A stretch of 64,000 nt of DNA from an uncultured bacterium. Lineage in GTDB: Bacteria; Bacteroidota; Ignavibacteria; Kapaibacteriales; UBA2268. Positions within the stretch are counted from its first letter, which is position 1; the number at the start of each line of letters is the position of its first letter. This document shows positions 1 to 64,000 of this stretch, in pieces. Under the pieces are notes generated by a model, which did not search any database, was not told where the DNA came from, and saw only the letters and a program-made list of their open reading frames with translations. The position numbers and the translations under genes were made by a program. The stretch spans positions 4,151,820 through 4,215,819 of the forward strand of contig OW818676.1 of NCBI GenBank assembly GCA_942493235.1. The letters are read 5' to 3'.

Positions 1-1
1 T

Positions 2-127
2 AGCGTTTTTGGAATTGAAGCTATTAGAATCGAAACTGATGGTAAAGGACAGACTGAACCAATTGAGGATAATTCAACAGCTCAAGGCAAAGCTTCTAAC
101 CGCAGAGTAGAATTTATCAAGTTGTAA
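2..127 (+). CDS. 3' end of OmpA/MotB-family C-terminal domain protein (partial, start outside window)
   Basis: Reading frame translates ...SVFGIEAIRIETDGKGQTEPIEDNSTAQGKASNRRVEFIKL*, which ends in the NRRVEF motif typical of OmpA C-terminal peptidoglycan-binding domains; stop TAA at 125-127. Confidence 0.55.
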   Translation, partial: SVFGIEAIRIETDGKGQTEPIEDNSTAQGKASNRRVEFIKL

Positions 128-148
128 TTTTTAAAAAATCAATATAAA

Positions 149-186
149 AACCTAAGCACATGTTTGTTATGTACTTAGGTTTTTAT
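149..186. terminator. Hairpin plus T-run between convergent OmpA-like gene and first lipoprotein paralog; likely bidirectional intrinsic terminator
   Basis: cctaagcacat...atgtacttagg inverted repeat at ~151-179 followed by ttttt. Confidence 0.45.
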
Positions 187-242
187 GTATCGATTTATAA
201 ACGGTTGCCTTAATAGCATATATTAATTATATAAGCATTTAA

Positions 243-686
243 TCACTTAGCTCTTACATACCAATGAGCTTGCCCGTCAACGCAGTCATCATCGAGAATC
301 AATGTGTCCGCCTTAAACTCAACTGTACCTCTGATTCCATAACCTTCTCTGACTTTATTATTAATTAATAGAAACATCATAGAATCATTTACAATATAGC
401 TGAATGCTTTTTTATATGAATAATTTAAGGTGTCAATAGTGCGATGTGTACTGTAAATTCTGTCTGAAATGACTGTCGAATCAAAAAATGTATAATATAA
501 ATTATACCCTTCGCTACTCGGTGTCCCTATATAAGCAGCGTAAATTCCTCCGGTAGTTTTGACCCATCTCCATTCACCGATTAGATCCTTACCGGTTTTT
601 TCTGAAACAGAGCCAGTACTGTCGCTACAAGAATAAAAGCATATCCCTAAAATCAAAAAAATAAAAAATGTAAAATATGTTTTCAT
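243..686 (-). CDS. Small exported lipoprotein, paralog 1 of 3 (tandem family)
   Basis: Signal peptide plus Cys (ICFYSCSDST); conserved motifs LIGEWRWVKTTGGI and DCVDGQAHWYVR shared with ORFs 910-1353 and 1450-1860. Confidence 0.6.
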   Translation of the reverse strand: MKTYFTFFIFLILGICFYSCSDSTGSVSEKTGKDLIGEWRWVKTTGGIYAAYIGTPSSEGYNLYYTFFDSTVISDRIYSTHRTIDTLNYSYKKAFSYIVNDSMMFLLINNKVREGYGIRGTVEFKADTLILDDDCVDGQAHWYVRAK

Positions 687-909
687 AACTCTCCTATTTA
701 GCTAATTAAAAATCCAATTATTATATAAAACGTATTAAAATAACGATAGTTACAAAATAAACATATAGCTAACAATATAAGTTCGTTTCAAAAACCATTG
801 ATTTATGTTTTTATAAAATTCCAATCATTCGCAATGCCTATATCCCAACACTGAAGCAGGGATTGAATAAAAAATGAATCAAAATACTGTACTTATGCAA
901 AAGTCTTCT

Positions 910-1353
910 TTATCTTACTCTTACATACCAATGAGCTTGCCCATCAACGCAGTCTTCACCAAGAATCAATGTATCCACCTTAAACTCGACTACCGAACGT
1001 AATTTATAGTCAGCTCCCGGGTCAAACGGAAATCGGTACTCTATCCAAAACATATTAACAGAATCTTTACTTAAATAGCTAAGGTCTTTCCTATAAATAT
1101 ATTTAGAAGTATCGGTAATTACTCCGTTCTTCTTTGATATCAGCAGAGTGTCTATGAAGATATAATTCAAATTATATCCAGCTTTTTCGGGTGTTAATAA
1201 ATAATTACCGTCGATTCCTCCGGTAGTTTTAACCCATCTCCACTCACCGATAAGACTTTCACTGTAATTGTCTTTTGACGATGTACTGTCGCTACAAGAA
1301 TATAAGCATATCCCTGCTATCAGTATTATACAAAATGTAAAATATTTTTTCAT
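910..1353 (-). CDS. Small exported lipoprotein, paralog 2 of 3
   Basis: Same N-terminal signal/lipobox and N- and C-terminal motifs as 243-686; central region diverged. Confidence 0.6.
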   Translation of the reverse strand: MKKYFTFCIILIAGICLYSCSDSTSSKDNYSESLIGEWRWVKTTGGIDGNYLLTPEKAGYNLNYIFIDTLLISKKNGVITDTSKYIYRKDLSYLSKDSVNMFWIEYRFPFDPGADYKLRSVVEFKVDTLILGEDCVDGQAHWYVRVR

Positions 1354-1449
1354 AACTCTCCCTTATGACTATACTAAAACAATTATAAATGTCTTTGATG
1401 TTTATATAAAACTACGTATAATGGTGCATATTAATTATTTCGAATTACA

Positions 1450-1860
1450 TCAGTTACGAACATAAAAATGAGTCTGGCCGTCAACGTTATCTTCATGTAA
1501 AATCACAGTATCTTTGATGAAAGTTACAATAGTCGGTATTCCATAATGAGGTGTTTCGCGGAATTTATAACAGATTAACAACAAATTAGTAGAATCTTTT
1601 GTATAAGTATAGTTTAGTGTATCGGTAGCAATATCATCCTTTTTAATGATAAGAAGCGAATCACTAAATATATAATACTCATTATGCCCCACACTGCTTG
1701 GAGTGATTACGGAGCCTGCAATTCCTCCGGTAGTTTTAAGCCATCTCCACTCACCGATTAGACTTTCACTGTAATTATCATTTGACGATGTACTGTCGCT
1801 ACAAGAATAAAAGCATATCCCTGCTATCAGTATAATACAAAATGTAAAATATTTTTTCAT
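1450..1860 (-). CDS. Small exported lipoprotein, paralog 3 of 3
   Basis: Same family; its upstream non-coding region (1861-2045) is ~85% identical by eye to that upstream of paralog 1 (700-870). Confidence 0.6.
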   Translation of the reverse strand: MKKYFTFCIILIAGICFYSCSDSTSSNDNYSESLIGEWRWLKTTGGIAGSVITPSSVGHNEYYIFSDSLLIIKKDDIATDTLNYTYTKDSTNLLLICYKFRETPHYGIPTIVTFIKDTVILHEDNVDGQTHFYVRN

Positions 1861-2206
1861 AACTCTCCCTTATAGCTAATAATAAAACTAATTACCATAT
1901 AAAACGTTTTAAAATAATGATAGTTACAAAGTGAACATATAGCAAACAGTGATAGTTCGTTTCATAAACAATTGATTTATGTTTTATTAAATATCCAATT
2001 ATTGGCAATGCCTATGTCCCAGCTCTGAAGAGCCTGTGTAAATATTATTCTGCGGCAAAATTCTTACGATTTCTATATGCAAAAGAAGTCCCTTGAAAAG
2101 CTAATTACGATAAATCACAATATTTTCCATCAATTAATAATATTTACTATTGAAATTTTAAATTTAATTCTTATATTTGATAGATTGATAAAAGGGACAA
2201 ACTCGT

Positions 2207-5200
2207 ATGAGAATTTTATTAGTAGAAGACAACAAGATTTTAGCAAGTGTAACGCGTGAATATTTAAAATCTGCGGGATATGAAGTATTTTTAGCTGCGG
2301 ACTCTGTTGCATGCTTAAAACTTCTCAATGATGATGAATTTGACCTTATAGTTTTAGAAGTTGTCTTGCCGGACAGATCCGGAATAGATTTATGTAAAGA
2401 AATCAAATCTAAAGATAGTTTTCAAGACATACCTATTATATTTTTATCCTCTCTTACTAATAAAGATGCCTTAGTCGATGGATTAAATGCCGGGGGCAAA
2501 GACTTCATTACAAAGCCATTTAATAAAGAAGAGTTGCTGGCGAGAGTAAAAGTCAACATAGACCTAAAGTTGTCTAATGATTTAATAAAGAAGCAGAATG
2601 AATTGCTACGCAGGGAAATAGAATCAAGAAAGCAGGCAGAGCAAAGCCTAAAAATTTCCGAATCTGTATATCAGGCAGTTGTTGAAGACCAAATAGAAAT
2701 GATATGCAGAATTAAACCTGATGGAACTATAATATTTGTTAATAACGCATTCTGTAATTATTTCGAGTTCTCCAAGCAGGATATAATTAATAATAACCTA
2801 TTTGATATTTTGGTCGATGACGACAGAAAAATCAGATATAAAAATGTATTGCAATTGGGAAATTCAGAGACTCTTAATCATGAGGATTATTTCTATGATA
2901 AAGAAGGCAATATAAAATGGTACAACTGGAATTTAAGAGCTATACGTGATACTTCGGGTATGCTAAAAGAAATCCAAGGCGTAGGTGCCGATATTACCGA
3001 AAAGAAAAAAATCATCGAAGAGCTTAACGAGCTTAGCCTTTTCAATTATAGTATAATAGATAATGCGGGAGAAGGTATAGCGGTACTTGATAGAAATTTC
3101 AAATTTCAAACTTGGAATAAAGCCATGGAAATCATGAGCGAATTCCGTGCTGATGAAGTAATTGGAATTGACTGCCGAATCCTATTCCCTAATATAATAG
3201 AAAAATTCGGCAAAGATATTGATATTGCTTTTACCGGACAACAGGTTAAAACTACGGTTTATCAATTAACATTAACAAAATCTCAAGATAACTTGTGGGT
3301 TAGCGGAAATTTTGTACCGCATATAAATAAATATGGAGATATAATCGGCTTAATCGCGGTGTTTAGCAATCATACCGAAAAAGTTATTAAAGAAAATCAG
3401 CTTAAAGAAAGTCAAATCAGATTGGCAACTTTGATTGACTCTCTACCTTTTGATTTTTGGGCATTAGATAATGATTGGAATTATATATTACAAAACAAAT
3501 CCTGCATTGATAATTGGAAAGACGTAAAAGGTAGGAATTTTCACGAACTTGATGATTACGATGGATTAAAAGATATTTGGTATGCTAATAATCTAAAAGC
3601 TTTCTCCGGTATATCTGTTGAAGAGCATTATACTTTAAATAACGCAGGTAATGATTTACACAAGAAATCAGTTATTTCTCCGGTGATAATAGATGAAGAA
3701 ATTAAAGGTATTATCGGAACAGAAATCGATATAACCGAGATAATTAATTATCAAAATGCCCTTAAAGAATCCGAAAGTAAATATAGGCTTCTTTTTGATA
3801 ATATGCTAGATGCTTTTACTATTAATGAAATTATTTATAACAGCGAAGGTAAACCAATCGATTATATGGTTACCGAGTATAATAAATCATATCTGAAGCT
3901 GTCCGGATTTAGCGAGGAGCAAGTAAAATCGCTCAGCTCAAGTGAAAGGTCTAAAGAGCATTTTCATGAATTTTTTGATAAAATAGAATTTTCGTACCAT
4001 TCAGGGAAATCACAGAAATTTGAGTTTTACTCTGAATTGTACTGCAAGTATTTATCATTAAGTATTTATTTTCACTCTGATAATAAATTTGCTCTAATAT
4101 TTGATGATATTAGTGAAAGAAAAATCGCCGAAGTTAAGCTTAAAGAAAGCGAAGAACAGTTCAGGCAGCTGACTGAAAATATTGATGAAGTAATTTGGTT
4201 AAGAAATAAAGAATCAATACTCTATATCAGCAGCTCCTCGAAAAAATTATTTAATATAGACAGTAATGAACTAATTAGCAATACGAACCTATTTTATGAC
4301 TGCATTCATCATGAATACCTTGAGTTAGTAAAAAGTAAACTTTACGGTAAGGAATATTTAGAAGAAGGCAAGTTGAATATTGAATTCAAAGTTGTTATTG
4401 ATAACAAAGAAAAATGGTTCTGGTGCCGCTCATTCCCTATATTCGATGAAAATTCAAATTTAATTAAAATAGCCGGTATAGTAGAAGATATTACAGATAT
4501 TAAAGCAAGTGAAGAAATAATCAGAAAAGCTAATCTGGTAATAGAAAAAAGTAACACTGTAATAATTATTTGGGAAGACTTGCTGAATCTTAAACCGCAG
4601 TATATCTCGGAAAGTATTCGTCATTACGGTTATAATGCCAAAGACTTTATTGAAGGCACTTTAGATTTCGAATCAATTATTTATAAAGAAGATATTGAGA
4701 AAGTCAGAAATACAATTACGGAAAACCGACTTAATAGCAAAACGCATTATTCGATAGACTGTAGGCACCTTACTTTTAATAAAGAAATCAAATGGATGGA
4801 AATCAGAATCACTGATAAACAAACTTCCGGTACTACTTATTATAGCGAATCAATTTCAATTGACATCAGTGATAGAAAGAAAGCCGAAGAGAAGCTCTAT
4901 GACTCTGAAAACCGTTGGCAATTTGCTGTCGAAAGTTCCGGAGACGGGCTCTGGGAATGGGATGTCCACTCGGGTGAGTTCCTTATTAGTAATAATCTTC
5001 ATAGTATTATGGAGATGAATATTTATGAAAATATTTTTTCAATAAATGAATGGGAAACAAAAATTCATCCCGATGATTTAAGTGAATTTGCGACAAGTAT
5101 CGAGTATCATTTCAAAGGAGATTACCCACAAATCTACCTTGAGCACCGACTTAAATGTTCGACCGGCGTTTATAAATGGGTTCTGGACAGGGCAAAGATT

Positions 5201-8200
5201 TTAACTAAAGATTTAAATGGCGACCCGTTGAAAGTAATCGGCACTATTACTGATATTTCAAAAAGAAAAAACATAGAGATTAATCTTTTTGATACTTCGG
5301 AACGCTTAAAATTGGCAAAAAATGCCGCAAATATGGGTATTTTTGACTTAGATTGTAAAAATAATATTTTAATTTGGGATGAAGAGCTTTTTGAGATTTT
5401 CGGTGTTAAATCGTCGGATTATAAAAATGCAAGAGAAGCATTTGATACGTTAATCTATTCCGATGATGTTAAAATGATAGATGAAGCTACATCGTTACCT
5501 AATTTAACATCAAATAAAATCGAATTGGAATTTGGATATAGAAAAGGAAATAATCAGCACTGCATAATGAAGTCCATTTCTGACGTAATTTTTGATGAAT
5601 TTGGTGAACCATCGAGAATTATCGGTGTTAATTATGATATTACCGAATCTAAGAAAAGTGAAAAAGAAATTGTAGAGGTTCGTTCGCTTTTAGAAGCAAC
5701 TTTTGAACAGAATCCTGCTCCTATGGTTTTGGTTGAATATCCGAGCATGTTTGTAAGAATAGCAAATTCCGCATTTATTGATTTTTATAACATCGATAAA
5801 GAGATTATTCCTAATAAAATGTCAATCATAGAGCTTAGATCTTATTGGCAGGAATTTTTGCCAAACGGAGTAATGCTCTCTCCGTATCAGACTCCACTTA
5901 CCCAATCCCTTAAAGGAAATCGGATAAAAAATGAAGAATACTATATTAAATGTAAAGACGGATCTGTAAAATGGGAATTGGTCAATTCTGCCCCTATTTT
6001 CAATTCAGCAGGTGAGCTGATAGCAGCATTTGCGGTAGTTAATGATATTACTAATATTAAATCTGCTCAAGAAAAAATCAAACAAAGTGAAGATAAATTC
6101 AGGTTTATTACTGAAAATTTGATTGATGTAATTTGGCAAACCGATATAGATTTAAATTACACATATTTAAGTCCTTCTATTTCTAATTATTCAAATCAAT
6201 CTCCGAGCGATATGATTGGCAAAAGCATTTTAGAAAATATTTTACCCAAATATCATCAATTAATTATAGAAAAGCATAAAGAAAGTATTGTTAATATTGA
6301 AAATAAGAAACAGCCGGAATCAGATACCATTGAATGCGAAAGCTATTTACCAGATGAGACTTCAATCTGGAGTGAAATCACATATACCGCGTTAATTGAT
6401 TCCAACTTTGAGCTTATCGGATACCAAGGTATTACTCGCGATATAACAAAAAGGAAACTTACCGAATTAGCTGTGATTGAATCCGAAAAAAGATTTAGAA
6501 CCTTAATTACTTCGTCACCCGACTCTATTTTTATAACCGATTTGTCTGGACTAATTAAGTTTAGTTCCTTGGCAGGCTCAAATTTATTCGGTTATGACAC
6601 TAAGAGTTTTGCCGAGAAATCAATTACTAATTTACTTGATAAAACGGATGTTAATCATTTCAACTATTCAATTAATAAACTGATTGAAGGCAAATATCCT
6701 CAACCCGAGACATTTGTAGCACACAAGGCAGACGGCTCGAAAATATTTATTGAAATCAATTTTAGTTTATTGAAAAATTCAGCAGAGCTACCGGAAGAAA
6801 TTATATTCATTATCAGAGATATTACCGAGCGAAAAAAAATCGAGTTCCAATTGACAGAAGCTAAAAACAAAGCTGAAGAAGCCAACAGAACCAAATCTGA
6901 GTTTATTGCAAATATCAGCCATGAAATTCGCACACCACTTAATGCAATTATCGGATATGCCGATATTTTAAAAGCTAATATTGTCGAATATGAGCAAAAA
7001 GAATATATAAAAGGAATAGTAAGAGGCAGTAAAAACCTATTGGCAATTATTAATGATATTCTTGACCTTTCAAAAATTGATTCCGGGCATATTGAAATTA
7101 ATTATTCTCCCGTAAATATTAATTATATTATTAATGACATTAGGCAGATGTTTTCTCTGAAAAGTAAAGAGAAAAACCTCGAATTCATTTTTGAGACTAA
7201 TCCTGAATTACCTAAAATAATTCTTACCGATGAAGTTCGATTGAGGCAGATATTGATTAATTTAGTCGGCAATGCATTTAAATTTACTAATAAAGGATTT
7301 GTCAAGCTACAGGTCGATTTTGTCGCTTTTGAAGGCAGAATAGATTTGGTCTTTCATATTATTGACTCGGGAATTGGCATTCCACCAAGCCAGCAAAAAA
7401 TTATTTTTGAACCTTTTAGGCAGCAGCAGGGTCAGAGTACACGTAAATTCGCCGGCACTGGCTTAGGGCTAACTATCTCGGACAAATTAGCAAAATCTAT
7501 GAATGGGAATATTTTATTAGTAAGTTCTCAAGGCAAAGGAGCAAAATTTACTCTTGAACTTAAAAATGTAAAAATTCCTGAAAATTACGAATACAATAGA
7601 ATTACAGAATCTAATATTGATATATTCGATAATAAAAGGATAGTACTAATTTCATCAGATATTATTTTAAGCACTATCATTTCGGATTATTTTTATACTA
7701 CTAACTGTGCATTCGAGATTTTCACAGATTCTGAAAAAGCTAAGCTTGAAGCTAACAGAAATTTAGCTGATGCTATTATTATTGATTTTGATAATTTAAG
7801 CCAAATAGAAATAGATAATTTAGCTCACTTAGCTAAGACAGGTTTTTTAAAAGAGCAATGCCTATTGGCTATTAGTAAAGATAACAAGATTCCTGTCAAT
7901 TCGGATATTAATTTTAATGAAGTTTTTATCAAACCGGTCGATATTGGTTTGTTGTCTGATTCGTTAACTAATTATTTGAAATTTATCAATATAAATGTCG
8001 AATCGATGGATGACAAAATCGAGCAATTAATCGATTTAATTATTCTAAAAACAGATTTTAAAAAATTGGGACAGCTCTCTCCAAATATTTCATCGGAGTG
8101 GAGGAAAATCAAAAAACTAATGGATATTGATGAAATAAATCGATTTGCTGAAAGTCTTATACTGACATCAGAAAGCATGGCTAACACATATTTAAAAATA

Positions 8201-8320
8201 TATGCTGAAGTATTAAGGCATCAAGTTTCTGAATTCCAATTAGATACAATGAATAATACATTTAATTCGTTCTATAAGATAGTAGATTATATAAGTAATT
8301 CAGGATTTCACAATGAATAA
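2207..8320 (+). CDS. Giant hybrid sensor histidine kinase: N-terminal receiver, many PAS/PAC domains, HisKA, HATPase_c, C-terminal pseudo-receiver/unknown region
   Basis: N-terminus MRILLVEDN...DLIVLEVVLPDRSG is a receiver; repeated PAS-like blocks across ~1500 aa; H-box SEFIANISHEIRTPLNAIIGYADIL; G-boxes GTGLGLTIS; 2037 codons open. Confidence 0.85.
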   Translation: MRILLVEDNKILASVTREYLKSAGYEVFLAADSVACLKLLNDDEFDLIVLEVVLPDRSGIDLCKEIKSKDSFQDIPIIFLSSLTNKDALVDGLNAGGKDFITKPFNKEELLARVKVNIDLKLSNDLIKKQNELLRREIESRKQAEQSLKISESVYQAVVEDQIEMICRIKPDGTIIFVNNAFCNYFEFSKQDIINNNLFDILVDDDRKIRYKNVLQLGNSETLNHEDYFYDKEGNIKWYNWNLRAIRDTSGMLKEIQGVGADITEKKKIIEELNELSLFNYSIIDNAGEGIAVLDRNFKFQTWNKAMEIMSEFRADEVIGIDCRILFPNIIEKFGKDIDIAFTGQQVKTTVYQLTLTKSQDNLWVSGNFVPHINKYGDIIGLIAVFSNHTEKVIKENQLKESQIRLATLIDSLPFDFWALDNDWNYILQNKSCIDNWKDVKGRNFHELDDYDGLKDIWYANNLKAFSGISVEEHYTLNNAGNDLHKKSVISPVIIDEEIKGIIGTEIDITEIINYQNALKESESKYRLLFDNMLDAFTINEIIYNSEGKPIDYMVTEYNKSYLKLSGFSEEQVKSLSSSERSKEHFHEFFDKIEFSYHSGKSQKFEFYSELYCKYLSLSIYFHSDNKFALIFDDISERKIAEVKLKESEEQFRQLTENIDEVIWLRNKESILYISSSSKKLFNIDSNELISNTNLFYDCIHHEYLELVKSKLYGKEYLEEGKLNIEFKVVIDNKEKWFWCRSFPIFDENSNLIKIAGIVEDITDIKASEEIIRKANLVIEKSNTVIIIWEDLLNLKPQYISESIRHYGYNAKDFIEGTLDFESIIYKEDIEKVRNTITENRLNSKTHYSIDCRHLTFNKEIKWMEIRITDKQTSGTTYYSESISIDISDRKKAEEKLYDSENRWQFAVESSGDGLWEWDVHSGEFLISNNLHSIMEMNIYENIFSINEWETKIHPDDLSEFATSIEYHFKGDYPQIYLEHRLKCSTGVYKWVLDRAKILTKDLNGDPLKVIGTITDISKRKNIEINLFDTSERLKLAKNAANMGIFDLDCKNNILIWDEELFEIFGVKSSDYKNAREAFDTLIYSDDVKMIDEATSLPNLTSNKIELEFGYRKGNNQHCIMKSISDVIFDEFGEPSRIIGVNYDITESKKSEKEIVEVRSLLEATFEQNPAPMVLVEYPSMFVRIANSAFIDFYNIDKEIIPNKMSIIELRSYWQEFLPNGVMLSPYQTPLTQSLKGNRIKNEEYYIKCKDGSVKWELVNSAPIFNSAGELIAAFAVVNDITNIKSAQEKIKQSEDKFRFITENLIDVIWQTDIDLNYTYLSPSISNYSNQSPSDMIGKSILENILPKYHQLIIEKHKESIVNIENKKQPESDTIECESYLPDETSIWSEITYTALIDSNFELIGYQGITRDITKRKLTELAVIESEKRFRTLITSSPDSIFITDLSGLIKFSSLAGSNLFGYDTKSFAEKSITNLLDKTDVNHFNYSINKLIEGKYPQPETFVAHKADGSKIFIEINFSLLKNSAELPEEIIFIIRDITERKKIEFQLTEAKNKAEEANRTKSEFIANISHEIRTPLNAIIGYADILKANIVEYEQKEYIKGIVRGSKNLLAIINDILDLSKIDSGHIEINYSPVNINYIINDIRQMFSLKSKEKNLEFIFETNPELPKIILTDEVRLRQILINLVGNAFKFTNKGFVKLQVDFVAFEGRIDLVFHIIDSGIGIPPSQQKIIFEPFRQQQGQSTRKFAGTGLGLTISDKLAKSMNGNILLVSSQGKGAKFTLELKNVKIPENYEYNRITESNIDIFDNKRIVLISSDIILSTIISDYFYTTNCAFEIFTDSEKAKLEANRNLADAIIIDFDNLSQIEIDNLAHLAKTGFLKEQCLLAISKDNKIPVNSDINFNEVFIKPVDIGLLSDSLTNYLKFININVESMDDKIEQLIDLIILKTDFKKLGQLSPNISSEWRKIKKLMDIDEINRFAESLILTSESMANTYLKIYAEVLRHQVSEFQLDTMNNTFNSFYKIVDYISNSGFHNE

Positions 8321-9437
8321 AATAAGTTTTGAAGGATTAGAAAACTCAAAATTGTTGATTGTTGATGATATTATAGATAACATTCGAATAATCGCAAGTT
8401 TACTTAAATCAAAAGGCATTCTGGTAACTCCGGCTACAAGTGGGGAGCAGGCTTTAGGCCTGTCTGTTGCTAAAAAACCCGATCTAATCCTATTAGATGT
8501 GCAAATGCCCGAAATGGACGGTTTTGAAGTTTGTAAGAAGCTAAAGGAAAATCCATTAACTAAAAATATCCCTGTTATATTTTTAACAGCAAGAACAGAA
8601 ACCGAAGATATCATGAAGGGATTTAATCTCGGAGCTATTGATTACATAACTAAACCAATCAATTCCGATGAAGTAATGGCAAGAATTAAAACTCATCTTG
8701 AGTTAAAAAAATCAAAAGATATAATCAACGAGCAAAATATTAATTTAAGTGAGCTTAATGCAACTAAAGATAAATTCTTTTCTATAATTGCTCATGATTT
8801 GAAAAATCCTATTTCAAATTTCAGAGATTTAACTAAAGTCTTAGTCGAAAACTTCGGTTCCTTGTCAGATTCTGATAAGGTGGAATACTTGACTATGATG
8901 AATAAATCATCAGAAAGGCTGTTTTCTCTTTTAGAAAATTTGCTTGAATGGTCTCGTTCTCAGAGAGGCTTGATTCAGTTCAGCCCCATTCAGTTAGATC
9001 TTAACTATATTATTGATAATATTATTTCGTTGATGACTCCTCTGGCTCAAAAAAAGGAGATAAGCTTAGTTAAAAATATTAACAGCAATATTAATATTGT
9101 TGCAGATGTTAATATGCTCAATACTGTAATTCGTAATATAGTTTCAAATTCAATTAAATTTACAGAGACTAATGGCAATATTACTGTAGGAGCTAAAAAT
9201 TTCGATAATTATATAGAAGTATTTATAGAGGATAGCGGAATAGGCATCAGTCCCGAAAATATCAGCAAATTGTTTCATATTGATTCTAATATTTCTACTT
9301 TAGGTACTTCAAACGAAAAAGGTACAGGCATAGGGCTAATTCTCTGTAAAGAATTTATCGAAAAGCATAACGGAAAAATCTGGGTAGAAAGTGAAGTGGG
9401 AAAAGGAACTAAATTTACTTTTGTTATTCCTAAATAA
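8313..9437 (+). CDS. Receiver-histidine kinase hybrid (REC-HisKA-HATPase)
   Basis: KLLIVDDI...DLILLDVQMPEMDGFEV receiver; H-box FFSIIAHDLKNPISNF; G2 box GTGIGLILCKEF; start overlaps upstream gene by 8 nt (ATGAATAA). Confidence 0.85.
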   Translation: MNKISFEGLENSKLLIVDDIIDNIRIIASLLKSKGILVTPATSGEQALGLSVAKKPDLILLDVQMPEMDGFEVCKKLKENPLTKNIPVIFLTARTETEDIMKGFNLGAIDYITKPINSDEVMARIKTHLELKKSKDIINEQNINLSELNATKDKFFSIIAHDLKNPISNFRDLTKVLVENFGSLSDSDKVEYLTMMNKSSERLFSLLENLLEWSRSQRGLIQFSPIQLDLNYIIDNIISLMTPLAQKKEISLVKNINSNINIVADVNMLNTVIRNIVSNSIKFTETNGNITVGAKNFDNYIEVFIEDSGIGISPENISKLFHIDSNISTLGTSNEKGTGIGLILCKEFIEKHNGKIWVESEVGKGTKFTFVIPK

Positions 9438-9676
9438 ATTCCAAATAACAATATAGAGGTAATTATATAATTTTAAAAATAGTCATTTTGTGGTGCCTTT
9501 ACAGTTTCGTGTAATTGTAAAGGTGATGATATATTTTTAATATAGAGCTTTTGCAACTTACCTTGATTTTAAATACTTTCTTGATTTCAAAACATTTCTT
9601 GACTTTATAATAAATATTTTGTATTTTGTTGTGATTTTTTAAATACGATATATTCTTCTTGTAAAGGTAGGAAATT

Positions 9677-12600
9677 ATGATAAATAAAAAACAACATAAA
9701 TTGGCTTTCGGTACAAAGTTGTCTTTAATTATTTTGTTATTGGTTTTACTAATAAGTTTGCCGATATTATTTTTTGTTTACAATTATATTGACATTAAAA
9801 TAAAAGATAAGACTCAAAATATATTAGTTGATAATTCCAAACAAATTGCAGAAAAAATCAACAGTCAGTTAAATGAAATTCTCTATCAAATCAATCCTAT
9901 TGCCGAATCATTAGAAAATTTAATAAGTACTAATGATATTAATAAGGTAAAGGATAAAATCAATAATACTCTCGATCAGAATAAACATATTTCAGGTATA
10001 TGGATAATGCTTAATCCGGAAGAATTCGTAAGCAATGAAAATATTTCCGACTTCTTATACGCAAGCGTACTCGGAAATATCACTAAAGTATTTGTAAATA
10101 ATTCAAATAATAAGCACATTTTTAAACCACTGAATAATATAAAAGAAAATCAATTTTTAGATATATTCAAAGAATTGAAATATTCGAGACGAAACACAAT
10201 TTCTGCCCCTTCTATAATTTCAGATTATGGAACTCTATATAGCACAATTCAATTATCAATTCCGGTAACAGTCTCCGGTCGATTTATAGGAGTGGTAGGT
10301 ATCCATCTAAGCTCTCAATTCATCGGTAATATACTGAAATACTCCTTTTTAAACGATGATGCAATATCAGCAATTTTCTCAAATAGCGGAGATGTTATTT
10401 TCATAAATAACGACCATTATAATAAAGAAGCAAATATCAATAATTTTAATATTTATAAATCCGAAACTATGCTTGAGATTGAAAAAGCAATTAAAAGCAC
10501 ATATTCGTATTCTATTAATCAGCATTCTGCAATGACTAATTCTAAAGCATTTACTACGGTAATCCCAATACATCTAAAAAAATATAATACTAATTGGGCT
10601 TTAGTCAATGTCTATCCGGACAAATCTTTTTTCACGGATTTAAATAATTTTACTAATTTTTATATATTAATAGTAATTTTAGGGTTACTATTAATGATTG
10701 CATTAATCCATGCTTATTTAAAATTCCAATTAAAGCCATTGAGAAATTATTTAAAATTCTCTAATAATATTTCAAATGGATTTTATCTTCAAGAAATCAA
10801 TGAAAAATATCTTTCTAAATCCGATGAAATCGGTAATCTATTCCAGTCGTTAAAAACTATCCAGGAGAGCTTGAGAAATAAAGACACAGTAGCAATGAAG
10901 AAATACGAAGAGCAAAATAAATATATTACCGGTACTAAATTATTGCTCGAGCAAATGCGTGGCAATCAGGACATTCAAGTATTAGCTAAAAATGTACTGT
11001 CATTTCTTGCAAAATTTATTGATGCTCAAGTAGGCACATTTTATTTATATAACGACGAAACTAAAGTGCTTGAACTTTCGGCATCATTTTCTTTTACTAA
11101 GAGAAAAGGCGACCATTACAAAATCAATTTAGGCGAAGGAGTATTAGGTCAGGCAGCTATTGAAAAACAAATTGTTTTTTTAACCGAAATACCACCGGAT
11201 TATATTAGCATAAGCTCTGCTCTTGGCGATGCAGTACCGCAGAATATAATAATAGCTCCTTTTGTTTATGAAGATAAGCTAATCGGGGTAATAGAATTAG
11301 CAACGTATCTACAATTTGATGATGCTCAAATCGAGTTTATTAAAAACGGACTAGAAAATATTGCTATTGCATTTAATTCTGCCGGAGTCAATAAAAAAGT
11401 CAATTTGCTCTATCAAGAAGCTCAAAATCAAGCTGAAAAACTACAGACTCAGCAAGAAGAGCTTATTGCTACTAATGAAGAACTTGAAGCTCAGACAGTA
11501 GCTTTAAGAAATTCAGAGCATAAACTAATCGAACAACAGGAAGAATTACAAGCTATCAATGAAGAGCTTGAAGAGAAAACAAGTTTTCTTGAAAAGCAAA
11601 AAGGAGAAATAATTCAAAAGAATGAAGAATTACTCGTTGCTCAATATGAAATTGCTCAAAAAGCTAAAGAAATCGAATTGACAAGCCAGTATAAATCCGA
11701 ATTCCTTGCAAATATGTCGCATGAATTAAGAACCCCGCTAAATAGCATATTGATTCTTGCTACTAATTTATTTGAGAATTCAGCAGGAAACTTAGTAGAT
11801 GACCAAGTAGAATCTTCGAAAATCATATACCAGTGTGGAATTGATTTGCTTAATCTGATAAATGATATTTTAGATTTGTCAAAAATTGAAGCTGGCAAGA
11901 TGACTATGAATTTCCAAGCTACCGAAATAATACATATTGCCGACAGTATTAATAAAAACTTCAAAAAATTAGTTGAAAATAAAGGCTTAAAGCTGATTGT
12001 AGATATAGCTGCCGATTTGCCAAAAGAAATAAACACTGACTCCCAACGGCTTGAGCAGGTAATTAAGAATTTTGTTTCAAATGCAGTTAAATTTACTTCT
12101 AAGGGAGAAATCAGTGTATTAATCAGGCATCCCGATGAGTCTGTTAAACTACGTATTCCTGTAAATAATCACAAGCAAGCATTAGAAATTTGCATTAAAG
12201 ATACCGGCATAGGTATTCCCAAAAATAAACAAAGAGAAATTTTTGAAGCTTTCCACCAGTTAGAAAGTCACTTATCAAGGAATTATAATGGTACAGGGCT
12301 TGGCCTGTCTATAGCAAAAGAAATTACTCACTTGCTTAATGGCGTAATTAATCTCAAAAGCATAGAAGGAGAAGGCTCCGAATTCTCGATTATAATTCCA
12401 ATTAATACGCCTATTGCCGAATCTGATACTAATAATCTCGGAATCAATGAATCAAGCAGAATTATTCTGGAAGCTAACAATGAACTATCGACAGAATCTG
12501 TTTTACACAATCTTTCAGATATGCATGTAGAAGATTATAAACAAGAAATTAGCGAATTGTTTACTGCTGAAATAAATATGGCTAATATCGAAGATGACAG

Positions 12601-13792
12601 AAATTCTTTAAAAGAAGGCGATAAGTTAATTTTAGTAGTTGAAGACGATTTGATTTTTGCTAAAATTCTTTATGAACAGGTAACCCACAAATCTTTCAAA
12701 TGTATATATACTGCCACCGGAGAAGAAGCTTTGGCTTTAGCTGATAAGTTTAAGCCCGATGCTATTATATTAGATATTAAACTACCGGGTATTAACGGCT
12801 GGGAAGTTTTGCAATTTCTAAAGGAAAATCCCAACACTCGCCATATACCTGTTCACATGATGAGTGGCGAAGGCAATACAATTGATGCCAAGCGTAACGG
12901 TGCAGTCGGATTTATTAGTAAACCTACCACAAAGGATAAATTAGATAAAGCCCTGACTAATTTAGAAAATCTAATGAAAAAGAAAATCAAAGATTTACTC
13001 GTTGTAGAAGATGACAGCAAACTCCGGAAAAGTATTATCGGGCTATTGAAAGCAGACGACGTTACTACATACGAAGCTGATTCTGGAGCTCAAGCTCTGC
13101 AGTTTTTAAAATATTATAATATTGATTGCATGGTGCTGGACTTAACACTACCGGACATGACCGGCTTTGACTTACTAAACATAATACAAAGAGAATCAGA
13201 TATTAATATTCCTCCCATAATTGTTTACACCGGTAAAGATTTATCTAAAGAAGAAGAAACAAAGATACTGAAATTTGCAGAATCAATTATTATCAAAGGT
13301 GTTAAGTCAGAGGAAAGGCTAATTGATGAAACTGCATTATTTTTACATAGAGTAGTTGATAAAATTCAAGTACATTCAAAAGATATAATACTAAATCTTC
13401 ACGATAAAGATTCTGTTTTTAAAGATAAAAATGTACTTTTAGTCGATGACGATATTAGAAATGCTTTTGCAGTCTCAAAAGTATTAAAAGAAAAAGGAAT
13501 AAATATTACAGTTGCCGAAAATGGCGAGAAAGCAATTGAAGCATTAAAATCCGATACTTCTTTTAATATGGTACTGATGGACATAATGATGCCGATAATG
13601 GATGGATACACTGCAATTACAAAAATTCGTACCGAATTGAATATGAAAAAATTGCCAATAATTGCTCTTACTGCTAAAGCAATGAAAGAAGATAGAGATA
13701 AGTGTATCAATGCCGGTGCAAACGACTATTTATCCAAACCTATAGATTTAAATAAACTGTATTCTTTGTTAAGGGTCTGGTTATATAAATAA
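9677..13792 (+). CDS. Membrane hybrid sensor kinase: TM, periplasmic sensor domain, TM, HAMP, GAF, coiled coil, HisKA, HATPase, three tandem receiver domains
   Basis: Two hydrophobic segments flank a ~300 aa domain; H-box SEFLANMSHELRTPLNSI; GTGLGLSIAKE; three blocks with LxVEDD / VLLVDDD ... D-x-x-LP receiver signatures. Confidence 0.85.
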   Translation: MINKKQHKLAFGTKLSLIILLLVLLISLPILFFVYNYIDIKIKDKTQNILVDNSKQIAEKINSQLNEILYQINPIAESLENLISTNDINKVKDKINNTLDQNKHISGIWIMLNPEEFVSNENISDFLYASVLGNITKVFVNNSNNKHIFKPLNNIKENQFLDIFKELKYSRRNTISAPSIISDYGTLYSTIQLSIPVTVSGRFIGVVGIHLSSQFIGNILKYSFLNDDAISAIFSNSGDVIFINNDHYNKEANINNFNIYKSETMLEIEKAIKSTYSYSINQHSAMTNSKAFTTVIPIHLKKYNTNWALVNVYPDKSFFTDLNNFTNFYILIVILGLLLMIALIHAYLKFQLKPLRNYLKFSNNISNGFYLQEINEKYLSKSDEIGNLFQSLKTIQESLRNKDTVAMKKYEEQNKYITGTKLLLEQMRGNQDIQVLAKNVLSFLAKFIDAQVGTFYLYNDETKVLELSASFSFTKRKGDHYKINLGEGVLGQAAIEKQIVFLTEIPPDYISISSALGDAVPQNIIIAPFVYEDKLIGVIELATYLQFDDAQIEFIKNGLENIAIAFNSAGVNKKVNLLYQEAQNQAEKLQTQQEELIATNEELEAQTVALRNSEHKLIEQQEELQAINEELEEKTSFLEKQKGEIIQKNEELLVAQYEIAQKAKEIELTSQYKSEFLANMSHELRTPLNSILILATNLFENSAGNLVDDQVESSKIIYQCGIDLLNLINDILDLSKIEAGKMTMNFQATEIIHIADSINKNFKKLVENKGLKLIVDIAADLPKEINTDSQRLEQVIKNFVSNAVKFTSKGEISVLIRHPDESVKLRIPVNNHKQALEICIKDTGIGIPKNKQREIFEAFHQLESHLSRNYNGTGLGLSIAKEITHLLNGVINLKSIEGEGSEFSIIIPINTPIAESDTNNLGINESSRIILEANNELSTESVLHNLSDMHVEDYKQEISELFTAEINMANIEDDRNSLKEGDKLILVVEDDLIFAKILYEQVTHKSFKCIYTATGEEALALADKFKPDAIILDIKLPGINGWEVLQFLKENPNTRHIPVHMMSGEGNTIDAKRNGAVGFISKPTTKDKLDKALTNLENLMKKKIKDLLVVEDDSKLRKSIIGLLKADDVTTYEADSGAQALQFLKYYNIDCMVLDLTLPDMTGFDLLNIIQRESDINIPPIIVYTGKDLSKEEETKILKFAESIIIKGVKSEERLIDETALFLHRVVDKIQVHSKDIILNLHDKDSVFKDKNVLLVDDDIRNAFAVSKVLKEKGINITVAENGEKAIEALKSDTSFNMVLMDIMMPIMDGYTAITKIRTELNMKKLPIIALTAKAMKEDRDKCINAGANDYLSKPIDLNKLYSLLRVWLYK

Positions 13793-13946
13793 CTATCGAA
13801 TATTATCCCTTTGATTTTAGGGATATTGATTCAATTATTACTTTATCATGATAAAAGACATAATTTCTGGGCTTATAGTATAAGGCTGTTGCAAAACTAT
13901 AAAATTTTCAATTTCCATTTGTTCAAGAGGCTGACTAAAAATTTGT

Positions 13947-14022
13947 CATTCTGAACGAAGTGAAGAATCCAGATAAAGCTAACTTGTAGATAATTCTGGA
14001 TTCTTCGTTTCACTCAGAATGA
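13947..14022. repeat. Palindromic hairpin element, copy 1, between convergent kinase gene and groEL
   Basis: cattctgaacgaagtgaagaatccag / ctggattcttcgtttcactcagaatg arms pair over 26 positions with 2 mismatches, ~20-nt loop; near-identical copy at 16756-16829; T/A runs on both sides. Confidence 0.6.
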
Positions 14023-14075
14023 CGATTTAGAAACATTATTACTTTTTTGATAACCTCTAGGAAATTATATAATAA

Positions 14076-14112
14076 AAAACTCCCTCTCCGCATAGCAGAG
14101 AAGGAGTTTATA
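14076..14112 (-). terminator. Probable intrinsic terminator downstream of groEL
   Basis: On minus strand: ctccttctctgc tatg cggagagggag hairpin followed by tttttt. Confidence 0.5.
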
Positions 14113-14133
14113 ATTCTATCGGACAAGATTCGA

Positions 14134-15789
<1,656 letters not shown>

Positions 15790-15948
15790 TTATTCTTATT
15801 AAAATTTTTATTTATATTTCTCAATTTTTTCAAAGCATTGCTTTGAGTTTATTATTTCTCATTACAACATTCCGAACTTTTTCTCATAACAACGCTATGC
15901 GTTGTAATGTCTGGCAATCCTACGCAGTGCGTAGGAGTAAGAAAATAT

Positions 15949-16236
15949 TTATTTTACGATAGCAAAAACGTCAGATTCTCTCATCATTAAATAGTCTTCG
16001 CCGTCCATAGAAATTTCAGTACCTGAATATTTGCCGTAGATTACTTGGTCGTTTACTTTTACTTGTAGAGGAAGTACTTTGCCCTCTTCAGTGATTTTGC
16101 CGTTACCAACAGCGATTACTGTACCCTGCATTGGTTTTTCTTTTGCAGTATCGGGAATAATAATTCCGCCCTTAGTTACTTCTTCAGGAGCAGAAGCTTT
16201 TACGATAATTCTGTCGTATAATGGTGTTAAATTCAT
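15949..16236 (-). CDS. groS: Co-chaperonin GroES (10 kDa)
   Basis: 95 aa, [13 protein letters not shown]...GTVIAVGNG... typical Cpn10; immediately upstream of groEL. Confidence 0.95.
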
Positions 16237-16292
16237 TTGAAACCTCCAATTATAAATTATTATATAAAAAATGTATTGTTATTATTTAGATT

Positions 16293-16319
16293 TTAGCACT
16301 CTCAGTACAAGAGTGCTAA
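16293..16319. promoter_or_regulatory. CIRCE operator (HrcA binding site) in the groES-groEL promoter region
   Basis: TTAGCACTC-tcagtacaa-GAGTGCTAA, a perfect 9-N9-9 match to the CIRCE consensus, ~60-80 bp upstream of the groES start. Confidence 0.85.
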
Positions 16320-16654
16320 CAATTTGACGATAGTATTTTTTTATTATTGTAGAGGTAGGGATTTTTTTAGTAAAATTATTTGGTAATTTATGTATAAATT
16401 GGGTCTTCGCTATTTTAAGTGGGTTAGCAAATAATTGTTATTAGTATAAAGAAAATCCTTAAATATCAAATATTGATTTTTGATATTTAATTGGATATAC
16501 ATCTTTAATTTTATATTTTAACTCCGTTAGATGTTGAATATTGGTAATATAATGAATAAACTACTCCCCATTCTTAATACATCAAATATAATATAATATA
16601 TTATGTAAACCGTAATTCGTAATTGAAACAAGCCCTCTCCTTCCCTTCCTCAAA

Positions 16655-16715
16655 CGTTCTGCGTCGTGCGGCTGTTCTTCCAACATCGTTAGATGTTGAA
16701 TATTGGTAAAATGAA
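16655..16715. repeat. Dispersed intergenic repeat family 'ctgcgt(a/c)gtgcggct-ttctt-caaca(g/t)cgttagatgttgaatattggta' (copy D)
   Basis: Near-identical cores at 25205-25260, 61262-61300 and 16517-16550 (3' half); first-half relatives at 59155-59190 and 15912-15942. Confidence 0.55.
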
Positions 16716-16755
16716 AGTTTAAATATACTCCCATAAAGCTTTCTAAAATATTGTC

Positions 16756-16829
16756 ATTCTGAACGATTGAAGAATCCAGATAAAACTTACTTGCTGATAA
16801 TTCTGGATTCTTCGTTTCACTCAGAATAA
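16756..16829. repeat. Palindromic hairpin element, copy 2, downstream of the lytTR-type regulator gene, in the long groES upstream region
   Basis: gtcattctgaacgattgaagaatccaga ... tctggattcttcgtttcactcagaataac; same family as 13947-14022, including the flanking sequence cactcagaat(g/a)acgattt(a/g)g. Confidence 0.6.
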
Positions 16830-16900
16830 CGATTTGGCAATATTATTACTTATTAGGCAGCCTTAAAATAGAATTTTTTAATAGTAATTCGTAATTGAAT

Positions 16901-17608
16901 TTATATAAGATGCTCTTTTTCAAGCATAGTGAAGAACTGCTTTTTATATGTGTCGCTGATAGGTATAATTTTATCTTGAATCTTGACAGAGGATTTCTCT
17001 ATGGAATTTATTTTATCTAAGGGGACTAAAAATGATTTATGCACGCGGCAGAATTTATCTTTCGGTAACATTTCCTCAAGCTTTTTGAAATTCAGAAGCG
17101 ACATAATTCTTTCAGTATTGGTAACTATTCCCAAATAATCGCCCATTCCTTCTATATATAGGATGTCGGCAATATTAACTTTTTGCAGTCTGAATTCGGT
17201 TTTAACAAATATATAATCCTTTTTATTATCATTTTCGGATTTATTGTTAGAATGAAATTTTTCGACTACTCTATTTACAGCTTTTAGAAATCTTTCAAAG
17301 CTAATAGGTTTGAGCAAGTAATCCGAAATATCGAGGTCATAGCCGTCTATGGCAAAATTATCATAAGCAGTAGTAAAAATCACCTGTGGCTTATGGTTGA
17401 GAGTTTTCAGTAATTGAATGCCTGAAATATAATCCATTTGAATATCGAGGAATAGTAGGTCTATGCTGTTTTTCTGCAAATAGTCCAAGCAATTCAGAGG
17501 ATTATCAAAGCTTGCACTTAGGTTCAGAGTAGGTACTTTATTAATATAGTCTGAGATTAGCTCAAGAGCCAAAGGTTCATCATCAACAGCAATGCAATTG
17601 ATTTTCAT
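16901..17608 (-). CDS. LytTR-family two-component response regulator
   Basis: N-terminal receiver (IAVDDEPLALELI...LLFLDIQMDYISGIQLL) plus C-terminal LytTR-type DNA-binding region; 4-nt overlap with upstream kinase gene. Confidence 0.85.
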   Translation of the reverse strand: MKINCIAVDDEPLALELISDYINKVPTLNLSASFDNPLNCLDYLQKNSIDLLFLDIQMDYISGIQLLKTLNHKPQVIFTTAYDNFAIDGYDLDISDYLLKPISFERFLKAVNRVVEKFHSNNKSENDNKKDYIFVKTEFRLQKVNIADILYIEGMGDYLGIVTNTERIMSLLNFKKLEEMLPKDKFCRVHKSFLVPLDKINSIEKSSVKIQDKIIPISDTYKKQFFTMLEKEHLI

Positions 17609-18627
17609 CTGGTATCCAGTTCAAGTTTAACATTATATTTAGTTTTGTCACTTACGATAATTAGCTCATGCTTTTTCGGATAAATTAAATCCAGTCTTCT
17701 GATTACATTATGCAAGCCTATACCGTTACTTTGGTCAACAGAAACTATAGAATCGCTACCGATATAATTAGTACATTCGAATTTAATTATACTATCAGTT
17801 ACTTCAAATTTGATAATAATACCCGGTGAATCAACTTTCCTTGACCCATGTTTAAAGGCATTTTCAATAAAAGGAATAAATATCAGAGGGCTAACGTATA
17901 TATTATCGATATTACCATGAATTTGAAAATCAATAAAGTCCGCTTCTTTAATTCTTAATTTACTAAGCTCAATAAAACCGCTCAGATATTCAATTTCGTT
18001 AGATAATAGTACTTTATCGGCATTTGAGTCGGTCATCATATATCTCATTATCTCGGACAATTTCATAATAGCAGTCGGTGCTTGGTCAGATTTCTTTAAG
18101 CTAAGATTGTAAATATTATTTAATGTATTAAATAAAAAGTGCGGATTAATCTGACTACGTAGAAATGCGATTTCGCCGGATTGATTTTGATTAATAAGTT
18201 CGATTTTTAATTGCTGCTCGCGATACCAGTCCAAAGTATATTTAATAGTTACCGGTACCCAGCTAAAACCGAATGTATTGAGGAATTCGTTAACTATGAC
18301 GCTTAATCCTACATGCAGATGAGATAAATCAACTTTGAAGATATAGTATGCACCAATAGTAATTCCTATTCTGCCACCGGTGAATAAAATATTTATTAAA
18401 ATAAACGCTATGCTAGTCTTCCATATCCTATTTTTATTGAATGAACTAATCCCGAAATAAGCGTAGCATACATAGAAATTAATTATATTAAGTACTGAAT
18501 TTACAATCATATAGAGAATTGTAGAGCCGGGATATTCACGCTCTGGGAAAATAAATGGTAAAAATGGGACTATAGTATAGAAAACCCAGAAGACCACATG
18601 CACTATTATATAATATTTCTTTTTCAT
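17605..18627 (-). CDS. LytS-like membrane sensor histidine kinase (His_kinase PF06580-type)
   Basis: Multiple N-terminal TM helices; INPHFLFNTLNNI motif typical of LytS/YehU-type kinases; C-terminal ATPase region. Confidence 0.8.
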   Translation of the reverse strand: MKKKYYIIVHVVFWVFYTIVPFLPFIFPEREYPGSTILYMIVNSVLNIINFYVCYAYFGISSFNKNRIWKTSIAFILINILFTGGRIGITIGAYYIFKVDLSHLHVGLSVIVNEFLNTFGFSWVPVTIKYTLDWYREQQLKIELINQNQSGEIAFLRSQINPHFLFNTLNNIYNLSLKKSDQAPTAIMKLSEIMRYMMTDSNADKVLLSNEIEYLSGFIELSKLRIKEADFIDFQIHGNIDNIYVSPLIFIPFIENAFKHGSRKVDSPGIIIKFEVTDSIIKFECTNYIGSDSIVSVDQSNGIGLHNVIRRLDLIYPKKHELIIVSDKTKYNVKLELDTR

Positions 18628-18817
18628 ATTTTATTTTTACGTTGATTTTTATTTTATGTTTCAGAAGATGACTTATTAAGTGCTTGTTGAATAAGTCCGA
18701 CCCAAATAATAACTGAAACATATTTTCAATTTCTGTTATACTATCATTGAATATCAAAAATATTAATATAAAGATATTCGAGGTGTACTATTATTTTTAT
18801 TTATATGGGCTAAATTT

Positions 18818-19885
18818 ATGAGAACTATCAAAACATTCTGCAATAGCAGACACTTATTATTTAATTATTGTCTATTTAATTATCAACATTGTATATTAAG
18901 ACTTATATTATTAACTGCAATTAGTTTTTTACTACAGACTAATTATTCGATTTCTCAAAATGAAACCGATACATTAGTTGATAGTCGCGACGGCAAGAGC
19001 TATAAAACAGTAAAAATCGGTAAGCAGTGGTGGATGGCAGAAAATTTGAATTACGGGAAAAAGGTAAATGGCAATCCAATAGGCATCTTTCAAACAAATA
19101 ATAGTGAAGTCGAGAAGTACTGCTATTCGGATAACGAAGCTAATTGCACAATTTACGGTGGCTTATATGATTGGAATGAAGCTATGAATTACACATCACT
19201 TGAAAATGGGCATACAAATGAAGATATTCAGGGCATCTGCCCCTGCCAGTGGCATTTACCGAGTGATGAAGAGTGGTTTGAATTAGAAAAATATTTGGGC
19301 ATGCCTGACGAATCATTAAATCAATATGACTCCGGCAGAGACGGCACTACCCAAGCAGACAGCATAAAATCAGCGGGAACTACTTATTGGAAAGAGGGGA
19401 ATAATGGGATTAACAGTGCAGGATTTAATGCCATAGCAGCCGGTAATAGGCACAACTATAATTTTATGTTCGGTAATCTTGGGGTTTCTACCGGATTTTG
19501 GACTAGCTCTAAAGATCAAACAAATTATATATTTAGGGGATTGCAATATAATTATAGTCAAATAGCAAGGCACTCAGGTACTAATGATGTTGAAAGTATG
19601 GTTACTTCATATTCGGTAAGATGTGTGAAAAATAAAAGTACTGCCTCTGTGAATACTTTAGATGAATCTAATATAAGGCTATATCCAAACCCAAGTACAG
19701 GTATTGTTAATCTAATAAATTTGCCAAATAACACGGAAATAGTGTTATACAATTCATTAGGTGAAGCATTACAAACTCTAACTAATCAGATAGACTCAAG
19801 TTTTAAAATTGACATTTCAGACTTGCCGCCCGGTGTATATTACTTAAAATTCGCTAAGATACTAAAGATGTTTGTTAAGATATAA
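18818..19885 (+). CDS. Secreted protein with Fibrobacter succinogenes major paralogous domain and T9SS C-terminal sorting domain
   Basis: DSRDGKSYKTVKIGKQWWMAENLNY...YGGLYDWNEAM (TIGR02145-like); C-terminus LYPNPSTGIVNL...GVYYLKF resembles Por_Secre_tail. Confidence 0.7.
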   Translation: MRTIKTFCNSRHLLFNYCLFNYQHCILRLILLTAISFLLQTNYSISQNETDTLVDSRDGKSYKTVKIGKQWWMAENLNYGKKVNGNPIGIFQTNNSEVEKYCYSDNEANCTIYGGLYDWNEAMNYTSLENGHTNEDIQGICPCQWHLPSDEEWFELEKYLGMPDESLNQYDSGRDGTTQADSIKSAGTTYWKEGNNGINSAGFNAIAAGNRHNYNFMFGNLGVSTGFWTSSKDQTNYIFRGLQYNYSQIARHSGTNDVESMVTSYSVRCVKNKSTASVNTLDESNIRLYPNPSTGIVNLINLPNNTEIVLYNSLGEALQTLTNQIDSSFKIDISDLPPGVYYLKFAKILKMFVKI

Positions 19886-20007
19886 AAAATATTTTTGAAT
19901 ACTCCCTCTTCCGCTCAGCGTAGGAGGGAGAAGCTGACCCCTTCTATATAGAGACTATGTAAATAATCTTTAATTTCTATTGATAATAATTACAGTGCAT
20001 GTTTCCC

Positions 20008-20160
20008 TACGCTGAAGCGTGAGGTTGAATGCCGCTGGGGTGAGCATTTGCGACAAATTAATTGAATTACACAGCCTCTTCAGCGTGGGGTTGAATGCCG
20101 CTGGGGTGGGCATTTGCGACAAATTAATTGAATTACACAGTCTCTGAAGCATTGGAATTG
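20008..20160. repeat. ~66-bp tandem repeat (about 2.3 units) containing the hairpin motif gctgaagcgtg(a/g)ggttgaatgccgctggggtg
   Basis: Units at ~20008-20076 and 20077-20142 are near-identical; a related single copy lies at 57371-57420 (ccccacgctgaagcgtggggttgaatggagtgggcg). Confidence 0.65.
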
Positions 20161-20406
20161 AATGGAGGAAGAATAATAATTTACTGCTTTTGAAGCATTC
20201 AAGTTCAATAAAAGCGGGGGTTTGAATTTCTGGAGCGGAATTGTTCAATAAAAGAGAATTGGAGTAAAATATTTGAGTTTTGCTTTTGTCTCTACTTATC
20301 TATAATAATAATATTTTTGCATTAGTAGAAAATTTCTTAATTTTGAATTGTTCAATGTTGTTTATGCAAATAATAGGATATAATTACTTAAAATGGATTC
20401 TAAACT

Positions 20407-22287
20407 ATGATAAAAAAGATGAATTTATATTTTTTGACAGCATTTATTTTAATTACTTCGAGTGTACTGTTATACTCCGCTAACGAAAAATTTACTACAT
20501 CGGTTAATAAGAATAAGGTAGGAGTTGGCGAGCAGATACAGCTGACTTATTCACTCGAAAATGCTCAGGGTAATAATTTTAAACCACCGACATTCAAAGG
20601 ATTTTCTGTTTTAGCCGGACCAAGTTCATCAAATTATACTCAGATTATAAACGGAAAAGTGTCTTCATCTATGTCTTATACCTATATATTAAGAGCGGAG
20701 AATGAAGGTACTTATTCAATTCCCGGGGCAGCTATAACAGTTAATGGCAGTAGATTATCAAGCAATTCGGTAAATATTACCGTTACAAAAGCTTCACCAA
20801 ACCAGCAATCAAGAAATAATAGTCAATCTAATCTGCAAAATCAAGGGAATCAATCCAATAAACAAGATAATTCAAAGACACTTGATGCTCAAGCTAATGA
20901 CGTAATTGCTAAAAACATGTTTATAAAGTTGAATGTTAATAAATCAACTTGCTATAAAGGTGAACCTATTTATGCAGTATATAAATTGTACATTAACCCT
21001 GAATTAACGCTATTAAATCTAACTTCACCTAAAATGCCGGTATTTAACGGATTCTGGTCTCAAGAAATCGAAATCAAAGCAATTGAATTTACAGGTACAG
21101 AAATAGTTAACGGAATTAGATATAAGACTGCCGAACTTAAAAAAGTAGTGCTGATACCGCAGCAGAGTGGCGACCTAACAGTTGATGGGCTTAATTTGGA
21201 CAGCAAAGTCAGATTAAGAGTTCAGGGACAGCAGAGCAGAAGCAATGACCCGTTTGATGACTTTTTCGGTGGCGGATTCGGTTCAAGCTTTCGAGATTTT
21301 AACTATGAAGTGAAATCACAAACGGCAAAAGTAAAAGTAAAAGCACTTCCTGAAAATGCCCCAGCACAATTCAACGGTGCAGTAGGCAATTATAAATTCG
21401 ATGTAAGTTTAGACAAAGATAAGGTCATGCAGAATGAACCGGTCAGCTTGAAGGTAAAAATTTCGGGCTCAGGCAATTTGAAATTAGTTCAAGCTCCTGA
21501 ACTGAATTTACCGCCGGATATTGAAAAATTTGACCCCAAAATAAATGATAATATTTCGATATCGGCTGCCGGTCTGTCCGGCGAGAAAACATTTGAATAT
21601 ATACTAATTGCGAAAAATCCCGGACAATTTAAGATTCCTGCATTGACTTTCGTTTACTTCGATTATAGCAAAGGGCAATATATATCTATTAGTTCCAAAG
21701 AATTATTGCTGAATGTAGAAAAGGGGAATTATCAGGATTATGCAAGCTCATCGGTCAATAAACAAGACGTGCAATATCTGGGTAAAGATATTCGATTTAT
21801 CAAAGACGATTCAAATTTAAATCCGGTCGGATATTCGTTTATCAAATCGTCCATGTTTTATATCTTGACTGCTCTGCCGATTATGTGCTTTATTATATTC
21901 ATATTATACAAACGCAGAAAAGATGAAATTAACGAGAATCAAGATATTTATAAATCCAAATATGCAAATAAAACTGCAATAAAAGCATTATCAGCCGCTA
22001 AGAAAAAATATAATGAGGGCGATATTACGGCTGTATATGAAGAAGTGCATAAGTCAATTCTGAATTATTTCGCTCATAAATTTACTATGGATAATGCCGA
22101 TTTAAGTAAAGATAATATAAGCATAGTGCTTAATTCTAAAAATTATTCTATGGAAACTATCGAAACTGTTAACGATATACTTCAAACTTGTGAGATGGCA
22201 AGATATGCACCTGTAGCAGAAGCTGAAGATGCAAATCATTTAATAAATCAAGCTGAAATGGCAATTACATCTATGGAGGGCAAATAA
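20407..22287 (+). CDS. BatD-like (aerotolerance operon) protein: signal peptide, large extracytoplasmic domain, C-terminal TM anchor
   Basis: 626 aa; N-terminal signal; C-terminal hydrophobic helix (FYILTALPIMCFIIFILY) followed by a short cytoplasmic tail; architecture matches BatD; assignment by architecture and memory only. Confidence 0.45.
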   Translation: MIKKMNLYFLTAFILITSSVLLYSANEKFTTSVNKNKVGVGEQIQLTYSLENAQGNNFKPPTFKGFSVLAGPSSSNYTQIINGKVSSSMSYTYILRAENEGTYSIPGAAITVNGSRLSSNSVNITVTKASPNQQSRNNSQSNLQNQGNQSNKQDNSKTLDAQANDVIAKNMFIKLNVNKSTCYKGEPIYAVYKLYINPELTLLNLTSPKMPVFNGFWSQEIEIKAIEFTGTEIVNGIRYKTAELKKVVLIPQQSGDLTVDGLNLDSKVRLRVQGQQSRSNDPFDDFFGGGFGSSFRDFNYEVKSQTAKVKVKALPENAPAQFNGAVGNYKFDVSLDKDKVMQNEPVSLKVKISGSGNLKLVQAPELNLPPDIEKFDPKINDNISISAAGLSGEKTFEYILIAKNPGQFKIPALTFVYFDYSKGQYISISSKELLLNVEKGNYQDYASSSVNKQDVQYLGKDIRFIKDDSNLNPVGYSFIKSSMFYILTALPIMCFIIFILYKRRKDEINENQDIYKSKYANKTAIKALSAAKKKYNEGDITAVYEEVHKSILNYFAHKFTMDNADLSKDNISIVLNSKNYSMETIETVNDILQTCEMARYAPVAEAEDANHLINQAEMAITSMEGK

Positions 22288-23042
22288 TGAAACACTTAGC
22301 ATTAATATTCAGCATAGTATTTACAATGACTTTTAGTTTACTTGCTCAGGCAGAGAAATCTTTTGAGCAAGCAGGAAGATTATATCAAGCAGGTAAATAT
22401 GATTTCGCACTGGAGAAATATTTAAGCATAAAAAAATCGGGATATGAATCATCGGAGTTAAATTATAATATCGGGAATTCTTATTATAAAATTGCAAATT
22501 ATCCGAAAGCAATTTTATATTATGAAAAGGCGTTAAAGCTCAATCCTTCTGACGAAGATGCTCAAATAAATTTGAAAATTTCTAATTTGAAAATAGTCGA
22601 TAAAGTTAGTGAAATCGAGCCTTTCTTTATTTATAAATGGTTGAAAATTGCTATCAATTTCTTTTCGCCGACTTTGTGGGCTGTGTTTTTTATTATCACA
22701 TTGTTTTCTGCATCTGCTTTTTTGATTTTGCAAATCGTGATCAGAAAACCAAGCTTAAAAAAAACATTTTTCGCATTGGCAATACTAAGTCTTTGCTTTG
22801 CTGTAATTAATTTAAGTTCGGCAATCTATGCCAATTATTTGATTAATGCTTCTAATTCTGCTATAGTTATGTCGCAGGCAGTGAATGTGAAATCGGGCTT
22901 AGACCCAACAGCCGATGTAAGCTTTGTACTTCATGAAGGCACAAAAGTTAATATTCTGGAAGTAAAAGACAACTGGTTGAAAATCAAACTTAGCGATGGC
23001 AGAGAAGGTTGGATGCCACAAAAAGATGCGGAGAATATATAG
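22287..23042 (+). CDS. BatE-like TPR-repeat protein with TM segment and C-terminal SH3b-like domain
   Basis: TPR-like YNIGNSYYKIANYPKAILYYEKALKLNP; hydrophobic segment; C-terminus NWLKIKLSDGREGWMPQKD resembles SH3b; start overlaps the stop of the BatD-like gene. Confidence 0.45.
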   Translation: MKHLALIFSIVFTMTFSLLAQAEKSFEQAGRLYQAGKYDFALEKYLSIKKSGYESSELNYNIGNSYYKIANYPKAILYYEKALKLNPSDEDAQINLKISNLKIVDKVSEIEPFFIYKWLKIAINFFSPTLWAVFFIITLFSASAFLILQIVIRKPSLKKTFFALAILSLCFAVINLSSAIYANYLINASNSAIVMSQAVNVKSGLDPTADVSFVLHEGTKVNILEVKDNWLKIKLSDGREGWMPQKDAENI

Positions 23043-23065
23043 TGTTTGAATTGCACCGCAAGTAT

Positions 23066-23500
23066 ATGCAAGCAGCTATACAAAATGCTGGCTATGCAAA
23101 GCTAAACGGAGATATTCCTATTTCTGCGGTGATAGTGAAGGATAATCAAATAATTGCCTCTGCATATAATGAAGTGGAATTGCGAAAAGACTCGACTGCC
23201 CACGCCGAAATTCTCGCTATAAGAAAAGCAACAGAAATACTCGGTGAAAAGCATTTGGTTGATTGCAGCATGTATGTAACATTGGAGCCTTGCCCAATGT
23301 GTAGCGGAGCGATAGTATTGGCAAGAATCGGTCAATTAATCTATGGTGCTAGCGACCCAAAGACGGGTTCTGCTGGTTCACTTTATAATATAGTGCACGA
23401 TAAGCGATTGAATCATCAATGTAATATAATTGGCGGAGTGCTCGAAAACGAGTGTGCCGAATTAATCAAGCAATTTTTTGCCGAAATAAGAGAGAAATAA
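23066..23500 (+). CDS. tadA: tRNA-specific adenosine deaminase TadA (the ORF track's 23009 start is a TTG that overlaps batE; ATG at 23066 or GTG at 23042 more likely)
   Basis: HAEILAIRKA and VTLEPCPMCSGAI zinc-binding CDA motifs. Confidence 0.85.
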   Translation: MQAAIQNAGYAKLNGDIPISAVIVKDNQIIASAYNEVELRKDSTAHAEILAIRKATEILGEKHLVDCSMYVTLEPCPMCSGAIVLARIGQLIYGASDPKTGSAGSLYNIVHDKRLNHQCNIIGGVLENECAELIKQFFAEIREK

Positions 23501-23502
23501 TT

Positions 23503-24210
23503 ATGTTCGATATGAATAATCTATGCGTAGAGCTTGCACCGGCTCTTTACCTGATACCGACTCCTATCGGCAATTTGGAAGATATTACACTAAGGGCTAT
23601 GAAAACAATCAGTTCCGTTGATATGTTAGCCTGCGAAGATACCCGCACTACTGCCCAGCTATTACGTCATTACGGGATTTCTGCAAAGCGATTGACTTCA
23701 TATCACGAATATAACGAACGTGAAAAATCTATTGAGCTTGCCAATATGATAGAGATGGGTATGGCTGTCGGATTAGTTTCAGATGCCGGCTCACCCGGAA
23801 TTTCTGACCCGGGGTATAGAATTATCAATGAGACAGTTGCACGTGGCTTAAAAGTTATAGCTTTGCCGGGAGCTAATGCTCTGATTCCGGCAATTACATC
23901 TACCGGTTTCCCGACCAATGAATTTAAATTTGTCGGCTTTCCACCTCAGAAAAAGGGTAGGCAGACATTTTTAAAAAATGCTGTCGAAGCACATTGCACA
24001 GTGATAATGTACGAATCCACTCACAGAATTCACAAATTAATCAAAGAGCTGTCAGAGTTAATTCCTCCCGAGAGAGAAGTCTGCATAGCACGTGAAATCT
24101 CTAAAATGTATGAAGAATTTATTCGCGGTACAATCGCCGAAGTTAATCAAATACTATCATCACGCAAAGAAATCAAAGGCGAAATAGTCGTGATTTTAAA
24201 GGGCGAATAG
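23503..24210 (+). CDS. rsmI: 16S rRNA (cytidine1402-2'-O)-methyltransferase RsmI (tetrapyrrole-methylase fold)
   Basis: LYLIPTPIGNLEDITLRA...LACEDTRTTAQLL N-terminal signature; start taken at the ATG just after the tadA stop rather than the ORF-track start at 23452. Confidence 0.85.
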   Translation: MFDMNNLCVELAPALYLIPTPIGNLEDITLRAMKTISSVDMLACEDTRTTAQLLRHYGISAKRLTSYHEYNEREKSIELANMIEMGMAVGLVSDAGSPGISDPGYRIINETVARGLKVIALPGANALIPAITSTGFPTNEFKFVGFPPQKKGRQTFLKNAVEAHCTVIMYESTHRIHKLIKELSELIPPEREVCIAREISKMYEEFIRGTIAEVNQILSSRKEIKGEIVVILKGE

Positions 24211-24430
24211 TGCTTCTGAGTGCAACTAAGAATTTGTAATTATTATAAATCAACATTATCTTGTTTCTTGGTCCTTCGCTATTATGTGTGGGTAAGCAAA
24301 TCAGCGAAGAACCTAAAAATTAGTAATAGCCAAAAGATACTTGAATATAAGCATCTACTCGATCAAAATATTTAGATAATAAAAAAGTCTATTCTTCTAT
24401 AATTTATTTATTAAAAGATACGGAGCTGAT

Positions 24431-25108
24431 ATGTTAAAATTGACTTACTTTAGCCATTCTTGCTTTTTGCTTGACGACGGAGCAAATAGAATTATTATCG
24501 ACCCATTTTTGACTTATAACCCGACAGCCCCTTGTAAAATCGACAAAATCGATGCGAAATTTATCGCTTTAAGCCATGCTCATGGCGACCACAGTAGCGA
24601 CGCTTTAGCAATTGCAAAGCAAAATAATGCTTTAATAATTGCGGTAAACGAATTAGCTAATTATATGAATAGTATGGGAGCTCAAGTTCATAACATGCAT
24701 ATTGGAGGCTCTTATCATTTTGCTTTCGGGACGCTCAAATTTACTATCGCTCACCATGGCTCCGCTAATAATGAAGGACAGTATATGGGTGAGCCTGCCG
24801 GTATGCTTATTAAAATGGGTGGCAAAACAATATACTATACCGGTGATACAGGGTTATTCTATGATATGAAATTAATCGGCGAGATGAATAAGATTGACGT
24901 GATGCTCGCCCCTATAGGTGATAATTTTACTATGGGGATTAACGATGCCGTTAAGGCAGTTGATTTTGTTTGCCCTGAGTTAGTTATTCCTCTTCATTAT
25001 AATACATTTCCGGTAATTCAAGCTGACCCAAATGAATTCAAAACAAAAGTGGAATCTATTGGGAAAAAAGCAAAAGTAATGGCGTATGGCGAGACAATAG
25101 AAATATAA
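24431..25108 (+). CDS. Metal-dependent hydrolase, beta-lactamase fold (UPF0173-like)
   Basis: MLKLTYFSHSCFLL...HAHGDH motif, ~225 aa. Confidence 0.7.
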   Translation: MLKLTYFSHSCFLLDDGANRIIIDPFLTYNPTAPCKIDKIDAKFIALSHAHGDHSSDALAIAKQNNALIIAVNELANYMNSMGAQVHNMHIGGSYHFAFGTLKFTIAHHGSANNEGQYMGEPAGMLIKMGGKTIYYTGDTGLFYDMKLIGEMNKIDVMLAPIGDNFTMGINDAVKAVDFVCPELVIPLHYNTFPVIQADPNEFKTKVESIGKKAKVMAYGETIEI

Positions 25109-25282
25109 TTATTTATTTTTATATGTCTGTAGCAAAAGTCCATAATATTTATTTACTGTAAATTTTTCTAGGAATTTGCACGCCTCCTTACTATGCTATG
25201 CGTAGTGCGGCTTTTCTTACAACAGCGTTAGCTGTTGAATATTGGTAGCATAGATTTGGAACTCCCTTTCGTCTCCTTACTA

Positions 25283-26636
25283 TAAGGCTGTTGCACGGTA
25301 AATAATGGAGTAAGTACTTGTATTTTATATAAATTATGCGTATATTTGTGTACCTATAATGTACAATTCAGTAATTGAAATATGGATAAGAGTAAAAATA
25401 ATACAATGGCTGATTTTCTTTGTAAAGAAAGAGCTCGTAAACTTAAACATCAGTTTTTACAACAAGTAGATGCAATAATAGACTGGGAGCCTATTAATAA
25501 AGTAATTAATAGATACTACAAAAAAGTTGCAAGTGCGACAGGTCGTCCAGCTTATAGTGGACTGTTGTTATTCAAAATGAGTTTACTACAAACTTGGTAT
25601 GGAATGAGTGACTATGAAGCTGAAGAAAGAATAAATGATTCCTTGAGTTTTAGCTACTTTTGCGGATTATCAGTAGAAGAAGCATCTCCAGACCACAGCA
25701 CCTTGAGTCGCTTTCGCTCATTGTTGACAGAGCGTAGAGTATATGATAATCTCTTTACAGAAATAAACAGACAATTAGAAAAAAAGGGGATATTAGTCAA
25801 AAAGGGGATAATCGTAGATGCCAGTATAATAGATACACCTTACAAACCTCGCACGAAAGCCGGTTATGAGATAGAGCAGGATAGAAATGAAAGTCAACGC
25901 ACAGATGAAGAATTAAAAAAGGAAAATCAAGAAGTAAAGTATTTAGAAGTCCATCAGTCAAGCGTTGATACGCAAGCCAGATGGATAAAAAAAGGAGGTC
26001 GAGCAAGGTTCGGATATAAAAAGCACGTATTAACAAATCAAGATGGGTTAGTAATCGGAGCTTTGACAACTCCAGCCAATGTAAATGAAATAAGTAATTT
26101 AGCAGATGTATTACAAACTGCAAAATTTCCGGAGTATATCCCATTTTATGGAGACAAGGGTTATAATTCAGAAAAGAACAGTGAATTATTGAAAAGTAGA
26201 AACTTAATTAACCGAATATTGAAGAAAGCAAAAAAAAATAGACCACTAAAAGCAATAGAAAAGTTATTCAACAAGCTATGTGGCAAAACAAGATTTAAAG
26301 TTGAAAGAACATTCGGAAGTATGCGTAGTTGGTTTAAAAGTGAAAGAGCACGTTATCGGGGAATTGCCAAAACGCATAGTCAGATTATGATGGAATCGAT
26401 TGCGTATAACTTATACCGGAGTCCCGGGATAGTTATATCCAATGCGAAAAAAGGGTAATAAAACAGAAAGGAAAGACATATCTATGTACTGATTTTAGAT
26501 TGAAATATAGAAGGTAAACGCAAAATATGAAAATATTTAGCAAAATAACTTCACCAATATTAATAATATTTTAGAATGCAACCAGAATATTTACACTTAT
26601 CTACAAACCTACCCTTTTGCAACAGCCTTGAATTTA
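25283..26636 (+). mobile_element. IS5-family insertion sequence (boundaries approximate)
   Basis: Transposase ORF at 25382-26458 is flanked by inverted 12-13 bp aaggctgttgca (25286-25298) and tgcaacagcctt (26621-26633). Confidence 0.5.
25382..26458 (+). CDS. IS5-family DDE transposase
   Basis: N-terminal block LLFKMSLLQTWYGMSDYEAEERINDSLSFSYFCGL...PDHSTLSRFR is characteristic of IS5-family (IS1182/IS5 group) transposases. Confidence 0.85.
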   Translation: MDKSKNNTMADFLCKERARKLKHQFLQQVDAIIDWEPINKVINRYYKKVASATGRPAYSGLLLFKMSLLQTWYGMSDYEAEERINDSLSFSYFCGLSVEEASPDHSTLSRFRSLLTERRVYDNLFTEINRQLEKKGILVKKGIIVDASIIDTPYKPRTKAGYEIEQDRNESQRTDEELKKENQEVKYLEVHQSSVDTQARWIKKGGRARFGYKKHVLTNQDGLVIGALTTPANVNEISNLADVLQTAKFPEYIPFYGDKGYNSEKNSELLKSRNLINRILKKAKKNRPLKAIEKLFNKLCGKTRFKVERTFGSMRSWFKSERARYRGIAKTHSQIMMESIAYNLYRSPGIVISNAKKG

Positions 26637-26766
26637 AATCTGTATTAAGAAGTGTGAATAATATAACTTTTTTCGGAATTTATGTAACATTTAATCTGAA
26701 TAAAGTGCTTAACTTTAATTTATTTTTAAACACAAAAATTATGTTATCAATTAGAAAGGGAGAACA

Positions 26767-27231
26767 ATGAAAGGTAACACAAAGTTACTTGAAGTAATGA
26801 ATTCGCTATTGGCTGATGAACTTACTGTTATCAACCAATATATGGTACAATCTGAAATGTGTGCAAATTGGGGATATAGCAAACTCCACAAAGCTATCAG
26901 GAAACAGGCAATGGATGAAATGACACATGCCGAATGGCTTATCGAGCGAATCATTTTTTTCGAGGGCTCGCCAACGGTATCCAGTCTTAATCCGATGAAG
27001 ATTGGAAAAACTGTTTCGGAAATGATCAGTAATGACGATGAAACTGAACTTAATGTCGTCCGTGAATACAACGATGCAATCAAACTCGCCAGGGAGGTTG
27101 ATGATCAAGGCACTGTTGATCTGTTGACCAAAATACTTAAAATGGAAGAATGCCACGTTGATTGGGCAGAAATACAACGTGCTCAAATTGAGCAAATGGG
27201 CTTGGAGAACTATCTGAACAATCAAGTTTAA
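26767..27231 (+). CDS. bfr: Bacterioferritin
   Basis: MKGNTKLLEVMNSLLADELTVINQYMVQSEMCANWGY...MDEMTHAEWLIERI, 154 aa ferritin-like with Bfr-type heme Met. Confidence 0.9.
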   Translation: MKGNTKLLEVMNSLLADELTVINQYMVQSEMCANWGYSKLHKAIRKQAMDEMTHAEWLIERIIFFEGSPTVSSLNPMKIGKTVSEMISNDDETELNVVREYNDAIKLAREVDDQGTVDLLTKILKMEECHVDWAEIQRAQIEQMGLENYLNNQV

Positions 27232-27349
27232 ACAGGACAAATTAAATCATAGTCTTTTTTATGAAAATAATGCCCGGAAACTTTGCTTTAGGGTATTATT
27301 TTGAATTTAAAAATTAGTAATTAATTGTAATTTATTAAAGGATAATAAA

Positions 27350-28414
27350 ATGCCAAAATTAGCCGCTATATCGAAAATTGATTTTCCTTATCGGGTTGAT
27401 CAACAGGAAGTGAAGCAATATTCAAGGAATTTGTTTGCTCCTTCTTTTCCTCAAATAGATAGAATGATGAGTGCTTTTGACAATACCGAAATTAAAATCC
27501 GGAATTTTTGCAAACCTCTTGATTATTATGCCTCTGTCCATACTTTTCAGGAACAAAATGCCGAATACATCCGTCTCTCTCTTGAGTATTCCGTGAAAGC
27601 GATTGAAGCGTGTATTTCTTCTTCACAAATTAAAAAGGAAGAAATTACCGATATAATATTCATTTCTACTACGGGACTTTCTACCCCGAGCCTTGATGCA
27701 CTTATTATTAACAAAATGAGATTGAGCCGGAATATCGGTCGAATGGCGATTTTCGGGTTGGGTTGTGCCGGTGGTGTTTCCGGCTATTCAAAAGCGAACA
27801 TTCTGGCAAAAGAAAATCCAGATGCTATAGTATTGTTAGTAGCTGTAGAGTTATGTTCGTTGACTTTTCTGCGAAATGATTTCAGCAAAAGCAACTTCAT
27901 TGGGTCAAGTTTATTTGCCGATGGAGTTGCAGCCTGCATCATTACCGGAGATAATCATAGCAATAAAACAAAGAACAAAATATCCTTTCTTTCCACACAA
28001 AGTAAATTGTATTATGATACTCTCGATGTAATGGGTTGGGAATTTCTTAATACCGGATTTAAAGTTTTGTTTTCGCACGACATTCCAACCATAATATCAG
28101 AAAATATTCGTGAAGATATCACTTCATTTTTAAATAAACACCAATTGAAGATTTCCGACATCACGAATTTCATTTTTCATCCCGGAGGCAAGAAAATATT
28201 AACTGCATACGAAGAAGCGTTGCAAGTAGAAGGAGATTTCCTGAAAAATACAAGAGAGGTTATGAACGAAAATGGTAATATGTCCAGTACTACTGTTCTT
28301 TATGTATTGGAAAGATTCTTTACGCAAAATTATAAAAACGGTTACGGATTGATGGTCTCGATGGGTCCGGGTTTCTCGTGTGAAATGGTTTTACTGCAAA
28401 TGGATAAAGATTAA
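27350..28414 (+). CDS. Type III polyketide synthase (chalcone synthase-like; BpsA/RppA type)
   Basis: Catalytic Cys in GLGCAGGVSG, His in FHPGGKKIL and Asn in NGNMSSTTVL are all present at the expected spacing. Confidence 0.85.
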   Translation: MPKLAAISKIDFPYRVDQQEVKQYSRNLFAPSFPQIDRMMSAFDNTEIKIRNFCKPLDYYASVHTFQEQNAEYIRLSLEYSVKAIEACISSSQIKKEEITDIIFISTTGLSTPSLDALIINKMRLSRNIGRMAIFGLGCAGGVSGYSKANILAKENPDAIVLLVAVELCSLTFLRNDFSKSNFIGSSLFADGVAACIITGDNHSNKTKNKISFLSTQSKLYYDTLDVMGWEFLNTGFKVLFSHDIPTIISENIREDITSFLNKHQLKISDITNFIFHPGGKKILTAYEEALQVEGDFLKNTREVMNENGNMSSTTVLYVLERFFTQNYKNGYGLMVSMGPGFSCEMVLLQMDKD

Positions 28415-28915
28415 ATGATATTTATAATTTTCATATTGTTTGTTATTCTTTTTAGAATAGGCGAATTGCTCCATTCAAAAAGGAACGAGATTTGGTTAAT
28501 ACAAAATGGTGCAAAAGAGTATGGGCATGAGCATTATTTATTTATTGTCGCACTTCACGTTTCATTTTTTATAGCGATGATATCCGAATATTGCATACAA
28601 CAAACAGCATCATTTAGCCTATATTTTCTCATTTTATATTTTGTTCTTATAGCTTTTAAAATATGGATTGTATTATCATTAGGTAAATTCTGGAACACTA
28701 AAATTTATCACATTTCGGGGTTGCCTTTACAGAAAAAAGGATTATACAAGTACATTCAACATCCAAATTATATAGTTGTAGTTGCCGAAATAGCAATTAT
28801 TCCATTGGTATTTCATTTGTATTATACGGCAATTATTTTTTCGATACTGAATGCTATTATGTTGTTTGTAAGAATAACTACTGAAAATAAAGTTTTGAAA
28901 ATGGATCAACAATAG
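28415..28915 (+). CDS. Isoprenylcysteine carboxyl methyltransferase (ICMT)-family membrane methyltransferase (BpsB-like)
   Basis: 166 aa, 4-5 TM helices; C-terminal YIQHPNY...AE motif typical of the ICMT/PEMT family; start overlaps the PKS stop (TAAATG). Confidence 0.7.
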   Translation: MIFIIFILFVILFRIGELLHSKRNEIWLIQNGAKEYGHEHYLFIVALHVSFFIAMISEYCIQQTASFSLYFLILYFVLIAFKIWIVLSLGKFWNTKIYHISGLPLQKKGLYKYIQHPNYIVVVAEIAIIPLVFHLYYTAIIFSILNAIMLFVRITTENKVLKMDQQ

Positions 28916-29038
28916 TAATAATAAAAACAGTTTAAGGATTAAATCAATGGAAATATTACGAGTCACCACCAAAAATTGGGGATTATGCAAAAAGTTTGGA
29001 GAGCCTAAAGAGAAAGAACTTGTTGTCAATAACCCCTC

Positions 29039-29362
29039 TTAAGTTAGCTCTAAATAGCTTAATTTTAGCATTAAATGATTCAGCATTGGCATTAGTACTA
29101 CGGTTAAGAAGTTCAGTATATTCTCAAAGTTGTGTTTTAAAGTGTTTGTAGCGGTATTAAACTCTTTAATATTCAGCATTTCTGTATTTATAAACCATTG
29201 CTTCATTTTAGTCTCAGCGTGATATCTGCTTTGGTTTTCATATATATTTCTAAACTCTAAAATGTGGTTATAAGCTTTTTCTATGACAGGGTATCGTTTG
29301 AACAAAATATTAGCTCTCTGGGATTGAGATAAAGTCCATTGATATGGCTTTTTATAAAGCAA
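29039..29362 (-). pseudogene. Remnant of an ISL3-family transposase (C-terminal region only)
   Basis: ...ILFKRYPVIEKAYNHILEFRNIYE...NIKEFNTATNTLKHNFENILNF matches the conserved spacing of the ISL3 transposase C-terminal region; no N-terminal part is present. Confidence 0.45.
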
Positions 29363-29520
29363 TAATCTACAACAGCTAACGCTGTTCTAAGAAAGATTTC
29401 TTTATTTGCTTACCCACACATAATAGCGAATGACCATTTTTTTACACTAAAAACAGCAAAGAATTTTTTTAATTTCCTGCTTATAGTAATATGAAGAAAT
29501 TAAAGAACTTTAAAACAGAT

Positions 29521-29898
29521 TTATACTTTCACATTTTTAGAGATGTAATAACCGACAAATACTAAAGCTATTCCCAGTATATTACTAATAGCAATATTTG
29601 CTCCGGCTTTAACATATTCTTCGGCTTTCAAATACTGAAGAGTTTCAAGTGAAAATGTAGAGAATGTAGTAAAGCAACCAAGAAACCCGGTAGTAGCAAA
29701 GCCTTTATATTTATCAGGCAAATCGAAGGTTTCCATAACACCCCAAATCAATCCAATCAAAAATGAACCGATTAGATTAATAACAATTGTTCCATATTTA
29801 AAATCATGAGAAATCATGGAATTAATAAACCCTGCAAGAAAGAATCTGCTCAGCACTCCGAGCACCCCACCGATAACAATATATAATAAATTTTGCAT
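29521..29898 (-). CDS. crcB: Fluoride ion channel CrcB/FluC
   Basis: 125 aa, four TM helices, GTIVINLIGSFLIG and GFLGCFTTFSTFS motifs. Confidence 0.85.
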   Translation of the reverse strand: MQNLLYIVIGGVLGVLSRFFLAGFINSMISHDFKYGTIVINLIGSFLIGLIWGVMETFDLPDKYKGFATTGFLGCFTTFSTFSLETLQYLKAEEYVKAGANIAISNILGIALVFVGYYISKNVKV

Positions 29899-30010
29899 GT
29901 ATTTCCGATTCGATGAAACTTTTTCTTTTTTTAAAACACAAATTTAAGTAATTTAGTTGGTTAAATAATTAACAATATGATTATAAATAAAAAATTGATT
30001 AGATACTATT

Positions 30011-30457
30011 ATGATGGAAAAAGTTTTAAAGTCAGAAATACTTAAAATTAGCTCAAGAATGGTCTTGAGTATAATATTCATCTTCTTTGCAATTGACAAA
30101 ATAGCCGACCCTGTTCAATTTGCCAAAGAGATAAATAATTACAAAATACTGCCGGACTACCTGATTAATATATCGGCAATAATTCTACCTTGGATTGAAT
30201 TGTTTGTCGGCTTTTTGATTTTCATTGGCTCTAAAATCAAATCGGCATCCATTATTACAGCAGCGATGCTCATAGTGTTCATAATTGCTGTTTCAATCGC
30301 TATGGCAAAGGGGCTCAATATTAATTGCGGTTGTTCCGGCTCTTTAGCTCAAAAAGTTGGCTGGGCGAAAATAATTGAAAATATTAGTTTAATAATACTT
30401 TGTATTTATTTGTATGTATTTCCAGATTCAAGATTCTCTATCATGAAAAACGCATAA
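30011..30457 (+). CDS. DoxX/MauE-like small membrane protein
   Basis: 148 aa, four hydrophobic helices, CGC motif near the C-terminus; family assignment tentative. Confidence 0.45.
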   Translation: MMEKVLKSEILKISSRMVLSIIFIFFAIDKIADPVQFAKEINNYKILPDYLINISAIILPWIELFVGFLIFIGSKIKSASIITAAMLIVFIIAVSIAMAKGLNINCGCSGSLAQKVGWAKIIENISLIILCIYLYVFPDSRFSIMKNA

Positions 30458-30742
30458 AGCAAAACGAGACTTTTGCAAATATACGCAATTTCTATTTCAC
30501 TTTCATTTCTTCCAAATGCTTTAGAGTTGTAACCGTGGGATTGGAGTTTGGGGATTGTAACATGTGATAGTTAACCGGATTCATGGAGGTGTGAATTTGA
30601 AATAGAAAAAGTATCAATCACCCCCAAGCGATTTTAAGTATGTAAAAATACTGAAATGGAATAAATAAGAAATAAAAAGCAATGTAAGAATATCCTACAT
30701 TGCTTTTATTATAATAATCTATATGCGAAATCAATCGAATGA

Positions 30743-31342
30743 TTATAATTTTACTATTTTCATCTCAATTTTTTCTAAAGGATTATCATTAGCGTCTCTT
30801 GGGGAAGAAACGATTTTATCGGCAATTTCCATACCTGTAACTACTTCGCCGTAAATTGAATATTTGCCATCTAAAAATGTAGCATCAGCCACACAGATAA
30901 AGAATTGCGAAGATGCACTGTTTGGGTCATTTGAGCGAGCAGCTGAAATCATACCGCGTTTATGGCTCATTGTAGCACTAAATTCCGCCGGTACGCGAGT
31001 CTGGTTAGGATTACCAAAGCCCCAAGTAGATTTATCGCCTTTTACAGAATTCGGGTCGCCACCTTGAATCATAAACCCCGGAATTACTCTATGAAAGGCA
31101 GTTCCATCATAAGCTTTGGCAGCTACTAAACTATCAAAATTGTGAGTGTGCTTAGGAGCAATTTCAGCATAAAGCATAATTACGATTTTACCTAATTCTT
31201 TACCACTTTGGGTAACAGTTATTTCGTATTGTGGATTTTCCATTTTTGATTTTCCTTCTTTTTTGTTTGAGCCGTCTTGAGCATAAGTTGATAATACACT
31301 TAGCATTAAAACAGCAGTAAATAATGCAATTAATTTTTTCAT
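30743..31342 (-). CDS. Peptidyl-prolyl cis-trans isomerase, cyclophilin type, with signal peptide
   Basis: FHRVIPGFMIQGGDP cyclophilin signature; N-terminal signal. Confidence 0.9.
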   Translation of the reverse strand: MKKLIALFTAVLMLSVLSTYAQDGSNKKEGKSKMENPQYEITVTQSGKELGKIVIMLYAEIAPKHTHNFDSLVAAKAYDGTAFHRVIPGFMIQGGDPNSVKGDKSTWGFGNPNQTRVPAEFSATMSHKRGMISAARSNDPNSASSQFFICVADATFLDGKYSIYGEVVTGMEIADKIVSSPRDANDNPLEKIEMKIVKL

Positions 31343-31391
31343 TTAGATATTTCCTTTTTTTATTTTATAAAACTATTTTATATTTTTTTTA

Positions 31392-34300
31392 TTATTTTAT
31401 AACAGTTACGCTTTTATTTTCAATTTTGTTATCAGAGTATTTAATTCTTAATATATAAGTACCGCTAACAAAGTCTTTGGCATCAAGTACATAATCAGAA
31501 ATAATATCGCCGTTTAAATTCTTAATGCAAACGCTATTACCTGATAAATCAATTAATTCTAAACTTTTCGGTGTAGAGCTATTTAAGAATTTGACATATA
31601 TCATATCAGAGCTTGGATTAGGAGAGATAATCGAATTACTAATCACTCTATCGATTATTCCCAAACCATCTTCGGCTATAGCCTTTATATTTAATAATAT
31701 AGGAGTAATTTCTCCGCTATTGTAAATTTTTAAAACCGCCGATTTATCGCCTTTAGTTTTTGGGTAGTAGTTCAATTCAATTTCGGTAGTTTCTCCTACA
31801 CTAATTACTTTATCAAATTCATTATTTAAAACAAATTCATTCGTTGCTGTATTAGCTCCTGGAGAAATTTCAGAACCGCTAACAGAAATATCGACTATAC
31901 CCATATTCTTAATTTTAATATAAGCAGTATTTGTATCATTTACTTTTGCTGTGCCGAAGTCGTGCTCATCTCCGTCTATAAATGCTATTGTGTTTGAAGG
32001 CAGAGCTTCTTTGGCATAAGCGTTTAAAGTAATTATAAGCTCAGGCTCAATAGCATTGCTTCTTATTTTCAAATATGCAGTTTTTTTACCGACTGTTTTC
32101 GGTGAAAATTTAAATCTGAGTAAAATTGTTTCCATTGGTTCTATAGAACTAATATCAGCCGTAACTAAACTGAATTCATTAGCATTAGTATTTTCTCCGG
32201 GTTCGATTATTATCACGTCAATATCTGTGCTGATATTACCAATATTTTTAATTTTAATTGTTTTTGTTTTATTTTTAAATACCTCGGCTGTATCGCATTG
32301 TACTAAGTTACCATCTAAAGAGATTAGCTCACGCGTTCCGTTTAGTATATCGTATTTAAAGTTAAGTCTTCCGAATGTAGTACCGGCATCAAAAACTATT
32401 GCGGTATTAGGATTATATGAGTAAGCAGCTCCGATTTTAATTCCGCTTTTTCGTTTTGTTAAAATAGGTTTCCAGCTTATTCCTTTGTCAGAAGTAACTA
32501 CCACACTACCATTTTTTAATAGCATATAGAAATCAGCTGAATTATATACATTAAAAACAGACAATACATCATAGCCGAGAGTAGTTAAATTAATATTTGT
32601 CGGAGTCCAGTTCGCTCCGCCATCATCTGTAAAAGCAAGAAATGAATTAGCTCCGCTTTGCTTATTAAAGACCGCCATACCATTGAGTGCTGTACTAAAT
32701 ACTATATAATGAATTTCCAAAGCACCGCTAATAGTTGAGGTTGACCAGCTTGCTCCTTTGTTATTAGTATAGACTACTCTGCCCTTTGTAGTTCCAAAAG
32801 CTCCTTTATCTTCATACCAGCAACTTGAAGTATTAATACTTGTTTCTGCGGCTAAAGAGACAATCGGATTGCTGATTGACTCCCAAGTAGTTCCAGCATC
32901 AATGGTACGTACTATTCCCCAAGTACCGTTTTTAGGATCACCAATTACTACCCCGATACTGTTTTCAAAAAAATGTATATCATTAATAAATGTAGTAAAT
33001 GAACTCAGATCTTTTTCTGTCCAAGACTCGCCTGTATTTTCGGTATAATAGACCTTTTTCTCGTAATTACTGCTTGATGCTAAATATGCGGAACTCGCAC
33101 TAAATGCATGTACAGCTGTAATCGGGCTACTTGACACTTCATTATAGAAAATATAATTATTTGCAGTTTGCTTCAAAAAGCCACCGCTATAATTATAACC
33201 ATTACCAAATAAAGGACCATAGCCAACATACCAGCACACATCCTTACTCGGTGCATAAGCATCATAGAATTCTGGCAAATAAGAAGAAGGTAGTTCATAG
33301 TCAATTGTATAAGTATTTTTATTATTTGAAATATTGACCGGTATTGCTATCATCTCATAGTCTAAATAATTATCAGCTTCATAATAAACTACTAATTTCA
33401 TGTAACCAGAAAACCAAGGATTATCTGCTGTCAATGCAATAGTCGGGGTAATAGTCTTATTTGTTAATGAATCAAAATTTTCTAATGTAAAGCTATTGTT
33501 AGTAATCACAAAACCTTTATCCGGTGAAGATATAGTAACAATGCAATTATTAGCAGGGGCAAGATAGTTTTTCAATGTGATTTTGTAAGGTCTCGCTGTA
33601 TTATCTATTAATTCAGATGCTAAACCATCAGTAAACTCAGATTTAACTATACCAATGCCGGGTACTTGTTTGCTTTGGTCATCAGAATTATATGTTACCG
33701 CTTGGTATGCATCAGCTATACCAAAGAATAGCTCGCTACCGTTAGTTTCTTGAATATTTTTATTGGCAGTACTTCTAATCTGATGATAAACTTGCTGAGG
33801 AGACCATTCGGGATGAATTGTCTTAACTAACGCAGCTATTCCGGCAATATAAGGTGAAGAAAATGATGTCCCGTCCGTAGTAGTATATTGATTACTTGCA
33901 TCAGTAGTATAAATTCGAGAACCGGGAGCAAATACCCCTACCGAATAGCCATAATTTGTAAAATCAGACGCTGATTTTGCTGAAGTTACAGAGCCAATAC
34001 TAAAAGCATTGCTAAAGTTAGCAGGATAAAACTTAGTATCATCGGTATTTGAGTAATCATTACCTGATGAAACTATCAGGCAGGCTCCCTTTGATGCAGC
34101 ATAATTAATTACAGCTTCTTCAGAAGCACTATATCCCTGACCGCCCCAAGAACAGTTAATTACCTGTGCCCCAAGTTTAGCAGCATAAGTAATGCCTGCA
34201 TATCCGTTATAAATCCCGGAAACACCGGATATTGATGAACCGCATTTTATAGGGATAATTTTACAGTTAAAACCAATACCCGCAACGCCCATATTGTTGT

Positions 34301-35174
34301 CCGTGGTCGCACTTGCACATCCTGCTACAGAAGTACCATGAGTATTAACTAAATTCGTTGGGTCGTTATCTTCACGAAAATTACCACTATTTATATCTGA
34401 GATACTGCTTGTAGCACAGAAATCCCAACCGTGAACATCATCAATTTTTCCGTTTTTATCATCATCGACTCCGTTGCCGGCAATTTCGTTTGGATTAGTC
34501 CAGATATTTGCGGCTAAGTCTTTGTGATTAATGTCAACTCCTGAGTCAACAATTGCAATTTTAACTGTATCGCTACCTTTAGTAACGCCCCAAGCTTTAA
34601 ACATATTTAAGATAGTTAAACCATATTGCAAATTTACATTTGAATCATTCGGAGTAAAGTCGTGCTGCTCCCTTATATAAACAGGGCAAGCAAATTCAAC
34701 ATCAGGATTGCTCATCAGCTCTGAGCAAATGTTATATGGGTCATCTTGAGAGTCATATCTGACTTCATAAATTCTATCTATACCAAATGTATTAGCTTGA
34801 TTATCGGAAATAATTAATTCCGAAGGTATAAATTTCTTTATGCTTGTTGCTTTAATTGAATTAAGAGCATTATTCAAATAATTTATTCCGTTAAATCGTG
34901 CTCCGCTGACTATCGAAGTAATTGCTTTAGTTTTAATATGAATCACACCTTTAACAATGTACTTATCTTCGATACGATCGATAGTTCTAATACTAAAATT
35001 TCCATCTCCATTAGTGCCGGGAACTAATACGGTATATTGCTCTACATTACCGTCAGAATTATGTTTAATAACTGATTTAAATTTGCTTGGATTTTCAAAC
35101 GGAGCTGCATATAGCCCCATACTAAAAAGACCTAACAAAGCAATCATGAAAATAGCTTTGTAGAATTTACTCAT
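31392..35174 (-). CDS. Secreted subtilisin-family (S8) serine peptidase with BNR/sortilin-like repeats and T9SS C-terminal sorting domain
   Basis: Asp (IAIVDSGVD), His (THGTSVAG) and Ser (GTSFSSPYIAG) active-site motifs; repeated S/T-x-D-x-G-x-(S/T)-W blocks; C-terminus SPNPSSDMIYVKF...GTYILRI T9SS tail. Confidence 0.85.
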   Translation of the reverse strand: MSKFYKAIFMIALLGLFSMGLYAAPFENPSKFKSVIKHNSDGNVEQYTVLVPGTNGDGNFSIRTIDRIEDKYIVKGVIHIKTKAITSIVSGARFNGINYLNNALNSIKATSIKKFIPSELIISDNQANTFGIDRIYEVRYDSQDDPYNICSELMSNPDVEFACPVYIREQHDFTPNDSNVNLQYGLTILNMFKAWGVTKGSDTVKIAIVDSGVDINHKDLAANIWTNPNEIAGNGVDDDKNGKIDDVHGWDFCATSSISDINSGNFREDNDPTNLVNTHGTSVAGCASATTDNNMGVAGIGFNCKIIPIKCGSSISGVSGIYNGYAGITYAAKLGAQVINCSWGGQGYSASEEAVINYAASKGACLIVSSGNDYSNTDDTKFYPANFSNAFSIGSVTSAKSASDFTNYGYSVGVFAPGSRIYTTDASNQYTTTDGTSFSSPYIAGIAALVKTIHPEWSPQQVYHQIRSTANKNIQETNGSELFFGIADAYQAVTYNSDDQSKQVPGIGIVKSEFTDGLASELIDNTARPYKITLKNYLAPANNCIVTISSPDKGFVITNNSFTLENFDSLTNKTITPTIALTADNPWFSGYMKLVVYYEADNYLDYEMIAIPVNISNNKNTYTIDYELPSSYLPEFYDAYAPSKDVCWYVGYGPLFGNGYNYSGGFLKQTANNYIFYNEVSSSPITAVHAFSASSAYLASSSNYEKKVYYTENTGESWTEKDLSSFTTFINDIHFFENSIGVVIGDPKNGTWGIVRTIDAGTTWESISNPIVSLAAETSINTSSCWYEDKGAFGTTKGRVVYTNNKGASWSTSTISGALEIHYIVFSTALNGMAVFNKQSGANSFLAFTDDGGANWTPTNINLTTLGYDVLSVFNVYNSADFYMLLKNGSVVVTSDKGISWKPILTKRKSGIKIGAAYSYNPNTAIVFDAGTTFGRLNFKYDILNGTRELISLDGNLVQCDTAEVFKNKTKTIKIKNIGNISTDIDVIIIEPGENTNANEFSLVTADISSIEPMETILLRFKFSPKTVGKKTAYLKIRSNAIEPELIITLNAYAKEALPSNTIAFIDGDEHDFGTAKVNDTNTAYIKIKNMGIVDISVSGSEISPGANTATNEFVLNNEFDKVISVGETTEIELNYYPKTKGDKSAVLKIYNSGEITPILLNIKAIAEDGLGIIDRVISNSIISPNPSSDMIYVKFLNSSTPKSLELIDLSGNSVCIKNLNGDIISDYVLDAKDFVSGTYILRIKYSDNKIENKSVTVIK

Positions 35175-35199
35175 TTATTCCCTCCATTTATCATAATAA

Positions 35200-37173
35200 T
35201 TAATAATCCTGAATAATATACACTGTATAGCCCTTAGTTTTAGAACCTCCGAAAACAAACGAATAGCTTTTGCTGTGTATCATATTTACTTCATCAAGCC
35301 TGAATAATAATTCTTGACTAATCGAATTAAAGAAAAATAAACTGAAATTTCTCTCTTTAGTCTCTTTTTGAAAAGCTGAGCTTGATAAATAGTTGACGGC
35401 ATCTGCAATAACAGTACCGGTATCAGAATCCATTCTAACAGTCATAAGTTCAATATCTTTTGCAGCATTAATAAACCTTCTCTGTGAATATGCCATTACA
35501 TCAACTAAAGGCGGAGTTGGTAAATTAATCAATTCAATATTATTCTGGTCGCCGGTAGCAACTAAAATATTTCTTTTATCATCAGTTACATCAAAACCGA
35601 ATGGATAGCCATTGAGTACAATAGAATTAGCCCCCAGCTCAGACACAGTTGCAATCCCTGTCGGATAATCAACAGCTGCTTCGGCTAAAATATCAGAATA
35701 ATTTACGCTTATGGAATTCATACCCGGCACAATATTAACAAATTGTAGAAATTGTTTATTATCAAGCTGAGTAATGTTAGCATTTTCTTGCGTTTCTTCT
35801 GTTACATATAATGCGGGATTATCCGTCGAATTTTTATAAATAACAAATAAATAGCTCTTCCCCGGCTCTAAAATAGTTTTAGTCGAAAGCACTAATTTAC
35901 CCGGTTGAGCTGAAGTAAATAATGTAATTGGCAAAGTTTTCGGGCTACTACCTAAATAGATATTATTTAATTCGGAAATTTTAGAATAATTAACCTTAGT
36001 AGCTAATATTTCTCCCAAAGTATATTTCTTTGTACTTGTGTCTGCTCTGGCACCAACCGATAAAGTAGCTCCCTCTATATCTTCGTTAGCATTGATTACT
36101 CTTATTAATGCCAAATTATTATACGAATAGTCGGGTGCTGCCTTCGGAATAATATATGACTGCCCTGCTTTTTTATTTTTTGTATCTAATGTTACAAATG
36201 TATATTTATCATTCACACTTAGAGATAATGGCTGAACCGAAGAAACGAATGTTCCGTTAACAGCCGCAATAGTATCCATAAATCCGCTTGAGCAAGCTGA
36301 AACCGGTTTATAATAACCGATATGGTTAGCCCCGGCAGCTGTCTCAATCAATTCATCAGGAATTTTCTTTATATCTAATGCTTCTGTTGAGAAATTGATT
36401 GTTCTAACGTAAGCAGTCTTTTCAAAAATCTGAGGAACAGTATATAGAGCAGATACTTCATTACTCATCTCGTTTAGCAACCTAAATTCGGGAGCACCAT
36501 TAATATCTTCTGAAATTACTATTGTATATTGATAATCCTTAGCTAAATCTAAATCATATAAGCCGAGAATCTCTGTACCGGCACTGGAATTTTTCATAAA
36601 TGAGACAGGGACTGAGCCTGCTCTTACTGTTACTTGGCTTGAAATCTGTTTATACCCGACATTAGCGGCTAATGTTAAGCCATTAGGGCAACCCTGAGTA
36701 ATCGAAAAGTTGACAGTTGAATCCGGATAACCGTTAAATACTTTAAGATATGAATTTACAGTATTTTCTCCCAAGCCTACCGAAGTAGAAAAATATAACA
36801 GAGTATCAACAGCATTATTTCTAATTGCATTTTTCGGAGAGGGCAGGCAGAAAGCCGAATAGAAAGTTTCCCTAAGGAATTTTATTTTTTTTGTTAAATT
36901 ATATTCTGTTATGCTATTCTTGGTAATTGATGCAATTATTGAATCCGCCGGTGGAGTAACAGCAGCAGATGTATTATCAAATTCAACAGGACCGAGAATT
37001 TTCTCAGGAGACATTTTAAGGATTCTTGCTTCTTTATCAGCAGCGAAATTCATAAAGCGGATACGAACAGTCTCGTTTTGAGGCTTAGGATTTACTAAAT
37101 CAGGATTTTCGTCAATACAAGATGTCAGCAGAATAACTACAAGCAATATCAGAGACTTAATTCTATTATCCAT
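35200..37173 (-). CDS. Hypothetical exported lipoprotein (657 aa)
   Basis: Signal peptide ending LLTSC; no recognisable catalytic motif; same strand and 25 bp downstream of the S8 peptidase gene. Confidence 0.45.
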   Translation of the reverse strand: MDNRIKSLILLVVILLTSCIDENPDLVNPKPQNETVRIRFMNFAADKEARILKMSPEKILGPVEFDNTSAAVTPPADSIIASITKNSITEYNLTKKIKFLRETFYSAFCLPSPKNAIRNNAVDTLLYFSTSVGLGENTVNSYLKVFNGYPDSTVNFSITQGCPNGLTLAANVGYKQISSQVTVRAGSVPVSFMKNSSAGTEILGLYDLDLAKDYQYTIVISEDINGAPEFRLLNEMSNEVSALYTVPQIFEKTAYVRTINFSTEALDIKKIPDELIETAAGANHIGYYKPVSACSSGFMDTIAAVNGTFVSSVQPLSLSVNDKYTFVTLDTKNKKAGQSYIIPKAAPDYSYNNLALIRVINANEDIEGATLSVGARADTSTKKYTLGEILATKVNYSKISELNNIYLGSSPKTLPITLFTSAQPGKLVLSTKTILEPGKSYLFVIYKNSTDNPALYVTEETQENANITQLDNKQFLQFVNIVPGMNSISVNYSDILAEAAVDYPTGIATVSELGANSIVLNGYPFGFDVTDDKRNILVATGDQNNIELINLPTPPLVDVMAYSQRRFINAAKDIELMTVRMDSDTGTVIADAVNYLSSSAFQKETKERNFSLFFFNSISQELLFRLDEVNMIHSKSYSFVFGGSKTKGYTVYIIQDY

Positions 37174-37293
37174 CTATTCCTCAAAATATATAATAATTCA
37201 ATTTTTGCTTTTATAAATAAATACAATTTATACAAAGTTCTAAATTAATCAATTTTTTTAAAAATATCAATTATATATATTATTTGGGCTAAT

Positions 37294-37884
37294 TTATAAT
37301 CTGATTTTTAAAGAATTATAGACGATGTTTTTACTTAATTCTTTTATTTCACCGGAAATAAATCCCTTAATATTTAATTCTTCAATCGAATATCGAATTA
37401 ATCTAAGCGTAGGATAGCCTACCGAAGCAGTCATTTTACGAACTTGTCGGTTCTTACCTTCGCTGATTGTGATTTTAAGCCATGTAGTAGGAATATTTGC
37501 TCTATATCGGATAGCCGGAATTCTCTCGGGCAAGTCCGGCTCTTCCATAATGCTGACATCCGCCGCTAATGTCCTGTGAATTTGTCCATTTATGTTAATA
37601 TCTACTCCCGAGCAGAGCGAATTAATTGACTCATTGTTTACTTGTCCCTCTACCTGTGCAAAATAAGTTTTCCTACATTTCGATTTTGGATTAATCACTT
37701 TAGTTTTTAGATAATTATCATTAGTCAGCACAAGCATGCCCTCCGAGTCGTAGTCTAATCTACCCACAGAATAAACATCTTTGGGTAATTGATATAAATC
37801 ATTCAGAGTTAGCTTACCATCTTGAGCAGTAAACTGCGATAGTACCCTAAAGGGCTTATAAATAACATAATAGCAATTAGTCAT
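37294..37884 (-). CDS. rRNA pseudouridine synthase, RsuA/RluE family
   Basis: VGRLDYDSEGMLVLTND catalytic Asp motif; 196 aa, no S4 domain. Confidence 0.8.
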   Translation of the reverse strand: MTNCYYVIYKPFRVLSQFTAQDGKLTLNDLYQLPKDVYSVGRLDYDSEGMLVLTNDNYLKTKVINPKSKCRKTYFAQVEGQVNNESINSLCSGVDININGQIHRTLAADVSIMEEPDLPERIPAIRYRANIPTTWLKITISEGKNRQVRKMTASVGYPTLRLIRYSIEELNIKGFISGEIKELSKNIVYNSLKIRL

Positions 37885-37890
37885 AATTCT

Positions 37891-39351
37891 TCAGCTCCCC
37901 GGGATTTCAATTGTAAAGACAGAACCATAGCCAATTTCGCTTTCAGCATATATTCTGCCTCGATTTATTTCAGCAAATTCTTTGCATAAAATCAAGCCGA
38001 GTCCGGTACCTTTTTCTTTATTTGTTCCTACAGTAGTATGATGTTCATCTATTCTGAATATTTTCGTAATATTTTCATTGCTGATTCCTACGCCGGTATC
38101 CCGAACAATTATGCGAACAATTTCATTGCCGGACTGAGTGAGTTTCCGTGCTGAAATCTGAACTCTGCCACCGCTCGGCGTAAATTTTATCGCATTGGAA
38201 ATCACATTCATAAGCATCACTCCCAGCATATAAATATCAGCAAATACAATTGTTTCATCATTTATGTCATTAATATCATTTATAATACTTACATTTTTAT
38301 TCTTTGCCAAAAGCTCAAATTGTGAAAGGATATTTGGTACTAAGCTTTTTAAATTAACTAAATCCGGTTTGTATTTGATTTTGCCGGATTGAGTCCTTGC
38401 CCAATTAAGCAGGTTATCAAGCATGTCGCAGACTAAGTCAACAGCCTTGTCTATAGAGACGGCAATATCTTTAATCTGCTCGATCTCCATTTTCTCCGGT
38501 TGCTTGATTAATTCCAAATATGTTTTAATTGCCGATAAAGGATTTTTCAAGTCGTGAGATATGATAGAGAAAAATGTATCTTTTGCCAAATTGGCTTCAT
38601 TAAGTTTTATATTTAATGTTTCAAATTCAGTATTCTGCTGCAATATTTGCATATTAGTTTCTACTAATCTTTGATTTAAAGCTTCTAACTCTTCCTTTTG
38701 AAGATTAATCATGTCGTTTTTTTCGTTTAACTCGGTGTTTACAATTTCCACATTTTGTCTGGCTAATTGGTGCTTCTCCTTCTCATTGTGGTAGTTATCC
38801 ATTACATAGCTGATTAATCCCCATAGAACAAATATGCAATAGGACACTGTCAGAAGCAAATCATAAAATCGATCATCAAAGCTTTTATATGGAATTACTG
38901 AATTAGGATAATAATATTGGATAAAATATAATGACAAAATTACAAGTAAATAAGCAATAGTAATTTTCAACTGATGCCGTACAGGAGTAACCATGATTGA
39001 TATTATCAGAGTATTGAAAAACAAAATGATATTTGCTGAGTCAAACCCGCCGTTAAAAAGCCAGACAACTGCAACAGTCGAAATACAGCAAAATACATAC
39101 GGTATTACATACTTAGAATAATTTTTCTTAAATCGCGATTGATAATAAAAAAATATTAGTAATAGCAGAATTAATAATGGAAATATTATTAAAAATAATC
39201 CCATACCGAGAATCATATTTACCAATGAGCCGAAAAAGCACATAAACATACTCATAAAGCTGGTAATATTGAATATTCTTTCCTCTAAGGATAGCTCATC
39301 TATTTTTCCGAAAACGGCTTCTTTAAACTTACTATATTGTTTGCTCATCAA
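37891..39351 (-). CDS. Membrane sensor histidine kinase with N-terminal 7TM-receptor-like domain
   Basis: ~7 hydrophobic helices, coiled coil, H-box FFSIISHDLKNPLSAI, G-box GTGLGLILCKEF. Confidence 0.8.
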   Translation of the reverse strand: MMSKQYSKFKEAVFGKIDELSLEERIFNITSFMSMFMCFFGSLVNMILGMGLFLIIFPLLILLLLIFFYYQSRFKKNYSKYVIPYVFCCISTVAVVWLFNGGFDSANIILFFNTLIISIMVTPVRHQLKITIAYLLVILSLYFIQYYYPNSVIPYKSFDDRFYDLLLTVSYCIFVLWGLISYVMDNYHNEKEKHQLARQNVEIVNTELNEKNDMINLQKEELEALNQRLVETNMQILQQNTEFETLNIKLNEANLAKDTFFSIISHDLKNPLSAIKTYLELIKQPEKMEIEQIKDIAVSIDKAVDLVCDMLDNLLNWARTQSGKIKYKPDLVNLKSLVPNILSQFELLAKNKNVSIINDINDINDETIVFADIYMLGVMLMNVISNAIKFTPSGGRVQISARKLTQSGNEIVRIIVRDTGVGISNENITKIFRIDEHHTTVGTNKEKGTGLGLILCKEFAEINRGRIYAESEIGYGSVFTIEIPGS

Positions 39352-39500
39352 TTTTTTGGTATTTAATATAACAATAGTGCGTATTTTTGTTTGGTATTAA
39401 TTTAATATCATTATAATTATTTGATTAATACTCATACACAATATATAAAAAACCTTGCCAAAAATGTATTTCAGCAAGGTTTTTTTTTATTTTTATTTGA

Positions 39501-40292
39501 TTATACTTTGTTTTTTTTCAAAGACATTATAATAAGCACAATACCGAATATAACAAACGGAATGCTATAGTACTGCCCCAAGTGAAAAGATAATGTATTT
39601 TCAAAGTCAACCTGAACATCTTTTGCGTACTCAATCAGAAAGCGAGCAGTAAACATAACTGTTAGGAAAATGCCGGCAAGTAATCCTTTGGGTAATTTTG
39701 CGGATTTGATTTTATAGATAATCAGCAAAATTGCAAATAATGCAAAGTAGGTAATTGCTTCGTATAATTGAGCAGGGTGCCTTGGTATCATGTCTATTCT
39801 CGGAAAAGTAACAGACCAAGGTAAGTCAGCTGGTTTGCCAAGAATTTCTGAGTTAATGAAATTGCCCAAACGAACACATGCGGCAACAAAAGCAATCACA
39901 ATACAAAGCCGGTCAGAAATCCAGTAGAAATTTATATCTCTGTTTCGATATAGAAATAGTCCCAAGGCTACAACTATTCCGACAGCTCCGCCGTGTGAAG
40001 CAAGCCCTCCCTCCCACACATATAGTATTCTTACAGGGTCTGCCAGATATACACCCGGGTCATAAAGCAAGCAATGGCCAAGCCTTGCCCCGACAACGGT
40101 CGCAATTATCATATAGAAGGTTAGCGATTCCAAAGCCGGAATACGGGCGTTTTCTCTTCTGAATATCCATAGCATTACTTGATATGCCACTATGAAACCT
40201 ATTGCAAATAATAATCCATACCAACGTATCGGTAACCAATCCACTATTTGAGGTTGAACGTCCCAGATAAATCCTGCAATTTGACTATTCAT
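39501..40292 (-). CDS. lgt: Prolipoprotein diacylglyceryl transferase
   Basis: Lgt signature around GARLGHCLLYD...VRLGNFINSEILG; polytopic membrane protein. Confidence 0.85.
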   Translation of the reverse strand: MNSQIAGFIWDVQPQIVDWLPIRWYGLLFAIGFIVAYQVMLWIFRRENARIPALESLTFYMIIATVVGARLGHCLLYDPGVYLADPVRILYVWEGGLASHGGAVGIVVALGLFLYRNRDINFYWISDRLCIVIAFVAACVRLGNFINSEILGKPADLPWSVTFPRIDMIPRHPAQLYEAITYFALFAILLIIYKIKSAKLPKGLLAGIFLTVMFTARFLIEYAKDVQVDFENTLSFHLGQYYSIPFVIFGIVLIIMSLKKNKV

Positions 40293-40309
40293 TAGATTCT
40301 CGTAAAGTT

Positions 40310-41146
40310 TTACTTAATAAAATAAGAGAGAACAACTATACCAAGTATAATTCTATATACTACGAATATATATGTAGTTCGAGTCTTCAAAAATTTAATT
40401 AATAACGCAATTGATGCGTATCCACTAATTGCAGCTGCCAATGTAGCCACAGATAGTGCTAAAATATCGCTTGAATTAATATATTCCAAACTCTGATAAA
40501 ATTCTAATATTCCACTTGCCATCACAGCAGGGATACTTAACAAAAAAGAGAATTTAGCAGCGGTATCTCGTTTCATTCCAAGGAACAAACCGGCAGTAAT
40601 AGTAGTGCCTGAGCGTGATGCTCCGGGAATTAATGCAAGGCATTGAGCTAATCCGACTACAAGAGCATCTTTTAATGTTAAGTCTTTATTTTCTTTTTTA
40701 AATTTGCCGAATTTCTCGGCGACAGCTAAAATCAATGCCAATACTATCAAACTAATACCGATAATAATCGGGTCTTTAGTAAATTCACCTTCGATTACTT
40801 TTTTGATTAGCAAGCCAATCGCTACTATAGGAATAGTACCTAAAGTAATAAAATAAGCAAACTTTGAGTTCGTGCTTTGCTCTTTATATGGTAATTTACC
40901 TGTACCGAAATTTTCCCTAAAAAATGCTAAGGGAATATCGCGAATCTCTTTTGCAAAATATACAAATACAGCAAGCAATGTACCCAATTGAATAGTTGCC
41001 ATAAAAGATGTCCACTTCTCGGGATGAGCTGAATCAATGCTGCCGAACAAATGCCCGGCAAGAGTTAAATGAGCTGTTGAACTAATCGGAATAAATTCGG
41101 AAAGCCCCTGAATTAATCCTAAGATAATAGCTGTAAAAACATCCAT
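40310..41146 (-). CDS. uppP: Undecaprenyl-diphosphatase
   Basis: MDVFTAIILGLIQGLSEFIPISSTAHL N-terminus and SRSGTTITAGL motif. Confidence 0.9.
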   Translation of the reverse strand: MDVFTAIILGLIQGLSEFIPISSTAHLTLAGHLFGSIDSAHPEKWTSFMATIQLGTLLAVFVYFAKEIRDIPLAFFRENFGTGKLPYKEQSTNSKFAYFITLGTIPIVAIGLLIKKVIEGEFTKDPIIIGISLIVLALILAVAEKFGKFKKENKDLTLKDALVVGLAQCLALIPGASRSGTTITAGLFLGMKRDTAAKFSFLLSIPAVMASGILEFYQSLEYINSSDILALSVATLAAAISGYASIALLIKFLKTRTTYIFVVYRIILGIVVLSYFIK

Positions 41147-41147
41147 A

Positions 41148-44100
41148 CTATTTATTCTTCTCCGCTTTTAAAATAAATTCGGCTTTAATTACCTTTTTAC
41201 TCGTTTTGCTGATTTTATATTTATTACTTAATCGCTTACCGACTACCCAAATTATTTCCGACTTTGTAGTTAGAAGTATTATATTTTGCTTCTCCATAAT
41301 CGGAACCTTAATATTGCTTAAGAAATCGCTTACTTTAACATGCCCCTCCATACCAAGTGGCTGGAAAATATCTCCGGTCTCCCAACTACGCAATTGCAAA
41401 TATGAAGGAATTAGTTCGGCATCTATATACTCAATATTTGTATCTTTATTGAAGTCAGCAGTTTTCCGCTGTACTTCGGTTAATCTTAAAATATGCGTAC
41501 CGAGGTCATATTCGCCGGTTCGCTCTATTTGCATATCAACTTTAAAAGTAGAACTTTTAATTGAAAATACAAGATGATTTCTATCTTTAAGTACAAAAGC
41601 ATTTTTATTTATGTCGCATATTGAGCCACTCGGTGATTCGCAGAGCGACAGAATTCTATCGATAGTATTTGATGTTATTGGTAATGATTTAAATACCTTA
41701 ACTACTGATTGCTGTATTATCTCACTTTGGATAAATTCGGTAAAAGTCTGCAATTGCGGAATATTAATATAATATCTGTCTTTTCTTCTGTCTTTAATCA
41801 GAATTTGAAGCAATCCATTAACGTAAGTATTAATAAAATCATCAGCTCCACGTAAAATGGCAGCAGTCTTATTAATAGTTTCTATAATTGCTGGAGAGAA
41901 ATCCTCTTTTAATTTCGGCAATAGGTCTAATCTTATTTTATTTCGAGTATAATTGGTAAGAGCGTTTGTCTCGTCTTCTCTCCAAGCTAATTTTCTTTCT
42001 TTTGCATATTCATATATATCAGATTTCTTAATATTGATGATAGGTCTGATCAAGTGCGAATTTTTAGTAAGTATTCGCTTTTTTGGAATTCCGGTTAATC
42101 CGGTAAGACCTGTACCACGCATCAGATTAAGTAAAAATGTTTCGGCACTATCGTCAGAAGTATGAGCGGTAGCCACAAAATTAATCTTTAAATTGCCGGC
42201 TAATCTCTCGAACATTTTATAACGTCGCACTCTGGCAGCTTGCTCAATAGAAATTGAATTTGCCGAAGCATAAGCCATAATGTTTTCTGAATTAGTATAG
42301 ACCTTTAATGCGTATTTCTCTGATATTTTGCGAACTAATTCTTCATCTTCATCAGAAGACAATCCCCTAAGATTATGATTAAAATGAGCCACAATTAGCG
42401 TAAATTTATATTTTTCGGATAGCTGGGCAAACATATCAAGTAACGAAATTGAGTCAACTCCCCCGCTTACAGCAACCATTATTCTTGCTCCTTCAGCAAC
42501 AAATAATTCTTCAGTTAGGGAATATTCAAATTTTTTGAGTAAAGCCTCAACAGTTGGATTGCTTGGTTTATCAGGATTAATAAGCATTTTTGACGAAATT
42601 TTAGAATATACCAAATCATCATTCGGATTTTTCTTTAGCTTTTTAATTGGCTCCGGAGCTACTTCAAAAGTAGTTTTGATATAATTGGGGTCCATTACCA
42701 ACGGATCAATTATTTCATCAGGGTCGTCAAGTTCAATCTTTTCATTAGTGTATTTATGCTTATTCTGGAATTTTGTATTCTTATGTTTATTTCTATTATC
42801 AGACTTTTCTTTGACTTCTTTCTCTACCGCTACGACTTTCTCAATCGAAACCTCTTCAATTGGCTTATCGGCTTCGGAGCTAATCTCGTCTAATTGGACA
42901 GTTCCGGATTTTAATAATTGCTCTGCTTCTAAAGCAGCTTTCTCTGCTTTAAGCTTTTTGGCAAATTTCTTCCGTCTGTTATTTCTCTGTGAAGCCGTTT
43001 CTTTTTTATATTCTTCATTAGTAACGACTTCGCTTATAGTTTCATTAGGTAATACAATCGCATCTGATGCTAAATCAAGAATTTTAGCAGTTGTATTTTC
43101 CTTTTTATGCTTGTTAATATTTTTAGAAAAAGGCAACCTGATTATTTCATTTTTTTCTTCAATAATAGGTTCTTTAACTTCTCTTTCAGAAATATTTTCA
43201 TTAACAGAAACTGATTCAATCGGCTTATTTTGCTGTTTATTTTGATTCTTTTTACTAAAAGGTAATCTTATCGTTTTTGAACTAATAATTGTTAATATAG
43301 GCTCTACTTCAGATTTACTACTTTCTCCTCTTTTATCTTCTGCCTTATTAGTTTCAGCGTTTGGAAAATCAGTGGCATTGCTATTTCTGTTTTTCTGCCA
43401 ATTATTATTTTGGGAATTATTACTACGGAAATTATTATTACGAGAATTATTATTTTGGGAATTATTACTACGAAAACTATTATTTTTTTGTTGTGGTTTT
43501 AACCTTTGACTCTCAGCATTTGAATTCTCTATTATCTCTGAACTTACTCTTTCAGTACTTAATTTCTCAGTATTAATTTTTGATTCCACTCGTTGAGTGT
43601 TTGCAGTTCTATCATTAGAATTTTGCTTTGATTCCACTCGTTGAGTATTTACAGTTCTATCATTAGGATTTTGCTTTGATTCCACTCGTTGAGTGTTTGC
43701 AGTTCTATCATTAGGATTTTGCTTTGATTCCACTCGTTGAGTGTTTACAGTTTTTTCATTAGGATTTTGCTTTGGTTCCACTCGTTGAGTATTTACAGTT
43801 CTATCATTAGGATTTTTATCATTCAGATTCTGTTTTGATTCCACTCGTTGAGTATTTACAGTTCTATCATTAGAATTTTGCTTTGGTTCCACTCGTTGAG
43901 TGTTTACAGTTCTATCATTAGGATTTCTATCATTCAGATTCTGCTTTGATTCAGCTCTTTGAGTGTTTACAGTTCTATCATTTGAATTTCTATCATTCAG
44001 ATTCTGCTTTGATTCAGCTCTTTGAGTGTTTACAGTTCTATCATTAGGATTTCTATCATTCAGATTTTGCTTTGGTTCAGCTCTTTGAGTATTTACAGTT

Positions 44101-45341
44101 CTATCATTAGGATTCTGCTTTGATTCAGCTCTTTGAGTATTTACAGTTCTATCATTAGGATTCTGCTTTGGTTCCACTCTTTGAGTGTTTGAATTTACTT
44201 TTGTTAGAGGTTCTTGATTATTTAAAGATTGTCCATCTATAGTACTTTTTTCAAATGTATCTGATTTAACTTGACTTTGACTATTGGGCTGAATCAAATT
44301 TTTATTTCTGTTCAGAGGAGAATGTCTTTTCTGATTAACAATAGTAACAATAGCCGGTAAATTATTTTCTTTTTTATCGGATAGAGTTTTATTCGTCGGA
44401 GCTGATGATAATTTATCTTTTTCTGAAGGGATAATACTTTCCGCATTCACTTTTTTGGAGCTTGTTTGGGCTTTATCATCAAATAATGCATTGTTGTCAT
44501 TATTTGAATATTTAGGTTTATTCCTAAAACTATTCCTATTTTGAAAATCTTTAGTAGGATTAGATTCATCAGAATTTAAAGTAGGAGCATTATCACGAGT
44601 ATTTGCTTTTTGCTCTACACTTTGCTTTGAATAATGATGAGTATGCTTTGGCTTTTGCTCTACAGCAGGCTTTGCAAAATTCTCCTGTTGACTTGCTTTT
44701 TGCTCTACAGTCTGTTTTGAATAATTCGGAAGTTTGGACTTTTGCTCTACAGCAGGCTTTGCAAAATTCTCTTGTTGATTTGCTTTTTGCTCTACACTTT
44801 GCTTTGAATAATGATGAGTATGCTTTGGCTTTTGCTCTACAGCAGGCTTTGCAAAATTCTCTTGTTGACTTGCTTTTTGCTCAACAGTCTGTTTTGAATA
44901 ATTCGTTTGCTTTTGCTCTACGGCAACTTTTGCAAAATTTTCCTGTTGACTTGCTTTTTGCTCATCGGTTTGTTTGGAATAATTATTCTGATGTTTAGGC
45001 TTATGATCTAAAATCGGTCTTGAATAATTGCTTGAGCGATTATCCTTGCTATAGCCTTGTTTTGAGCCTTCATCACTTGCAGAATGCTTGCTATCAGAGC
45101 GGTATTTGCTCTTATAATTGGAATTGCTTCTATAATCATCATTATAGCCGGTATTTGGCTGATAATTTGGTTTTACTCCCCGAACTTGTTCAGGATTAAC
45201 AATTAATCTATCATCTGTCGAAAGCTTAATATCTCTAAGCAGAGGTTTTTTCTTAATATATCCGCCGCTTTTACTATCTGATTTTTCTTTATTAGCGGAA
45301 TAATTATGAATCTTATTATTTTCTGTATTTGTTTTTGCCAT
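41148..45341 (-). CDS. tilS: tRNA(Ile)-lysidine synthetase with ~900-aa N-terminal low-complexity repeat extension (single open frame)
   Basis: C-terminal ~480 aa has the PP-loop ARIMVAVSGGVDSISLL and full TilS-like length; upstream ~900 aa is N/Q/K/S-rich tandem repeats (NTQRVESKQNPNDRTV x~12; KQTVEQKASQQENFAKPAVEQKPKHTHHYS x~4) with no in-frame stop. Confidence 0.65.
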   Translation of the reverse strand: MAKTNTENNKIHNYSANKEKSDSKSGGYIKKKPLLRDIKLSTDDRLIVNPEQVRGVKPNYQPNTGYNDDYRSNSNYKSKYRSDSKHSASDEGSKQGYSKDNRSSNYSRPILDHKPKHQNNYSKQTDEQKASQQENFAKVAVEQKQTNYSKQTVEQKASQQENFAKPAVEQKPKHTHHYSKQSVEQKANQQENFAKPAVEQKSKLPNYSKQTVEQKASQQENFAKPAVEQKPKHTHHYSKQSVEQKANTRDNAPTLNSDESNPTKDFQNRNSFRNKPKYSNNDNNALFDDKAQTSSKKVNAESIIPSEKDKLSSAPTNKTLSDKKENNLPAIVTIVNQKRHSPLNRNKNLIQPNSQSQVKSDTFEKSTIDGQSLNNQEPLTKVNSNTQRVEPKQNPNDRTVNTQRAESKQNPNDRTVNTQRAEPKQNLNDRNPNDRTVNTQRAESKQNLNDRNSNDRTVNTQRAESKQNLNDRNPNDRTVNTQRVEPKQNSNDRTVNTQRVESKQNLNDKNPNDRTVNTQRVEPKQNPNEKTVNTQRVESKQNPNDRTANTQRVESKQNPNDRTVNTQRVESKQNSNDRTANTQRVESKINTEKLSTERVSSEIIENSNAESQRLKPQQKNNSFRSNNSQNNNSRNNNFRSNNSQNNNWQKNRNSNATDFPNAETNKAEDKRGESSKSEVEPILTIISSKTIRLPFSKKNQNKQQNKPIESVSVNENISEREVKEPIIEEKNEIIRLPFSKNINKHKKENTTAKILDLASDAIVLPNETISEVVTNEEYKKETASQRNNRRKKFAKKLKAEKAALEAEQLLKSGTVQLDEISSEADKPIEEVSIEKVVAVEKEVKEKSDNRNKHKNTKFQNKHKYTNEKIELDDPDEIIDPLVMDPNYIKTTFEVAPEPIKKLKKNPNDDLVYSKISSKMLINPDKPSNPTVEALLKKFEYSLTEELFVAEGARIMVAVSGGVDSISLLDMFAQLSEKYKFTLIVAHFNHNLRGLSSDEDEELVRKISEKYALKVYTNSENIMAYASANSISIEQAARVRRYKMFERLAGNLKINFVATAHTSDDSAETFLLNLMRGTGLTGLTGIPKKRILTKNSHLIRPIINIKKSDIYEYAKERKLAWREDETNALTNYTRNKIRLDLLPKLKEDFSPAIIETINKTAAILRGADDFINTYVNGLLQILIKDRRKDRYYINIPQLQTFTEFIQSEIIQQSVVKVFKSLPITSNTIDRILSLCESPSGSICDINKNAFVLKDRNHLVFSIKSSTFKVDMQIERTGEYDLGTHILRLTEVQRKTADFNKDTNIEYIDAELIPSYLQLRSWETGDIFQPLGMEGHVKVSDFLSNIKVPIMEKQNIILLTTKSEIIWVVGKRLSNKYKISKTSKKVIKAEFILKAEKNK
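43580..44200. repeat. Coding tandem repeat, 48-bp unit (some 63 bp), about 12 copies
   Basis: gattccactcgttgagtgtttacagttctatcattaggattttgcttt iterated; encodes the 16-aa unit NTQRVESKQNPNDRTV on the minus strand. Confidence 0.8.
44600..44990. repeat. Coding tandem repeat, ~90-bp unit, about 4 copies
   Basis: gctttttgctctaca(c/g)t(t/c)tg(c/t)tttgaataa...ttttgctctacagcaggctttgcaaaattctc(c/t)tgttgactt iterated. Confidence 0.75.
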
Positions 45342-45584
45342 AAGTATTTATATTTATAAAACTTTTTCTTACTTTTTTTGCCTATTTTTAGAATACAAAA
45401 ATAAGCAAAAAGAACAAGAAATACTCAATAATACTGTATATATCTTATATGTCTATAATTAGAGCGATATAAAGTATAATTTTCAATTTTATTAAATAGA
45501 TTAACATACTTCAATCAGAGACTTTTTTAAATAAAAGCACAGAAGAAATAATTCCACTGTGCTTTTGATTTATGTCAATTTGTT

Positions 45585-47150
45585 TTATTTCGCAAGTGAG
45601 ACACTTCTTCTCTCGCGAATAACGGTAACTTTAATTTGACCGGGGTATTCCATTTCGTTTTCGATACGTTTGGCAATTTCGGCAGCCATTGAATCAGCCA
45701 ATACGTCATCAATTTTCTCCGGCTCTACAATTACTCTAACTTCTCTGCCGGCTTGGATTGCAAAAGTCTTGGCAACGCCTTCAAATCCTTGAGCTAATGT
45801 CTCTAATTTTTCTAATCTTTTAACATAGTTTTCAAGTGATTCGCGTCTTGCACCCGGGCGAGCTCCACTGATAGAGTCAGCCGCTTGAACTAATACTGCA
45901 TAAGGCGATTCCATTTCGATATCTTCATGGTGAGCACCGATGGCATTGCAGACTACTTTGTGTTCTTTGAATTTTTTAGCAATTTCGTAGCCGATAAGAG
46001 CGTGCGGACCTTCTGTATTTTGGTCAACACATTTACCAATATCGTGGAATAAACCGGCACGTTTAGCAATATTCGGGTCTAATCCTAATTCCGAAGCCAT
46101 AAGCCCGGCTAAGTACGAGACCTCTATAGAGTGATTTAGCAAGTTCTGTCCGTAACTCGAGCGGTATCTCATCTTACCGATAAGCTTGAGGATTTCGTTA
46201 TGCACAGAGTGCAATCCGACTTCAAGAACAGTATTTTCACCAATACGAATGATTTCATCGTCAAGCTCTTTACGCGTTTTTTCTACGATTTCTTCAATTC
46301 TTGCTGGGTGAATTCTACCGTCAGACATTAATTTTTCTAAAGCTTTTTTGGCAACTTCACGCCTGAATGGGTCAAAACCGGAAATCACAACAGCTTCGGG
46401 TGTATCGTCAATTATCAAGTCGATACCTGTAGCTGCTTCGAAAGCTCGGATATTACGACCTTCACGACCAATTATTCTACCTTTCATTTCATCACTATCA
46501 AGGTTTACTACCGATACAGTAGTTTCGACACTGTGGTCTGATGCAGTTCTTTGAATCGCATCAATAATAATATTGCGTGATTCTCTCTGTGCGTTCATTT
46601 TTGCATCATCTCTAATTTGCTTTATTAATTGAGCAGATTCAGATTTAGCTTCGTTTATGAAATTATCAGTCAAAGTCTTTTTAGCTTCATCTTTGGTCAT
46701 GCCGCTGATTTTCTCAAGTGCCGCCATTTGCTTTTTTGAAGACTGCTCAGCATCAGTTAGTAATGCTTTTAGTTCAACTTCTTTTTTCTTTAGTTCTTCG
46801 TCAAAAGCAGTCAACTGTTTGTCTTTTTTATTTACTTGCTCAAGCTTAGTGCCTAAGTCGTCTTCTTTTTGTTTAATCTGCTTTTCAGATTGTTGCAATT
46901 TCTGTTTTCTTTGTTGAGTTTCATTTTCGAAGTCCTGCTTTTTCTTATGCCATTCTTCTTTAACTTCAAGCAGTCTTTCTTTTTTTAAATTGGTAGCTTC
47001 TTTTTCTGCATCTTTTAAAATTAATTTTGCATTTTGTTCAGCTTCAGTAATTTTAGTGGCTGCTATTTTAGTACCGATAAAGTATGCGATACCAAAACCA
47101 ATAACAACAGCAACTATCCCAACAATTACAAAGATTAAATTACTATCCAT
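45585..47150 (-). CDS. rny: Ribonuclease Y (start probably the MDSNLIF Met at 47150 rather than 47186)
   Basis: N-terminal TM helix, coiled coil, KH domain (GRIIGREGRNIRAFE), HD domain (HSIEVSYLAGLMA...HDIGK). Confidence 0.9.
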   Translation of the reverse strand: MDSNLIFVIVGIVAVVIGFGIAYFIGTKIAATKITEAEQNAKLILKDAEKEATNLKKERLLEVKEEWHKKKQDFENETQQRKQKLQQSEKQIKQKEDDLGTKLEQVNKKDKQLTAFDEELKKKEVELKALLTDAEQSSKKQMAALEKISGMTKDEAKKTLTDNFINEAKSESAQLIKQIRDDAKMNAQRESRNIIIDAIQRTASDHSVETTVSVVNLDSDEMKGRIIGREGRNIRAFEAATGIDLIIDDTPEAVVISGFDPFRREVAKKALEKLMSDGRIHPARIEEIVEKTRKELDDEIIRIGENTVLEVGLHSVHNEILKLIGKMRYRSSYGQNLLNHSIEVSYLAGLMASELGLDPNIAKRAGLFHDIGKCVDQNTEGPHALIGYEIAKKFKEHKVVCNAIGAHHEDIEMESPYAVLVQAADSISGARPGARRESLENYVKRLEKLETLAQGFEGVAKTFAIQAGREVRVIVEPEKIDDVLADSMAAEIAKRIENEMEYPGQIKVTVIRERRSVSLAK

Positions 47151-47374
47151 TTTGTTTCCTTCCCATAAAAAAATACGTGCATTCACACCATAGTATAATA
47201 AGCACTTTGTTTCTCAATTCCATTAATTATATATATTTTTAAAGTTGTTTCCCATTATATTGTTTATTAAATCATTAAGTTCATAATTATCCCTTAATTT
47301 GCTATCTATATTTATTTATATTCAAAGAACGTAAGTACCAATATTTTCGTTTATATGTTAATAAAAATAATAAA

Positions 47375-47585
47375 CCGCAACTCAACCATTGGAGTAATCT
47401 CGTACAAATCGGGAAGAACCCAACCTGACACATTGGGTGGTATCCCAAATATATTTCGCTTCCACTGAATCCCGAAGAATTACCGATTTTCACCGGTCGA
47501 GGCCTGCAATTTATACACGGAGGCTACCTCCCTTATACTCTACTTATAGGTTCTTTCGTTTGTAATGACAACGATTGAGTTGCGG
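47375..47585 (-). ncRNA. Candidate structured ncRNA, possibly 6S RNA (ssrS), immediately downstream of zapA
   Basis: ccgcaactcaa (47375-47385) is perfectly complementary to ttgagttgcgg (47575-47585), closing a ~210-nt element; internal GC-rich segments in AT-rich surroundings; 6S RNA follows zapA in many bacteria; strand and identity unverified. Confidence 0.3.
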
Positions 47586-47681
47586 CGTTAATTTTTACCG
47601 TTTCTAATATCTATATTAATCGAATAGTATTCCTCATAATAATATTAAACAAATTCCCTCGATGCCAATTATGGCTATTCA

Positions 47682-47969
47682 CTAAGAAGCATCTTTTAAA
47701 GTCTGCTCTAATTTCTCTGCCATTTTCTGCAGTTCTTCTCGTAGGAAATCTTTATCTATATTACTTTGCTCTTTTGATTGATGGTACTTTTCTGCTATAT
47801 TTAAAGCTGCAAGTACGGTTACAGTGATGGTTGACTCATTAGGCATCTTCTCCTGAACTTTGCTAATTTCATTATTAACCATGTCCGCGGTTAATTGCAG
47901 AAGCTTATCATTGCTACTCTTTAAATTATACTCTTTTCCGCCTATTATTGTCCGCATCGTAAAATTCAA
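47682..47969 (-). CDS. zapA: Cell division protein ZapA-like
   Basis: 95 aa: MRTIIGGKEYNL...TVLAALNIAEKY followed by a coiled-coil C-terminus. Confidence 0.65.
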   Translation of the reverse strand: MNFTMRTIIGGKEYNLKSSNDKLLQLTADMVNNEISKVQEKMPNESTITVTVLAALNIAEKYHQSKEQSNIDKDFLREELQKMAEKLEQTLKDAS

Positions 47970-48120
47970 TCAATTCGTTGTCAATTATACCAATTATAAT
48001 TATTTATTTCAATTGACTCTGTATTTTTTAAATACAAAGCACTTTATAGACTAAAAATAACCTATAATATTGTTTATTCCAAAGACAATTTTCAATATTA
48101 CGAATAATTAACTTTAATTA

Positions 48121-48549
48121 CTATTCGGCTTTATTATCTATTCCCTTTTTTTTATAAAAAGATGCAATTAGAAACAGTAAGCTTAATGCAAATGCTGCTA
48201 TATTGATTAGCTGAGTTGGCTCATTTATCATTAGCATCGGTATTTTTACAGGGAATTGCCCCTCTAAATAAAACCTAAATGCCCATAGAAGAAATTGAAT
48301 TCGGCATATACCTACAAAATACTTCTTATTCTTGTCATATAAGTTTAATGTAGCCAAACTTATTGCACCGGCAAATATCAATAACAATCCGGTACAAAGC
48401 ATTGCAAGCTTAAATAAATTCAATGAATTAGGACTTAACATATTGAATGCCCCCGCGTTAATTACACCACTAAGCGAGACAAAGTGCATTAGCCCAAGAC
48501 ATATCTCGATAGTTCCGGCTGTAGCCGCCAATAACTTATTTACCTGCAT
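48121..48549 (-). CDS. Hypothetical small membrane protein (4 TM)
   Basis: 142 aa open frame with four hydrophobic segments. Confidence 0.4.
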   Translation of the reverse strand: MQVNKLLAATAGTIEICLGLMHFVSLSGVINAGAFNMLSPNSLNLFKLAMLCTGLLLIFAGAISLATLNLYDKNKKYFVGICRIQFLLWAFRFYLEGQFPVKIPMLMINEPTQLINIAAFALSLLFLIASFYKKKGIDNKAE

Positions 48550-49093
48550 AAAAATTCCTGACCATCCGTTTTAAAAGACTCTTAATTATCAGTCTATGAA
48601 AAGGCTTAACAAAAAAGAAATAGAAATTGCCCAATTTTCTATTATATTGAACCCGAGTAATAAATATCAATTCACTATCTTCTGCTGACTTTTTATTTTC
48701 GGAATTATCTTTATTTTTAAGTAGTAAAGAACCTGAGAAATCCAAATGTGAGTCTTTTTCAACAAACATTATTTCACTATCATTGCGTTCATATACTTTG
48801 AAAATCCCAATCAATGAACCCTTGCCGCAGTCGGATTTCTTTGCTTCCTCGATACTGTCTAAGATGTTGCCACCTTGAAGACCTACAAATTTAACAAGAA
48901 AATTTCGTAATTTAAACAAATATAATGACCACTCCGGCATACTTGCAAAAATGTTTTTTGCGAAATAGTCAACCGATACATTCCGACGATTATCGAAATT
49001 GGCAGAAAATACATCTTCGTAATTCACATTAAGCGGATAAATATGCACTATAGATTCTCTGGGGATACTGATAGATTTTACTTCGGTTTTCAT
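48536..49093 (-). CDS. Hypothetical protein (185 aa), overlaps the downstream membrane protein gene by 14 nt
   Basis: Open frame; no recognisable motif. Confidence 0.4.
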   Translation of the reverse strand: MKTEVKSISIPRESIVHIYPLNVNYEDVFSANFDNRRNVSVDYFAKNIFASMPEWSLYLFKLRNFLVKFVGLQGGNILDSIEEAKKSDCGKGSLIGIFKVYERNDSEIMFVEKDSHLDFSGSLLLKNKDNSENKKSAEDSELIFITRVQYNRKLGNFYFFFVKPFHRLIIKSLLKRMVRNFYAGK

Positions 49094-49213
49094 AATAAGT
49101 CCTAATTTAATAAAAGGATATAAGCTGAAACGTCTGATTATTTGGGAGATCTTATGAAGAGACTATTTTTTGCCTATATCCTATTTGTTAATAAATATTT
49201 TTATAATTTTAGC

Positions 49214-50080
49214 CTATGGTTGATTCTTCAATAGAAAGCAAGTATCTTTCAATGCTGAAGCCGAACCGAAACATCCGTATCCATCGGTAATCGAATTTAA
49301 CCGCTCGTCAAATTCTCTGAAACTGAAACTTTGTAAATACCATTTCAGCATATTTTCATCCATAGCATAGACTGATATTTCATGCTTACCGAACCATCTA
49401 AATACATTCCAAACTACGCTAGATTTATTATTATCAACTACAGGACTTTCAGATATTTCTTTAAATTCTTCACCGTCTTTATGTACTGTAGTCAAATTAT
49501 AGCATCGTCTATTCATTTCATTTGTTTGCGGAGATAGGTACATTCCATAATTAAATGTATCTAAACATTTTACATTTAGCATATAATAATCAATATCGCC
49601 GACTTGTTTCCATTCAATAGTATCTTTGGCTCTCAATTTTAGTGTATCAGTCGGATACTGTAAATATTCATTACATTTTAGAATCCACTCAGTCCTCTCG
49701 GGAGTGAATGTACTGCCTTTCATAACCGAACTGTCTTTTAAAATAACGACTAATTTATACTCGGTATTCGGCTTAATTAAGTAATTTTTATCTGCGTAGT
49801 AATACCCTTTGCTACCGGTCGGGTCTATCATTAATTCAAATATTTGATTATCACCTTCAATAAATACTTTCGCATCTCTGACTAAAGATTTTTCGTAATC
49901 GAATTTTTCAAATACCGGTTGGGATTTAATTACCTTAATATTCTCTATCGGAGAGTCAACAATTAGAATCCCCTCAATAATAGTACGAGGAATATAATCG
50001 GTAATCGGGTCATCTTCGCAGGAATTTAATCCTAATACTGCTATAATAAGCACAGCTAATATATATATTTTATTTTTCAT
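49214..50080 (-). CDS. Lipoprotein (DUF4249-like), partner of the adjacent TonB-dependent receptor
   Basis: Signal peptide ending LNSC lipobox; located 21 bp downstream of a TonB-dependent receptor gene, the usual DUF4249 arrangement. Confidence 0.5.
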   Translation of the reverse strand: MKNKIYILAVLIIAVLGLNSCEDDPITDYIPRTIIEGILIVDSPIENIKVIKSQPVFEKFDYEKSLVRDAKVFIEGDNQIFELMIDPTGSKGYYYADKNYLIKPNTEYKLVVILKDSSVMKGSTFTPERTEWILKCNEYLQYPTDTLKLRAKDTIEWKQVGDIDYYMLNVKCLDTFNYGMYLSPQTNEMNRRCYNLTTVHKDGEEFKEISESPVVDNNKSSVVWNVFRWFGKHEISVYAMDENMLKWYLQSFSFREFDERLNSITDGYGCFGSASALKDTCFLLKNQP

Positions 50081-50101
50081 TTTATTTCCTTAATAATTTG
50101 A

Positions 50102-52402
50102 TTAAAAATTGATTTCTAATGATAGAGACGGTATTATAGGTAACAGAGTAACATCCTTTAATTCAGCCTCTTTTTCACTTGTGTCATAGTATCTCATAAG
50201 AATATCTTTATGATTATATACATTGTAGATATCTAAATTTAATCTTGATTTAAGCCCGAATATATCAAATTTCTTACCAATGCTGATATTTAATTGATGA
50301 GAAGCTGGCAATCTCTGCCCGTATTTTTGAGACGGGAATATGTGTCCATTTCCAAAATTCTCGTCAGGCATTCGAGTTTGGAATCTGGAAGTAGCTCCGG
50401 TATATGACTGCCCTGATTGAAAAGTAAAATTTGCTCCGAAATCCCAGCTTTCATCTAATCTGTACTGAAGGACTAATTTAATATCGTGTGTACGGTCATA
50501 TTTGGGATGGAACTCTTCACCATTATTTATATTTTCAAATTTAGATTTTATTACGCCATAAGCATAACCGAACCAACCGGTAAAATTCCCAACTTTCTTT
50601 TGAAAAAACAATTCAAAACCATAAGCTTTTGCACTACCCATTTCAAATACATCGCTTACGGTAGTGCCCTCGGTGGCAGTCATATTAACTTCACTAACAT
50701 TAGACAAGGATTTATAATAGGCATCTATAGAGAAGTCAATATCAGCAAATATTTTAGTCTCATAAGATAATATATAGTGATTTGCTTTAGCACAATCTAC
50801 AGTAGAATCGGTAGGCAGCCAAGTATCAAAAAATGAGAAATCCGGCATAGCCGATAATCTCAAATTCTGATGGTAAATTCCCCAAGAAAATTTGAACGCA
50901 CTATTGTCATCAATAGCAAAGCGAACAGCAAAACGAGGGTCTAACAATACTATATCCCTCTGCTGCCAATAATAAGTACGAAGCCCGCCCTGAAGTGAAA
51001 TCTCGCCGGTTAATTGCCAATTTAAGTGTGCAAATGCCGCATAATTCCAATCTTTAACTTTTAAATTAATTGTTCCACCGTCTGAGCCGGTCTGAGTAGA
51101 ATCAGTGTTGCCCGAGAAGTTCTGTAAATATCTAAAATTATAATTATTTATTTCTGAACCAAAAACAGCTGTAATTTCATCACTTGCAAACCATTCAAAG
51201 TTAACTTTTGCAGTATAATCTTCGATACTATTATCCATAATGCCTTTATACCCCGAATTGTCAACAGTAAGCTTGTTGCCGTATTTGCTCCAAGATAAAT
51301 TTACATTACTGAATAAATTATCTGCCCAGATTTTATTCCAGCGTAAGCCTAATAATTTATTAGATAAATCTAAGTCCATTACCAAGCCTTTATTATCTAT
51401 TCCAAAGTTATCTTTACTGAAAAACCCACTTGCGAAGATTTTATCATCTATTCCTAAATCTTGAGTAAATTTCGCATTTAAGTCATAGAAACCAAAATCA
51501 GGAAGTGGGTCTTTAGGGTCTTCGTCCATTGCTTTTTTGATTAAATCAAAATATGTGGAGCGTCCGCTTATAAAGTATGAACCGCCTTCCCAACCCATAG
51601 GTCCCTGCAATGAAGCTCTCGAAGAGATAATACCCAATGAAGCATTGCCTTCAAAATTCTCACGATTACCGTCTTTCTGAGTCATATTCAGAACAGCCGA
51701 CAGCCTGCCACCATATTGAGCTGGGAAGCCACCCTTAATCAGCTCAACATCTTTAATTGCATCGGTATTAAAAGTAGATATAAATCCGAATATGTGAGTC
51801 GGATTATAGACTGTCGCTCCGTCTAATAAAACTAAGTTCTGGTCCGGCGACCCACCGCGAACAAATAATCCGCTCGAAATCTGAGATGAAGTCAATACAC
51901 CGGGCAACATTTGCAAAGCACGAAATACATCGCTCTCGCCTCCGATACGGATTTCTTTAATCTGTGTTACGGGAACGTTTACTTTACTGATACTGATTTC
52001 TCTTTTTTCGATTTCACGTTCGGCAGTAATTGTAATTTCATCGGTAGTAGATTCCTTAGTTATTAATAAGAAATCTTTGCGTATTTGCTCTGTTTTCTTG
52101 AACTTAATAGTATTGGTTAGTTTTTCATATCCGATAAAAGATACCGTTACCGTATATTCTCCGGGTGGTATATTAGTCAATGAAAAGAAACCGCTCTTAT
52201 TAGTTTTAGAACCTTTTTTAAGGCTTGTTATTTGAACGGTTGCACCAATTAATGTTTCTTTGGTAGCATTATCGGTAACATACCCGCTAATCGAAGCATT
52301 CTCGCCCATTGATGCTTCTAATGCCCAAAGATTTTCTGCCGAAGTGCCGATGATAATCGTTGCACTTATAATTAGTAGTAATAATCTCCAAATCCTTTTC
52401 AA
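50102..52402 (-). CDS. TonB-dependent outer-membrane receptor with N-terminal carboxypeptidase-regulatory-like domain
   Basis: Signal peptide; GYVTDNATKETLIGATV CarbopepD_reg-like domain; plug domain; beta-barrel with C-terminal F. Confidence 0.85.
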   Translation of the reverse strand: MKRIWRLLLLIISATIIIGTSAENLWALEASMGENASISGYVTDNATKETLIGATVQITSLKKGSKTNKSGFFSLTNIPPGEYTVTVSFIGYEKLTNTIKFKKTEQIRKDFLLITKESTTDEITITAEREIEKREISISKVNVPVTQIKEIRIGGESDVFRALQMLPGVLTSSQISSGLFVRGGSPDQNLVLLDGATVYNPTHIFGFISTFNTDAIKDVELIKGGFPAQYGGRLSAVLNMTQKDGNRENFEGNASLGIISSRASLQGPMGWEGGSYFISGRSTYFDLIKKAMDEDPKDPLPDFGFYDLNAKFTQDLGIDDKIFASGFFSKDNFGIDNKGLVMDLDLSNKLLGLRWNKIWADNLFSNVNLSWSKYGNKLTVDNSGYKGIMDNSIEDYTAKVNFEWFASDEITAVFGSEINNYNFRYLQNFSGNTDSTQTGSDGGTINLKVKDWNYAAFAHLNWQLTGEISLQGGLRTYYWQQRDIVLLDPRFAVRFAIDDNSAFKFSWGIYHQNLRLSAMPDFSFFDTWLPTDSTVDCAKANHYILSYETKIFADIDFSIDAYYKSLSNVSEVNMTATEGTTVSDVFEMGSAKAYGFELFFQKKVGNFTGWFGYAYGVIKSKFENINNGEEFHPKYDRTHDIKLVLQYRLDESWDFGANFTFQSGQSYTGATSRFQTRMPDENFGNGHIFPSQKYGQRLPASHQLNISIGKKFDIFGLKSRLNLDIYNVYNHKDILMRYYDTSEKEAELKDVTLLPIIPSLSLEINF

Positions 52403-52885
52403 TTCTTTTCCTAAAATTATTTACAAATTTGTTTCTGTTTACATCTTTACAATCTTACGAAAGCAAACTTAAAAAGTTCGTTGCGGATAATAAAGTATAT
52501 TACTGTGAATGCCGAAAATTTACCGTTAAAAATATATTTTTGAAAGGTAAATACATTTAATTAACCTGTTTAAAGGCGACTGGCGGTAATTTTTTTTATT
52601 CTTATGATGCTTCTCATTACTTGCTTTTTTCAAAAATCTCTACCTCTTTTAGATATACTATATTTTGCTGATATGGCATATTTTGCACCCTTGAACTCGG
52701 TTCAAAGCAACTCAATATTAATAATGCTCTATGTGTAATCAACTCTACGATTACAGTTCGATTGTAAATGATACCTGCTAATAATGATATTTCGGGATAT
52801 TCAACAGGCTGTTAGCTAAAATCAAGGCAATAATTCATAAAATTTTGTTAAATTTGTTTTTTATTATAATTTAAATTTTAAGAAT

Positions 52886-54550
52886 ATGAAACAATCAAAA
52901 ATAATTCTTTTTGCTACTTCAACCGGTATATTATTCGGGCTTTCATTCCCACCGATGCCATTTAATTTACTTGCTTTTATTTGCTATATTCCATTGCTGT
53001 TTGCTTTAGAGCAATCGCCCAAACGCCCAAACCTATTAATCTATCTGACATTTTTAATGCAACATCTAACTACGTTATGGTGGATTGGTTCATGGCAGAA
53101 AGATGCTGATCCATTTCTGATGATAGCCGGAATTGCAGTATGCGTTTTACAACCGTTTCTTTATCTGTTACCTATGACATTATATAGATATATACGAAAA
53201 AAAGCAGATTTGAGCATAGCACTTATTAGTTTCCCATTTCTGATGCTCTGCTATGAATGGTTCAGAGCTTATACCGATTTCGCATTCCCCTGGATATCAA
53301 TAGGCTATAGCCAAGCAAATAATAGATACTTTTCTCAAATGGCTGACATTGGCGGGGTCTGGTTAATATCTTTAGTTATTTTGGCTCTTAACGTATTAAT
53401 TTTTAAATTAGTCATGAACTTTTCTGCAACTATACCGATAAAAAATAGATTTTTCGATTTTATAAAAGTAAAAAAGAATTATTCGCTAATTATCTTTACT
53501 TTATTAATTATTTTCATACCCCTTGCTTACGGTTATTCCACTGTAAGCTACTACAGCCACTCTAATCTTATTAACCGAAATGAAAAAATTAATATTGGGA
53601 TTATTCAGCCAAATATTAATCCTTGGAATAAATGGAGCCGCAATACAGTCGAAAGTATTTATGAGCATATTAAAGTTCAAGACTCTCTAATGAAAATATT
53701 CCCAAATTTAGACTTGGCTCTATGGACTGAGACTTCAATCACATATTATAATATAGAGATGAACAGCCACCCATACAATCTTGATTTCATGAAGAAATGG
53801 CTCGATTCTAATTCTGTCTCATTAATTAGCGGATTTACTGAAATATACTTTTTTGATAACAACGAAGAAATCCCAATTACTGCGGAGAAATTCAAATTAG
53901 ATACATCTAAAATCTATCAGTCTTATAATTCTGCAATTATGCTTTCTCCAAGTAAATATAATGATACTCTTCAAATTTATAGAAAAATGAAGCTTACTCC
54001 ATTCTCCGAAAGACTTCCGTATGTTGACTATTTAGCTTTTGCAAAAAATTTATTAAAATGGGAAGTTGGGATTTCTAACTGGGGATTAGGCTGGAATCAG
54101 CATAGTTTAACTCTACATACTGAGAAAGGAAATCGGGATGTAGCCGTAATTATATGTATTGAGTCCATTCATCCGAATTTTGTTAGAGATTTTGCAGAGA
54201 AAAGCGGAGTATTCACCATCATCACAAATGATGCTTGGTATAATCATACATTTGGTCCGGGGCAACATTATGCAATAGCTCAGATGAGAGCCATCGAGAA
54301 CAAGAGATATATAGCCCGTTCGGCTAACGGCGGCATTTCCGGTTTTATCTCTCCGACTGGCGAAAGCTTAATGCAAGCCAAACAATATACATACCAAGGG
54401 ATTGCTATGCCCGTTCCACTTATAAATGACATTACTTTCTATTCAAGATACGGAGATTGGGTTAATTATTTAGCTTTAGCTGCTGCACTGAGTATATTAG
54501 TATTTTCTACATTGAAAAAAACAAAATCAATTAAATCTTACATTGCTTAA
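52886..54550 (+). CDS. lnt: Apolipoprotein N-acyltransferase
   Basis: N-terminal polytopic membrane region plus C-terminal CN-hydrolase domain (catalytic VIICIESIHP). Confidence 0.8.
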   Translation: MKQSKIILFATSTGILFGLSFPPMPFNLLAFICYIPLLFALEQSPKRPNLLIYLTFLMQHLTTLWWIGSWQKDADPFLMIAGIAVCVLQPFLYLLPMTLYRYIRKKADLSIALISFPFLMLCYEWFRAYTDFAFPWISIGYSQANNRYFSQMADIGGVWLISLVILALNVLIFKLVMNFSATIPIKNRFFDFIKVKKNYSLIIFTLLIIFIPLAYGYSTVSYYSHSNLINRNEKINIGIIQPNINPWNKWSRNTVESIYEHIKVQDSLMKIFPNLDLALWTETSITYYNIEMNSHPYNLDFMKKWLDSNSVSLISGFTEIYFFDNNEEIPITAEKFKLDTSKIYQSYNSAIMLSPSKYNDTLQIYRKMKLTPFSERLPYVDYLAFAKNLLKWEVGISNWGLGWNQHSLTLHTEKGNRDVAVIICIESIHPNFVRDFAEKSGVFTIITNDAWYNHTFGPGQHYAIAQMRAIENKRYIARSANGGISGFISPTGESLMQAKQYTYQGIAMPVPLINDITFYSRYGDWVNYLALAAALSILVFSTLKKTKSIKSYIA

Positions 54551-54621
54551 AGCAGCAAAGAACCTATTTTTATTTAATTTAAAATTTGCCAATATTTTCG
54601 TATATTGTATTTTTGTAATTA

Positions 54622-56745
54622 ATGAAGAGAAAAAAGATGAAAAAATCAGCCTTACTTCTGGTTTTATTTTGTATTGGATATTTACCGCTATTGTCAAGCT
54701 TTGTACCTGAATATTTACAAGCGGATTTCAAAGGCGAATATAAACCTGTATCGTCTGAATTTAGTAAGAAAAAAGATAACAACTTAATGGGTAATCAAGA
54801 TGCCATTATCAGAAATTATGATGTGATTCATTATGATATCAGTCTTGACTGGTATAATGTAATGAAAGCAACCGCTGATACTAACGAATCAAGGTATTGG
54901 AACGGGACAATTAAAATTAGAGCTAAATTATTAGCGGACAATATTAACTATATTGAATTAGATGCTGCATTACTGAAAATTGATGAAGTATTAATTGATA
55001 ATATTGCACTTGAAAATCTTCCGATTTGTAACTCAAATAATATCCTTAAAATCGAATTTCCTAAAGTTTACAATACTAATGACACAATTGATATTAGTAT
55101 TAAATATCAATATGTTAATCTTACAAACATAGGATTCTATATTTATAATAAGCACTTTTTTGTCGATATAAATCCTTTTGGTAATAATGACAGTCTATTT
55201 ACCTTAGAAAGAATTGCCTATACACAAAGCGAACCAAAAGACACCAGATACTGGTTCCCGTGTAATGACCAACCTCACGACAAAGCAACAGTCGGACTAA
55301 CAATGAAATTACCGAAAGAATACACCTCTGCTTCGGTTGGTATTCTTTCTGATCAATATATAGTCGAAGATTCCGCATTTTTTATTTGGAGTTCCCGCGA
55401 TGCTATGCCTACATATTTAATTAGTGCCAATGCTTCGATTTTCCATACTTTTTCGGATTGGTTTACAAATAATAATAATGAAAATATAGAAGTAAAATAT
55501 TATGTTTGGGAGCAAGATTATAACAACGAAATTCAAGGTTATAATCCAATTGAAGCTTTTAACCAAACAACAGAAATGATGCAGTATTTCTCCGGTTTAT
55601 TTTTTGATTACCCATTTCAGAAATATGGCATGGTTGCAGTGTATCCTTTCGGCGGTGGGATGGAGCATCAGACTTTAACTACTATTGATCGCGATTGGTT
55701 TCGTGAAAGCTATTGCTATTCGGGGATAGCACATGAGCTTGCTCATCAATGGCTGGGTGATTATATTACTTGTTCAAACTGGAAAGATTTATGGATAAAT
55801 GAGGGCGGGGCTACTTGGTCAACTGCGATGTGGTTTCTTAACAAATACGGATATGAATCTTATTTAAAAGAAATATTAACAAATAGAAATAAGTATATTA
55901 ATCGCGGAGGATTATATTTTCCTCCAATTTACGATTTACCAGATAATATTCTGTTTATTGAAGCACTTACATACTGCAAAGCTTCATTATTTTACAATAT
56001 GACATATCAAGCATTGGGCTATAATCAGCAGTTAAGCGAATATAATTTTAATCTTATTTTAAGAGAACTTTTCAGCAGGCATAAATTGTCTTCAATAGAT
56101 TTAGAACAATTCAAAGCCGTATGCAAAGAATTAAATCCTGAGTTCCCGATTTCTTGGGACACTTGGTTTGACCAATGGATAGTTAAAGCCGGGCATCCAG
56201 AATTTGAGCTAAGCTCGGATATTATTCCCGAGAATAATCAATATTCAATTAATACAAAAATTACTCAAGTTCAAATTGGAATGGATGTACCCGAAGATTT
56301 TCAAGTACCTGTCTATATAATTTATAAATATGAAGACAATACTGCCGATACATCAATGGTTTATATGACCCAAAAGGAACAAGAATACAAAAAAGTAAGT
56401 AATAGAGTTCCTATGGAAATCGGATTAGATACAATCAAGCTCTTATGCCGAGTTGTTAACACGTCTATGCTGTCGGTTCAAACGTTTGACAAGATAGATA
56501 ATTCGGTATATCCGAATATTATCAATTCCGGAGATAATTTCAAAATTGCATTTAATGCAAATTCTGAAGTTGAGATAAAGATTATTGATATTTTAGGGCG
56601 AGAAATTAAAAATTTATTTTCCGGTTATATCGGCAATCAGTCCGCTACTATGGAATTTACAAGTCAAGGGCTTGAATCCGGAATATATTTTATAAAAATA
56701 TATTCGGAAAATATAAGCTCAAATTTAAAATTAATCGTCAGATGA
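54622..56745 (+). CDS. Secreted M1-family zinc aminopeptidase with T9SS C-terminal sorting domain
   Basis: GGMEHQT (GAMEN-type) and HELAHQWLGD...E (HExxH-18-E) motifs; C-terminus GIYFIKIYSENISSNLKLIVR T9SS tail. Confidence 0.85.
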   Translation: MKRKKMKKSALLLVLFCIGYLPLLSSFVPEYLQADFKGEYKPVSSEFSKKKDNNLMGNQDAIIRNYDVIHYDISLDWYNVMKATADTNESRYWNGTIKIRAKLLADNINYIELDAALLKIDEVLIDNIALENLPICNSNNILKIEFPKVYNTNDTIDISIKYQYVNLTNIGFYIYNKHFFVDINPFGNNDSLFTLERIAYTQSEPKDTRYWFPCNDQPHDKATVGLTMKLPKEYTSASVGILSDQYIVEDSAFFIWSSRDAMPTYLISANASIFHTFSDWFTNNNNENIEVKYYVWEQDYNNEIQGYNPIEAFNQTTEMMQYFSGLFFDYPFQKYGMVAVYPFGGGMEHQTLTTIDRDWFRESYCYSGIAHELAHQWLGDYITCSNWKDLWINEGGATWSTAMWFLNKYGYESYLKEILTNRNKYINRGGLYFPPIYDLPDNILFIEALTYCKASLFYNMTYQALGYNQQLSEYNFNLILRELFSRHKLSSIDLEQFKAVCKELNPEFPISWDTWFDQWIVKAGHPEFELSSDIIPENNQYSINTKITQVQIGMDVPEDFQVPVYIIYKYEDNTADTSMVYMTQKEQEYKKVSNRVPMEIGLDTIKLLCRVVNTSMLSVQTFDKIDNSVYPNIINSGDNFKIAFNANSEVEIKIIDILGREIKNLFSGYIGNQSATMEFTSQGLESGIYFIKIYSENISSNLKLIVR

Positions 56746-56842
56746 TAATATAAATTATTTTTTGAATTATATAATAATTTTTATATTTGTAAATTAGTGA
56801 TGATAATAAATTTTTACTTTTTATAAAAAATCGGAGTTTAAT

Positions 56843-57169
56843 ATGGCAAATAACATAATTCACGTAACAGATGCTTCATTTGATGAAGATGTATTGAAAT
56901 CTACAGTACCGGTTGTTATAGATTTTTGGGCTACTTGGTGCGGTCCATGCAGAATGATTGCTCCCTATATCGAAGAAATTTCTACTGAATATGAAGGTCA
57001 AGCTAGAGTTTGCAAAGTTGATGTTGATAACAACCAGAAAATCGCAATGACTTATGGCATACGTTCCATCCCTACAGTATTGTACTTCAAAGGGGGCGAA
57101 TTGGTTGATACTGTTATAGGTGCAGTTCCTAAAGCTCAATTAGAAGACAAATTAAAAGCTTTATTATAA
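56843..57169 (+). CDS. trxA: Thioredoxin
   Basis: 108 aa with WCGPC active site. Confidence 0.92.
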
Positions 57170-57206
57170 GATTTTATTATATTTATAGACTTTTATAATT
57201 TATATT

Positions 57207-57245
57207 AAGCCTAACGGAAAATTTATTCTGTTAGGCTTTTTTTTA
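57207..57245 (+). terminator. Intrinsic terminator after trxA
   Basis: agcctaacgg...ctgttaggct hairpin followed by tttttttt. Confidence 0.6.
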
Positions 57246-57596
57246 GAATTCTGAATAAAGCAAAGTTCAACTAAGTCAAAGCGGACTAAGGACTTGTATC
57301 TCCACCCTTATGAATAGTGTGTAAAAACCTTTGATAACTACCATTTATCGACCAATTACAATTACTAAAAGTCTCTGATCCCCACGCTGAAGCGTGGGGT
57401 TGAATGGAGTGGGCGATAAAAATTGCGGACATTTGAAGAAAGTTTGGAGTATTTTCACAAGCACCGATGAGTGATGTTGAATGATATACTACTATCATTT
57501 GTTATAGCTAAGATGGATTTTTACAACCACCGAAAGGTGGACTGTTAGATTCGATATATCCCATTTCTTGTAATAAATGATATTTTCCACAGAATA

Positions 57597-58946
57597 CTAA
57601 AAGACTTCAGTCAGAGCTAAGGATATTCTTTCGATTACTTTTAAACGGATTCCTTTGGGAGCTGCCTTTTCTTTATAGGGATTAATTGGCGAATATACAT
57701 TGGTAAAGCCTAATTTCACGGCTTCGTTAATTCTTTGTTCTAAAGAAGATACCTGCCGGATTTCACCTGTCAAACCAATTTCACCTATAAAGCATGTATC
57801 CATATCAAGTGGTATATCGCGTAATGAGCTAACTAATGCAAGCGATAAAGCCAAGTCCACAGCAGGGTCATCTATATATAATCCTCCGGCAATATTGACA
57901 AACACATCATGCTGCCGGAATGGCATTCCGAGCCGTTTCTCGAGCACAGAAAGAATCATCTGCAAACGCTTTTGGTCAAATCCGTTTGATGTACGTTGCG
58001 GCACGCTATACCCCGACGGAGTAACCAAAGCCTGAACTTCAAGTAATAAGGGACGGCTACCTTCGATAGCTGCAGTAATTGCAATTCCCGACTCTTTATT
58101 CTGCCTATCGGCAAGAAATAATTCCGAAGGGTTTTTCACTTCACGCATACCGTTGCCCTGCATTTCGAATATCCCGATTTCATTAGTAGAACCGTAGCGA
58201 TTTTTTAATGCTCGGAGTATTCGATAGCTGTACATTTTCTCTCCTTCGAACTGCAAGACAGTATCCACCAAATGCTCTAATATTTTCGGTCCGGCGATTA
58301 CACCTTCTTTAGTTACATGCCCGATAATAAATATTGTCTTTTGAGTTTTTTTCGCAGTTTGCATTAGTAGCGATGCACATTCGCGTACTTGAATAACCGA
58401 GCCGGGAGTACTCTCGACTCTTTCGGAATATACTGACTGAATTGAATCGACTACAATTATTCGAGCTTCAGAATTTAAGATCGCATAATTAATTGTTTCT
58501 ATACTGGTCTCGCTCATTAAATCTAAACTTGGATTAATGTCGTCCAATCTATCGGCACGAACCTTTATCTGCTCAAGCGATTCTTCGCCGGTTATATATA
58601 GCGGATTATATGCAGCCAATTTACTTACCATCTGAAGCATGAGAGTTGACTTACCTATCCCGGGGTCGCCACCGACTAATATCAAAGAGCCGGGAATAAT
58701 TCCTCCGCCAAGTACACGGTCTAACTCCTCTATACCGGATATCATTCGAAAATTATTATCAGTATTGATGTCCCTCAGCTTAATTATATTACCTTTTGCA
58801 GCCGGAACCATATTTACTTTCTTTTTGGGGTCTTGAGAAATTACTTCCGCAAATGTTTCCCAAGATTCGCAGGAAGGACATTTGCCTAACCACTTAGGAG
58901 AATGATATCCGCACTGGCTGCATTCGTAATGTGTTTTCTGTTTCAT
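57597..58946 (-). CDS. radA: DNA repair protein RadA/Sms (start probably MKQKTHYE at 58946)
   Basis: C4 zinc finger CSQCGYHSPKWLGKCPSCESW, Walker A GDPGIGKST, KNRYG motif, Lon-like C-terminal domain. Confidence 0.9.
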   Translation of the reverse strand: MKQKTHYECSQCGYHSPKWLGKCPSCESWETFAEVISQDPKKKVNMVPAAKGNIIKLRDINTDNNFRMISGIEELDRVLGGGIIPGSLILVGGDPGIGKSTLMLQMVSKLAAYNPLYITGEESLEQIKVRADRLDDINPSLDLMSETSIETINYAILNSEARIIVVDSIQSVYSERVESTPGSVIQVRECASLLMQTAKKTQKTIFIIGHVTKEGVIAGPKILEHLVDTVLQFEGEKMYSYRILRALKNRYGSTNEIGIFEMQGNGMREVKNPSELFLADRQNKESGIAITAAIEGSRPLLLEVQALVTPSGYSVPQRTSNGFDQKRLQMILSVLEKRLGMPFRQHDVFVNIAGGLYIDDPAVDLALSLALVSSLRDIPLDMDTCFIGEIGLTGEIRQVSSLEQRINEAVKLGFTNVYSPINPYKEKAAPKGIRLKVIERISLALTEVF

Positions 58947-59104
58947 TTTTGCTTCAAATATTCTTATGTTAAATTTAAGTTTGCAAAATAAAGAATTCAG
59001 CATTAAAATACTAAAAATAAGTTATTGGAAATAAATATTCTTTATCTGAGACTTTAGCATAATTATGAAAATAAGGTTCTTCATTATTATGAGTGGATAG
59101 TAAA

Positions 59105-59368
59105 ATTAGCTGCTGGGGGCTGGAAATAGGAATTGGGAATTGTACGCCTCCGTACTACGCTCTGCGTAGTGCCGCTGGAGGCTGAAAACCCTTTCAACCC
59201 CACCCAAACCCTCCCCAAGGGGAGGGCTAAAAGTTTATGATTGGGAAATGGGGGCTGGGGGCTATTCTTCAAATTCCCCTCCAAAAGGAGGGGTGGCATC
59301 GCGAAGCGATGACGGGGTGGGTTCTTTCTTCGGAATTGGGAAATAGGAATTGGATCGGAACTTCCGCT
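59105..59368. repeat. GC-rich hairpin island with internal and flanking direct repeats
   Basis: Consecutive perfect hairpins (gcctccg...cggaggc; ccctcccc-aa-ggggaggg; cccctcc-aaaa-ggagggg; catcgc-gaa-gcgatg); direct repeats ggaaataggaattgg at 59123 and 59337; gctgggggct at 59110 and 59253. Confidence 0.55.
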
Positions 59369-61212
59369 CGTCATATTGCAATAAGTAACTAATCTACCAA
59401 CAGATAAGTGTATTTTTGTTTAAATATACGTAGGCATTTTTATTAATGATAAATAATTTGTATATAAAATATTTATGCTTATATTTGTAAGCATTGTATT
59501 TTATTTGGAGATTATTATGTACGTTTCTAGAATTGCTAACAATAATAAATCTGAGAAAACTAAATATACAAGCCTGATAAGAGAATCTTACAGGGAGAAT
59601 GGGAAAGTTAAGACAAGAGTTATTTGTAATATATCGCATCTACCCGAAGATGAAATTTTAGCTATTGAATTTGCCTTGAAAAACAGAGGCGATGTCTCAA
59701 AATATTTAAAAGTCAAAGAATCAAGCCAAGTCTATAAAAGCGTCGGAGCAGTTCAGCTAATTTATGAAATATTAAAGAAATTTGGTGTGCATAAAGCTTT
59801 AGGCTCTAAATTAGAAGGCAAGCTTGCTCTAATGCAAATAATATCAAGAGTTATTAATCAAGGTTCTTGTTTGTCAACAATCCGCTATACATCAAATCAA
59901 GCATTATGCGAAGTGCTCAACATTCAAGAAAAAATCAGTGAAGACAGTTTATATGACAATCTTTCATGGCTATCATCAAATCAATCGAAAATCGAAGTCA
60001 AATTATTTAACGAGCGATTTAAAGGTTCTAAGCCAACATTATTTTTATATGATGTAACAAGCAGTTACTTCGAAGGTGAACATAATGATTTGGCAGAATG
60101 GGGCTATAATCGAGACAAAAAGAAAGGTAAAAAGCAAGTAGTTGCGGGATTATTGTGTGATGAAGACGGATATCCGTTATCAATAGAGCTGTTTGAAGGC
60201 AACACACTTGATTATCAAACATTTGGTAATCAGATTAAAAAAGTAGTCGAGAAGTTTAAATGCGAATATGTAACCTTTGTCGGAGACAGAGGTATGATTA
60301 AATCAAAGCAAGTAGATGAAATTACTGAAAATGATTTTTATTATATAACTGCAATAACCAAACCGCAGATTCAAACACTGTTAAATTCCGGTATAATAGA
60401 AATGAGCCTTTTTGATACTGAATTAAAAGAAGTAGAAAATAATGGCGTTCGTTATGTATTAAGACGTAATCCGCAACGTACTTTAGAAATACGTAGGTCA
60501 AGAAAGCAAAAGAGAGAAAAATTAGAAAGTTTTTTAAAAGAAAAAAATGATTATTTAGAAATGCACTCTAAAGCCTGTGTCGATGTAGCTAAAAAAAACG
60601 TAGATGAAAAAATAAAGAAGCTAAAATTAGATAGCTATTTATCTGTAGATGTATCAAAAGATAATAATCGTAAATTAGCAGTCTTTATCGATGAGCAGTT
60701 ACTTGCAGAATTATCTTTACTCGACGGATGCTATATAATTAAGACAAATTTACCGACTACAGTTGATAAAGAAATTATTCACAGCAGATACAAGGACTTA
60801 TCAAAAGTAGAAACAGCATTTAAGAATATGAAGACAGAAGTTCTTGAATTAAGACCTTGGTTCGTTCAGACAGAAGCGAGCACTCGCGGACACGCGTTTG
60901 TTGTCATGCTTGCATATTTAGTAATTAAGTATTTGAGAAATAACTGGAAAATATTTGGAATTCCCGTGGCTGAGGCTATTGACTCATTTAATAATCTATC
61001 AATTATCGAAGAAACTTACAAGACTGGAGAAAAGATTTATGTAATACCGGAGCCAAATAATAAGATGAAACAACTACTGGAGGCAATTAATGTTAAATTG
61101 CCAACTACATTACCACATATCAAAATAAATGTAGTCAGTAGAAAATTAAAGTAATATCATTTTAACTAATTTATATTACATATACTTAGATGCTGTTCTT
61201 GCCTTGTTTATT
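59369..61212 (+). mobile_element. IS1634-family insertion sequence (boundaries tentative)
   Basis: Transposase ORF flanked by 11-bp direct repeats cggaacttccg at 59358-59368 and 61215-61225. Confidence 0.4.
59517..61154 (+). CDS. IS1634-family (IS4-like DDE) transposase
   Basis: N-terminus MYVSRIANNNKSEKTKYTSLIRESYRENGKVKTRVICNISHL is typical of IS1634-family transposases; ~545 aa. Confidence 0.65.
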   Translation: MYVSRIANNNKSEKTKYTSLIRESYRENGKVKTRVICNISHLPEDEILAIEFALKNRGDVSKYLKVKESSQVYKSVGAVQLIYEILKKFGVHKALGSKLEGKLALMQIISRVINQGSCLSTIRYTSNQALCEVLNIQEKISEDSLYDNLSWLSSNQSKIEVKLFNERFKGSKPTLFLYDVTSSYFEGEHNDLAEWGYNRDKKKGKKQVVAGLLCDEDGYPLSIELFEGNTLDYQTFGNQIKKVVEKFKCEYVTFVGDRGMIKSKQVDEITENDFYYITAITKPQIQTLLNSGIIEMSLFDTELKEVENNGVRYVLRRNPQRTLEIRRSRKQKREKLESFLKEKNDYLEMHSKACVDVAKKNVDEKIKKLKLDSYLSVDVSKDNNRKLAVFIDEQLLAELSLLDGCYIIKTNLPTTVDKEIIHSRYKDLSKVETAFKNMKTEVLELRPWFVQTEASTRGHAFVVMLAYLVIKYLRNNWKIFGIPVAEAIDSFNNLSIIEETYKTGEKIYVIPEPNNKMKQLLEAINVKLPTTLPHIKINVVSRKLK

Positions 61213-61586
61213 TCCGGAACTTCCGTTGGATAGTGGCGTTTGTAAAATCTGTTCTTTCCTTCCAACAGCGTTAGATGTTGAACATTGGTAACATAGACTT
61301 GTCCTTGCTCATTTTCTTGGTGGGAGCAGAGTCAAGACTAATGTTTTTACACATTTAAAACAACGAAGAGCCATGCTCTATTTCAATTTGTTAATGGTAT
61401 TTCAGCAAAATTAATTATGATTTTTGATAGGAGATATATTCTGTTCACGTTTATTATTTTTAGTTAAATAGCTATCATAGATTTCTGCTATACTCTTTAA
61501 TCTGTAATCCCATAGTTTCGATTGTTTTTTAACGAAAAAAAAAGTATATTGTATCTGTTATTTTGGACTCTGTGAAAATATACATT

Positions 61587-64000
61587 ATGAACGATGAAAA
61601 TTTGATTTATAGTATTTTTAACGACATAGAAGAAATCCTTTTAGTACTTGATTATAATGCCAATATAATTAGCTGCAATGATATTGCTGTTAGTAAATTA
61701 GCATTTCAGAAAGATGATATTATCTCTAAAAGTATTTATAGCTTTCATCATCGTTACCAAGTCAATGCGGCAAAAAAAATATTTTCCGAAATAATAGATG
61801 GAAATACCAAATTATATAATACGGCTTTAGTTGCCGCTAATCGCCAAGTAATTGAAATAGAGGGAAAAGCTACTCGTCAAAACTGGAATGGCAGCCCCGC
61901 AATTATCCTTATTATTTGCGATATTACTAATAAAAGCAGAGACATCAGTAGATTAAAATATAATTTAGATAAATATTCTACTCTTTTTCATTCGAGCCCG
62001 GCTCTTTCTGCTTTAACTTCATTAAGAGATGGTAGAATTATTGATGTAAACAAAACATTTCTCAATACTTTGGGCTACGAAAGAGAAGAGATAGTCGGCA
62101 AGACCACTCATGATATTAATCTCTACAAGTTCAATGAAGATAGAAAGCGAATGATAGAGCTGATTAACACTAATAACAAAATCAGCAATTTATTAGTTAC
62201 CATAATGACTAAAAGCAGGATGCCGCTTCAAGGTGCATTCTATATGGAGAAAATTACTTTCTATGGCGAAGAATGCCTTATTACTGTAGTAAATGATTTA
62301 AGTAAAAATTTCGAACCGAACAAAGAGCTTTTGGAGTATGATAAAAGATTTAAGACCGTACTTAACAATGTAGAAACATTTATCGTGGTCAGCGAATTAT
62401 ATACAAATAAAGTGCTACATATCAATAAATTCACCGAAGATATTATTGGCAATGTAATCGGTACCGAAGTAAACGGTCTGATGAGAGATAACCCATATCC
62501 GATAAATGATTTTCCGATAAATAAATTTCTTAGTGCCGACGGTCAGATGCCGCTCGACGTATGCGTTTGGGAATATTATAATAATACTATAAACAAATGG
62601 TTTGAAATCTGGGACAGAGCTATTACCTGGGTTGACGGTAGATTAGTTCGTCTCGAAATTGCTAACGACATCAGTTATCGTAAAAAAATCGAATCAGACT
62701 TGATAGAAAGCAAAGAACAATATAAATATGTAATCAATAGCATTAAAGAAGTAATATTTAGAACTAATTCGGAGGGACTTTGGACTTTTCTAAACCCCGC
62801 ATGGACGGAACTCTCAAGCTATACTGTTGAAGAAAGCTTAGGCTGCTTATTCCTTAGCTATGTCCATCCCGAAGATAGAGAGCAATATATGGAGACTTTC
62901 AAGCCTTTGATAGAAAAGAAAAAAGACTATTGCAGGCATGAAATCAGATACCTAAATAAAAATGGCGGTTATAAATGGGTAGAAGTCTATGCCAGATTAA
63001 CAATTGATGATAATGGCAAACCAACCGGTACTGCCGGCACTTTAAAAGATATTACTAATCGTAAAAATATTGAATCTCTGATAAAAAATCAAAATGAGTA
63101 CCTTAGCAATATATTAAACTCAATTCCGATTAATATTTTTATCAAAAATGATATTGGTCAATTTTCATTTGTAAACAAGCATACCTCCGATATAATGAAT
63201 ATTAAAATTAATGATTTCTTGGGTAAGAACGACTATGAAATATTCCCTTTTGAAATAGCGGACAAATTAGTAAAATCTGATAATTATGTCCGATCTACGG
63301 GAATAGATATAATTAATGAAGAAGAAGAATTGGTAATTAGAAATAAAACTCATTATACAATTGCCGGGAAAAAGATTATTCACGACATGTACAATGAGCG
63401 ATTACTGCTCGGATATTCTATAGATATTACCGATAGAAAAATCATGGAGCATAAAATTGCATTTATGAATGATTTATATGGCATAATAACCGATATTTCA
63501 ACAAATCTCATAAATTCAAGTACAGATAAAATTGATTTTCATATTAACAATTCTATAAAAAAAATATCTACTTTCTTATCTGCACAATCTTCACTTATTT
63601 TTAAATTCATTGAAGATAATTCGCTTACTATCGCTTACCAACAGATTTTTTCCGAGAGCTCAATGGCTAACTACGACATTATCGGCTCAGACATCGATAC
63701 CCTAAAATCGAATTTATTATCTAAGGAGCATATAATAATTGATAAAGAAGTCAATAGCATTACACATAAATTCTTGTTTGTTCCGCTTTTCTGCACCGAT
63801 ATTCTAATCGGAGGCTTAGTGTTTGAATTTAGCGAGATTGAAAGTATTAAAGATTTAGGAACAATTAAGCTTATTAGAATGGTAGCCGAAATTATAGCCG
63901 GAAGCTTGCAGAGAATTGAATTCGAGAAGGAATTAATTATTTCTAAAGACATAGCAGAATCAGCCAATGTAGTTAAATCGGAATTCCTTGCTAATATAAG
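61587..64000 (+). CDS. Multi-PAS/GAF sensor histidine kinase, 3' end beyond the window (not in ORF track because no stop is reached)
   Basis: Manual translation from ATG 61587 is open to the window end and finishes ...ESANVVKSEFLANI, the start of a HisKA H-box; PAS-like segments, e.g. NKNGGYKWVEVYARLTIDDNGKPTGTAGTLKDITNRK. Confidence 0.7.
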   Translation, partial: MNDENLIYSIFNDIEEILLVLDYNANIISCNDIAVSKLAFQKDDIISKSIYSFHHRYQVNAAKKIFSEIIDGNTKLYNTALVAANRQVIEIEGKATRQNWNGSPAIILIICDITNKSRDISRLKYNLDKYSTLFHSSPALSALTSLRDGRIIDVNKTFLNTLGYEREEIVGKTTHDINLYKFNEDRKRMIELINTNNKISNLLVTIMTKSRMPLQGAFYMEKITFYGEECLITVVNDLSKNFEPNKELLEYDKRFKTVLNNVETFIVVSELYTNKVLHINKFTEDIIGNVIGTEVNGLMRDNPYPINDFPINKFLSADGQMPLDVCVWEYYNNTINKWFEIWDRAITWVDGRLVRLEIANDISYRKKIESDLIESKEQYKYVINSIKEVIFRTNSEGLWTFLNPAWTELSSYTVEESLGCLFLSYVHPEDREQYMETFKPLIEKKKDYCRHEIRYLNKNGGYKWVEVYARLTIDDNGKPTGTAGTLKDITNRKNIESLIKNQNEYLSNILNSIPINIFIKNDIGQFSFVNKHTSDIMNIKINDFLGKNDYEIFPFEIADKLVKSDNYVRSTGIDIINEEEELVIRNKTHYTIAGKKIIHDMYNERLLLGYSIDITDRKIMEHKIAFMNDLYGIITDISTNLINSSTDKIDFHINNSIKKISTFLSAQSSLIFKFIEDNSLTIAYQQIFSESSMANYDIIGSDIDTLKSNLLSKEHIIIDKEVNSITHKFLFVPLFCTDILIGGLVFEFSEIESIKDLGTIKLIRMVAEIIAGSLQRIEFEKELIISKDIAESANVVKSEFLANI

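Follow-up and report, generated by a model that had tools for sequence, protein, structure and literature searches.

6S RNA is a small RNA that mimics an open promoter and sequesters RNA polymerase. It is treated as nearly universal and is found by structure rather than by sequence, and whole phyla are unannotated. Lineage-specific divergent forms have been known before, namely 6S-Flavo and Bacteroidales-1. Structured RNA directly upstream of a ribonuclease gene can have another role: the 5' UTR of E. coli rne is the autoregulatory leader of that gene. 6S-Flavo of Flavobacteria (RF01685) was missed by the general 6S model (PMC2864571). For the 6S RNA of B. thetaiotaomicron, BTnc017, product RNAs were detected (PMC7366714, with the sequence in the supplement). 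In a study of Segatella copri the RF01693 RNA was treated as a 6S homolog, and it accumulates in stationary phase. In beta- and gammaproteobacteria the 6S gene ssrS is found next to zapA, and in E. coli ygfA is expressed together with the upstream ssrS (PMC7641849).

The DNA described here is a stretch of 64 kb, below called the window. The original prediction noted a structured element in its zapA-rny spacer and proposed that it is either a 6S RNA or a structured leader of rny. The comparisons below favour the first: the element likely serves this Kapaibacteria/Ignavibacteria-type organism as its 6S RNA, in a divergent form related to 6S-Bacteroidales (Bacteroidales-1).

Structure of the RNA between zapA and rny

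Pfam domain matches agree with the names of the two neighbouring genes, each of which is on the minus strand (Table 1). The true start of zapA is likely the ATG at 47957, which would give a protein of 91 aa and match the length found in relatives (91 aa in L201 and 90 aa in L202, both close relatives). Full-length RNase Y homologs have 520-521 aa and are up to 93% identical.

The perfect 11-bp helix on which the original prediction was built is real: plus-strand positions 47375-47385 (ccgcaactcaa), read as their reverse complement, are identical to 47575-47585 (ttgagttgcgg). Both GC-rich stretches given with it are present, at 47411-47440 and 47518-47532. On the minus strand, with G-U pairs allowed, the helix lengthens to 18 bp (P1 in Table 1). 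The folding of the segment bounded by the inverted repeat is well beyond chance. The minus strand of a 231-nt segment reaches -73.8 kcal/mol (z -4.5), which none of 200 shuffled sequences equalled, while the plus strand reaches -58.6 kcal/mol (z -2.6). A U-rich tail 3' of the closing helix is present on the minus strand only. Because the minus strand folds far better and is the only one with the tail, the RNA is oriented like zapA and rny. The element had been assigned to 47187-47681; there is a real RNA inside these limits, but they enclose the entire spacer, and the RNA proper is confined to ~47363-47586 on the minus strand. It is ~212 nt long without the tail (47586 to 47374) and would be about 212-225 nt as a discrete RNA.

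The central bubble expected of a 6S RNA is present in the fold. A closing duplex of ~33 bp is followed by a bubble of 16 x 14 nt and then by an apical arm, the tip of which is a three-way junction bearing two hairpins. The RNA therefore has the architecture of 6S RNA, i.e. a length of 150-250 nt, a long irregular duplex, and a large central bubble between the closing and apical stems. By analogy with described 6S RNAs, the 5' strand of the bubble is presumed to be the template region for a product RNA. Three extra pairs by which RNAalifold lengthened P2 into the bubble were dropped; these pairs are unsupported (58% paired), and the internal loop is thus larger than first drawn.

Table 1. Features of the zapA-rny region of the window, with positions counted from the first nucleotide of the window.
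Feature	Position	Strand	Remarks
zapA (cell division protein ZapA)	47682..47969	-	listed ORF; Pfam PF05164 ZapA, E 4.4e-14
Small hairpin GCCA-UAAU-UGGC	47675-47664	-	right after the zapA stop codon; no U-run follows
Spacer upstream of the RNA, possible promoter region	47590..47668	-	
Sigma-70-like match TTGGCA-N18-TATTAT	47668..47639	-	consensus scan, pattern match only
6S-like RNA, whole	47363..47586	-	GCCGCA with its 5' G at 47586; pairing up to 47374; then the U-rich tail UUUAUUAUUUU, which reaches ~47363
P1 closing helix, 5' strand GCCGCAACUCAAUCGUUG	47569..47586	-	partner 47374-47391; from the fold
P1 closing helix, 3' strand CAAUGGUUGAGUUGCGGU	47374..47391	-	U-rich tail directly 3'
Short helix ACAAA/UUUGU	47563-47559 with 47408-47404	-	
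P2, AAGAACC/GGUUCUU	47555-47549 with 47420-47414	-	from the covariation alignment
Central bubble, 5' strand UAUAAGUAGAGUAUAA	47533..47548	-	16 nt, A/U-rich, variable; no pairing in the structure that covariation supports
Central bubble, 3' strand AAUGUGUCAGGUUG	47421..47434	-	14 nt, highly conserved; family consensus ACUGUGU..GUUG
Apical arm	5' strands 47499..47532, 3' partners 47435-47465	-	
P3, GGGAGGUA/UACCACCC	47532-47525 with 47442-47435	-	conserved A-A mismatch
P4	47521-47512 with 47453-47444	-	
P5, 5' strand UUGC	47509-47506 with 47459-47456	-	
Junction helix, 5' strand CCUC	47502-47499 with 47465-47462	-	
Apical hairpin 1, ACCGGU-GAAA-AUCGGU	47497-47482	-	GAAA loop
Apical hairpin 2, AAUUC-UUCG-GGAUU	47481-47468	-	UUCG loop
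Box GTTCTTTGAA	47322..47331	-	in the spacer between the RNA and rny
rny (ribonuclease Y)	45585..47150	-	521 aa, start ATG at 47150; RNase_Y_N + KH + HD

Conservation and covariation in related loci

The segment is a conserved, single-copy, strand-specific structured RNA gene. With the RNase Y protein as query, 80 related loci were fetched from genome assemblies. According to the MAG and RNase Y protein names these are from Kapaibacteria, Ignavibacteria, and 'Bacteroidota/Chlorobiota'. Protein searches with the RNase Y of the window and with that of L045 returned only the same clade and no loci of Chlorobia or Flavobacteria. The 'Chloroherpeton' tag of L045 looks like a binning label, given that the closest relatives of this locus are of the Ignavibacteria type.

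In ~70 of the 80 loci BLASTN and an nhmmer profile recovered the segment, which there precedes rny and has the same orientation, and tblastn placed zapA upstream of the RNA in most of them. A covariance model (R1) was then prepared for the RNA core only (148 positions, 35 pairs), and the closing stem was assessed apart from it. R1 detected exactly one copy in 75 of 81 sources (window included), each on the rny strand and upstream of rny. The core in the window matches at 47411-47556 with 124 bits (E 1e-22), and matches are also found in L201 and L202, closer relatives which were fetched later. Among the six sources missed by R1, four have contigs that end too near rny and only L014 and L048 truly lack the RNA. 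The loci with the RNA include one from Melioribacter, L080. Counting the loci with enough upstream sequence, the RNA is found between zapA and rny in 75 of 77.

The paired positions covary strongly. The model-based alignment (n=75) was fitted to R1 and favours the structure, yet the same pairs already covary on plain MAFFT alignments; in it 85.7% of cells form a standard pair, against 38-48% when partners are slid by 1-3 columns. In the same alignment 29 of the 35 pairs changed on both sides (10-18 in the slid controls), and the covariation score is 0.392 (<=0.10 in controls), with no shuffle out of 500 reaching the observed values. For the helices of the apical arm (P3, P4, P5, and the junction) 78-89% of cells are paired, and double changes are seen in 22 of 25 pairs. 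P2 is nearly invariant in sequence, and its innermost pair covaries (CG 41, UG 16, UA 14). In the closing stem nine terminal pairs of P1 covary in 27 homologs. All 35 homologs with defined ends have closing arms that pair with each other, the median being 33 intermolecular pairs (z -7.6 relative to shuffled arms), and at least 7 T are present in the 10 nt after the closing stem in 34 of the 35.

At the apex, 68 of the 75 homologs have exactly two hairpins, enclosed by a helix CCNC/GNGG. The stem sequences of these hairpins differ among homologs and their total length ranges from 16 to 134 nt. Other segments of the family are almost invariant: AAAGAAC/GUUCUU, GCAGGCC, GUGGAAG, and ACUGUGU.

These patterns bear on whether the segment is an RNA gene at all. 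The perfect 11-bp terminal inverted repeat would also suit a DNA element such as a MITE or an IS remnant, and a small protein gene could be imagined from two overlapping ORFs (63 aa, 47302-47493, minus strand; 42 aa, 47437-47565, plus strand), which are mechanical ORFs. A DNA element would be expected in dispersed copies, but the 64 kb of the window contain a single copy, and 75 loci have the segment at one and the same syntenic position. Pairing is kept up by compensatory changes and by G-U pairs which only one of the strands can form; this argues against both an element of this kind and a protein gene, and an apex which varies this much in length while keeping two hairpins is unlike a reading frame. 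Either origin is extremely improbable.

Relationship to Bacteroides 6S RNA and other 6S families

Scanning the whole window with Rfam 15 covariance models gave nothing relevant at gathering score. On the spacer, RF00013, RF01685, and RF01693 had no match even at E <= 10, and the single match at this level was a chance snoRNA (E 9). The Rfam 6S models did not match any of 20 related loci at gathering score either. A canonical 6S gene elsewhere was likewise not detected by Rfam within the 64-kb window, the portion of the genome that was scanned. The lack of a covariance-model hit had been put forward as an argument against 6S RNA; with Rfam silent on the window itself, such a rule would wrongly reject it. 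A literature text search on Ignavibacteria and 6S RNA found nothing.

Bacteroides loci with the BTnc017 sequence were fetched from gut metagenomes for comparison. In the Rfam scan the BTnc017 RNA is RF01693 ('Bacteroidales-1, 6S-Bacteroidales RNA suggested') with 179 bits. Out of 4227 Rfam families, RF01693 was the best for three diverged members of the new family, in each case below threshold: L023 (20.4 bits, E 0.2), L060 (18.8 bits, E 0.36), and L032 (17.1 bits, E 0.88). All three matches are on the correct strand and in register at the apical domain. None of these loci reaches the RF01693 gathering score (60 bits), and the window has no match; with scores so far under the gathering score, the RNA is called a distant relative and not a member of RF01693.

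The reverse search succeeded as well. R1 matched the Bacteroides 6S RNA over its full length in 72 of 80 Bacteroides loci with 22-29 bits, and up to E 10 it had no match other than the 6S RNA in these loci (1.1 Mb). With filters off, the match in one 8-kb Bacteroides locus scored 23.9 bits (E 0.0024), and the next one 9.6 bits. A sequence-only profile gave just a weak local match to Bacteroides 6S (E 0.61 among 2001 sequences), which means that structure-aware models are needed.

The ends of the two RNAs are also alike. In RF01693 the termini pair as AGCCGcAU.../...GUGCGGCUUUUU. Pairing termini of this kind are found in the new family, with the consensus AGCCGCAUUA...UnAUGCGGUUUUUUU, and in the window as CGCCGCAAC...GUUGCGGUUUAUU. 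In both families a 5' AGCCG(C/U)AU is paired to a 3' AUGCGG(C/U), which a U-run follows. Compared by eye, the 5' end of BTnc017 reads AGCCGUAU against AGCCGCAU in the new family, the 3' end AUGCGGCUUUUUU is common to both, and so are the apical motifs GCGGGCCACAUCC...CGGUGGAU. The common termini lie outside R1 and are therefore independent support for homology. In RF01693 the apical helix surrounds a two-hairpin three-way junction flanked by GCGGGCC and CGGUGGA; the new family has the same arrangement with the flanks GC(A/G)GGCC and C(A/G)GUGGA, the form in which the arm ends of both families can be written. Each family also has a short, conserved purine-rich helix bordering the A/U-rich 5' bubble strand (GAAACUC/GAGUUUC in RF01693, AAGAACC/GGUUCUU in the family of the window).

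There are differences as well. The RNA of the new family is ~30-40 nt longer than RF01693 and its closing duplex has ~33 bp instead of ~20. P3 (GGGA.../...ACCC) is unmatched in Bacteroides 6S in the R1 alignment. The genomic context is not shared, being zapA-RNA-rny in the window and infC-(rpmI)-rplT-RNA in the Bacteroides locus L089; the position downstream of L20 is not found in the window. A -7 box, TAcaTTTG, precedes the Bacteroides 6S gene, whereas none was seen in the window. Taken together, the models and termini show a reciprocal, though weak, homology between the new RNA and Bacteroides 6S RNA, whose 6S identity has experimental support.

With canonical 6S RNA (SsrS, RF00013) the RNA of the window shares the size class and the rod, in which a large central bubble separates the closing from the apical stem. 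Its gene is directly downstream of zapA as in beta- and gammaproteobacteria, where the synteny invoked in the original prediction is indeed documented (PMC7641849), and it is probably co-transcribed with the downstream gene, like ssrS with ygfA. However, there is no detectable sequence or covariance-model similarity to RF00013, and the apex is branched, whereas in canonical 6S it is a simple hairpin. An intrinsic-terminator-like U-run after the closing stem also sets the RNA of the window apart, and the gene that follows is rny and not ygfA. 6S-Flavo is comparable as a lineage-specific 6S variant from the same superphylum, but its model RF01685 matched neither the window nor the 20 related loci.

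Of the two readings offered at the outset, 6S RNA is the better supported, by the rod and bubble backed by covariation and by the weak reciprocal homology to RF01693. The RNA could also be a trans-acting homolog of Bacteroidales-1 with another job, for example as a partner or scaffold of RNase Y or of a division protein. The almost invariant segments listed above are conserved beyond the needs of a pure promoter mimic, and the synteny with zapA and rny is conserved too. The architecture and the nearest relative point to 6S, though, and no feature specifically suggests a different partner, which leaves such a job unlikely.

Expression, relation to rny and possible function

Compared with L201, the closest relative (RNase Y 93% identical), the ~70 nt that precede the RNA have hardly changed, while the downstream spacer diverged. 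This suggests a functional upstream region, and a promoter role of the spacer between zapA and the RNA is possible from the sequence (Table 1). Most transcripts probably end at the U-run after the closing helix. The distance from the T-run to the rny start codon is 17-436 nt (median ~97), and in 17 of 46 measured loci it is below 60 nt. An independent rny promoter hardly fits into such a gap, so that at least part of rny expression probably comes from read-through. The 6S-like RNA and rny are thus probably co-transcribed.

This arrangement is what gives the second original reading its appeal. In that case the RNA would act in cis only, as the 5' leader of rny: a structured attenuator made of the closing helix and the U-run, or an RNase Y cleavage target, would set RNase Y synthesis, and there would be no function in trans. 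Within the clade the RNA is always upstream of rny on the same strand, a tight and conserved position that would fit a leader; the short gaps leave little space for a separate rny promoter, and the terminator-like U-run follows the closing helix in nearly all homologs with defined ends. Ribonuclease leaders such as that of E. coli rne are similar in being long structured segments that immediately precede, in the same orientation, the gene of a major endoribonuclease. In contrast to rne-type leaders, the RNA of the window has its own terminator-like end and a 6S-type bubble. No ribonuclease-gene leader is known to have homologs at other places in the genome with a 6S function. The related Bacteroides RNA is far from rny and behaves as 6S RNA. 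No conserved alternative (antiterminator) pairing was found among the homologs, the sole candidate hairpin, ACCCA/UGGGU, being present in 41 of 75. A gap to rny that varies between 17 and 436 nt is unusual for an expression platform, and rod and bubble are the shape of 6S and not of a known riboswitch (no Rfam match). A role as rny leader only is very unlikely.

The spacers of the relatives contain a further conserved element. In 42 of 74 relatives the RNA core is preceded, at a distance of 40-83 nt, by an 11-nt box, GTTCTTTGAAA; measured to the closing helix the distance is 8-45 nt, and nothing else is conserved nearby. In L006 and L009 the box is placed between the RNA and rny, as in the window, and it is absent from the closest relative, L201. 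The window has three matches to GTTCTTTGAA, with 0.8 expected, of which the one in Table 1 is the sole intergenic one. GTTCTTTGAAA repeats the GUUCUUU strand of helix P2. It was considered as a general promoter -7 box and rejected: it hardly occurs outside this locus, no -35 partner is conserved with it, and it does not fit the Bacteroidetes TAnnTTTG, and the words enriched upstream of genes are of the ATATTTG type. GTTCTTTGAAA may be a specialised promoter element, the binding site of a regulator, or a segment of a precursor RNA.

If the RNA is a 6S RNA, its mechanism can be outlined by analogy with described systems. The rod and bubble would imitate an open promoter and so tie up the holoenzyme of the housekeeping RNA polymerase. 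After a nutrient upshift this enzyme would copy the 5' side of the bubble, followed by the invariant P2 strand AAAGAAC, into a short product RNA, which would unzip P2 and release the enzyme. In the window the ACCCA/UGGGU hairpin mentioned above could form and help to release the product RNA; as only 41 of 75 homologs can form it, such a role is not claimed. The U-run would end most transcripts and let some continue into rny, which is probable given that only 17-60 nt precede the rny start codon in many relatives. Processing of a 6S-rny precursor may then yield the RNA, in the way that E. coli 6S is excised from the ssrS-ygfA transcript.

The element might even serve two purposes, with the 6S RNA also being an obligatory leader of rny, so that RNase Y synthesis needs read-through and RNase Y helps to cut the 6S RNA out. 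This extension is rather doubtful; if true, it would constitute a feedback loop between a global transcription brake and mRNA decay. The GTTCTTTGAAA box, with its repeat of the P2 strand, could be part of such dual 6S/rny control.

For Kapaibacteria and Ignavibacteria, a clade without an annotated 6S RNA, the analysis provides a specific 6S candidate whose structure is backed by covariation and which a covariance model can detect. The conserved zapA-6S-rny arrangement echoes the proteobacterial zapA-ssrS adjacency. That zapA and 6S are neighbours here as in beta- and gammaproteobacteria could, although this is again rather doubtful, reflect an old or functional link between division and 6S RNA and not coincidence. 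The likely identity as 6S RNA would add one more housekeeping RNA gene to genomes in which current pipelines leave this place blank. The comparisons also show that the curated RF01693 model is too narrow, and the link to Bacteroides 6S suggests a single ancestral 6S form for the Bacteroidota-Ignavibacteriota group.

Architecture of the RNA in relatives and in Bacteroides

Among the loci retrieved by their RNase Y protein, the second hairpin of the apical three-way junction of the 6S-like RNA is greatly expanded in some relatives (Table). Since the remainder of the RNA is kept despite this expansion, the hairpin tolerates large insertions. In the Rfam consensus structure of the Bacteroides 6S RNA family RF01693 only the apical domain is annotated, and both flanks are left unpaired. 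At locus L089 the two ends of the Bacteroides 6S RNA (AGCCGUAUCGAC and GUCGAUGCGGCU) pair without a mismatch into a closing helix of 12 bp, and GAAACUC/GAGUUUC makes up a second helix. Both helices are absent from the consensus, so RF01693 under-describes the RNA, which may be the reason why the model misses distant relatives.

Taxonomic labels and loci lacking the RNA

Many of the metagenome-assembled genomes (MAGs) among the 80 RNase Y-retrieved loci (L001-L080) are titled "uncultured Hyphomicrobiales", and single MAGs are titled Chloroflexota, Desulfobulbaceae, Armatimonadota, or Ectothiorhodospiraceae. The RNase Y proteins of these oddly titled MAGs are 60-82% identical to those of Kapaibacteria/Ignavibacteria, and the same zapA-RNA-rny locus is present in them. 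Their taxonomic titles look wrong. In two loci (L014 and L048) no RNA was found even with search filters off, although the sequence upstream of rny was sufficient, and zapA had no TBLASTN match in either. The zapA-RNA-rny cluster may have been rearranged in these two lineages.

Sequences flanking the RNA

An 11-nt box, GTTCTTTGAAA, is conserved in 42 of 74 relatives, where it precedes the closing helix by 8-45 nt; no further conserved position surrounds it there. In the window, L006, and L009 the box is on the downstream side of the RNA instead, and the closest relative, L201, does not have it. The GUUCUUU strand of helix P2, which borders the central bubble, recurs within the box.

Coordinates of features in and around the RNA
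Feature	Locus	Position	Strand	Remark
Box	L003	2669-2677		upstream of RNA
Box	L037	2672-2680		upstream of RNA
Box	40 other loci			upstream of RNA
Box	window	47322-47331	-	3' side of RNA
Bacteroides 6S RNA (RF01693)	L089	3959-4136
Region with expanded apex	L075	2633-2872		apex 134 nt
Region with expanded apex	L032	2602-2796		apex 90 nt
Apex	window			41 nt
5' flank of RNA	window	47590-47660	-	~70 nt
5' flank of RNA	L201	960-1030		~70 nt
Hairpin GCCA-UAAU-UGGC	window	47664-47675	-	immediately 3' of zapA stop codon

The RNase Y proteins of the window and L201 are 93% identical. The 5' flank of the RNA is nearly identical between the two, while the RNA-rny spacer has diverged past alignability, which suggests that a functional promoter or leader precedes the RNA. 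The small hairpin following zapA is not succeeded by a U-run, and no obvious zapA terminator is found in the window; zapA transcription may therefore run on into the RNA gene.
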